Assembly: GCA_964016885.1 (NCBI GenBank)
Contig: CAXHJY010000138.1
Coordinates: 1-64,000 of the forward strand
From: Eledone cirrhosa
Lineage: Eukaryota
Length of the DNA: 64,000 bases
Direction: 5' to 3'
Shown here piece by piece: positions 1-64,000 of this stretch. The notes beneath the pieces are model-generated. The model was not told where the DNA came from. It worked only from the letters and a program-made list of their open reading frames with translations, and ran no database searches. Made by a program: the position numbers and the translations under genes. Each line of letters starts with the position of its first letter. Within the stretch, counting starts at the first letter, position 1.

Positions 1-173
1 GTAATAGGCCGTGTTAACTAGTAGTGGAAGTGTTGCTGTGACAGTAATATACAGTGTTAACTAGTAGTGGAAGTGTTGCTGTGACAGTAATATACAGTGT
101 TAACTATTAGTGGAAGTGTTATTGTGACAGTAATAGGCAGTGTTAACTAGTAGTGGAAGTGTTATTGGTGACA
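1..173. repeat. 43-bp minisatellite, ~4 copies (runs off window start)
   Basis: Unit gtaat(ag/at)..gtgttaactagtagtggaagtgttgctgtgaca starts at 1, 44, 87, 130. Confidence 0.9.
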
Positions 174-401
174 GTAACCACAAACATAAAATTGCAGAAA
201 TCTGGTTTTCTGTACATGCTAGAGAAATAATTTTTCTGTACATGCTAGAGAAATATATTATTGATATATATTGATCAGTCGTAAAGTATTGATTGGTAAC
301 ACTTTTTATGGGCAACACTTTTGACGTGACTATCTTCAATGGGTGATATTTAGCAACGCATATTTATATAGTTTAAATGAAATTTTATACCCATCACACA
401 G

Positions 402-1652
<1,251 letters not shown>

Positions 1653-1691
1653 AGAAATTGGAATAAATGCTCTGAAATAGCGATATATATG

Positions 1692-2124
1692 TGAATATAG
1701 ACATAGAATATTCGAAAATATTCTGTATGTTATAATAAACATTTTGAAGACCTAATCGCTATAGAATAGAATACGTCACGTATTACAATTAGATTCTCGA
1801 TAAAAGCAAGGGAAGTAATCTACGCGTTTCATTCTTGTTAGAAATCATCAGGACTACATATCCAGTGCTTTTATCGAGAATGACACAGCTAGAGACTTAT
1901 AGAATAAGTATTCTATAAGTCTCTAGCTGTGTCATTCTCGATAAAAGCACTGGATATGTAGTCCTGATGATTTCTAACAAGAATGAAACGCGTAGATTAC
2001 TTCCCTTGCTTTTATCGAGAATCTAATTGTAATACGTGACGTATTCTATTCTATAGCGATTAGGTCTTCAAAATGTTTATTATAAACATACAGAATATTT
2101 TCGAATATTCTATGTCTATATTCA
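1692..2124. mobile_element. Near-perfect fold-back palindrome (~215-bp arms, 2-nt loop) with a hammerhead in each arm
   Basis: Centre agaata-ag-tattct at 1901-1914; arms differ by about one indel; flanked by (TA)n. Confidence 0.9.
1958..2000 (+). ncRNA. Minimal type-I hammerhead ribozyme (mirror copy 1815-1857 on -)
   Basis: gtagtc-CTGATGA-t ttct aaca agaa t-GAAA-cgcg-TA-gattac; stem I gtagtc/gattac; palindromic stem III ACGCGT. Confidence 0.85.
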
Positions 2125-2149
2125 TATATATATATATATTTATATATAC

Positions 2150-2209
<60 letters not shown>

Positions 2210-2210
2210 A

Positions 2211-2290
<80 letters not shown>

Positions 2291-2342
2291 AATATATATA
2301 TTTTATATATACATATATATATATATATATTTATATATACAT

Positions 2343-3195
2343 ATACTCTTTTACTCTTTTACCTGTTTCAGCCATCCGGCTGAGGCCATGCTGGGGCACC
2401 GCCCTTGTTGCTACACATTTTATCTCCAGCTGTATAGGTTGCCACTGGTTGTAGGAGGGAGTTTGTTGCTGCTGCCCTTAGGTTCCCTCGTGTCTTGCTG
2501 TGGGCTCATCCGGGATCCTGGATAACAAGGTGTCGAGATGTTTCTTAAAGACATCCACCTCCACGTCATGCAAGTCTCGCAGATGCCTCGGCAGCCTGTT
2601 GAAGAGTTGAGGGCCCTTGAATCCCAGGCTATTGCAATACCTGCTCCTTATTCTAGATGTGGAAGACGGGACCTTTGGCACCACACAGTGACGTCCTGTT
2701 CGACGGTTGGTCCAGCTCCCAATGCCAAAGTTTGGTGCTAGTCCCTCCAGGATTTTCCACATGTAGATCACTGCGTATCTCTCCCGTCTTCGCTCCAAGG
2801 AGTAGAGGTTCAGTTCCTTCAGCCTCTCCCAGTAGCTTGTCTCCCTCATCTTGGCAATCCTCTTGGTGTAGCTTCGCTGGATTGCCTCAAGCTCTGTGGT
2901 TAGTTTGACACTATGGGGTGACCACAGCTGGGAGCAGTAGTCCAGGCGGCTTAGGACAAAAGTCCTCCACAGTGTCAACATGGTGTCTCGATCTCTTGTA
3001 AGGAAAGTCCTCAAGATCCAGCCAGCGAATCGTCTACATGCTGTCGCCACCTTCATGATGTGTGAAGAAAAAGATGCATCATCGCTCATGTCTATGCCCA
3101 GGTCTCGTATCGATTTTGACACGGGGATATCGGTCCCTCCTGGTCCTGTGTAGCTGTGTTCCGCTATATTTGTGTTTGTGTTTGCAGGTTTGTAT
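2343..3195 (-). mobile_element. 5'-truncated CR1-like LINE (RT C-terminal region plus 3' UTR with gtaaaaga tail)
   Basis: ORF 2478-3122: IRDLGI...[12 protein letters not shown]...LEAIQR...[19 protein letters not shown]; the same 3' tail recurs at 49298-49352. Confidence 0.85.
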
Positions 3196-3197
3196 TG

Positions 3198-5810
<2,613 letters not shown>

Positions 5811-5969
5811 ATATTCATAAGGAATTTGATTACAGATGATATGATATAGGTCGGTAAAATCTATACACTATAGAGTTTTGTTATTTTCACTATGTTAATA
5901 ATACAAACAGCATATTATGAGGTATATTTTGTGGAAGTACACTATAAATAAATATAATTGTGTATATAT

Positions 5970-6330
5970 CTAGGGCGGGTAAAATTCCCGAGATAAATGG
6001 ACGAGTCCTCTCCAGGGGTCTCTGTCCCTCATCATCGCTGCCATGTCCTGCGTCTCCAACAGACCAGAGTCTGTCCTTAGGACATCAACATATGCTAACC
6101 TTGGTCTTCCTCTTCCAGTGTGTTCATGCAGGGGCTCCCACAGGAGCACTGAGTGCAGTGTCAACTCTGGATGTCAGTGAGCATCTCCAGCTAACCTCAG
6201 TCTCCTCTGTGTCACTTTTGAGGTGACTTTTGGGAGGCTCCCATACAGCTCTGAGTTTTTCATCTTCAGTGTATCCTGATTAATGTTCAGAGCCATCCTT
6301 AGCATTCTCGTGTAGCACCCATCAACCATA
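5970..6330 (-). mobile_element. RTE-clade LINE 3' fragment (paralog 24050-24395)
   Basis: MVDGCYTRMLRMALNI...QRRLRLAG...VLLWEP.H...GRPRLAYVDVL. Confidence 0.75.
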
Positions 6331-6373
6331 TGAGTATGTGTATATGTATATATATATATACATCCACCATATG

Positions 6374-6409
<36 letters not shown>

Positions 6410-6411
<2 letters not shown>

Positions 6412-6628
6412 AAAGGTAAACAGAAATAACAACACAATCGATACAGTATATGGGAGGTATATATTAGGTTAACGCTTGATATAGCAGGAAGAGTGTCTTA
6501 ACGTTTCGGACGATAGTCCTTCATCGGAAGAGAGAATGAGAAATAAAATAGATTAAGGGGACGGGCGGGATGTAATTGGAAAAAATGTCTTTAGATAAAA
6601 ATAATAGGTCCATTCATATTGACATCTC
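6410..6628 (-). mobile_element. Short hammerhead-bearing element (paralog 24510-24708 on +); core mutated to CCGATGA at 6496-6531
   Basis: Reverse complement tctt-CCGATGA-a ggac tatc gtcc-GAAA-cgtt-aaga; high similarity to the 24.5-kb copy. Confidence 0.75.
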
Positions 6629-7056
6629 TTATATATATATATATGTGTGTGTAGAATTATGAGGATATAGATATATAATGTACGTTCGCAAAATATACAT
6701 AGTACAACATATTTATTATTGTCCATATCCTCATCGTGGTCGCCGAACACCGCTTCATCGCCATTTATATATAAATTTCTGCGATTCTGTCACAACACGT
6801 AAAGAGAGAGGGGTAGTTTGTCTACCTCATACTACTCCTCTCGCTTTACGTCTGCTGTCAGCGTAAATGTATGTGTGTGTAAAAGGAAGGGAGGGCGTGG
6901 TGAAAAACTACACAGAGTCTGTGTGTGTTTGTGTGTGTGTGAATATAGGTGTGTGTGATTATGTGAATGTATGTCGGTGAGTGTGTATTTTTGTAAGTGT
7001 GTCTGCGTTTGCGCGTTTATATTTATATACTCATACATATAAATGTATTGCATATG

Positions 7057-7153
<97 letters not shown>

Positions 7154-7363
7154 GCGTCGGCGTGTGGAAAAAAATTCTAGTATTGAATATTTTCATCAAT
7201 CTGTCATAAAAGTATTGATATTTATATTATCGAACACCGCTGATAGATACTTCCAATGATTTGTAAAAGTTTGAAATCTGATTGTCACACAGTATACAAA
7301 AATTGATCGTTGCCTGCAAGAAATTTTATTTAGAGCATAACTTTCATAATTGTAAATAAACAT

Positions 7364-7409
<46 letters not shown>

Positions 7410-7524
7410 GAGGTTATATTTAACTATTAACTATCTAAATATTAACTATCCAGGAAGCTCCAACCGTTAAGGTTGCATTTTTTCAGGGTATGTCAATATT
7501 TATTTATAAAACTAATCTGCATTA

Positions 7525-7590
7525 TATTTTATCTGATGAAAGCGCACCATAATCTGCCTTGGTCGTCCTTGAAATATGTATAATGAAATA
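7525..7590 (+). ncRNA. Type-I hammerhead ribozyme with extended stem II (family relative at 48555-48617 on -)
   Basis: tattttat-CTGATGA-aag..acca..tggt..ctt-GAAA-tatgta-TA-atgaaata. Confidence 0.75.
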
Positions 7591-7816
7591 AATATTGTTT
7601 TATAAATATAGTTTCCATTTGTTAATATATTGTATATATATATATTTATATATAAAAGGCATGAAACTACACAAAGAACAATGTGACTGACAAGGTAAGG
7701 AAGTTGTCTGTTAGTTTCTGTAACTGGTTTCTCTCTCTCTCTTTGTATTTGTTTACACGCGTCTATATAAATATCTGTATGGATATATATCTATTTATCT
7801 AGCTCTATATATATAA

Positions 7817-7847
<31 letters not shown>

Positions 7848-7888
7848 AGAGGGTGTTAAGGTTTGCTTGAAGCATTGTGAAATGTGTA

Positions 7889-8236
7889 AAAATACGTATT
7901 TAAGAAAGCCACAACAATGCAAAGGGAAATCTCGAGGTAGGAAGTGAAATATAGATAGGAAAAACAGGTGAAAGTGAAAATTGAGAGAGACAAAGATGAA
8001 AACAAAACAAAGGTAGAAGGGTTACCGTAGTAGAGATTTAATCCCAATATTTCGGGCTCAAATATGAGCCCGAAATATTGGGATTGAATCTCTACTACGG
8101 TAACCCTTCTACCTTTGTTTTGTTTTCATCTTTGTCTCTCTCAATTTTCACTTTCACCTGTTTTTCCTATCTATATTTCACTTCCTACCTCGAGATTTCC
8201 CTTTGCATTGTTGTGGCTTTCTTAAATACGTATTTT
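7889..8236. repeat. Near-perfect palindrome (~172-bp arms) centred on a hammerhead-like stem II
   Basis: Centre gggctca-aata-tgagccc followed by GAAA-tatt; the ORF track shows an almost identical peptide on both strands. Confidence 0.9.
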
Positions 8237-8291
8237 ATATATATATATATATATTTAATGTTTCCGTAGGAAAGGTAAAGGAAAGGAGAGT

Positions 8292-8567
8292 GCTCTATGT
8301 AGGCTACAGAGCTTTTTAGTTATGTAATAAACAACATAAGACATTATTTCATTTACCAAAGGTTTCACTAAGACAGACTAGCTTGACAGGAGATGTCTTA
8401 AATTCTCGGTCAGAACGAAAATTTATTGATAAATAAATTTTTGTTCTGACGAACGGTTTCAGATGTCTGTGTCAAGCCCGTCTGACTTCGTGAAACCTTT
8501 GGTGAATGAAATAATTGTCTTATGTTGTTTATTACATAACTAAAAAGCTCTGTAGCCTACATAGAGC
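8292..8567. mobile_element. Imperfect palindrome with diverged hammerheads (8439-8511 on +, 8347-8420 on -)
   Basis: ttttgtt-CTGACGA...GAAA-cctttgg-T(G/A)-aatgaaa; stem III ACC/GGT. Confidence 0.7.
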
Positions 8568-8751
8568 TAGATAAATAGATATATATCCATACACATATTT
8601 ATATAGACGCGTGTAAACAAATACAAAGAGAGAGAGAGAAACCAGTTACAGAAACTAATAGACAACTTCCTTACCTTGTCAGTCACATTGTTCTTTGTGT
8701 AGTTTCATGCCTTTTATAAATATATATATATGTATATATACAATATATTAA

Positions 8752-8797
<46 letters not shown>

Positions 8798-9064
8798 GTG
8801 AAATAAAGCTCCCACCGTATTTTTTACTAAGTAAATTAGCCTAATAGTTGGAGTTATAAAAACCCAAAGAATGTAAAATGGATGAGCAAAGAATGTAAAA
8901 TGTATATATATAGTTATGTAATAAACAACACAAGGCAATTATTTCATTTACCAGTGGTTTCTTGTGTGTTTATTTTTCCTTTCCTTCTTCCTTTTCCAGC
9001 CTCACTTTCATATAGATTATATTTTTGTTTTTAAAATCTAATGTCAATAAATACACCAGGATGT

Positions 9065-9125
9065 TTTCATTCTGATGATTGAAAGCAAAATGTGTTTGCT
9101 TTCAAGAAACCACTGCTAAATGAAA
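9065..9125 (+). ncRNA. Type-I hammerhead ribozyme
   Basis: tttcatt-CTGATGA-ttgaaagcaaa atgtg tttgctttcaa-GAAA-ccactgc-TA-aatgaaa; 7-bp stem I, 11-bp stem II; partial inverted copy at 8910-8965. Confidence 0.88.
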
Positions 9126-9290
9126 TAATTGCCTTATGTTGTTTATTACATAACTATTAAGCTCTGTAACCTACATAGAGCACTCTTTTTCCTGGACCTT
9201 TCCGACGGAATTACTTCATTTATATATATATATGTGTCCCAAGGCTCTGATACCATCAACACTATAAACACAGAGCTGGCATATCTAAGA

Positions 9291-9346
9291 ACTGACTGAT
9301 GAGGTCGAAGCCATTCAATGGCTATCATCGAAATATATATAGCAGT
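9291..9346 (+). ncRNA. Type-I hammerhead ribozyme
   Basis: actga-CTGATGA-ggt..agcca ttcaa tggct..atc-GAAA-tatata-TA-gcagt. Confidence 0.75.
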
Positions 9347-9403
9347 AAATAAAGGATTATGAGTTCATGCAATTGACTTATGTTTCGTCACTATATATAT
9401 ATA

Positions 9404-9735
9404 TATTAATTCAAAATATTAACAAAAATAGACATTCGTGTGATCAAGTATATTTTATTATACATATTTCAGAAGTACTGAGTTATCTTCAACAGTACGT
9501 CCCCCTCAGATAAAATAAGATGATGCATGACATACCCTGACTAAGTAGAAGGTTAAAATTCAGTCACTGCCATGATTGAATTTTAACCATCTACTTAGTC
9601 AGGGTGTGTCTTGCATCATCTTATTTTATCTGAGGAGGACGTAATGTTGAAGATAACTCAGTACTTCTGAAATATGTATAATAAAATATACTTGATCACA
9701 AGAATGTCTATTTTTGTTAATATTTAGAATTAATA
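9404..9735. mobile_element. Fold-back palindrome (~160-bp arms) with hammerheads at 9622-9688 (+) and 9451-9517 (-)
   Basis: tattttat-CTGAGGA-...cagtacttct-GAAA-tatgta-TA-ataaaata; centre near 9568. Confidence 0.8.
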
Positions 9736-9829
9736 TTAATAACTCCGGAAAACCAACTCGTGGAGTACTTCTAATCTATTGTAAAACTTTATTCTTTGAT
9801 TTATTCATTAAACCTTGTTTAACCTTGAA

Positions 9830-9863
<34 letters not shown>

Positions 9864-10280
9864 TATGTTAAATATTTCCGAAGAAAATATATATTGTGTT
9901 GTTCAGTTACTAATTAAATATATATATATATATATATATATATGAGCATATATGCATATATATGTATGTGTATATAGGTATGCAATATATATATGAGTAA
10001 CAGGCCACTGACACACTCTCTCTATATGTGCGTATAAACACATGCATACACACACTCACACACACAAACACATCAATTTATTTATATAACTAAAGACACA
10101 ACGCAATCATATAATTATATATATTTAGATTGACGTGCTCTGCTCTATAATTGCTCATAGTTGCTCATAGTAATAAGCTTTATGACAGTGCAGATGTAAT
10201 CAGTGTTGCTTCCCTGGTCTTATCTATTAAGGCTCAAGACTTTAATCAGTAACGGAAGACTGATATAGCCGGGGGGTTAC

Positions 10281-10337
10281 CTCCAGCATATTTAGCAAGG
10301 AGCGGATGTGAGTGTACAGTGTCTGATAGTTAATATT
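10281..10337 (-). CDS. Candidate 57-nt host exon (NINYQTLYTHIRSLLNMLE), product unknown
   Basis: Minus strand tttacttctccag| open frame |gtaacc; splice signals only. Confidence 0.3.
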
Positions 10338-11357
10338 CTGGAGAAGTAAATGACTAGAAGCTATGTAGAATTAATTCATTTATCTTGAATTCATCTTTAT
10401 CTCATACACATATCCATCAGCCCATGTCAAGTAGGGACTTTCTACGGAGTCGGCCAACCTGCTAAAAAAAAAGGCAGTTAAAACTCCCGTATAACATATT
10501 AGAATTTTTTTTCAACACGCTGACACGTATGTGAATACTCGTGTCCGTGTGTGTATATGCATACATTTATATGTGTGATTATATAAATATAAACATGCAA
10601 ACACAGACACAGTTACAAAGATACACACTCACAGATATGCGTTCACACAAACTCATATACACGCATACATTTCCACAAACACATCACATAAACACGCATA
10701 CATTTACACAAACATATATATTCACACAAACACATATATATCCACACAAACACACACATACATTCGCACAAACACATACCCACACATACATTCACAAAAA
10801 CACACACGTACATTCACACAAACACAAACACACACTATCATTCACACAAACACATACACACACATTCATTCACACAAACACACACATACATTCACACAAA
10901 CACAGCGTAGCAAGTGGAACTCCAGCCGTTGTTTTGCTATACTTTTTTCACCATCCCCTTACTTCCTTTTAAACACACTTACATTCACACAAACACGCAC
11001 ACACACATTATGTGACGGACGGAAGACACTCAAATTTATATATATATATATATTACAACCTCTAAATACAATGAAAGGATACACCAGACTTTGGGGTCAA
11101 CTTATATCCGAGAAAAGCAAACACAAATAAAACAAGATGTCCATGGCTTGAATAACTTTGATGATATATTTCAATTAGGACCAAGCGTGACTTAAACAAC
11201 GACAATATAACAACTACAATTAATTAACAACAATAATTATTCAACAACAACCTCAGTTACAACAATACGCATTAGAAAATTACTGCAAAATGTTTTCTTA
11301 CCCAGCGCGCCCTCAATGATAACACATTTTGAGCTAACGAGGCAACATTACATACTC

Positions 11358-11910
11358 GGGTGAAGGCGCATGGCTTAGTGGTTAGAGCATGGGCTTGCAA
11401 TTGAGAGGTTGTGAGTTCGATTCTCGGACCGGGTGATGCGTTGTGTCCTTGAGCAAGACACTTTATTTCACGTTGCTCCAGTTTACTCAGCTGTAGAAAT
11501 GAGTGGTGACGTCACTGGTGCCAAGCAGTATCGGCCATTGCCTTTCCCATGGACAACATCATATACAGTGTGTATACAGTGTATATATAATTGTTTCTAC
11601 TTGTGGCACAAGGCCAGCAATTAATCCAGTGTATTACTGGTACTTTATTTTATCGACCCCGTAATGATGAAAGGCAAAGTTAACTTCGGCGGGATTTGAA
11701 CTCAGATCATAAAGGGAGGTAACTCTATGCTTCAAAGTATGGCGTCCGACCCTCTACCAATACTGCCAATCCGATATAAAGTATATATATGATGTCACTG
11801 GTGCCAAGTTGTATCGGCCATTGCCTTTCTCTTGGACATCATCAGTGGCGTGGAGAGGGGAGACTGGTATGTATGGCTGACTGCTGATATTCCATAAACA
11901 AACCTTGCCG
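11358..11910 (+). mobile_element. tRNA-derived SINE with CORE-like box (family B), interrupted by a family A SINE at 11588-11775 (-)
   Basis: A box tggcttagtgg, B box gttcgattc, gtgtccttgagcaagacactt; other copies ~13430-13712, 16490-16685, 55560-55765, 59560-60107 (all -). Confidence 0.8.
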
Positions 11911-12181
11911 TGCAAAACCATGGCCATTCGTGGTCGAGTGGGGCCTTCATATATACTCGCTCGATTTGCAAGATATAACAGCAACATCTCTCTCACACCA
12001 CGGCCCATCTTCTTGGAATGTGACCCTCTGGAAATACGTGTCTCCTTGCTCTGAAACATATGAGAAAAAGACGGGATGGTCGTAACAAGTATGTCTTTAA
12101 TGTCTGAGTTGAACTGGTTTGTATTTAAGCAACAACTATATGACCTACAAAATTTATATAAAGTTAAAAAATATTTGACTA

Positions 12182-12377
12182 AAGGGCAGCGGATTGGCAG
12201 TATCGGTAGAGCGTCGGACAATATGCTTTGCGGCATAGAGTTACGGCCCTTTGCGTTCTGAGTTCAAATCGTGCCGAGGTTACCTTTGCCTTTCATTCTT
12301 ACGGGATCGATAAAATAAAGCACCAGTAATGTACTGGGGTAATTGCTGGCCTTGTGCCAAAACTAGAAACTATTATT
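12182..12377 (+). mobile_element. tRNA-derived SINE family A (~190 bp; octopus-like)
   Basis: gggc.g.ggattggcagtatcggtagag...gagttcaaatc...cctttcat..tacggg.tcgataaaataaag...ggccttgtgcc; 15 or more full or partial copies, e.g. 11588, 19833, 20993, 21365, 41128, 41435, 41800, 49730, 51605, 55155, 56015, 61853. Confidence 0.9.
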
Positions 12378-12950
12378 TGTCTAAAACTGAACTTCAAAAA
12401 ACATCATTTTTCAGAAGTCTGTTCATATAAGACTATATATACTTGTTTGCATATGTGTAAAGGTACATGCCTACTTGCATGGCAGCCTTTGGATGTGTTT
12501 TATGTTCATATGTACAAAAATATATTCAATTTTTATTTTATGTATATATAAGCACAACTATTTTATGACTGCATATTTATGCAATAATACGGTATACAAT
12601 GAAATATATATAGCAATATATATTCATACACAAGTATTTCCCTGTGCCAACATGTATATAAGTATGTAGGTGTGGGTTATGAGGTTGTGTATGTGTGTGT
12701 ATATGAATGTATGAATATCTGTGCGTGGTAAGGTATCATACATGTCTATGAGTATGTATGTGTGGCCTATATGTGGTTGTGTATGTGTGTGTATTTTATG
12801 AGTGTATGAAAGTGTGGTAAAGCGACTCAGTTTCCATATCATAGCGAGATATTTTATACGACTTAGATTGTGTCAAGCAGAGATAAATATTTTATGTAAC
12901 CTGTATATGTTGTTAATGTTAATAGTGTTTAACCCAAGGCCAAACCTGTA

Positions 12951-13427
12951 TGGGTGGTGGTGGTGGTGGTGGTGGTGGAATTGGTAGTAGTGGTGGTGGT
13001 AGTAGTAGTGGTAGTCGTGGTGGTGTAGTAGCAGTAGTAATAGTAGTAGCGGTGGTGGTAGTGGTGGTGGTGGTAGCAGTAGTGGTAGTAGTAGTAATAG
13101 TAGTAGTGGTGGTGGTGGTAGTAGTAGTGGTGGTAGTAGTAGTAGTATTAGTGGAGGTAGTAGTGGTGGTAGTAGTAGTAGTAGTGGTGGTAATAGTAGT
13201 AGTAGTGGTGGTAATAGTAGTAATGGTAATAATAGTAGTAGTGGTGGTAGTAGTGGTGGTAGTAGTAGTAGTGGTGGTGGTAATAGTAGTAGTAGTGGTG
13301 GTAATAGTAGTAATGGTAATAATAGTAGTAGTGGTGGTAGTAGTGGTGGTAGTAGTAGTAGTGGTAGTAGTAGTAGTATTAGTGGAGGTAGTAGTAGTAG
13401 TTGTAGTAGTAGTAGTAGTAGTAGTAG
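12951..13427. repeat. (GTA/GTG)n trinucleotide microsatellite
   Basis: Direct inspection. Confidence 0.95.
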
Positions 13428-14171
13428 CGACACTGTCGGTTACGGCGGCCAATGTTCCAGTTGATCCGGTAAATGAAACACCCTGCTCGTGAAATTAATG
13501 AGCTGATCATTCCACAAACACGCGGCGTACCTTTAGATAGTTCTCAGGGAGATTCAGCTTCAGCGCGGCACGGAATCTGACAAGGCTGGCTCTTCGATTT
13601 ACAGGAAAACTCATCATTTTTGCCAGCTGAGTAGACTGGATGAACGTGAAATAAAGTGTCTTGCTCAAGGACACTGCGCACCGCCAGGAATCGAGCTCAC
13701 GACCTTACAGTTGCATCCCCGGAGGGCGTTTCAGAACTCCAGGGGGGGGGGGGCGTTTGTGAGCAGGGAGGCGTTAGGGGACGTTTGGAGCTTTGGGGGG
13801 CACAGGAAGGCTCTTTACGTTGGTAAGTTTTATAAGCCATATTTGTATGTCTTTTAGACAACCAGTGTGAATGCATTTGAATGAACATACAGATAGTATA
13901 ACTGTGGTCTGACTGCAGCTGTGAGCAGGTGTGCAGGTGTGTCTTGACATTAACCGGCAATTGAGATCCTAACAAGGGAAAAACCCACAGTCAACTGGGT
14001 CAAGGACACTTCGAGCGCAGCCAGTTAGAATCTTGTCTTTCCTTCATCGATAACAATGTATTTCATGTCTGAAATACTGACTCAAACGTAACGAGTTAAC
14101 ACTGTAGATCTATTTTATTCCCAATTGGATAAATAATATTACAAATAAAAATTTAAAAAAAACACAGAAGC

Positions 14172-14409
14172 GGGTAGCACACACATCTAGGACAACATAC
14201 AACACATAATCAGGTAATACATACATCTAGGACCACATGCAACACATAAGGAGGTAGCACACACATCTAGGACCACATACAACACACGAGCAGGTAATAC
14301 ACACATTTAGGACCACATACAACACACAAGCAGGCAATACATACATCTAGGACCACATACAACACATAAGCAGGCAATACATACATCTAGGACCAAATAC
14401 AACACACAT
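14172..14409. repeat. 40-bp minisatellite, ~6 copies, inside the hAT element
   Basis: acacatctaggaccacatacaacacataagcaggtaatac-type units at 14181, 14221, 14261, 14301, 14341, 14381. Confidence 0.92.
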
Positions 14410-15472
14410 TGTATCATGTACTACGGACGATGCAAGAGCAATGGTCGGCTAACATAAGGGTTTCGTCACTCTTCTGAAGAGAGAAAATTTATCTGTATTT
14501 GTTGTTCATTGTGTCATTCATCGACAACACTTGGCTGCGAAGAAACTCAGCAACCCGCTGAGCAAGTCCTAGCAGGTGGCCATTGATGTCATCAATTTTA
14601 TCAAACGGCATTCCCTCAATGAACGAATTTTCCGGCAACTGTGCCAAGATAATGACGAAGAATTCGTCAAGTTCCTCCTTCATAATGATGTGAGGTGGCT
14701 CTCAAAGGGTAAGTGCCTTACTCACTTCTTTGAACTGTTCGACTCTATCATTGAGTTTCTGCGAGGACGCAACACAGAACTGTACAAGAAAACTCTAGAT
14801 GTGAGGCAAAACTGCGCCTACCTCACCAACATCTTCGACAAATGAAATAGCGTCATTTTGGCTTTGCAGGGGAAGAAGATCACCTTGCTTAAAGCAACGA
14901 ATGCTGTGAAAACATTCCTGGCCAAATTGAATGTCATCGAAAGGAATCTTTGTTGACGGGAATTCTATAATTTTCCTAGTGTCGCCAATGTTCAAAACAT
15001 TGTAAGCGGTGACCAACTCCAAATTTATACCGCTCATCTCCGTGCGCTACAAGACAGCATGAGAGAACGGTTTGTCGACCTTTTGCCGATGGACATCCCA
15101 ATGTGGATAGCAGATCCCTTCATAGCTAATGTCGTCGATTTGGACGTTATATTTCAGGAAGAATTCATTAAACTTCAAGAAGATGACATGATCAAAATTA
15201 GATTTCCCAAAATAGGTGAACCCCTTTTTGGGATGCAAGAGGAAATTCACCGCCGATTTCCACACTTACATGCAGAGGTTAAGAGATTTGCTCTGCCTTT
15301 TCCATGCTCATACTTCGTCGAGAGGAGGTTTGGTGCTGTTTCCAGACTGCACAGTAAGGCTCGCAACCGCTACAATGTAATTACATATGAAGATCTCTGG
15401 CTACATCTTACGAAAATTTAGCCTCACGTTAAAGAGTTAGCTAGACTCCATGAAGCTCAAGGGTTCCAATGA
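14410..15472 (+). pseudogene. hAT transposase pseudogene (ZBED5/ZBED8-like)
   Basis: TDDARAMVG, HCVIHRQHLAAK, LLHNDVRWLSKG, PFPCSYFVERRF motifs with stops and frameshifts. Confidence 0.85.
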
Positions 15473-16829
15473 AATAAGGTCAAAGTTAAAGTAAGTTGAT
15501 TTATCCGAAAACTTGGATATGCTATTGTTACAAAGCAAACTAACAATTTTTTTTTATTTGTAGTTGCAGTCTGACTGGACTGGAAACCATCTACTACAAT
15601 TCACTTACTCAATTGTTGTATATATTTTACCATTTACTAATAAATATACCCTCCCGCGTGGTCATGAAAACCCTCTTTCGTGGTCTCTAAGCTCACAAAG
15701 CAGAGGGGACATCAAGTTAGATATCAACATTTATTCTGTCCGTTTCATTAAACGGAAAATTGGAAAGCTTTGAAATATAATTGCCACTTTCTCCCAGATA
15801 TGAGCACTCTTTGGATAGACAGAGTTGCTCTTGTATAAATGTTCAAAATAGCTGGCAACGCCTGGTGGGAATATAACAAATTCAACTGGTCCTTATTCAT
15901 AAAAAAGAACATTTATGTCCCTTTTTTTGAAATTATATATATTTCCTTTCAAGGAATGTATTTATACTCTCAGCTGCCTGCAATGGTATCTTTGGAATAT
16001 TGTTAATCAATTTTTTAGTAATCTACTGATATCAAAATCAGTAGTATATTGAAAAATGGAAAAATAGGGTAGGGGGCGTTTCGTGATTTCAAGGGACAAA
16101 AGGGGGCGTTTGGCTTAAATGGGTTGAGAACCTGTGATCTACATGATATTCGGGGTAGCCATGGTGAGGTATGGTGAATCAGTGCGTCGTGTATTCTGAA
16201 ATTTAAGCTTGTGGATACGAAGAGGGTCTTACACAAAAAAATGTCTTAGACAATAAATAATATGTTTATAATTCTATTTGCAATAGATACAAATGGAAGG
16301 ATAAACAACCACAAGGCATAGCCAAATTACCTATGATGATAAAAGCACGTTCCAGAAAATGACATTAATATGGTCTGAAAATGGAAAGGGCTGCCGTCGG
16401 TACGGCTGTGTGTATTCCAATTGTTAGATCTCTCGCTCTGATTGATCGAAAGATCCCAGACCTCATTTGCTTGCCTAGAGGGGTGGACCTCCTCAAATCG
16501 GACTAAGGAAACAATGTTTCCATTGGTCTTTCCATTGTTAATACTATCTAACTGTCGCAACCCCTAGCAAACAGAGCAACGTGAAATAAGGTGTCTGGCT
16601 GAAGGAGAAAACACATCACCCGGTCCGAGAATTGAACTCGCAACCTCACGATTGCGAATAAAACTCTTTACCAGTAAGCCACACATTTTAGAAGAATAAT
16701 ATAAAAGACTAATAGATTTATTTCTTCTTGACTTCCGTTTTGTTTCATCTTGGTTATTTTGTTCTTTATCAAAGGGATCAATATCTATCTATTGGGTTCG
16801 GTTTAGGGTTAACATAGTCAGAGCATATA

Positions 16830-17230
16830 TATCAAAGGGACGAATCACTGCTTCGTCTCTCACACTTATAAGTAAATGAGGGCCCACGGTCTTGTGGCCA
16901 AGCGACCCCGGCGGAAAGAATAGAGAAGGCGTTTCCCCGGAGGATGGTGAGAGCGACGCGTTGGAAGAGCCATTCCTGGTCGCGAGGCTCACACCAGCGC
17001 GTAGCCACCTCCGTGCCGATGGTATTGAGTAGAGAAGTGGTCCTATGGCCGAGAACACCAGAAGTCTCCACTGCTACATGCTACGGGCTCGACCCCAAAC
17101 CTGTCGGAGAGCGACCGATATTTGGGGAGTTTACCTTCCTCGGTCCGAAATGCAGCAGAGCCTGGATTAATCGCAGACTGCACCAGGTTACCGCTGGAGA
17201 AAGGGTCTCTGCATTAGCATCTGAAGGATG
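16830..17230 (-). mobile_element. CRE-clade non-LTR retrotransposon 3' fragment (restriction-like endonuclease end)
   Basis: VETSGVLG...LLNTIG...WLFQRVALTILRGNAFSIL; a similar 3' segment lies at ~53920-54090. Confidence 0.7.
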
Positions 17231-17544
17231 GAATGTTAAGAAAGCCGGAATTTTGACTCATTCTTTAAAGTAATGTAACAAAATTCCATACACCTGTTTA
17301 CAGATTTTGCCAGAATAACTATAATGGTTTCGAATTTAGGCACAAGGACAGCAATTTTCAGGAGAAGGAAGAGTCCATTATATACTTAAATAGTGTTTTA
17401 TTTTCTCGACACCGGAAGGAAGGCAAATATTAACTCTGCCGGATTTGGTATCGTAATTTAATTCAGTAATATATTTACTCCAGTCCTCTGCAGATTCTGT
17501 CACGATTACAATGGTAAAACTATAACAAAAATAAAACTATGCGT

Positions 17545-18290
17545 CGTGGTGGTGGTGATGGTAATGGTGATGGTAGTGGTGGTGGTGGTAGTGGTGGTGA
17601 TGGTAATGGTGATGGTAGTGGTGGTGGTGGTAGTGGTGGTGATGGTAATGGTGGTGGTGGTAGTGGTGGTAATGGTGGTGGTGATGGTAATGGCGGTGGT
17701 GGTAGTGGTGATAATGGTGGTGGTGGTGGTGATGGTAATGGTGGTGGTAGTGGTGGTAATGGTGGTGGTGATGGTAATGGTGGTGGTGATCGTGGTGGTA
17801 GTGGTGATAATGGTGGTGGTGGTGGTGGTGATGGTAATGGTGGTGGTGATGGTGATGGTGATGGTGGTGGTAGTGGTGGTAATGGTGGTGGTGGTGGTAA
17901 TGGTGATGGTGGTGGTAATGGTAGTGGTGGTAATGGTGGTGGTGATGGTGATGATGGTGGTGATGGTGATGGTAATGGTGGGGGTGATGGTGGCGGCGGT
18001 GGTAATAGTGATAGCGGTGGTGTTGATGGAGATCATGATGATGGTGATGATAGTGGTGGTGGTGGCGGCGGCGGTAATGGTGATAGAGATGATGATGATA
18101 ATGATGATGATGGTTGTGGAAGTGTTGATAATGGAGGTGGTGGTGGTGTGGTGTGGTGTTGGTGGTGATATTGATGATGGAGTTGATGATAATGGTGGTG
18201 ATGATGATGCTGATGTTGATTGTGATGATGATGATGGTGATGATGATGTTTGTGATGATAATGGTTGTGGTAATGATGGCGCTGATGATA
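17545..18290. repeat. (GGT/GAT)n degenerate trinucleotide tract
   Basis: Direct inspection. Confidence 0.95.
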
Positions 18291-18519
18291 ACTGCTTACG
18301 AGGAAGATACAATTAAATTACACTATTCAGTTTTTCTCATTTATTTCATTTTCAATATCATTAATATTTTTATTTGGAATAAAAATAAAAATTCCTCTCA
18401 TAATTCTGCCAATATCTTTTTTTTTTTTGTTTGGTTTTTACTTTTTATTTGGTTCTGTTTTTTTTTTCTTTTAATGATTCTCTTGTTTTATGTTTACTGT
18501 AGAGTTGTTGATTGCTGTT

Positions 18520-19540
18520 GAGAATGTGAGTAGAGGGGGGGGGAAGTGGGAGAGAGGGGGAGAGTATGGGGAAGGATGTGAGTGAGTAGAGGGAGAGAGA
18601 GGAGAGAGAGAAAGTGGGAGAGAGGGGAGAGTATGGGGAAGGATGTGAGTGAGTAGAGGGAGAGAGAGAGGGGGAATGACAGTAGGGGGAGAGTAAGTGG
18701 GAGAGACTGGGGAAGGACGTGAGTGAGTGGGGGAAGAAAGAGAGAGTAGGGTAGGGGGAGAATGGGGGGAGATTGGGAAGGATGTGAGTGAGTAGAGGGA
18801 GAGAGGAGAAGAGAATGGGGAAGGATATGAGTGAGTAGAGGGAGAGAGGGAGGGGTGAAAGAAGAGGGAGAGAATGGGGAATGGTTGGGGGGGCGAGAAG
18901 GTCGAGAGTGATGGTGAGAGAGTTATTGGGTGTCGTTGTGTCAGAGGCTGAGATACCAAGTTGAAGAGAGAGAGAAAGAGATAAAGAAAGAAAGAAAGAA
19001 AGAAGCGCCAAAAAAAGAAAGAGAGAAAGAAAGAATGAGAGAAAGAAAGCGAGGAAGAAAGAAAGAAAGAGAGAAAGAAAGCGAGAATGATACAAAAGCA
19101 AAGACAAAAGACAGTGGCGAAAGGTGAGGAAGAAAATAGAAAATGAGAAAAAATGAAGGTGTGGAAAGAAGAACAGAAATAGAAGGAGGCTAAGCTAGAA
19201 AATGAAAGAAATCGAGTGAGATAGTGTGTATGTGTGTGAAAGAGAGAGAGTGTGTGTGTGTGTGTGTGAAAGAGAGAAAGAATGAAAGAGAGAAGCGAGA
19301 GAGAAAATATAGATGGGGAATGATATGGGAAGATATATAGAGAGATAAAAGATAGAGAGATGACAAAAAAGAAGGGGAAAACAGAGAGTGAGAAAATGAG
19401 GAGGAGGAGGAGGAGGAACCAAGAGAGAAAAGACAGGAAGAAAGAGAAATGGAAAGATAATGAGAGCAATAAGATAGATAGAGAGATAGGGGGGAAGAGA
19501 AAGATGGCAAAAAAAAAGAAGGGGAAAGAGTGTGAGAAAA
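18520..19540. repeat. Purine-rich low-complexity region with a degenerate ~60-bp unit (ggggaaggatgtgagtgagtagagggagag)
   Basis: Unit recurs 5-6 times in 18520-18870. Confidence 0.8.
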
Positions 19541-19990
19541 TAGGTTGGGTGGGCTACCAAGAAGTTCTAATGGGATTTACAAAGAATACAAAATGTCTGT
19601 TTAGTCAAGACAATTATCTCTAATTATTACCGTTGTTTTATGAGAGTTAATTGTAAATTTTGGAGTTAATATATAATATGTACGTTGTTGAGTACGAAGA
19701 TGGCCCTGAAAGACTTGGGGGGGGATTTTCGGAGCACGATAATTACACAAACAAATAAAAGATAAATCTAAATTATGTTGCATAAAAACAAACACGTAAC
19801 AACAAACATATAATAATAATAATAATAATAATAATTGTTTCTACTTTTGTCACAAGACCAGCAAATATTCCAGTGTATTACGGGGTACTTTATTTTATCG
19901 ACCTCGTAAGGATGAAAGGCAAAGTTAACCTCGGCGGGATTTGAAATCAGACCATAATAATAATAATAATAATGATAATAATAATAATAA

Positions 19991-20470
19991 TTTACCACAT
20001 TCTGAGAAGTAGTATGAGCATAAGCCAGAGTCGGTGAAAGAAAACGATCGAGTTAAGGTGCTATGGGATTTCAGGATACAGACGGACAAGAAATTAGAAC
20101 ACGATAGACCTGACCTGGTGGTTTTTGATAAGGAAAAAAGATCGTGCCTGATTGTAGATGTAGCCTGCCCATTTGACGCGAGAGTGCCAGAAAAGGATAA
20201 GAAAATTAACCGATACAAGAATTTAAAGTGGGAGTTTAAAAATATTTGGGACTGTCATGAGATCAAGGTTGTGCCGATTGTCATAGGAGCACTAGGTACT
20301 ATCTCAAAGAGTTTTCAAGGATGGTTAAAGAACATTAGTCCAACACCCTTTTTTGGAACACTTCAAAAGGTATGCTTTCTGGGAACAGCAAGAACCCTCT
20401 GGTATGTCCTGAATATCTGAGGCTACAGGTAGCGGCTCGATGTTCATTTGAACAGACGTTCCAGTTAAAT
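19991..20470 (+). mobile_element. R4/Dong-like (REL-endonuclease) LINE 3' fragment next to (TAA)n
   Basis: ORF 20034-20420: KVLWDFRIQTD...RPDLVVFDK...IVDVACP...K..Y..L...VVPIVIGALG; directly follows a (TAA)n tract at 19954-19990. Confidence 0.8.
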
Positions 20471-20479
20471 AACATCAAA

Positions 20480-20980
20480 GAATAATAACTTTAGCATCCA
20501 AACAGACCGAAAAATAGATGCAAATAGACCTTATATATAACTGAAGGTCTTCAAAAAGGGGGTATGCCTGCTAATTGATATGTCCGTTCCAATAGACAAG
20601 AATGTGTCTATAAAAACATTTGAAAAATTGAGCAAGACCTGGAGATAGAAATTGGAAAAATGTGGAAGTTGAGAACTAAAACAATACCAGTGGTTGTAGG
20701 CGCTCTAGGAATGATACCTAAGGGGTCTAATGATTACTTATCCCAAATCCTGGGAAACCCGCATATAGAAATTTAACAAAAGATGCTACTAATGGGAACT
20801 GTCCATATACTAAGGAAGATTCTGTCAATATAAATACATCACAAGAGTAAACACCTAAAGATACATGTGTGTGTGTATGTATGTTCTTTCTTGAACATGG
20901 CGGACCTTGTTGTCTGTTGAGGTCACTGGTTGTGACTTGGTGATAACTCGTATGAACATAAAGCAAGATTTTTAAAAAAA
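20480..20980 (+). mobile_element. Second, divergent REL-endonuclease LINE 3' fragment ending at (TAA)n
   Basis: IQTDRKIDANRP...LLIDMSVPID...KTIPVVVGALGMIP; aataataa before and taataataat after. Confidence 0.7.
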
Positions 20981-21620
20981 TAATAATAATAATGATTTCT
21001 TATATAGGCACAAGGCCAGTAATTTGGGGGAGGGGGAAGTCGATTAAATCGACTCCACTACATTACTGGTGCTTTATTTTATCGACCCCGTAAGGATGAA
21101 AGGCAAAGTTAACCTCGGCGGGATTTGAACTCAGACCGATGAGGGGCGTAACTCTATGCTGCAAAGCATGGCGTCCGACCCTCTAGCGGTACTGCCAATC
21201 CACAATATCAAGAGGAGAAAGTGCCAACGAAAGGTGGGGAATTACTTAAATGAGATGTCAGCTAATTTAACTGACACAAGTGCATGTGTAAATATACACA
21301 GACAATGTTTCTTGACATCGATACATAACCATAAATTTGGATGGAGAAGAAAATCGATAAAATCAGAGCAGTACTTCACTGGTACTTTATTTTATCCAAC
21401 CCTGAAAGGAAGTTAAGTAAAGTTGACCTCGGTGTGATTTGACCTCATAACTCAAGATAGTTTGTGGTAGTCGTTCCGGTTCGATGAGTTCTGATTTCAA
21501 ATCATTCCGGGGTGCAAATTTCCTTTACATTCTATCGAGATCGATAAAAGGATATACGTCCAGTATTGGCGACAATTCTTACTCAATATCTCTTTCAAAC
21601 TTTCCCTCAATAACTCCCTT

Positions 21621-22976
<1,356 letters not shown>

Positions 22977-23100
22977 TTCACTGGAAGAAATTGGGCTGCA
23001 TCAGACCCGGAGAAGGGTTTAAAGTACCAAGCTACGCTGTATATCATTATGGCGCCATTACAACTCCATTGCAGTTTTGAGTTCATACATACATATATAC

Positions 23101-23142
<42 letters not shown>

Positions 23143-23365
23143 GGCATGTATGAGTGTGTATATCGTGTGATTAATGAAATTGGAGTTTTTATTATAATAG
23201 ATTGACATCAATTCAACAAAGTGCGCAAGTCAGGTCAAGTAGTATTGTTAATAATAGAGCCCCTACTACAGTCTTCCTTTCTATCACTAACTTTATTTCC
23301 CCTCTGTCATTCTCGATAATGTTTCGTATTTACTCAACCTCATTCCCCCTGTCTCTCTAACCCCG

Positions 23366-23420
<55 letters not shown>

Positions 23421-23519
23421 CTTGTCTATCTAGCTTCTCTCTCTCTCCTATATATATATATATATATATAGTAATAATAAAAAATGTGAAGATTAAATCC
23501 GAAGAGGGCTCGATAAGGA

Positions 23520-23823
23520 TTGTATATATATAAATTATATATATAAATTATATATATAAAAATTATATATATATATAAATTATATATATATAAATTATAT
23601 ATATAAATTATATATATATATTATATATATAAATGATATATATAAATTATATATATAAATTATATATATAAATTATATATATAAATTATATATATAAATT
23701 ATATATATAAATTATATATATAAATTATATATATAAATTATATATATAAATTATATATATATATTATTATATAATATTATATATATATATATTATATATA
23801 TATATTATATATATATTATATAT

Positions 23824-23865
<42 letters not shown>

Positions 23866-24045
23866 ATTATATATATATATTATATATATAAATTATATAT
23901 ATATATTATATATATATATTATATATATATATTATATATATAAATTATATATATATATTATATATATATATTATATATATAAATTATATATATATATTAT
24001 ATATATAAATTATATATATTATATTATATATATCTATATATATAA
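23520..24045. repeat. AT minisatellite (aaattatatatat-type units)
   Basis: Direct inspection. Confidence 0.85.
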
Positions 24046-24049
24046 AAAT

Positions 24050-24395
24050 TCCCTAGATCCCATGGACAAGTTCTCTCCAGCGGTCTCTGTCCCTCATTAT
24101 CGCTGCCATGTTCTGCGTCTCCAACAGACCAGTGTATGTCCTTAGGGCATCAACATATGTCAACCTCGGTCTTCCTCTGTCAGTGTGTCCCATGCAGGGG
24201 CTCCCACCAAGAGCACCAAGTGCAGTGTCAACCCTGAATGTCGGTGAGCATGTCCAGCTAACCTCAGTCTCCTCTGTGCTACTCTCAAACTGACTTTGGA
24301 TGGTCCCGTACAGCTCTTAGTTCTTCGTCCTCAGTGTATACTGATTAATGTTCAGAGCCACCCTCAGCATTCTCGTGTAGAACCCATCCACCATC
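24050..24395 (-). mobile_element. RTE-clade LINE 3' fragment (paralog of 5970-6330)
   Basis: Clear nucleotide similarity to the 6-kb copy. Confidence 0.75.
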
Positions 24396-24588
24396 TCCCT
24401 CTATATATATATCCTCTGTCTCTCTAACCTCTCCTTCTCTCACTCTCTGATATCCACTTTTCTAAAAAAAACAGCACCAACAGTTTTGCAAGAGATGTCA
24501 ACATGAATGGACCTATTATTTTTATCTAAAGACATTTTTTCCAATTCCATCCCGCCCGTCCCCTCAATCTATTTTATTTCTCATTCTT

Positions 24589-24624
24589 TCTTCTGATGAA
24601 GGACTAGCGTCCGAAACGTTAAGA
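24589..24624 (+). ncRNA. Minimal hammerhead ribozyme
   Basis: tctt-CTGATGA-a ggac tagc gtcc-GAAA-cg-TT-aaga. Confidence 0.78.
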
Positions 24625-24703
24625 CCCTCTTCCTGCTATATCAACGTTAACCTAATATATACCTTCCATATACTGTACCGATTGTGTTGCTTTTTCTGTT
24701 TAC

Positions 24704-24752
<49 letters not shown>

Positions 24753-24896
24753 CTCTCTCTCTGAATTATTTATTTCCCATTCACATTTTATTGTACTTCT
24801 CCAGTTAAAACTATTGCTGACTCCGCTACACACACACATATCGGCATGTTATTACCCCGGACTTTAGATGTATGTATTATGTATTTCTATATGCAT

Positions 24897-24928
<32 letters not shown>

Positions 24929-25099
24929 CACACACACACACCACACACGCACACACATACACCCCCACACCCACACATATATATATAAGTGTTTATCCCG
25001 GGTTCAGTCGGGGGTGACCACAGTGAGTAAGGTACTCAATACATAGCAGATTTCTTCCGAATGAAACAGTTCTAGTCCTGTAGAAGCCATTTCTATACA

Positions 25100-25143
<44 letters not shown>

Positions 25144-25227
25144 GATATTAATAAATGGAAACTATATTTATAAAATCAGTTATAAAAATATTTGCTTGTT
25201 GTATCCCAACAATTTAAATAGAACTTT

Positions 25228-25261
<34 letters not shown>

Positions 25262-26449
25262 TTTATTCAAATAACATATTAAAGTTTAAGCAAAGAATCG
25301 CTGCTTTCACCCTTAAACTTTAATCTGTTATTTTAATAAATATTTGCTCCAGGGTTCTTATATATTTTATATATATTTATCCTTATCGAACCCTCTTTGG
25401 ATTTTAGTCTTCAAATTTATTATTACTATATATTATTTCTACGTAACAGCAACTGATGTATTATGGAGGGATTAAATATAAGCAAACAACAAATAAGTCG
25501 CTGGTTTCCTTTTTAATCCAATATGGTTGTGAGAATGATAATTCTTCGCTAACGAAATATGTCATAGTAGAAAGAATCCACAGCTATATCTAATAACTAT
25601 CACATCAAAATATCATAAATATCATCTCGTTATGTCAGAGTTTCTTATCTACAATGTTTAAGATGATGAAATCTAAAGCAAACAAATAGAGAGGTTTTCC
25701 ATCATTTTATTTTGTTTTATGATGTTGTTCAGATAATCCAAACTCTAAACACCCAAACGGGGAGTAACATGAAAGAAATGTGTGGCAAAATAGGGAGATT
25801 TTACATAATGAAAGCTATAACCATTTTCATAAGAAAAGACAACTGTGACTAATCTCAAAGTGGGTGGGAGATCTCCCCGTCGGACGGGGAAGTTGACAGG
25901 TCTGAAAATATATCTTAGTAGAAAGAATCTATAACTGTATCTAATAAGTATCACATCAAAATATCATCTCATTCTGTCGGAGTTTCATATGTACGATGTT
26001 TAAATGCTGAAATCCAAATACAGACATTTTCCTTCATTTGATTATTTTTTAAGTTGTTGTTGCAAGCTAACTTAGTAAAGGATTAAATGAAACTTTAGAG
26101 CAACTATCATTCCAGCCAGACTTTTGTTACATACTTACCAGATGTGTATGTATGTATGTATGGGCTCGTAACACCTGATAGAGTCGTAGGGGCGCCGTAT
26201 TGACATACGGCGTGTGGGGGCATGTTTAAGCCTGGCTGAGCCCATCCCCTACTCAGGTCTGAGTACAGCAGATATTTTCCAGAGAAAGATAGAAAATGAG
26301 AGAGAGGAAATGAGAAAGAGATATAGAGGAAGAATCGACCTCAGTATTAGACTGGTACTTTTTTATGGACCACGAAAGGATGAAAGAAAAAGTAGACCTC
26401 GGCGCAATTTGAAGTCAGGAGGCAGAAAGCCGGAACGAATACTATAATG

Positions 26450-26616
26450 CAGGCATGTCAAACTGAGGGTCCCACGAGGACCACACGGGTCACATATGTG
26501 TTGTCAGAGGGCCACACACGACAACTATTTTTTTTTATTATTTTATATTACGAAGATAAAACATGCTCGCGCTGTAAAAACCTTTGTGCGGGCCGCAAGT
26601 GTGCTTCATATGCCTG
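26450..26616. mobile_element. hAT-type MITE inserted in a SINE
   Basis: TIR caggcat/atgcctg; 8-bp TSD ctataatg/ctataaag. Confidence 0.8.
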
Positions 26617-27202
26617 CTATAAAGCATTGTATCCGACGTTCCTACGGTTCTGCCAATTCGCCGCTTTAGATGATGTGTACAAAAATAGAAAACTGTTTAT
26701 CCAACAGATATTGGTGAACCAGTAACATTCTATCAAATAAAGTATACAAAGGCAATTTGAATATTTCTTATATAGATTCACAAATTATAGATTTTCCACT
26801 TTTATTTCCTGGAATATGAGCTGTCTCATTACTGATTACTTCGTCTCTAAATTAGAATATTATTCGGAGCATTCATTGTTAATCCTGAATATTTATCGAT
26901 CCAGTCAGAAATGAACTTTAATAATGCTATTTATATATGATAGTAACTTTACAGGATATAATTATTAACCTATTGCCAGACGCGCTGAGTTTTTATTGTC
27001 ATTCAAAATTAGTAAGAAAGTGAGAAAATTATTTAAATTCACTTATATTGACACAAGCATAACAGTATAATGAAATGTTGTCTTGGAATAATATATTGAC
27101 AAGTTTTGTACTAACTGAGCAGTTCTTTTGAACAAGTGATGTTTAATATAGCCCCGGGAGAGCGGAATTTAATAAACAGAAACTGTGTAGCGTAACCATT
27201 AA

Positions 27203-27378
<176 letters not shown>

Positions 27379-27519
27379 ACACAATCAGGAAGGATTAAGT
27401 TTGAAACTGGTTAGACGATTTCTCAACAGAGTGCTCGATACCTGGGGCAGTAGAGTATGGTTATGTTATAACAATTAGTAGTTGAAACGGTTAGCACTCA
27501 GCCGTCGGGTTCCGACTCT

Positions 27520-27573
<54 letters not shown>

Positions 27574-27631
27574 TCATTTCAAAACCTGTCCCCAAACAGG
27601 ATTTTTATATTAATACTTTCAATAAACATAT

Positions 27632-27775
27632 TTCATCATTTCTGAAGATGGCATGTATATGTGAGGGTATGTATATCTCCTCTGATAATTTGTAATTTTG
27701 TTTACATAGATCTTTAACATGATATACATACCAACACACATATATATATCCCAGAAACGATCGCAAAATGATGAA
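27632..27775 (+). ncRNA. Hammerhead with ~105-nt stem II insertion (U16.1 mutated to C here; paralog 51464-51600 on - retains TA)
   Basis: ttcatcattt-CTGAAGA-tgg..ggtatgtatatc...gatatacatacc..cca-GAAA-cgatcg-CA-aaatgatgaa; 10-bp stem I. Confidence 0.75.
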
Positions 27776-27835
27776 TGTTTCAATAAAAGAAACCTGTTCT
27801 TTGTTTTTATTTCATTATTTTTATTAATATATATA

Positions 27836-28152
27836 TCATCATCATCATCATTTTACGTCCGCTTTTCCCTGCTTGCAAGGGTGGAACGGGTCTTATTAAG
27901 CACGGTCCTTTGTCATCTCCTTAGTGACCTTGAGCGATCTGAGGTCTGCTCTCACCCCGCCGCCCATGATTTTCGTGGTCTTCTTCTACTGCGTCTTCCT
28001 TCTTCTGGGATTTCTTGGCACTTCTTTACCCAGCGGTCATTTTCCATGCGCATCACATGTCCATACCATCGCTGTCTTCTCTCCCGCACACTACAGCCTA
28101 TCCCTCTTATACACAGTTCCTCTCTCAACTCGTCTATGCTTAGTCGTTCACG
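27836..28152 (-). mobile_element. RTE-clade LINE 3' fragment with (GAT)n tail
   Basis: RERRQRWYGHVMRM...GRRSRRRPRKSW; longer paralog at 53343-53850. Confidence 0.8.
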
Positions 28153-28210
<58 letters not shown>

Positions 28211-28213
<3 letters not shown>

Positions 28214-28467
28214 AAAGATCAAAAGATGGTTAAAAGGGTTCCAAGTATTTTATTATGCGCATTTCAAAAACAAATATCATCATGAGATGATATCTGCGTT
28301 TTCATCAGATAAAATAGGGATACATTATATGAAGGTTAAAAAACACTTGTGAATAGTGAAGTTTTAAATCAACATATCTTATATTATTTATACACCAGTC
28401 CTACAACTGTAAAGTGGTACTTATCCGATATTTGCATTGCTTTATTGTACTACAATAAAACTCACCT

Positions 28468-28470
<3 letters not shown>
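28211..28470 (-). mobile_element. ~260-bp hammerhead element (ribozyme 28246-28316); paralog 40308-40697
   Basis: tattttat-CTGATGA-aaacgcagatatcatc tcat gatgatatttgttttt-GAAA-tgcgca-TA-ataaaata; flanked by (TA)n. Confidence 0.85.
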
Positions 28471-28560
<90 letters not shown>

Positions 28561-28561
<1 letters not shown>

Positions 28562-29531
28562 TATTTCTTTTATTTGCCACTAGGGCATCAAAAGTGGGAC
28601 AAGTACAAAGGGGGGAGTTTACACAAAAAGGCGTCCTCAATAAGGAGGAGGCAATAACAAAATATAAAAATAAAATAAGATATAACAAAAAATAAAATTT
28701 TTAACAAAATCCTCAATAGAGAGGAGGCGCCTTGGGGGGTCGCACACACCCCCGAAAAAAGTGTGCAACCCTTCTCCTCAGGAGCACAGAGAAGGGGTGC
28801 TCCCTTGGTCTTTCATCTTCCTCACCTATAGTCTGATGTAGAGTGAAGGCCCATTCACACGGGCCATTCTCGCCACTTTCACCCATCTTTCATAGAAACG
28901 GCTGGGGTGCAGCACCTCTCTCTCCATCCTGATCCTTCTTCCGAAATGATATCGGAAGAAACGGACCAGTTGTTGGCCAGAGAGAAAGGTGCCCGACCTC
29001 AGTCCTTTCAGACGCGTCCACCATACAACCTCTTTCGCCATGGCTATTACGCACAGAAACACCGCCTCTGCTTCATTGAAGGGGGGAGGCGGCTTGATCA
29101 TTACAATAGACTCGGTGGTCAACCGGATCGGTCCCACCCTTGACAGCAGTTGTTCGACATAGCCCCACAGATCGGCTACGCCCGAGCAGTGTACTAATGC
29201 GTGTGCAACGGTTTCCTCGTCGCACACGCATCTGGGACAGATCTTTTTGGCGGGGTCCCTACCCGGGCGCCCGTGTCTGTAGAGCCTTTCTCGAACGGGT
29301 AAAGCCCCTCGGTAGCACTGCCAGGCCAGGGACTTCTGGAAGTTGTCCATAGGTCCCGGGCTGAATGTCCTACCGAACAGGCTGGCCAGTTCGTCCTCCT
29401 CCATGTCTAGGGCTTCTCCGAGGGCGTCGTCGCACCTGCTGCGTACCAGCCCTCTATAGAATGTTGCGGTGGAGTCTCCACTGATAACCGGATCCGCCTG
29501 CCAGAGGGCGGTGAGCGCCTGGGCACACTCA
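28561..29531 (-). mobile_element. Tx1/L1-clade LINE copy A, 5'-truncated (~970 bp)
   Basis: Nearly identical to the 3' end of copy B (one 3-bp deletion); (GATA)n on both sides. Confidence 0.92.
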
Positions 29532-29550
29532 GATAGATAGATAGATAGAT

Positions 29551-32500
29551 ATATTTCTTTTATTTGCCACTAGGGCATCAAAAGTGGGACAAGTACAAAG
29601 GGGGGAGTTTACACAAAAAGGCGTCCTCAATAAGGAGGAGGCAATAACAAAATATAAAAATAAAATAAGATATAACAAAAAATAAAATTTTTAACAAAAT
29701 CCTCAATAGAGAGGAGGCGCCTTGGGGGGTCGCACACACCCCCGAAAAAAGTGTGCAACCCTTCTCCTCAGGAGCACAGAGAAGGGGTGCTCCCTTGGTC
29801 TTTCATCTTCCTCACCTATAGTCTGATGTAGAGTGAAGGCCCATTCACACGGGCCATTCTCGCCACTTTCACCCATCTTTCATAGAAACGGCTGGGGTGC
29901 AGCACCTCTCTCTCCATCCTGATCCTTCTTCCGAAATGATATCGGAAGAAACGGACCAGTTGTTGGCCAGAGAGAAAGGTGCCCGACCTCAGTCCTTTCA
30001 GACGCGTCCACCATACAACCTCTTTCGCCATGGCTATTACGCACAGAAACACCGCCTCTGCTTCATCTTTGAAGGGGGGAGGCGGCTTGATCATTACAAT
30101 AGACTCGGTGGTCAACCGGATCGGTCCCACCCTTGACAGCAGTTGTTCGACATAGCCCCACAGATCGGCTACGCCCGAGCAGTGTACTAATGCGTGTGCA
30201 ACGGTTTCCTCGTCGCACACGCATCTGGGACAGATCTTTTTGGCGGGGTCCCTACCCGGGCGCCCGTGTCTGTAGAGCCTTTCTCGAACGGGTAAAGCCC
30301 CTCGGTAGCACTGCCAGGCCAGGGACTTCTGGAAGTTGTCCATAGGTCCCGGGCTGAATGTCCTACCGAAAAGGCTGGCCAGTTCGTCCTCCTCCATGTC
30401 TAGGGCTTCTCCGAGGGCGTCGTCGCACCTGCTGCGTACCAGCCCTCTATAGAATGTTGCGGTGGAGTCTCCACTGATAACCGGATCCGCCTGCCAGAGG
30501 GCGGTGAGCGCCTGGGCACACTCAGTGTGCCAGGCGCCCAGTTTTCTCGGTCTTTGCTTGACCCAGGATTGCAGCTCGGTGAGTGAGACGAGTCTGGGAA
30601 AGGTTCGTCTCACAAACGAGGCCCACACCGGTTGTCCGGTGAGGAATACGTAGAGGTGCCGTAGCCTTAATGCGTGTTTACGCATCATTAGCCACGGCAT
30701 CCCCAGCCCTCCTTTCGAAGGGTGTTGACAGCAGATGGATCTCCTCACCATAGGAGCCCGCCTCTTCCAAAGGAATTGGAAGAGCGCGCGCTCCATCTTG
30801 GTGAGGGTTTCCCTTGGGCAGGGCACTACGGTCAGGCGGTAGTAGATGACGGACGCTATGTAGGTGTTCGCCACCTCCGCCCGACCTTTCAGGGATAGTT
30901 TGCAACTGGCCCACTTCTGGGTCAGTGCAAACACTCTGTTCGTAACCTCCGCCCAGTTTTTCTCCACCTGGAGGTCCGGTCCGAACCAGACCCCGAGCAA
31001 CTTCACCGGGCCCTCCGTCCAGCGTCCGACGACGCTATCGGAGGGCATCGGTCTGCCCCTCCACGTGCCGAGTTGCAAACCGATCGACTTGTCCCGGTTC
31101 AGCTTAGCCCCTGTGAACTTTTCGTACTCCTCCAGTAAGGTGCCGACCGCCTCGATTTCGGAGGCCGTCGACACCATTACTGTCACGTCATCGGCGTAGG
31201 CCGACACCGCTTTCCGCAATCCCGGTTCCAAAGGGATGCCCTGCAACAACTCCAACTTCCGCAGTAGTGGCTCGAGAGTCAATACATACAGAAGGGAGGA
31301 GAGAGGGCACCCTTGTCGGATGGACCGCGCGATTTTGAACGGCTCCGAGAGGTAGCCGTTCACCTTGACCCTAGAGCAGATGCGGCTGCTGTGCATAGCA
31401 GTGATCCAGCCCCTGAAAACGGGTCCGAAGCCTGCCGCCGCTAGCACCGCATCCAGGTAACCATGGTCGACCCTATCGAACGCCTTAGATTGATCCAAGT
31501 TGATCAGAGCCCCACCAAAGCCGGGTTCGTTCCCAACCCTCTCTATGATGTATCGCATGAGGTGGAGGTTGTCATGGATGGACCTGGACGGGATAGCGCA
31601 TGTCTGCGCATCTCCCACCAGGTTGCCCACGACAAGCGCCAACCTCTTTGCTAGCACCTTGGCCAAAATCTGTAACTCTGTATTTAGCAGTGTTATGGGC
31701 CTGAAGTTACTTATTTCGTCCCCCTTGTTCTCGTCCTTCCTCACTAGCGTGACTACGCCCTTGGTCACAGTACAGGGAATTCTCCCGTTCTGTTGCCAGT
31801 TGCAGTAGACCGCCTCGAGGAGATCGGGGAACAAGTCCGGCATAGCTAGATATAATTCGTAAGGAAGACCATCGAGACCCGGGGATTTGCGTTTGCCGCA
31901 TTGGCTCAGCACGTCCTCTATCTCAGCGGCCGAAATCGGCTCCTCGCAGGACTTCGCCTCCCTGTCCGAGAGGCGCGGCAGGCCGTCGAGGTATGGACCG
32001 AAGTCCACGTTCCCAACCGGCTCCCCGCCCCTCCCGAACAGTCGGGCAAAGTGCCTTTGAAAGGCCTCACACATCTGCTTAGGCTCAAGAATCGCCCGTC
32101 CATCCAGGTCTCGCAAAGACCGGATGGTGGATTTAGTTCCACTGTTGGCCTCTGTCACGCGGGCCCAGCTAACAGCTTTGGTCCCCTCGTTCCCTAGAGC
32201 ACGTATTTTACTTCGGACAACGCAGCCTTCGTGCTTCGCGTCGAAAAACTGGCTCAAAGCCGTTCTCGACGCTAGCACTCTGGCCACGTCGCCGCTTCTA
32301 ATTGCCTCTTCTACTCTATCTATTAGCTCCCTTTCCTTCCTATTCCTATCCGCAGCTAGAACCTTACTAAATTCTATCGAGACTACTCTAATCTCTCTCT
32401 TTAGAGATACCCACCACCTGCTGTTGACGATCGCTCCAGTCAACCGTTCCTTAACTAACGTACTAATCCGATTCCTGTAGGCTCTACTTGCCGGCAAGGA

Positions 32501-33500
32501 CAAGTTGAGCTTCCAGTAACCGGGGCCCTGTCTATGAGTTCTGTCAAGGTTGACCATGCAGGTCACTAATTTGTGGTCTGAATAGCCAACAATGCGCATT
32601 TTTGGACAACTTAAAAAGTCCTTATCCTTAATTCTAACTAAGAACCTATCTAGGTACGACCTAGATGATCCGCTACGATTTGCCCAAGTCCAGGTTGGCG
32701 CAGTCGGAAAATCTAGTCGATATCTATCGGCCAGGTCAAATCGACCGATTAACCCTTTGAGGCTATTACACCCCTCTCTATCGGGGCAGGCCCCTACGTA
32801 GTCCCAGCGTGCATCTAGGATACCATTCCAGTCCCCCACTAATAGCAAGGAGCGGGACGTCCCTAGAAAAGTCTCCAGACGATGGAAGAAGTCCGGCCGC
32901 ATTGACCCGAAAGGGCCGTAGGCGGCTACCAACCTAAACGCTCCGCCTTTACCACTGCCAAGGTCCAGAACCACTAGTCGACCCTCCGGGTCCAAATGTA
33001 CCATCTGTGTTGCGAGACCCAGATGTTTTTGCAGCAGAACGACAACTCCACCCCCACCTCCAGGCTGACAGAGAGATGCGTGCATCTCAAAGTCATCAAA
33101 GGTGGGGGCCAGCTGTCGCACGTTGCTGATCCGGGCCTCGCAAATAACCATCACATCTATACGTTGTGACCTGAGGTCATTTAGAAGCATTGCTTGCTTC
33201 CAAGTTGAGCCCAGGCCACGCGCATTTAAACAGCCTACTCTTAGCATAGCCATGTTGGTGGTGAAGAGAAAAGGCACTTACCTCTCTGCGTCCCGGGTAT
33301 CGGGCTGCACAATTTCCATTAGGGTGGGGGATGGGTTGTTGGGTGGGGTGGTGGTTTGTGGAAGTGTGGGGGCATCAGTGGGTTGTGTGGTTGGGGAGCT
33401 TGGAGTTGTGAGGGTGTTTGGGGAGGGGGTGGGATAGTTTTTTAGGAGGACTCGGTTAATGGGCCCGACGCAGGGGGGACCCACGTCCTCTTTAAAATTG
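29551..33500 (-). mobile_element. Tx1/L1-clade LINE copy B, truncated within ORF1
   Basis: Intact ORF2 plus ORF1 tail (33278-33500); bounded by (GATA)n. Confidence 0.92.
29816..33253 (-). CDS. LINE ORF2: AP endonuclease, reverse transcriptase and C-terminal zinc finger
   Basis: NARGL, GDWN, SYLDRFL, SDH; KSPGLDG, FRPITLLN, DQSKAFD, QGCPLS, YADD; CPRC-x8-H-x4-C; likely ATG start (MAMLRVG). Confidence 0.95.
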   Translation of the reverse strand: MAMLRVGCLNARGLGSTWKQAMLLNDLRSQRIDVMVICEARISNVRQLAPTFDDFEMHASLCQPGGGGGVVVLLQKHLGLATQMVHLDPEGRLVVLDLGSGKGGAFRLVAAYGPFGSMRPDFFHRLETFLGTSRSLLLVGDWNGILDARWDYVGACPDREGCNSLKGLIGRFDLADRYRLDFPTAPTWTWANRSGSSRSYLDRFLVRIKDKDFLSCPKMRIVGYSDHKLVTCMVNLDRTHRQGPGYWKLNLSLPASRAYRNRISTLVKERLTGAIVNSRWWVSLKREIRVVSIEFSKVLAADRNRKERELIDRVEEAIRSGDVARVLASRTALSQFFDAKHEGCVVRSKIRALGNEGTKAVSWARVTEANSGTKSTIRSLRDLDGRAILEPKQMCEAFQRHFARLFGRGGEPVGNVDFGPYLDGLPRLSDREAKSCEEPISAAEIEDVLSQCGKRKSPGLDGLPYELYLAMPDLFPDLLEAVYCNWQQNGRIPCTVTKGVVTLVRKDENKGDEISNFRPITLLNTELQILAKVLAKRLALVVGNLVGDAQTCAIPSRSIHDNLHLMRYIIERVGNEPGFGGALINLDQSKAFDRVDHGYLDAVLAAAGFGPVFRGWITAMHSSRICSRVKVNGYLSEPFKIARSIRQGCPLSSLLYVLTLEPLLRKLELLQGIPLEPGLRKAVSAYADDVTVMVSTASEIEAVGTLLEEYEKFTGAKLNRDKSIGLQLGTWRGRPMPSDSVVGRWTEGPVKLLGVWFGPDLQVEKNWAEVTNRVFALTQKWASCKLSLKGRAEVANTYIASVIYYRLTVVPCPRETLTKMERALFQFLWKRRAPMVRRSICCQHPSKGGLGMPWLMMRKHALRLRHLYVFLTGQPVWASFVRRTFPRLVSLTELQSWVKQRPRKLGAWHTECAQALTALWQADPVISGDSTATFYRGLVRSRCDDALGEALDMEEDELASLFGRTFSPGPMDNFQKSLAWQCYRGALPVRERLYRHGRPGRDPAKKICPRCVCDEETVAHALVHCSGVADLWGYVEQLLSRVGPIRLTTESIVMIKPPPPFKDEAEAVFLCVIAMAKEVVWWTRLKGLRSGTFLSGQQLVRFFRYHFGRRIRMEREVLHPSRFYERWVKVARMARVNGPSLYIRL

Positions 33501-33501
33501 T

Positions 33502-33573
<72 letters not shown>

Positions 33574-33804
33574 ATTTCTATTTATTTGCCACGAGGGCAC
33601 AAAAGAAGGGGACATTTACACAGTGGGGGAGTTTACATAAATCGAGTAAAGAAAAAAGGAATAACAATAATAATATAACAATAAAAAGTCCTCAAAAGGG
33701 AGGGGGCGTGTTGGGGATTGCACATACCCCCGAAAAGTGTGCAACTCTTTTCGCGGGGGAAGCCCAGAGAGGAGGCGCTCCCCCTTTCCTCTTCACTTCT
33801 TCAC

Positions 33805-36800
33805 CTACAGAACAATGTAGAGAGAAGGCCCATTTACACGGGCCATTCTCGCTTCTTTCACCCACCTTTCATAAAACTGTCTGGGACCAAGCACTTCTCT
33901 CTCCATCCTGATTCTTCTTCCGAAGTGGTATCGGAAGAAGTAAACCAGGTGATGGCCGGAGAGAAAGTCACCCGACCTCAGACCTTTCAGGCGCGTCCAC
34001 CACACAACCTCTTTCATCATGGCTATTACGCACAGAAAGACCGCCTCTGCTTCATTTCTGAAGGGAGGAGGCGGCTTGATGTTCACCACAGACTCGGCGG
34101 TTAATCGAATCGGCGCCACACGCGACAGCAGTCGTTCGACGTAGCCCCACAGATCGGCAACGCCCGGGCAGTGTACCAGTGCATGCGCAACGGTTTCCTC
34201 GTCGCGCACGCATCTGGGACAGATCTTTTTCGCGGGATCCCTGCCCGGGCGCCCGTGTCTGTAGAGCTTTTCTCGAACGGGCAGAGCCCCCCGGTAACAC
34301 TGCCAGGCTAGGGACCTCTGGAAGTTGTCCATGGGTCCCGGGCCGAAAGTTCTACCGAACAGGCTGGCCAGTTCGTCCTCCTCCATGCCTAGCGACTCTC
34401 CAAGGGTGTCGTCGCCCCTGCTAGCCACCAACCCTCTATAGAATGTCGAGGTGGATTCTCCACTGACAGTCGGGTCCGCTTGCCAGATAGCCGTGAGCGC
34501 CTGGGCACACTCAGTGTGCCAGTTGCCCAGTTTTCTCGGTCTTTGCTTCACCCAGGATTGCAGTTCGGTGAGCGAGACGAGCTGTGGGAAGGCTCGCCTC
34601 ACAAACGGGGCCCACACCGGCTGACCGTTGAGGAATACCTGTAGATGCCGTAGCCTCAATGCGTGCCTACGCATCAACAGCCACGGCATACCCAGCCCTC
34701 CTTTCGAAGGGTGCTGGCAGCAGATGGATCTCCTCACCATGGGAGGCCGCTTCTTCCAGAGGAACTGGAAGAGCATGCGTTCCATGATGGTGAGCTTTTC
34801 CTTGGGGCAAGGCACGACGGTCAGGCGGTAGTAGATGACGGACGCTATGTAAGCGTTCGTCACCTCCGCCCGACCTTTCAGTGATAGTTTGCACTTGGCC
34901 CACTTCTGGGTCAGCGCAAACACCCTGCTCGTCACCTCGCCCCAATTCTTCTCCACCTGGAGGTCCGGTCCGAACCAGACCCCGAGCAGCTTCACCGGGC
35001 CCTCCGTCCACCGCCCGACGACACCGTCCAACGGCATCGGTTTGCCCCTCCACGTTCCGAGTTGCAAACCGACCGACTTGTCCTGGTTCAGCTTAGCCCC
35101 CGTCAGCCTTTCGTATTCCTCCAGTAGGGTGGCGATCGCCCCGATTTCCGAGGCGTCCGCCACCATTACTGTTACGTCGTCGGCATAGGCCGAGACCGCT
35201 TTGTGCAATCCCGGTTCCAGGGGTATGCCCCGCAGCAACTCCAACTTCCGCAGCAGTGGCTCGAGAGTCAATACGTACAGAAGGGAGGAGAGGGGGCACC
35301 CCTGTCTGATGGATCGGGTGATTTGAAACGGCTCCGAGAGGTAGCCGTTTACTTTAATCCTAGAGTAGATGTTGCCACTGTGCATGGCAGAAATCCAGCC
35401 CCTGAAAACGGGTCCGAAGCCCGCCGCCGCTAGCACCGCATCCAGGTAACCATGGTCGACCCTATCGAACGCCTTAGATTGATCCAAGTTGATCAGGGCC
35501 CCACCAAAGCCGGGTTCGTAGCCAACCCTCTCTATGATGTATCGCATGAGGTGGAGGTTGTCGTGAATGGACCTGGACGGGATAGCGCATGTCTGCGCGT
35601 CTCCCACCAAACCACCCACCACAAGCGCCAACCTCTTCGTCAACACCTTGGCCAAAATCTGTAACTCTGCATTCAGCAGAGTTATGGGCCTAAAGTTACT
35701 TAAGTCGTCCCCCTTGCTCTCGTCCTTCCTCACTAGCGTGACCACGCCCTTGGTCACAGAACAGGGAATTCTCCCGTTCTGTTGCCAGTTGCAATAGACA
35801 GCCTCGAGGAGTTCGGAGAACAAGACCGGCATAGCTAAATAAAGTTCGTATGGTAGACCATCGAGACCCGGGGATTTGCGTCTGCTGCATTGGCTGAGCG
35901 CTTCCCCGATTTCAGTGGCTGTGATTGGCCCTTCGCAGCACTCCGCTTCGCCGCTCGAAAGACGCGGTAGACCGTCGAGGTATGGACCGAAGTCCACATC
36001 CCCGTCCGGCCCCCCGCCACCTCCGAACAGTCGAGCAAAGTGCCTTTGAAAGGTCTCGCACATTCGCTCAGGTTCAAGGATCACCCGTCCATCCTGGTCT
36101 CGCAAAGACCGAATGGTGGATTTAATCCCACTCTTGGCTTCTGTCACGCGGGCCCAGCTAACAGCTTTGGTCCCCTCGTTTCCTAAAGCACGTATTTTAC
36201 TTCGGACAACGCAGCCTTCGTGCTTCGCGTCAAAGAACTGGCTCAATGCCGTTCTCGTCGCTAACACTCTGGCTACGTCTCCGCTCCTAATCGCCTCTTC
36301 TAGTTTATCTGTTAACTCCCTTTCCCTCCTATTTCTATTCGCCGCTAGTTCCTTACTGTAACCTATCGAACTTACTCTAATCTCTCTCTTTAGAGATACC
36401 CACCACCTGCTGTTGACGATCGCTCCCGTCAACCGCATCTTAACTAAGCTACTAATCCGGTTTCTGTAATCTTTCTTTGTCGGTAAGGACAAGTTCATCT
36501 TCCAGTAACCGGGACCCTGTCTATGCGTTCTATCAAGGTTGACCACGCAGGTCACTAATTTGTGATCTGAATAGCCAACCATGATCAGTTCTGGACAACT
36601 AAATACGTCCCTATCCTTACTCCTAACCAAAAACCTATCTAGGTACGATCTAGATTGTCCACTGCGGTTTGCCCAGGTCCAGGTTGGCGCAGTTGGACAA
36701 TCTAGTCGAAATCTATCGACCAGGTCGAATCGATCGAGTAACCCCTTGAGGCTGCTACACCCCCCTCTATCGGGACATGCCCCTGCATAGTCCCAACGCG

Positions 36801-37233
36801 CATCTAGGATTCCATTCCAGTCCCCCACTAAAAGCAGGGAACGCGACGTTCCTAGAAAAGTCTCCAGACGTTGGAAGAAGTCGGCTCTCTCCGCCCCGAA
36901 GGGAGCATAAAGACCGACCAGTCTGAAAGCCCCGCCTTCACCACCTCCGACGTCCAGCACCAGTAATCGACCCCCCGGGTCCGAGTGAACAATCTGTACG
37001 TCGAGAGTCAGACGTTTATCCAGCAGTACGGCAACTCCCCCCCCGCCTCCGGGTTGACAGAGAGATGCGTGCATCTCAAAGTCATCGAAGGCGGGCGCCA
37101 GCTGTCTCACGCTGCTGATCCGACTCTCGCAAACAACCATCACATCTATACTTTGTGACCTGAGGTCACTTAGAAGCTTTGCTTGCTTCCAAGCTGAGCT
37201 CAGGCCACGCGCGTTCAAACAGCCAACTCTCAA
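33805..37233 (-). CDS. LINE ORF2 (APE-RT-ZnF), uninterrupted, no N-terminal ATG
   Basis: Same motifs as copy B; ATA GAT CAA TTG where B has ATG GCT ATG CTA. Confidence 0.93.
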   Translation of the reverse strand: MRVGCLNARGLSSAWKQAKLLSDLRSQSIDVMVVCESRISSVRQLAPAFDDFEMHASLCQPGGGGGVAVLLDKRLTLDVQIVHSDPGGRLLVLDVGGGEGGAFRLVGLYAPFGAERADFFQRLETFLGTSRSLLLVGDWNGILDARWDYAGACPDRGGCSSLKGLLDRFDLVDRFRLDCPTAPTWTWANRSGQSRSYLDRFLVRSKDRDVFSCPELIMVGYSDHKLVTCVVNLDRTHRQGPGYWKMNLSLPTKKDYRNRISSLVKMRLTGAIVNSRWWVSLKREIRVSSIGYSKELAANRNRRERELTDKLEEAIRSGDVARVLATRTALSQFFDAKHEGCVVRSKIRALGNEGTKAVSWARVTEAKSGIKSTIRSLRDQDGRVILEPERMCETFQRHFARLFGGGGGPDGDVDFGPYLDGLPRLSSGEAECCEGPITATEIGEALSQCSRRKSPGLDGLPYELYLAMPVLFSELLEAVYCNWQQNGRIPCSVTKGVVTLVRKDESKGDDLSNFRPITLLNAELQILAKVLTKRLALVVGGLVGDAQTCAIPSRSIHDNLHLMRYIIERVGYEPGFGGALINLDQSKAFDRVDHGYLDAVLAAAGFGPVFRGWISAMHSGNIYSRIKVNGYLSEPFQITRSIRQGCPLSSLLYVLTLEPLLRKLELLRGIPLEPGLHKAVSAYADDVTVMVADASEIGAIATLLEEYERLTGAKLNQDKSVGLQLGTWRGKPMPLDGVVGRWTEGPVKLLGVWFGPDLQVEKNWGEVTSRVFALTQKWAKCKLSLKGRAEVTNAYIASVIYYRLTVVPCPKEKLTIMERMLFQFLWKKRPPMVRRSICCQHPSKGGLGMPWLLMRRHALRLRHLQVFLNGQPVWAPFVRRAFPQLVSLTELQSWVKQRPRKLGNWHTECAQALTAIWQADPTVSGESTSTFYRGLVASRGDDTLGESLGMEEDELASLFGRTFGPGPMDNFQRSLAWQCYRGALPVREKLYRHGRPGRDPAKKICPRCVRDEETVAHALVHCPGVADLWGYVERLLSRVAPIRLTAESVVNIKPPPPFRNEAEAVFLCVIAMMKEVVWWTRLKGLRSGDFLSGHHLVYFFRYHFGRRIRMEREVLGPRQFYERWVKEARMARVNGPSLYIVL

Positions 37234-37238
37234 TTGAT

Positions 37239-39073
37239 CTATTTTGGTGTTGAAAGTGAAGAAAGAAAAGCACTTACCTCTCCGGGTTGCGTAATTTCCA
37301 TGGCATCAGGTGTGTTGGGTGGAGGGATGTTTTGTGGTGGTGTGGGGGTACACGTGTGTGGTGGGGTTGGGGTATTTGGAGTTGTGTCAGGGAGAGGGGC
37401 GGTTATGGGGAAATCTTTCAAGAGGACGCGATTCAACGGTTTTAAACAGGGGGGGCTCACGTCCCGTCTAAATTGTTCTTTTAAGGAACGATAAAGGTCC
37501 AGAGGGACCTTTATCATTTTTAAATGGGTGAAGTTCTCTGTTGAGATAAAGTTTGGCCCTTCGGTCTGCACCATAGGGTTATTGTTTATTAATTTAACCA
37601 GTTTTTTGTTTTCTTTATTTATATATGTGTATTGCAACGTCTTTTTTTGTGATGCTGTCAATGTTTCGGAGAGGGGAGGCGCAGATTTATTTTTGTTTGT
37701 TGAGGGTGGGGTGTTTTTGATTGGAGTTGGTGTTTGTGTGTGGGTTATTTGTGGTGTGCTGGGTGTGTGTTTTCTTTTTTTTCTTTTAACTTGTCTGAAG
37801 GCTTCTCCTCCTTCTTCTTCAGAAGTTGGGGGAAACTCTTCAGCGCTAGGTGGGAGGGACGTGTTGTGTGGTTGTTTTTTTTTTGCGGGAGGGGTAGATT
37901 TGTTACTGTTTTTTTTATTATTTGTTTGGAATGGGTTTTGTGGTGGTGGTGGTGGTAATGTTTGTGTCGTGCTTGTGGTTGGTAATGGTGGTGGTGATGT
38001 TTGTGTTGTGGTTGGTGGTGGTGATTTTTGTGTCGTGCTTGTGTTTGGTGCTGGTGGTGGTGATGTTTGTGTTGTGTTTGTGGTTGGTGGTGTCTGTATT
38101 TTGTTTGCTGTGTGTGGTATTAGTGTATTTTTGGAGGTGGGTGGTGCTGGTGTACTGTTTGTGGTGGGTGTGGGCAATAGTCCTTTTTGGGGGATACGTT
38201 TCGGGCAGTTAGCCTTAACGTGTCCCCTTTCCATGCATAAATAGCATGCTGGTCTTCTCCCCTCTACAATTATGTCTATTGGGGTAAGGTCATCCAGCCA
38301 GATGCGATCCGGGATTTGTGCTATTCTTTCGGGCCTCATTTGGACTAGTATGTCGAGGCCCATTCCCAGGAACGCATCTCCAGTTGCCTTCCCCATTGAC
38401 AGCATAGTGTCTTCGCCCATATCAATGAAGCCAGCAATAGCCCACCAGAAGTCCATTGTGGGCAGCATTGTTTTTACTTTTATTCTCTGAGTTCTTCTAC
38501 CCATGTAGGAGGGATAGAAGCTATATGTTGTCGGCGAGAGTGGGCTTAGGGAAAGCTGAACCGCCGTTTCTTTGTCTCTTGTTAGGACCGAAATGCTGCC
38601 ATAGAGTCGGTCCTTTCGTATGAAGAGAATATTCTTCATATAGTCTTTTAGGACTAACTCTATTTCCATTTGGCTGGGCTGTGCTGGCTTTCTTGACTGG
38701 TTTAGTATAGTTCTGTATATAACTGTGTTTTCTGCTCTGGCTTTCTTGAATTCTGGGGGGGAGTTAATGGAAAACATTCCGTTTTCCCCCAAAACAATAT
38801 GTTTCTTTGCTTCGGCCAGTTTTTCTCTGGCGGCAGTTAGGTCAATTGGTGTGTATGTAATGGATTGCTTTGTTTTCTGGGCGAAAGTTGCCCTGTCGTT
38901 ATTTGTATTATTTTCTGTTTGTTTGTTTTCTGTTTGCTTATTTTCCTTAACATTTGTTTTTTCATTTTGTTTGTTTGTTTCAATGTCTAATTTTGTTGTA
39001 ATTATTTTTTGTTCTTCAGACTTGGGGGGCGTGGCAGAGCTAATGGCAGACATGTCTGCCATCTTTTCCGCCA
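37239..39073 (-). CDS. LINE ORF1 gag-like protein with CCHC zinc knuckle and Pro/Thr-rich tail
   Basis: CYLCMERGHVKANC; lies directly upstream of ORF2; likely start MAEKMADM. Confidence 0.9.
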
Positions 39074-39275
39074 TGCTGCCAAGAAAGAAATTTTTCGGCA
39101 AAAATAGATATTTATTTTACCCCCTAAAAAGGGGGTAAATGCAAAAATGTTTCCCTAAATAACAGGGGTTAGTGTTCCAAATGTGTTGCACTAAAAAATT
39201 TATCCGGTACTTACAATAGCAAGGGTAAATCCCGATGGAATAGCGGAGCCGATGCGAAGCGTGTCTTACTCTATC

Positions 39276-39317
<42 letters not shown>

Positions 39318-40307
39318 TGTAGATATATAGATATGTTTCTTTATGTAGATATCTAGATATATAGATAGATAGATATAGATGTGTGTATATGTGGGCCTAG
39401 ATAATTTATGTTCGAATACGTATGAATGATTGTTGTATGTCGTAAACTGTGCTCAAGTCGACGAGATGTGATCCGTTACTGATTTAAAATAGGCTTCAAG
39501 GGAAACCGTTAGAGAAATCCCTAATTGCCCTGTACTTATAAAAAGAATGGTAGCTTGTTCTGTATTACGTAGTTGTTCCCATGAATACGGGAGAAATAGG
39601 AAAATCGATTCATAATTTGATAATTGACTTGACGTGTTCTTAATAGAAAGACCCCGTTTCCGCCAACGACTTTTGTAAAGCTATTTCGTGTGTTATATAT
39701 ATTGCTAGTGTGGATATTCGGTATCAGTGGAGGAGAAGTTGTATGAAAGGGAGGGAGATGATGATTCACCACTATCACTGAAGCATGACTGAAATTCTTT
39801 GAACAATATTATGCTATTGAAATCTGTAGAATTTACAGTGCTTAATGTTGCGTCACTCGGATATTTATTTATTTATATATTTATTTCGGGTTATTTATTT
39901 GCTTCTTCTTTGCCATGTTTGTTCAGAATCATTGCACATAAATCTTCCAGACTATACACATTATAAAGACATATCTATCTATGTATGTTGAAACAAACAG
40001 TCAGATATACACACTACATATATTCTATACAATTGTAAATTACACATGCACATATATAGACACATGTGGTTATATAATTATTCAAAAAATACACGTTGAT
40101 ATATTTATCTAGTTGTGAGGTTACGTAGGAGTTACACGAAACTTGCTTGAATAAATGATCAGCCGAGCATTATGTGCCTGCATATAACCTAGTTCAATTC
40201 AAATTTCTTTCATTTGTCCTCTGTCCAGGGTATTGCTTGTTTTATGAAAAATAACGTGGTCAGAAATATGTATACGTCACTGAGTATCACTAGTATAATA
40301 TATATAT

Positions 40308-40697
40308 ATGTAGGAGGTGAGTTTTATTGTAGTACAATAAAGCAATGCAGATATCGGATAAGTAGCGCTTTACAGTTGTAGGACTGGAGTATAAATAATA
40401 TATAAGATCAAAAGATGGTTAAAAGAGTTCCATGTATTTTATTATGAGCATTTCAAAAACAAATATCATCATGCGATGACATTTGCGTTTTCATCAGATA
40501 AAATAGGGAGACATGATATGAAGGTTAAAAAATGTTGATTTAAAACTGCACTATTCACAAGTGTTTTTTAACCTTCATATTATGTCTCCTTATTTTATCT
40601 GATGAAAACGCAAATGTCATCGCATGATGATATTTGTTTTTGAAATGCGCATAATAAAATACATGGAACTCTTTTAACCATCTTTTGATCTTATATA
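40308..40697 (+). mobile_element. Hammerhead element with an internal inverted duplication (arms 40398-40532 / 40564-40697); ribozymes at 40591-40661 (+) and 40435-40505 (-)
   Basis: Same family as 28211-28470; an inverted 3' half is inserted between the 5' part and the 3' half. Confidence 0.85.
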
Positions 40698-40874
40698 TAT
40701 TTTATATATATATATATATATTTAAAAGAATAGAGGTGTAACACACGAGTTCTGATATATATATATATCCTCTACCGATACTGCCAATCCACCGCCACTG
40801 TATTATATATACATATATAATTGTTTCTACATTTGGCACAAGGCCAGCAATTACCCAGTGTATTACTGGTACTT

Positions 40875-41109
40875 TAATATATAATACAAGGACAAATGGT
40901 TCAGCCTTCATTACGTTTATTGGTCGTTGAGCGCCTTTCGCTATTGATCGGCTCAAGGTTCGATCTGTATCGATCTGGCCTGAGTCTGGAATCAAGCGCT
41001 CGTCGGACCTCTGTTGTAGTAATGATAGATCGAACCTTGAGCTGATCAATAGTGAAACGTGGGTCACCAACCAATAAACGTAACCAGTCGTGCTTGTATT
41101 ATTATATTA
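40875..41109. mobile_element. Fold-back MITE-like element
   Basis: Nested inverted pairs aatacaag/cttgtatt, ttacgtttattgg/ccaataaacgtaa, ctattgatcggctcaaggttcgatct/agatcgaaccttgagctgatcaatag. Confidence 0.7.
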
Positions 41110-41644
41110 CAGTCTGCAGTGTATTGTAAGGGCGGTGGATTGGCAGTATATGTAGAGGGTCGGCTGCCATGCTTTTCAGCACAGTTATGTCCCTTTACGG
41201 ACTGAGTTCAAATCCCGCCAAGGTTAACTTTGCCTTTCATCCTTACAGGGTCGATAAAATAAAGTACCAGTAATACACTGTGATAATTGCTGGCCTTATG
41301 CCAAAAGTAGAAACAATTATTATATTACTCTGTCTAGCTCTACATCTCCATACTGACGTGAACCTAGACATCGAGTGCTCACCTGGGTGAACCTACAGTA
41401 ACTCCACGTTACACTCCCTGGATATATATATATATAATTGTTTCTACTTTAGGCACAAGGCCAGCAATTACCCAGTGCATTACTGGTACTTTATTTTATC
41501 GACCCCGTAAGGATGAAAGGCAAAGTCAACCTCGGCGGGATTTGAACTCAGATCGTAAAGGGACGTAACTATGCTGGAAAGCATGGCGTCCCACCCTCTA
41601 CCGATACTGCCAATACACCGCCCTTATATATATATATATAATGT

Positions 41645-41694
41645 TCTTCTCTGATGACGCTGTGATAAACAGGCGAAACTCTAGAGTAACAAGA
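41645..41694 (+). ncRNA. Type-I hammerhead ribozyme
   Basis: tcttct-CTGATGA-cgctgt gataa acaggc-GAAA-ctctagag-TA-acaaga; 10-nt palindromic stem III ACTCTAGAGT. Confidence 0.8.
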
Positions 41695-42608
41695 CTCACT
41701 ATTCAGCCTTAATAAAATGAATATTGAAACTCAACTTCGGTATTGAGTATTTTTCTCTCAGCCGTCAACCACATACGGTAGAGCATTAGGTAACATGCTG
41801 ATTTCAAATCCTGCTGAGGTTAGCTTTGCGTTTCATCCTTACGAGGTCGATAAAATAAAATACCAGTAATGCAGTGGGGTCGATTTAATCGAGTTTCCCC
41901 TCCCCCCTTCAAATTGCTGGCCTTGTGCCTAAAGTAGAAACAATTTTTACAAGATTTATTAGAAGACAGCGAAATAACACAAACATCAGACCTTGTTCGA
42001 TCTCCTAGAAAAAGGCAACCATATTTTATTTAAGGGCAGGGTATAGAGGTCAAAGTGTGTTCGCTAAAAAAATTGTGGTGTTCTGTAAATAAATCTTAAT
42101 AAAAAAATATTTTTTAATATGAATTGATTCATTATTTTATTAAATGTTTTGTGTCATTTAATACCTTATTAATATTAAGGTGGCGGGATTTGTCCGTAAA
42201 ATAGAAGTATGTGTTCCGGGATTTTTGGAAAACCGCATAATGGTTCTCAGTGAAAATAATCTTGGAGACTACTGTATTAGATCATATAGTCCTGCATAAG
42301 TATTCAAGTATTCAGCGATGGGATGTTCATTGCTGAAGAATTGACCTCCATATATTGAAGAGTTTTTATATTTAGAATTACTTGATGTGAAGAAGTTTGA
42401 AAGTATTAACCCATACAATGTACGGGTTAATACTTTTTGCTATATATAGATAATTTTCAATGCATATCTTTGGGAAATAAGCTCAGGTACATGTACCGGG
42501 ACAACGTTGTTTCATTCGAAATGTTTAATTATTCCTATAAAAAAATACCATTTCATTGTTACTTCATTTTAGATTATGTTTGAATCTGTTAAACTACTTC
42601 AAATTTAC

Positions 42609-42654
42609 CTGACCATCCCTGCTGCAAATTCTGTTTCAATCAATAAGTGTTTAT
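42609..42654 (-). CDS. Candidate 46-nt host exon (KHLLIETEFAAGMV), product unknown
   Basis: tttatttatttcag| ... cag|gtaaat in repeat-free sequence. Confidence 0.3.
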
Positions 42655-43334
42655 CTGAAATAAATAAATCATTCCTGAGATGACAAACCATTCAAGGTTT
42701 GATCTCTTCAGTAGCCCGTATTTCCTTTTTAAAAAAAAACAAAAACAAAACCAGATATTCTTCGATTTGTAACGAAAAATGAATTAAACAACAGAATATT
42801 ACAGAGATTTGAAATAAAACCAAGAAATATTGAAACTCAATTTAAACGAAGCGTGTATGTAATTTTTTTAATAAATATATGACAATTTCTGTTTTGTAAT
42901 ACATTATTTCAGTAGCCGTTCCATGTGAATGCATTGCCAAATTTATTTTACTTTACATTTAGGAAATCTTTTCAAATGATATTACTAAAGAAATGTACAG
43001 AATATTAAGAAAAAAGAATATTTTGTCATTTCTAGTAGTCCCACCAAATAATTATAGCTATAGCTCACCATTTTTATATTTGTTAAATAGACAGTAAATA
43101 AAATATAGGTATAGTGGTAACATTTTTGGCTCCACACAATATTCTTGTGTTTTGAATAGTAATTTGAATAAATTGTAGATACATTTACTATTAAAGATGA
43201 TACAAATTGTACATTTGCTAAAAGTTGTTCAAAAATTTGCTACGCCTGAGTGATAATAATAGCTTGGTCCCATATGTGTGTATGTATGTATGTGTGCGTG
43301 TTTGTGTGTAGCAGATTAATCTAGCGTGCATCAA

Positions 43335-46819
<3,485 letters not shown>

Positions 46820-46823
<4 letters not shown>

Positions 46824-47860
46824 GGAAAAAATGAAACGAAATTTCATTTCCCACTCTTAGTACGGCTGTTACTTAAATATAAGTATGTACACGTACATAC
46901 ATATATGTATACAGACGTACAGTAGTATGTATATATATATACATGCATGCACACATATATATATGTACGTATGGATTCACCGAAAATTTATTATAATGCT
47001 CGGTGTGTTTGGAAACAAACATCCCGTATTAAGCCGTAGTGTCCAGCAAACATCGTTGCTCGTTTGTTCAACACTGACAAAGGAACGCTGTACTAGTTTC
47101 AAGCTTATTAGCTATCGTCAGCAACGTATACCTTCCTGCCAGATTGTTGAACGTATATATTTACCTTATGCATATTAACGGCTGAGTAGCCCAATTTGCA
47201 TGACGATAGCTAATAAGCTTGAAACTAGTACAGCGTTCCTTTGTCAGTGTTGAACAAACGAGCAACGATGTTTGCTGGACACTACGGCTTAATACGGGAT
47301 GTTTGTTTCCAAACACACCGAGCATTATAATAAATTTTCGGTGAATCCATACGTACATATATATATGTGTGCATGCATGTATATATATATACATACTACT
47401 GTACGTCTGTATACATATATGTATGTACGTGTACATACTTATATTTAAGTAACAGCCGTACTAAGAGTGGGAAATGAAATTTCGTTTCATTTTTTCCGTT
47501 TATCGTTTTCGGTGCACCCGGCCGATTAACCCACTCGATATGCAAATTGGGCTACTCAGCCGTTAATATGCATAAGGTAAATATATACGTTCAACAATCT
47601 GGCAGGAAGGTATACGTTGCTGACGATAGCTAATAAGCTTGAAACTAGTACAGCGTTCCTTTGTCAGTGTTGAACAAACGAGCAACGATGTTTGCTGGAC
47701 ACTACGGCTTAATGTGGGATGTTTGTTTACAAATACACCGAGCATTATAATAAATTTTCGGTGAATCCATACGTACATATATATATGTGTGCATGTATGT
47801 ATATATATATACATACTACTGTACGTCTGTATACATATATGTATGTATGTGTACATACTT
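46820..47860 (+). mobile_element. Non-autonomous Penelope-like/retrozyme element: inverted copy (46820-47201) plus partial tandem with a 420-bp period
   Basis: TGACGAtagctaataagcttGAAActagTA at 47201 and 47621; mirror copy at 47085-47127. Confidence 0.85.
47614..47656 (+). ncRNA. Minimal type-I hammerhead ribozyme
   Basis: acgttg-CTGACGA-t agct aata agct t-GAAA-ctag-TA-cagcgt; palindromic stem III ACTAGT. Confidence 0.87.
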
Positions 47861-47976
47861 ATATATATATATATATATAGTGGTGGAACAATGGAAGCTA
47901 ATATCCGTAGTGGTAGAGCACTCAGTCCAAGGGACGAGTTAGGTAGAAGTGGTTACACAACAGTTAGTTCACCATA

Positions 47977-48016
47977 CCGAGAACAATTATTTCACCTTCA
48001 CGGATCTTCAGCTCGG
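47977..48016 (-). ncRNA. Minimal type-I hammerhead ribozyme
   Basis: ccgag-CTGAAGA-tcc gtgaa ggt-GAAA-taattg-TT-ctcgg. Confidence 0.75.
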
Positions 48017-48081
48017 GATGTGTATGGTTATAGGAACAGAAAGGACAATAAATATATATATATATATAAATATGTATATAA

Positions 48082-48119
<38 letters not shown>

Positions 48120-48167
48120 GTATATATAAATATATAAATATGTATATATATATAAATATATATATAA

Positions 48168-48207
<40 letters not shown>

Positions 48208-48208
48208 G

Positions 48209-48240
<32 letters not shown>

Positions 48241-48271
48241 TATAAATAAGTATATATATATATATAAATAA

Positions 48272-48306
<35 letters not shown>

Positions 48307-48479
48307 TGTATATATATATAAATATATATATAAATATATATATAAATATGTATATATATATATATAAATATATATATAAATATGTATATATATATATATA
48401 AATATATATATAAATATGTATATATATATAAATATGTATATATATATATATATAAATATGTATATATATATATATAAAT

Positions 48480-48514
<35 letters not shown>

Positions 48515-48714
48515 CGATATTAATAAATGGAAACTATATTAATAAAACCATATTTATTTCATTATATATATCAAGGATACCAAGTTACATTATGGTATGC
48601 CTTCATCAGACAAAATACAATATATAACAGTTTTATAAATAGACATTAACGTACCCCTTTAAAAATTGACCGTTGCTTTTGGAGGCCATCAGGATAGTTC
48701 GCGTATAAATTTCG

Positions 48715-48820
<106 letters not shown>

Positions 48821-48827
48821 CCAAATT

Positions 48828-49295
48828 TATACGGGAACAAGACAGAGAATCAGACAAATAAAGGTTTATTAGGTTCCCGCTTTTGAGAGTGAGGGGTGGG
48901 GAACCACGTTTCAGGCATAAGCCCTTCTTCAGGAGTAAATAGGTTAGTAAGAGAGTTCAGAGGGTGTGTGGAAATACATTTAGAAAAAATGGGGAAAGAG
49001 ATCAAATAAAAATAAAAATAAACATATATATATAGTAAAAAATTGAACGGGAACAAAACAGAGAGGCAGTACGAACAAAGGTTTATTAGTTTCACGCTCT
49101 TGAGAGTTGGGTGTTGGTGGGGAACGACGTTTCGGGCATAAGCCCTTCTTCAGGTGAAAAGTGTGTGGGAAGAGAGTTACAAGGGTGTGTAGGGGAGTGG
49201 TGGAGAGACATATAGAAAAAAGGGGATGAGAGGAAACGGTACAAATGGAATTAAATATAAAAGCATAATAAAAATAAAAATAAACATATATATAT
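48828..49295 (-). mobile_element. Diverged tandem dimer, each unit with a minimal hammerhead (48901-48935, 49123-49157)
   Basis: CTGAAGA-a gggc ttat gcc(c/t)-GAAA-cgt(c/g); cores 221 bp apart; AATAAA downstream in both units. Confidence 0.75.
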
Positions 49296-49951
49296 ATAAG
49301 GGCGGTGCCCCAGCATGGCCTCAGCCGGATGGCTGAAACAGGTAAAAGAGTATATATATAAACAAATAGTAGCTTAAATCGACCCGTAATCGATATAAAG
49401 ATAATATTAATAAATATTAAATAAATGAATGTTTCTTTGTATAACACGATGTTCTACATGAGAGAGTGGGAAGACGACTACATCAGATCAATATATAACT
49501 GGTAATGATAAAGTCAAAGGTTTAATATGTGAATAGATTATATTGAGACCAGAATTATTAAGGAACCGAGCTCAGTTATGCAATTGTTGCTTTCTCAACA
49601 GGACGACGCTATAGGGAAGAATATGCAACTCTTCAAATGGTTATTATATTTTCATGAGTTTAAAGGATTGAAGTTCTTTTAATTCATTTTCCACTTAAAC
49701 ATTTCGACAAAATATGTGTAAATAAATATATAATGTTTCTACTTTTGGCACAAGGCCACAAATACCCAGTGCATTACTGGTACTTTATTTTATCGACCCA
49801 GTAAGGATGAAAGGCAATGTTAACCTCGGCGGGATTTGAACTCAGAATGGCAAGGGCCGTAACTCTATGCGTCAAAAAGCATGTCGTCTGACCCTCTACC
49901 GATATTGCCAATAAATATATAATGGTTTCTTTATTTATAAAATAAATAACA

Positions 49952-50070
<119 letters not shown>

Positions 50071-50108
50071 TCTATCTCATATAATTCAAATATATACAAT
50101 AACATATA

Positions 50109-50141
<33 letters not shown>

Positions 50142-50249
50142 GCTATATCGAATATATACAATTATATATATATTTATTTTCTGTCTTATATATCAAACAC
50201 ACATACACGCACGCTCACACACACATACACACACACAGACAGACAGACA

Positions 50250-50292
<43 letters not shown>

Positions 50293-50900
50293 TACTGTGA
50301 ATCTTTATATTTGATACAAGATACGTTTGTGTCAGTGTTTTTCTGTGTATAATTATAGGTGTAGAAAAAGACATCTACTTTCAGTAAAAGTGTTTTTCAA
50401 AAGTGCCAAGTTCAAAAGAAATGAGAGACTCTTTAAAAGGTGAAGGAGGTTTGAAACGTGTTAGAACAAGACCTGAGGATCTTCTGCTATTATACTGAGG
50501 GGCAGTGTTCTATTGTAACACTATGGTACACTTAAAATTACTTTTTACTCTATATTCAGTAGTGCCATTAAATATTACTGAACGTGAGATGTCTTAGATG
50601 CTGGGATTAGCTAAAGGCTAAATCAAAGACCAGTATTCTTAAAATCTCTCCGTATATTTCTCTCCGTATCTTTCCCTTCGTTTTACTACTTCTCATTTCT
50701 TCTGTCTTAGTCTCTATCGCTCACTATTTTTTTTCTGTTCCACTGTTATAGTTTGTTTATCAACAGCCTCCATTACTTTCAGCCATACATTCCATATGTC
50801 AGGTGTTTTACCATCCATGTTGCTTCCGTCCGTTCCTTTCTCTCCATTATATCTATGTGTCTATCTTTCTCTTACTCTATATCTACATCTAACACTCTGA

Positions 50901-50957
<57 letters not shown>

Positions 50958-51211
50958 ATATAGAGAGAGATAGAGAGAGATATGAATAATGTATATATAT
51001 GATGTATATATATATATATTTATATAATGTATATACATACATATATATATATATAATGTACACATACACACACATTCATATACACACACACACACATACA
51101 TACACATACATATATATATGGAAAAGAAATCGAAAATGCAGCTGGAGTCTTTTTAAGTATATTTCTTTATTTCTTTACCGGTTTCACAGTTCTTATGCTT
51201 TTCAAAAATAT

Positions 51212-51275
<64 letters not shown>

Positions 51276-51279
51276 GATA

Positions 51280-51880
51280 AATCTACCAAAAGTTTACGGT
51301 AGTGTCCAATCCGTATGAAGAACTCAATGTAATCCGGATATCATGAAAAGAGAAGATGCATTCAAAAACTACTTTCGGTGAAAAATAAACGGAAAACAGA
51401 GTCAAGATAAATTAATAAAATAATGAATAAACAAAGAAACAGTTCCTTATATAAAAAAAAAATTTCATCATTTTACGATCGTTTCTAGGATATATATGTG
51501 TTAGAGTTGGTATGCATATTCTATAGATCTATGTACAATATTTATACAAACTATCAGAGGGAATATACATACCTACACATATATATGCTGTCTTCAGAAA
51601 TAATTGTTTCTACTTTAGGCACAAGGCCAGCAATTACCCAGTGCATTACTGGTACTTTATTTTATCGACCCCGTAAGGATGAAAGGCAAAGTCAACCTCG
51701 GCGGGATTTGAACTCAGATCGTAAAGGGACGTAACTATGCTGGAAAGCATGACGTCCGACCCTCTACCGATACTGCCAATCCACCACCCTGTCTTCAGAA
51801 ATAATGATATTTGTTTATTGAAAAAAACAAAGATTCAATACAATAGGTCTGTTTGGGAACAGGTTTTGAATTGACCAATA
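51280..51880 (-). mobile_element. Large-stem-II hammerhead element interrupted by SINE A (51605-51788)
   Basis: Paralog of 27570-27830; TSD (ct)gtcttcagaaataat at 51588-51604 and 51789-51805. Confidence 0.8.
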
Positions 51881-51896
51881 GAGAGATAGTGAGGGT

Positions 51897-51981
<85 letters not shown>

Positions 51982-52497
51982 GAGATACAGATATATTTTC
52001 CTGTGTGTGTGTCAGACTAACACTGTCAATTACCTTAACATGAACAGTAAATACAGCAAGAAACTGTGACAGCAACCGAAGAACTGAAGCTAATGTAAAC
52101 CATAATCCTACACACGACCTTGTCTGGTCCATATAACACAAGGAAAGTAAAGATAAAACGAATCCTTTAAAATCAAATCTCAAACCTTCCTGGAAAATAG
52201 TTATCGACCTACAGTAATTATTGATAATGTATGTACGTATCTATGTACATATATATATGCTGTGACAAAAACTGGTGACCGTTGATTCTGTTGAGTTCTT
52301 CCGCCCTTTCTAAGAGAGGGAAACTCTGGAAAAAAAACTACGATTCTGAAGCATCCGATGATGTTGACCAGTTCTCCTTTGCGGGAACTGTCTTCGATGC
52401 TCAGAGAGTGGGATTGGTCGAGTGCAAGGCCTTTCCCCACTTAATAAAACCTTCAAAGCACAGGCATTGTAATACTCTTAACAAAGTTTGCAGCCAT

Positions 52498-52579
<82 letters not shown>

Positions 52580-52670
52580 CGTATTTTAACCAAATTTTGA
52601 ATATTACAACTCGTACGTGTGACTAGTGCTTTGCCAGCTTTGGATATATTCTTTACGAAATTCAGTACAC

Positions 52671-52741
<71 letters not shown>

Positions 52742-52909
52742 TTGTTTCTTCAACCTCTTTTCTGTTTCTATCTTTGTACTTTCTATGCACTTTTGTTTGC
52801 ATTTTTTTTCAAATTTGATCTCCCTTTCATTTACTTAGATTTTTTACCTCAGTTATCCCTCATTCTCTCTCTTATCAGCCGTAGGGATTCCGTTCTGTGG
52901 TGGTGGTGA

Positions 52910-52953
<44 letters not shown>

Positions 52954-53342
52954 AACTTTTCTGATATTCTGTTAACTCCATCGAGTTCTTATGATAGAGG
53001 CTGATAGTAAAATTATTGGTATTGACTCGAGGCCTGTTAAGCAAATCTTAAAGTTACTTTCCCATATCTTTATATCCTAAGGCGTTTAAGCATCGTTTTA
53101 TATATTTAATGCCCTAATGGATTTACATCTCTGTATAAAAACGAATAAATCTCTCATATGCAACAAGGTACATGTTCACAAATATAAAATTTAATATGAA
53201 CAGATATATGTGTATTTTTTAAAACAATATTAAGTATATTCCGAATTTCTGAAGAGATTACAAATGTATTTTATATAATCTTTCTTAGTCTTCGGCGTAG
53301 ACATGGCGAAGTGTTAGTTTACTATATATATATATATATATA

Positions 53343-53850
53343 TCATCATCATTTTACGCCCGCTTTTCCCTGTTTGCAAGTGTGGGACGGGTCTTATTCA
53401 GCACAGCATCTCTCCACTTGTCACGGTCCTTCGTCATCTCCCTTGTGAGATTCAGTGATCTGAGGTCACCTCTCACCACCTCCGCCCATGTTTTTCGTGG
53501 TCTTCCTCTACTATGTCTTCCTTCTACTAGAATTTATTGGCACTTCTTCACCCAGCTGTCATCCGCCATGCGGATCACATGTCCGTACCATCACAGTCTT
53601 CTCTCCCGCACACTACAGTTTAATCCTCTTATACACAGTTTCTCTCTCAACTCATCCATGCTTGCTCGTGCACGTACATTGACATTACACATCCAACGGA
53701 GCATGCTTGCTTCATTTCTCTCCAGCCATCGCATATCCTCTTCAGTTGCTGCCCACGTCTCACTACCATGCAGCATCGCGCATCTCACACAGGCATCATA
53801 TAACCGGCCTTTCGTACGCAGGGAGAAACCCTTCTTTGTCAACAGAGGAA
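53343..53850 (-). mobile_element. RTE-clade LINE 3' fragment
   Basis: KGRLYDACVRCAMLHGSETWA...EASMLRWMCNV; (GAT)n tail. Confidence 0.85.
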
Positions 53851-55764
53851 ATATATATATATTCATATACCACTACAGTTCCACTAGCTGTTACTTATAT
53901 ACACATATATATATTATCACATGACTCATATGACAGGTGCAATATGTCCGAACACGGAAGAGCCGAACTCCCACCGTCATCGCCCCAATCTCTCTTGCTC
54001 CAACATATCTCTGTATAGTGAGCAAATGGGGCCCCACACGCTGGTCGGCCGACAGCCCCGGCAGACAAATTAGTGCTTCAGTCAGCACACCACACTATTT
54101 TGTCTGATACCCAAACTTCTGTAACGAATTTCATTATTCAGACTGTCGCCTATTTGGTTTCCAGTAAAAAATACTGTTTACAATGGATGTTCATGTAACA
54201 ATTCTACAGAAATGGAAACCTAGTAGTTGGTTTTGTCATTCCAGAATCTAAGTGATTGCAAGAATGGGCACTCGTGTGTTTTACTGACTGTGGCATATCA
54301 AACATATCCGATATTCATTTGAGGATACCGTTCTCATAACAACAACAAATGCATGAAGGACCGTGGAAATAATAATAATGATTAAACGATATATGTAACA
54401 TCAGCATCTTATTTTCTCATATATATATATATATATATAGGAAAAAGTATGACCCCGACGGCAGAGCTCAAGCCGTTTCGACGGCTATTTCTGGACTAAA
54501 TTAGAATGTTTAGCGTGGTAGATAAATAGCCGAACTTTTCAAGGGGTAATTCCTTATATGGGAAGATTGTAGTTGTCAAGAGGATTGGTCAATATTTCTT
54601 GTAAACACAATTTTTTTTTGTATTACTTATTACTACCCAACTCTATAATTTCAAAAATTTTTAATTTATTTAGTATTTTCTATTCTCAACTTATTAACCT
54701 ATTCTATAGCATTGGCCGAAAATGCAATACCATCTAAATATAGCAGCGGTTTTAGACTCTACAGTTTTTTTTATCTCTTCTCACTATCCAATTTTATATT
54801 TGTATATATGTTTCTCTTATTTATTTATTATCTCCTAATCTCAATTGATTTACCTATTCTATAACGTCCCTTCTCTATTTTCTCCAGAATCCTTTTTCGC
54901 CTACTTCCTCAAGCCTAGTTTCATACACAATCCTTAGATTTTGCTGTATAGATTTCACTTCCAACGCTTGACCGGCTCCACCGCCTCGCTCATTGTTCTA
55001 CAGGCAAGTTCAGCCAACCCCATTTCCCTCGAAACGGCTCGAGCTCTGCCGTCGGGGTCATACTTTTTCCTATTACCCACTCTACTACCCTAAGTATTGA
55101 GTACTCTGGTGCGTTATGGTCAATCTGGTTCCTTACCACATCTCCTTCGTTATATATACGGCCCTTGCCATTCTGAGTTCAAATCCCGCCGAGGTAAACT
55201 TTGCCTTTCATCCTTATGGGGTCGATAAAATAAAGTACCAGTAATGTACTGGGTTATTGTGGCCTTGTGCCAAAAGTAGAAACAGTTATATATATATTCA
55301 CACACACACATAATCAGAATAAAGGGAAGAGAAGGCAATACATTCAAAAGCAAATTTACAACTTACAAGGTGTTTCAACTACTCCATATCGAAATAACAG
55401 TTCATGCGTATATATGTGTGTGTGTGTACGCGCGCATATATAATACTATGAGTAATATTTACGTAGAATCTTATATATATAGCGAGAGAGCTATATACAT
55501 ATGTGTATGTGTTGTGTATATTTATGTATAAAATATATATATATAAAAAGGATCGATCGACTTTCGTCAAATCGGACCGAGGAAACAATGTTTCCATTGG
55601 TCTTTCCAATTGCTAGTACTATCTAACGGTCGCAACTCCAGGTAGAAGGAGCAACGTAAAATAAAATGTCTTGCTCAAGGACATAACGCATCGTCCGGTC
55701 CAGGTATCGAACTCACAACCTCAAGATTGTCAATCCAATTCTCTAACCATTCAGCCTCACGCCT

Positions 55765-55828
<64 letters not shown>

Positions 55829-56193
55829 TTCTGCGTTCACAGATTGATTTTTTTTTTTAGTTTCAGATGATCCCGTTAAGGGTGAAAGCAGCGATTGTTT
55901 GCTTAAACTTTAATCTGTTTTTTTAATAAATATTTGCTCTATGGTTTTTATATATTTGATATATATTTATTCTTATCGAGCCGTCTTTGGATTTTAGTCT
56001 TCACATTTATTATTTGGATTGGCAGTATCGGTAGAGAGTCGGACACCATGCTTTGAAGCATAGAGTTAGTCCCTTTATGATCTGAGTTCAAATCCCGCCG
56101 AGGTAAACTTTGCCTTTCATCCTTACGGGGTCGATAAAATAAAGTACCAGTAATGTACTGGTAATTTGCTGGCCTTGTGCCAAATGTAGAAAC

Positions 56194-56233
<40 letters not shown>

Positions 56234-56793
56234 GTGTGTGTGTGTAAAGGGAGAGATAGTGGGTCTGGGGATAGAGTGTATGTACAAACAAATGTAGAAG
56301 TGTAAATCAAAATGGGGCACATTTATCTTTTGATGATAGGAATGTAAAAACTAACAGGAAAAGGTGATTGAGTGAGAATGTCATTGAAGGTTTTGTTGTG
56401 ATGGTCAGATAGTGTTGGATGGCATAAATGATGATTCGGGGAGAAACAAGATAAGATTGAAGTGATAAAATATTTGTATATTATTATTGAAAAAGAAATA
56501 AAATGTGGGGTGGCGGTGGGTGTATTTTACAAATTAGGAACGGGTGTTTGATGATAAGCAAGGGGAGGAAGAAAACTGATTAAGCGATGGCGCCGTGTTT
56601 TGGTGGTCAAAATAAGGTTATGCCTGATAATAGATATTTGGCGAACAAACGAAATAAAATAATTTAGATAAGTGTATTTATATAGTTATATATTTATATG
56701 GCGATGGTGAACCGTTAGAGAATAATACCACTAGGGAAGCCATTATTTACTTTTTTTTTTCATATAAATATATATAAATACATATGTATATAA

Positions 56794-56827
<34 letters not shown>

Positions 56828-56908
56828 TTATGTATGCATATATATCTACATACGCACTCATATATATATATATATTCAGTTATTTCGATCTTGCTTATAA
56901 TTTGCTCA

Positions 56909-56939
<31 letters not shown>

Positions 56940-57202
56940 AATTGTGTGTGTGTGTGTGCGTGTGTTTGTTGAGCAAATTATAAAGAACAATATCGAAATA
57001 ACTGGATATATATATTTAATATAGAAATGGCTTCTACAGGACTAGAACCGTTTCATTCGAAGGAAATCACGAGGAAAGCGGGCTTTCTACAGTTCTACTC
57101 CTATCGAAACCATTTCTATATTAAATATTTATACTCTGTTATGTATTGAGTACCTTACTTAGTGTGGTTACCCCCGTTTGAACCTTGGATACACCCCCCC
57201 CC

Positions 57203-57256
<54 letters not shown>

Positions 57257-57417
57257 ATATATATATTGTTATACTTTGGGAGGGTCATGTTGCCAATAAG
57301 AAACACACGCACCAGTAGCTTTCACTTCAATTTATTATAATAAATTTATAAATTTAGGAATATCGGTTTCAACACACGTTTTCAGATAAAGAATCTTGCT
57401 AAACAAATTCAGAAACG

Positions 57418-57491
<74 letters not shown>

Positions 57492-57709
57492 GTATATATA
57501 TTGTGTTTAATGGTATCTATGGTGCTTCCATAGGCGGTATGCCAAAATTAGCACTCAATATTCATACAGAGTAGAGTGTGGATAGTATAAAAAAATGAAA
57601 AATCAGTGATGCATCTGGACTCAGTTTATTGCGTGTTACAATTGTTTCGCCGGCAGGTAGATCGAGACATGATCACTGTATAGATCTGGCTGATTCGGTT
57701 TTTTTATAC

Positions 57710-57710
<1 letters not shown>

Positions 57711-57767
<57 letters not shown>

Positions 57768-57899
57768 CATGTATATATATATATACATGTATATATATAT
57801 ATATATACATGTTTTTATATATATACATGTATATATATATATATATACATGTATATATATATGTATATATATATGTATATATATATATATATGCATGTG

Positions 57900-57931
<32 letters not shown>

Positions 57932-58650
57932 CATGTATATATGTATATGTATGTATGTATATATATACATGTATATATATGTATGTATATATATATGTAT
58001 ATATATACATGTATATATATATGTATGTATATATATATATATATGTATATATATACTGTATATATGTATATGTATGTATGTATATATATACATGTATATA
58101 TATGTATGTATATATATGTATATATATACATGTATATATATATGTATGTATGTATATATTTATACATGTATATATATGTATGTATATATATATATATGTA
58201 TATATATGCATGTATATATATATATGTATATATATACATGTATATATATGTATGTATATGTATGTATATATATACATGTATATATATGTATGCATATATA
58301 TATACATACATACATATATATATACATGATGAGTCCTTAATAGGACGAAACATTGTTGGCTAATAAAGACTTTTGATATATTGAAGGCTTCTTTGTTTTA
58401 TTTTCATAATTCTTCGGCTCTGTTTAATTACATTGAGCTATACCTTTTACTGTCATTTCTATAATACGAAGATGGTGGTTAACTCCAACACGCTCCAGTA
58501 TTTTAATCCTTGTATATATATATATGTATATATATACATGTATATATATATGTATGTATGTATATATATATATATATATGTATATATATACATGTATATA
58601 TATGTATGTATGTATATATATATATAGATGTATATATATATGTATGTATG

Positions 58651-58682
<32 letters not shown>

Positions 58683-58760
58683 CATGTATATATATATGTA
58701 TGTATGTATATATATATGTATATATATATATATGTATATATATACATATATATATATATG

Positions 58761-58801
<41 letters not shown>

Positions 58802-58890
58802 ACGTATACATGTATGTATATATGTATGTATATATATATACATGTATATATATATATGTATATATATATATATAAAAATACACGTATATA

Positions 58891-58931
<41 letters not shown>

Positions 58932-58951
58932 GTGTATATATATAAATATAC

Positions 58952-59003
<52 letters not shown>

Positions 59004-59111
59004 GTGTATATATATATATATATACACATACACATGTGTATATATATATATATATATATATACATGTGTATATATATATATATATACATGTGTATATATA
59101 CATGTGTATAT

Positions 59112-59200
<89 letters not shown>

Positions 59201-59212
59201 ATATATATATAT
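57711..59212. repeat. TA/TG/CA degenerate microsatellite blocks flanking a 5'-truncated hammerhead element (58327-58512)
   Basis: TGATGA-gtcct taat aggac-GAAA-cattgtt at 58327-58357. Confidence 0.85.
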
Positions 59213-59789
59213 ACACGCATGTATGCGTGTATATAGACTTAACACAAAGAAGAATCTCACAGTTGTTGAAACATTGCAATATACAAAAATTAATTAAAAT
59301 AAAATTATAAGATAAAAGATAATGTGGAAAAACAATGGTTGTATTCCTGATGATAACGGGTGAAGGGAAATGTGCTGAAGAACAGTGTGTGGGACCGGGG
59401 ACACCTGAGGTCTCAGCCGTGACCCGTAGAAAAGGAAGGGGTCGTTCAGGACCACGTAAACTGTGGTATTCCTCTTCTCTGTTTCGCTGGCGGTGGTGCC
59501 CGGGTTTGTGACCAAAGCGACAGAGCTAGAGGCAGAGAATGAGTGGTTGTTTGTGGGAGACTAGCCGTCACCCATGCATGTCAGTCACCCCACGTCAACG
59601 CCATTGAGGTTTTCTAAACAAAAGGCAATGACCATAAGCCAGCTTGATACTGGTGACGTCGCAACTCATTTCTACAGCTGGGTAAACTAGATCAGCATGA
59701 AATTAAATGTCCTACTGAAGGACAAAACGCAACACGTGGTCCAGGAATTGAACTTACAATCACACGATTGCAGGCCCAACGCTCTAACC

Positions 59790-60077
59790 CAGGTATTTCA
59801 ACCTTTTTCGAAAAGCGGGCCGCATGAGATATTGCTCATCATCAGGTGGGCCGCAAGCGCTACTTTACATTCGTGCCTACATTAATAAGAAGGGCAGTAA
59901 CTCAGGTTGTTTTGATTTGTGTCTTCAGAATTCGTACACGTTGTTTCCTCAATCGTAAAAATTATAAAAAGATAAATTATGACTGAAAAGTTGGAGTAAA
60001 AAAATCAGAAAGATTTCACTTAGGTTACTTAGGCGGCCATTCAGAAAGCTTTGCTGGCTGCAGATGGCTCATGACTG
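59790..60077. mobile_element. hAT-type MITE inserted in a family B SINE
   Basis: Perfect 8-bp TSD ctctaacc (59782-59789, 60078-60085); cag...ctg termini. Confidence 0.8.
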
Positions 60078-60309
60078 CTCTAACCATTAAGCCATAATCC
60101 TTCACACAAGATGTAATCTAATGTTAATTGGACACAGCAGTATTATTTCAACTTACATGTAATTCATTTTATTTAATGTAATTTAATATAAATTGATTAA
60201 TTCAATTTTAATCAAGTATTTCTTTTTATTCTACATGTTTATTTGTTATTTGTTAAATCAAACACTTTAACAGTCTGGTAACTATGTGTTAATCTTTTGT
60301 CATTTTCAG

Positions 60310-60385
60310 GGATTCGTAAATTCGTCAACAAACGAAATATTCCTCAATAAAGTTGACAAACCACTAACTTCAACATACACTAAAG
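60310..60385 (+). CDS. Candidate 76-nt host exon (GFVNSSTNEIFLNKVDKPLTSTYTK)
   Basis: Strong acceptor ttttgtcattttcag| and donor AG|gtaagt; one open frame. Confidence 0.45.
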
Positions 60386-60502
60386 GTAAGTGAGTTTATT
60401 ACAGTTATTGATATATTTGTTTACTTAGATCTCATATTGGATGTGTTATGCAAATACACGTACACGCTCACACCCAGATGCGCACAGACATACATATATA
60501 TA

Positions 60503-60653
60503 TATTTAATTAGAAAGTGTACAACACAAAATATAACTACTCCATTACCAAAGGTTTCTGGTTCACAGACGTATATATTATTATCGTCAGTGATCCAGAA
60601 ACCTTAGGTAATGGAGTAGTTATATTTTGTATTGTTCACTTTCTAATTAAATA
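60503..60653. repeat. Palindrome centred on a hammerhead-like stem II
   Basis: Right arm cgtcagtgatcca-GAAA-accttagg-TA-atggag; the tail atagagcac...ggaattac is shared with the 9065 element. Confidence 0.75.
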
Positions 60654-61531
60654 GCTCTGTTCTATGAATAGAGCACGCTTTTTTCTCTTGCTATTCCTTT
60701 GGAATTACGTAAAACACTCACGCACACACACACACACATATGTATATATGGTGGAAGGTCACTACCACGAACAATTATAAGCTTTTTGAAAAAGTGTGAT
60801 AAATGATTAAGTATTGCATATGATTAAACAATATATATAGTAGTCACTACGTGTGGACAATTATAATAAAACAAACACAAATAAGTTAAAGGCAATAAAA
60901 TCGTACATTCATTTCGCGCCGAAGTCTATGGGGCCATACTTGCTTTTTCTCTCTCTCTCTCTCGTCTGCGACTTCACAGAACTTATGTTTACCGAATTCG
61001 CAGACCAGACCCCTTCTTCTTCCCCCCGTTAGACCTGTGCGAAATTCCTTCCTTGCTCACATTTCAACCAGGTTTGATGGTCTTTTGTCTCTTGTTCACG
61101 ATTTCACCGAGTTTATATTCATAGAAATCTGGGACTTGTCTCTTTCTTCTCACTTTCTGTTGCTTAAACCATTTTGTTTGTTCACCCTAACGTCCCCTTT
61201 ATTTACGTGTCCCAACGACTTTTTTTAGCCGTTGTTCGCACCAACCTGAGGTACATGGCCCTTAAAGCGATGAAATGCCTGGGACGGTTGGAGGGTCACT
61301 GATGAAGGACTTACTTTTTCATATATATATATATATATATATAATATATGCATATATAATATATGTATATATAATATATATATATAATATATGTATATAT
61401 AATATATGTATATATAATATATATATATATATATATAATATATGTATATATATATATAATATATATATAATATATATATATATATAATATATATATATAA
61501 TATATATATATATAATATATATATATAATAT

Positions 61532-61574
<43 letters not shown>

Positions 61575-62161
61575 TATAATATATATATATATTATAAATA
61601 TATATATAATATATATATATAATATAAATATATATATAATATATATATAATATATATATATATATAATATATATATAATATATATATATATGATATATAT
61701 ATATAATATATATATATATAATATATATATATAATATATATATATAATATATATATATATATAATATATATATAATATATATATATAATATATATATATT
61801 ATATATATATAATATATATATATAATATATATATATATAATATATATATATATAATTGTTTCTACTTTAGGCACAAGGCCAGCAATCACCCAGTGCATTA
61901 CTGGTACTTTATTTTATCGACCCCGTAAGGATGAAAGGCAAAGTCAACCTCGGCGGGATTTGAATATATAATATATATATATATAATATATATATATAAT
62001 ATATATATATATAATATATATATATATAATATATATATATAATATATGGGGTCTTATTGTTCCTATATATAATATATATATATATATAATATATATATAT
62101 ATAATATATATATATATAATATATATATATATCTAATATATAATATATATATATATAATAT

Positions 62162-62241
<80 letters not shown>

Positions 62242-62250
62242 TATGTATAT

Positions 62251-62321
<71 letters not shown>

Positions 62322-62329
62322 TATATGAG

Positions 62330-62427
<98 letters not shown>

Positions 62428-62644
62428 TGTTATATTTGGGGAGGGTCATATTTGCGTAATATTGCCAGAATTAATAACAGAACACACTCACTGTTTGGTT
62501 GGTTTTCGCTTCTCGCTGTCTTTTATATATATATATCTGCGATCTAACTTACTCGGTCCTCAATGTTGCCATTGACTGACCGACGGTCAAAAATAATACA
62601 GATACAATATAGACAAACACATATATATATAGTTTACATAATTT

Positions 62645-62686
62645 ACATAAATCTTTCGTTGCACATCTGCAACATCGTCAGTGGTG
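62645..62686 (-). ncRNA. Hammerhead-like motif downstream of the Penelope-like ORF
   Basis: CTGACGA-t gttgca gatg tgcaac-GAAA-gattTA; stem I weak. Confidence 0.6.
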
Positions 62687-62958
62687 TTATATTCATTGTT
62701 CCTCCTGTTGTGTTGTATGTCTACGCCATTTTTTTTTGTTCAGTCTGTCTATATATTTATTTATTTATTTGCTTGTTTGTTTATCTTATTTTATTTTGTC
62801 TTCTTTGCGCATGCGTTTGCGTGTGTGTATAGTGTTATGTGTGATGTGTGACTAGTGTGTATAGTGTTGTGTCTGCTGGGTGACTAGTGTGTGTTTATGT
62901 GCTTGTGTATGTATTTATTTATCTTATTTTATTTATTTTATTTAATTTACTTATTTAT

Positions 62959-63863
62959 TTATACTTCTCTTAGGTCAGTGTTGTTTGTTTGGGTGTTGTT
63001 GTTGTTCCACTCATTCTTTCTGTTTAGCTTTGGTCTTCTAATTTCTATTTCACTGGCCTCTCTGATTTGCCTATCTGCTGGGTCATTCCTATGTTTAGAT
63101 ATTATTCTAATTTCTATGTTGTCTATGTTACCGTCATGTTGTTGTCTAGCATGTTCGTATAGTACTGTCCCGTTTTTTCGTCCTTTTAGTTCCCCCCAGT
63201 GTTGGTCTATCCTTTCACCTATGCTACGAGCTGTCTCACCTATGTATGTTGTTGTCGTGTTTCTGCAAGTACCCTCTGTACATCTAATGCTATAGACTAC
63301 GTTTCTAGTTTTACAGTTTATCCGGGGGTTCACCTTACATATGATACATTTCCTATTGGTACAGTGGGTTTTCTTAAAAGGGTAGGTTTTGCTGATCAGG
63401 GATTTTATGGTGGTTCCTGGCTTTTCTACCACCATTATTTTTAAGTGGGTCTTTCTCAGGGCCTTTCTACACTGGTTAGCTAATTTCCCTCCAGGAGTGG
63501 CGTCCACAAACATGACACTCTGATATCTCTGGTTGTCGTACCATGATGTGGCCTTCCCTATCTTATGTCTAGCCCTATCTAAGCTATTCCATGATTTGCT
63601 CCTGTATAGTGGGCAAATTCCTTTCATGTCCAGTTCTATGAGGGTCTTATACTTTTCCATGGCTCCTTCGTATACTCCGACTCTGTCTCTTTGGTTGTAG
63701 CCAGAGAACTGCATGCGGTTGATGAAGTGTTGGATGTGTCTTTCCATTTCTGTTGGGTCGCACATGCTGGACACATTCTTCATCACTCGTACCAAATCTG
63801 CGATCAGAATATTAAACTTAGCACTACTGGACATTGCTGAGTTTTTGAGTATCAGGTATTTGG
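62959..63863 (-). CDS. Penelope-like element polyprotein 3' fragment: RT thumb/linker plus GIY-YIG endonuclease
   Basis: MQFSGY; C-x4-C-x2-C linker (CTNRKCIIC); NVVYSIRC...YIGETARSIGERIDQH...LYEH...RQIREA...PKLN; truncated at a (TA)n tract. Confidence 0.9.
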
Positions 63864-63902
63864 ATATATATATATATTATGTATATATATATAATATATA
63901 TA

Positions 63903-63945
<43 letters not shown>

Positions 63946-63968
63946 ATATATATATAAATATAATATAT

Positions 63969-64000
<32 letters not shown>

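Follow-up and report, generated by a model that had tools for sequence, protein, structure and literature searches.

A probable non-LTR retrozyme copy from Eledone cirrhosa with the insertion layout of a Penelope-like element

A 420-bp repeat that carries hammerhead ribozyme motifs, and that is present at a single locus of Eledone cirrhosa both as a partial tandem and as an adjacent inverted copy, raises the questions of what kind of element it belongs to and from which template it was inserted. The locus lies in the right half of the window, that is, the whole stretch of 64,000 nt of contig CAXHJY010000138.1 that was analyzed. A sequence-only reading had described it as a ribozyme-delimited monomer and a retrozyme or circular RNA candidate, left either by reverse transcription of a circular RNA or by a template jump of a Penelope-like element (PLE). 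We consider it rather probable that the locus represents a copy of an abundant non-LTR retrozyme with a 420-bp unit, inserted into an (AT)n target by a PLE reverse transcriptase (RT)-endonuclease provided in trans. As such it is best classified as a new family behaving like a PLE-mobilized non-LTR retrozyme, an element kind that is already known.

Comparison of the locus with itself gives a period of 420 bp, at which 234 of 240 positions match (35 to 105 for the other periods from 415 to 425). The segment 47201-47447 recurs at 47621-47867, and the direct part as a whole (47201-47867, 667 bp) amounts to 1.59 units, in agreement with the roughly 1.6 units first read; the period is absent from the TRF output, and a separate repeat search was dominated by microsatellite. 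Upstream of the direct part, 46818-47120 corresponds to 47201-47503 in reverse complement without a single mismatch over 303 bp, and 46874-47201 matches 47540-47867 in inverted orientation (328 bp, 97.9%). Taken together, these two matches define an inverted copy of 384 bp, where about 380 bp had been estimated. The unit is composed of three segments, A (303 bp), W (36 bp), and Z (81 bp), and the locus has the order rc(A) rc(Z) A W Z B, in which B is a variant of the start of A (244-247 bp) and about 175 non-coding bases separate the pseudo-LTRs. The outer ends of the insertion fall at unit positions 47503 and ~47444 and not at ribozyme sites. The term ribozyme-delimited thus suits the predicted RNA monomer and not the inserted DNA, whose ends are the 3′ end of the family and an internal AT-rich site. 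Both flanks of the insertion are AT-rich, with an (AT)n-type microsatellite on the left and a short (AT)n run on the right. Coordinates are collected in Table 1.

Table 1. Features of the 420-bp repeat locus and its flanks (window coordinates).
Feature	Position	Strand	Basis
Left flank, (AT)n/(ATGT)-type microsatellite (~3.5 kb), likely target; target-site duplication unreadable	43330-46817		Sequence; the junction AT is common with the continuation of the unit
Inverted 5′-truncated unit copy, 384 bp, running from unit position 47540 across the hammerhead up to 47503, the 3′ end of the family	46818-47201	-	0 mismatches to 47201-47503 and 47540-47620
"Tail" of ~59 bp on the inverted arm, missing from the right end	46818-46876	-	Arm comparison; contig ends at 47503 in (AT)n
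Intact type I hammerhead of the inverted copy, predicted cleavage after 47091 (C3 at 47121)	47085-47127	-	Descriptor search
Head-to-head junction with 4-nt microhomology TTGC and one-base offset; alone too short for significance	47196-47201		Junction alignment
First direct copy (A), 5′-truncated within the hammerhead core; pseudo-LTR equivalent	47201-47444	+	Copy comparison
Truncated hammerhead without C3 and the helix I 5′ strand; cleavage-site strand intact	47201-47236	+	Descriptor and copy comparison
Predicted 420-nt monomer RNA, 37.6% GC, highly self-paired	47231-47650	+	Folding versus shuffles
Long TA-rich hairpin	47345-47432	+	Folding
Tail segment within the tandem, foldable as a 12-bp hairpin	47445-47503	+	Folding
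Non-coding body between tail and hammerhead, place of the ORF in a coding PLE	47504-47613	+	Crossed by divergent contigs and RAD reads
Intact type I hammerhead, core C 47620, predicted cleavage after A47650	47614-47656	+	Descriptor search
Second direct copy (B), tail-less end at ~47864 in an internal TATAT running into (AT)n	47621-47867	+	Copy comparison
Right flank, short (AT)n	47865-47879		Sequence

The complete hammerhead in direct orientation is built from a 6-bp helix I, closed by a long stem (47589-47675), the CUGACGA core, a 4-bp helix II with an AAUA loop, GAAA, and a helix III consisting of the palindrome CUAG. In place of the usual G10.1-C11.1 pair, a U.U mismatch stands at the base of helix II. 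The type I descriptor that this hammerhead matches is passed by none of 5000 shuffles of the unit, and it finds on average 0.01 matches per shuffled window (100 shuffles) against six in the real one. In comparison with a second hammerhead family of the window (at 1964), 7 of the 10 pairs of helices I and II are changed on both sides, all of them are still paired, and the U.U mismatch is kept. Judged from sequence, the hammerhead motif is real and well above chance. The sequence-only reading was right in taking the core at 47620 as intact and the one at 47201 as truncated at its core C, and the predicted cleavage after 47650 fits the monomer that it proposed; it had missed the second intact hammerhead, on the minus strand of the inverted copy. 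Rfam reports no ribozyme family among the 35 matches (E up to 10) on 47150-47760 or among the best 150 of 283 matches for the whole window, and its miRNA matches, far below the gathering scores, were dismissed as noise from the TA hairpin. The exact 32-nt hammerhead pattern has no match in metagenome contigs.

The predicted monomer folds as a circle with a minimum free energy (MFE) of -129.9, compared to -91.6 ± 4.7 for 100 shuffles (z = -8.1); without the TA hairpin the circular z is -4.2 (100 shuffles), and the linear fold gives a z of -6.98. The predicted active fold of the hammerhead lies 6.8 kcal/mol above the local MFE. Hammerheads with helices of 6 bp and 4 bp and a short palindromic helix III are of the "canonical" metazoan type, which works best as a dimer (PMC4209133). 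The U.U at the base of helix II is shared with HHR_Amex2 of axolotl, whose self-cleavage is weak for the single motif and good for the dimer (PMC7229834), and in vitro cleavage was obtained for one of the nine dimers in the preprint of Li, Clavereau & Pollet 2026 (10.64898/2026.07.22.740005). At the present locus, release of the monomer would need two cuts with a single complete direct core, which could cut the upstream site within a double hammerhead; to cut at its own site it would have to use the weak monomer fold or a second molecule. An "active retrozyme" in the sense of Li et al. 2026 has two complete hammerheads, and this copy has one in direct orientation, that of the first direct copy being truncated, so it falls outside that definition.

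The repeat is not confined to this locus. Four of 23 listed sequencing runs were compared to 47201-47620 at 85% likeness, namely the contigs of X1, X5, and X4, three of the 20 runs that contain part of the stretch, and the RAD reads of X21. The unit is matched by 10,610 of 16.5 million contigs in X1, 129 of 762,587 in X5, and 75,967 of 12.5 million reads in X21; the summed depth in X1 is 0.5-2.6 million outside the skipped TA repeat, and neither depth nor contig count equals copy number. The plain inference from these sequence matches is that the 420-bp unit represents a large, variable family. X4, from organism B, has 3 matching contigs among 9.9 million (depth 3.6-31), which may come from a relative or from cross-contamination, and nothing on host range or horizontal transfer is therefore concluded from them. 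The family leaves the unit at 47503 into (AT)n in 52 X1 and 4 X5 contigs, exactly where the inverted arm ends, and one X5 contig runs into (AT)n at 47447, which corresponds to the right arm's end (both among the 20 of 513 loose ends listed). Divergent contigs span both 47503/47504 and 47620/47201, and the body from tail to hammerhead is covered by thousands of reads. Since the former point is crossed and the body is covered, the 420-bp unit is family-wide, with the unit junctions crossed by contigs and reads and no listed piece spanning the whole unit. The joint of 47620 to 47201 does not count as proof of tandem arrays, since any single unit contains it.

Variation within the family is informative for the hammerhead region. 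A single variant, in loop 2, falls within 47201-47232 among the best 40 of 61 variants, end positions being possibly filtered. At 47233, G>T accounts for 54% of the X1 depth, and all seven listed rows that cover 47617 carry A (five) or G (two), which suggests from sequence a compensated helix I pair, the two positions not being read-phased. Of the matched X21 reads, 78% continue into unlike sequence. Diverged subfamilies thus share only parts of the unit, and a longer coding relative is possible. At least one diverged subfamily with the hammerhead region departs after 47258 (11,374 RAD reads), and another departs after 47438 (24,128 RAD reads), the loose ends at these two positions being those of X21 and X4/X5.

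As to the class of element, the longest ATG ORF on the sense strand of the unit has 49 residues, and a low-complexity antisense ORF has 97, 76 of which were scanned against Pfam without a match. The statement that the repeat has no credible ORF is thus upheld. The unit is non-coding, lies within 150-450 bp with a GC content below 50% (37.6%), and is present in many copies; in these features, in its type I hammerhead, and in its predicted self-paired monomer it is like the animal non-LTR retrozymes, which have been described together with their circles (PMC7229834, Cervera & de la Pena 2020) and for which the 2026 preprint argues that they are non-autonomous PLE sequences (10.64898/2026.07.22.740005). 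It differs from the described retrozymes in having one complete direct hammerhead and no sequence match to any described family, and the inverted arm, the tail, and the (AT)n targeting seen here go beyond the retrozyme descriptions in the accessible portions of these two sources. Neither the 420-bp family nor two-strand priming for retrozymes was found in the literature searched, which included few subscription papers; the supplementary family lists of PMC7229834, PMC8557442, and the 2026 preprint may hold the family.

The features foreign to retrozymes are those of PLE insertions, in which a partial tandem forms a pseudo-LTR, often with an adjacent inverted 5′-truncated copy and a tail of 30-40 bp at one end (PMC8557442, Craig et al.; the layout is repeated in PMC8969392). 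Targets of the (TA)n kind are linked to the Neptune-type linker and to the Hydra and Naiad clades (PMC8557442), and rotifer PLEs show a tail on one inverted pseudo-LTR as well as unrelated sequence mobilized in trans (PMC3846280). For anole, the purified PLE protein has been shown to cleave AT-rich DNA and to extend both of its strands. It begins reverse transcription at two sites, which mark the limits of the tail, and works on uncleaved RNA (PMC11167929). The locus therefore resembles the EN+ PLEs (Neptune, Nematis, Hydra, Penelope/Poseidon) in the pseudo-LTR tandem, the inverted truncated copy, the tail, the AT target, and the hammerhead within the repeat (PMC8557442, PMC3846280, PMC11167929). 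It is unlike them, as these sources describe them, in the short distance between the pseudo-LTRs, in the length of the tail, and in a hammerhead that is canonical-like and not a min-HHR; no ORF with RT and GIY-YIG, as an autonomous PLE would carry, was found between the pseudo-LTRs. Non-autonomous Chlamys PLEs such as MRC1 are likewise non-coding, with pseudo-LTRs and head-to-tail insertions, but Chlamys PLEs are green algal, mostly without hammerheads, and favor (CA)n or (C)n (PMC8557442). A tRNA-derived SINE was rejected, with no tRNA gene detected and no A or B box on the sense strand. In LINE-1 twin priming, a second primer from the other target strand yields an inverted 5′ part that is joined by microhomology; the present locus is different in that it has no poly(A) end and its inverted arm starts at the family 3′ end and not by the start of the direct part.

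The combination of inverted copy, pseudo-LTR, unit, one-sided tail, and (AT)n points to a likely parasite of Penelope-like elements. The earlier retrozyme/PLE assignment hence stands as regards the hammerhead architecture, the high-copy non-coding family, and the PLE layout, and has to be qualified for the single complete direct hammerhead. We envisage that a donor tandem would be transcribed as a multimer and that the PLE protein would nick the AT target on both strands. A cDNA would then be primed from each 3′ end on RNA left uncleaved by the hammerhead, one at the tail end (47503) and the other at the internal UAUAU (47444); within the unit the two cDNAs would extend as far as 47540 and 47201 and be joined head-to-head through the short microhomology. 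In a parallel branch, tandem donors would be cleaved, best as dimers via the palindromic helix III, into 420-nt monomers, which a host ligase could circularize by analogy to other animal retrozymes. This cleavage and circle branch probably did not make the present insertion. Counting against the PLE-driven retrozyme reading are the missing Rfam match, the energy of the active fold, the U.U mismatch, the run-on of RAD reads into unlike sequence, and a tail of 59 bp where 30-40 bp have been described; in addition, the end that lacks a tail is seen in one listed contig. No autonomous partner with the same ends was found, the comparison being with the single PLE-like 3′ region in the window.

The choice of template can be approached through the differences between copies. 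These had been called nearly identical. The inverted arm is identical to A, whereas copy B departs from A at 6 of 244 sites, all six of which have the base of A in the inverted arm (6/244 against 0/303 for arm versus A, Fisher p 0.008-0.03). One pass around one monomer circle gives identical copies, and the A/B differences thus disfavor it for this insertion. A heterogeneous donor tandem with a linear uncleaved transcript would explain the allele pattern directly. Of the two origins first proposed, the involvement of a PLE is retained on account of the layout, and an origin from a single monomer circle is, on the sequences compared, disfavored. The difference between A and B would also follow if an older B had been the target or if the palindrome arms had undergone conversion. 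With either of these, an element of the same kind could have been inserted by more-than-unit reverse transcription of a 420-nt circle, B being the older target or the A arms having been homogenized, which we regard as unlikely. Consistent with such a circle are the arms, which cross the cleavage site intact, the identity of the A-type segments over 303 + 81 bp, the folding of the circular monomer far beyond that of shuffles, the demonstration that coral, mussel, and axolotl retrozymes form circles (PMC7229834), and the decay-like C>T character of four of the six differences in B. However, identical copies would be expected from it; at 47309 it is B that has the family-majority base, both A copies having a rare one; an older B requires that the new copy landed exactly at its 5′ edge; and PLE insertion in vitro is independent of hammerhead cleavage (PMC11167929).

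It is improbable, in our view, that the pieces are simply the pseudo-LTR ends of a coding PLE (5′-truncated or a deletion derivative) with a minimal hammerhead and no free monomer. Coding PLEs do show an identical layout, opposite-strand hammerhead pairs 100-700 bp apart have been attributed to truncated PLEs (PMC4209133), and the run-on of RAD reads into unlike sequence is joined by two X5 contigs each with other sequence upstream of 47410 and of 47502. Yet the whole body between tail and hammerhead is crossed by the divergent contigs and reads mentioned above, the share of X1 contigs that continue into unlike sequence is 0 as rounded, and no upstream loose end is widely shared among the best 20 of 513 listed. 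The 6-bp/4-bp/palindromic-III arrangement, moreover, is that of retrozymes and not the long bulged helix II of the min-HHR of PLEs (PMC4209133).

Still less probable is an inversion that arose from self-priming or fold-back on an antisense template, or from a replication template switch after insertion, in place of a second target-primed cDNA. An inverted repeat with an inverted spacer fits a template switch, the inverted arm copies A exactly, self-priming on an antisense template is the model for rotifer PLEs (PMC3846280), and the second family of the window has a perfect central hairpin; but the arm stops, with (AT)n following, precisely at the 3′ end of the family, a site that a random switch would not choose, the junction has no palindrome, and fold-back onto the present right copy would bring the alleles of B and leave the tail without a source. 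An assembly or chimeric-read artefact in the inverted arm is very hard to credit, since both outer ends are biologically specific sites and the layout recurs at 1654-2123 (arms 98.7% alike) and is typical of PLEs, even if a 303-bp perfect palindrome stands next to a 3.5-kb microsatellite and the joints listed (15 of 50) do not include the one at 47200/47201.

Beyond this locus, we put forward, tentatively and with some doubt, that retrozyme insertions in general may result from PLE two-strand priming at two fixed sites on an uncleaved linear multimer and not from a rolling circle. If true, the inverted pseudo-LTRs and one-sided tails of PLEs would be explained in one step, the circles would be a side product, and the choice of template would be readable from the genome through thousands of short polymorphic copies. 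The published link between retrozymes and PLEs rests on common ribozymes, co-occurrence, and pseudo-LTR similarity; what is added here is the anatomy of integration, that is, a retrozyme-type unit with the inverted arm, tail, and (AT)n target of a PLE. The allele pattern bears both on the circular versus linear template and on the origin of the inverted repeats of PLEs, and with a high-copy polymorphic family of 420 bp both questions are countable genome-wide and cheap to address in vitro.

A PLE-like ORF is present in the same window, 5′-truncated and embedded in (AT)n at 62959-63876 (minus strand), with a CX4CX2C linker and, by eye, a GIY-YIG-like C-terminus. By these sequence motifs it appears Neptune/Nematis-like. 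Its feature matches in the ESM Atlas score 0.95-0.96, with GIY-YIG on 18-31% of the members; it has no Pfam match and no PDB relative, and the 12 homologues found are without names. The ORF region and the 420-bp unit have nothing in common beyond low-complexity matches and the 8-nt core. Its presence attests to elements of this type in the genome but does not identify this ORF as the driver. A min-HHR-like motif with CUGACGA lies by this ORF at 62681 (minus strand).

Further elements are scattered over the window. The second hammerhead family, at 1654-2123, forms a palindrome of 452 bp (98.7%) with its arms head-to-head and (AT)n runs on either side, with intact hammerheads at 1964 (plus) and 1851 (minus) that have the same U.U helix II base as the 420-bp unit, and with a tail of ~30-37 bp on the left arm only. 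A third hammerhead fragment (47880-48050, minus strand, core C 48011), with U.U plus a 2-bp helix II and a palindromic loop III, lies tail-to-tail with the 420-bp insertion across the short (AT)n. At 48790-49274 (minus) we find a diverged tandem of ~220 bp (73% identity), in which hammerhead-like cores lie at 48932 and 49153, and at 24593 (plus) a minimal hammerhead of the kind typical of PLE pseudo-LTRs, helix II being preceded by a bulged base. The region 28826-39116 (minus) contains tandem LINE-like ORFs, two of them endonuclease-RT (1153 and 1166 residues) and one, upstream, of 625 residues with a zinc knuckle. Finally, CUGANGA...GAAA motifs with weak helices occur in AT-rich repeats at 7533 and 9630 (plus) and with cores at 40599 (plus), 40497, and 28308 (minus), some of which form an opposite-strand pair near 40500-40600.
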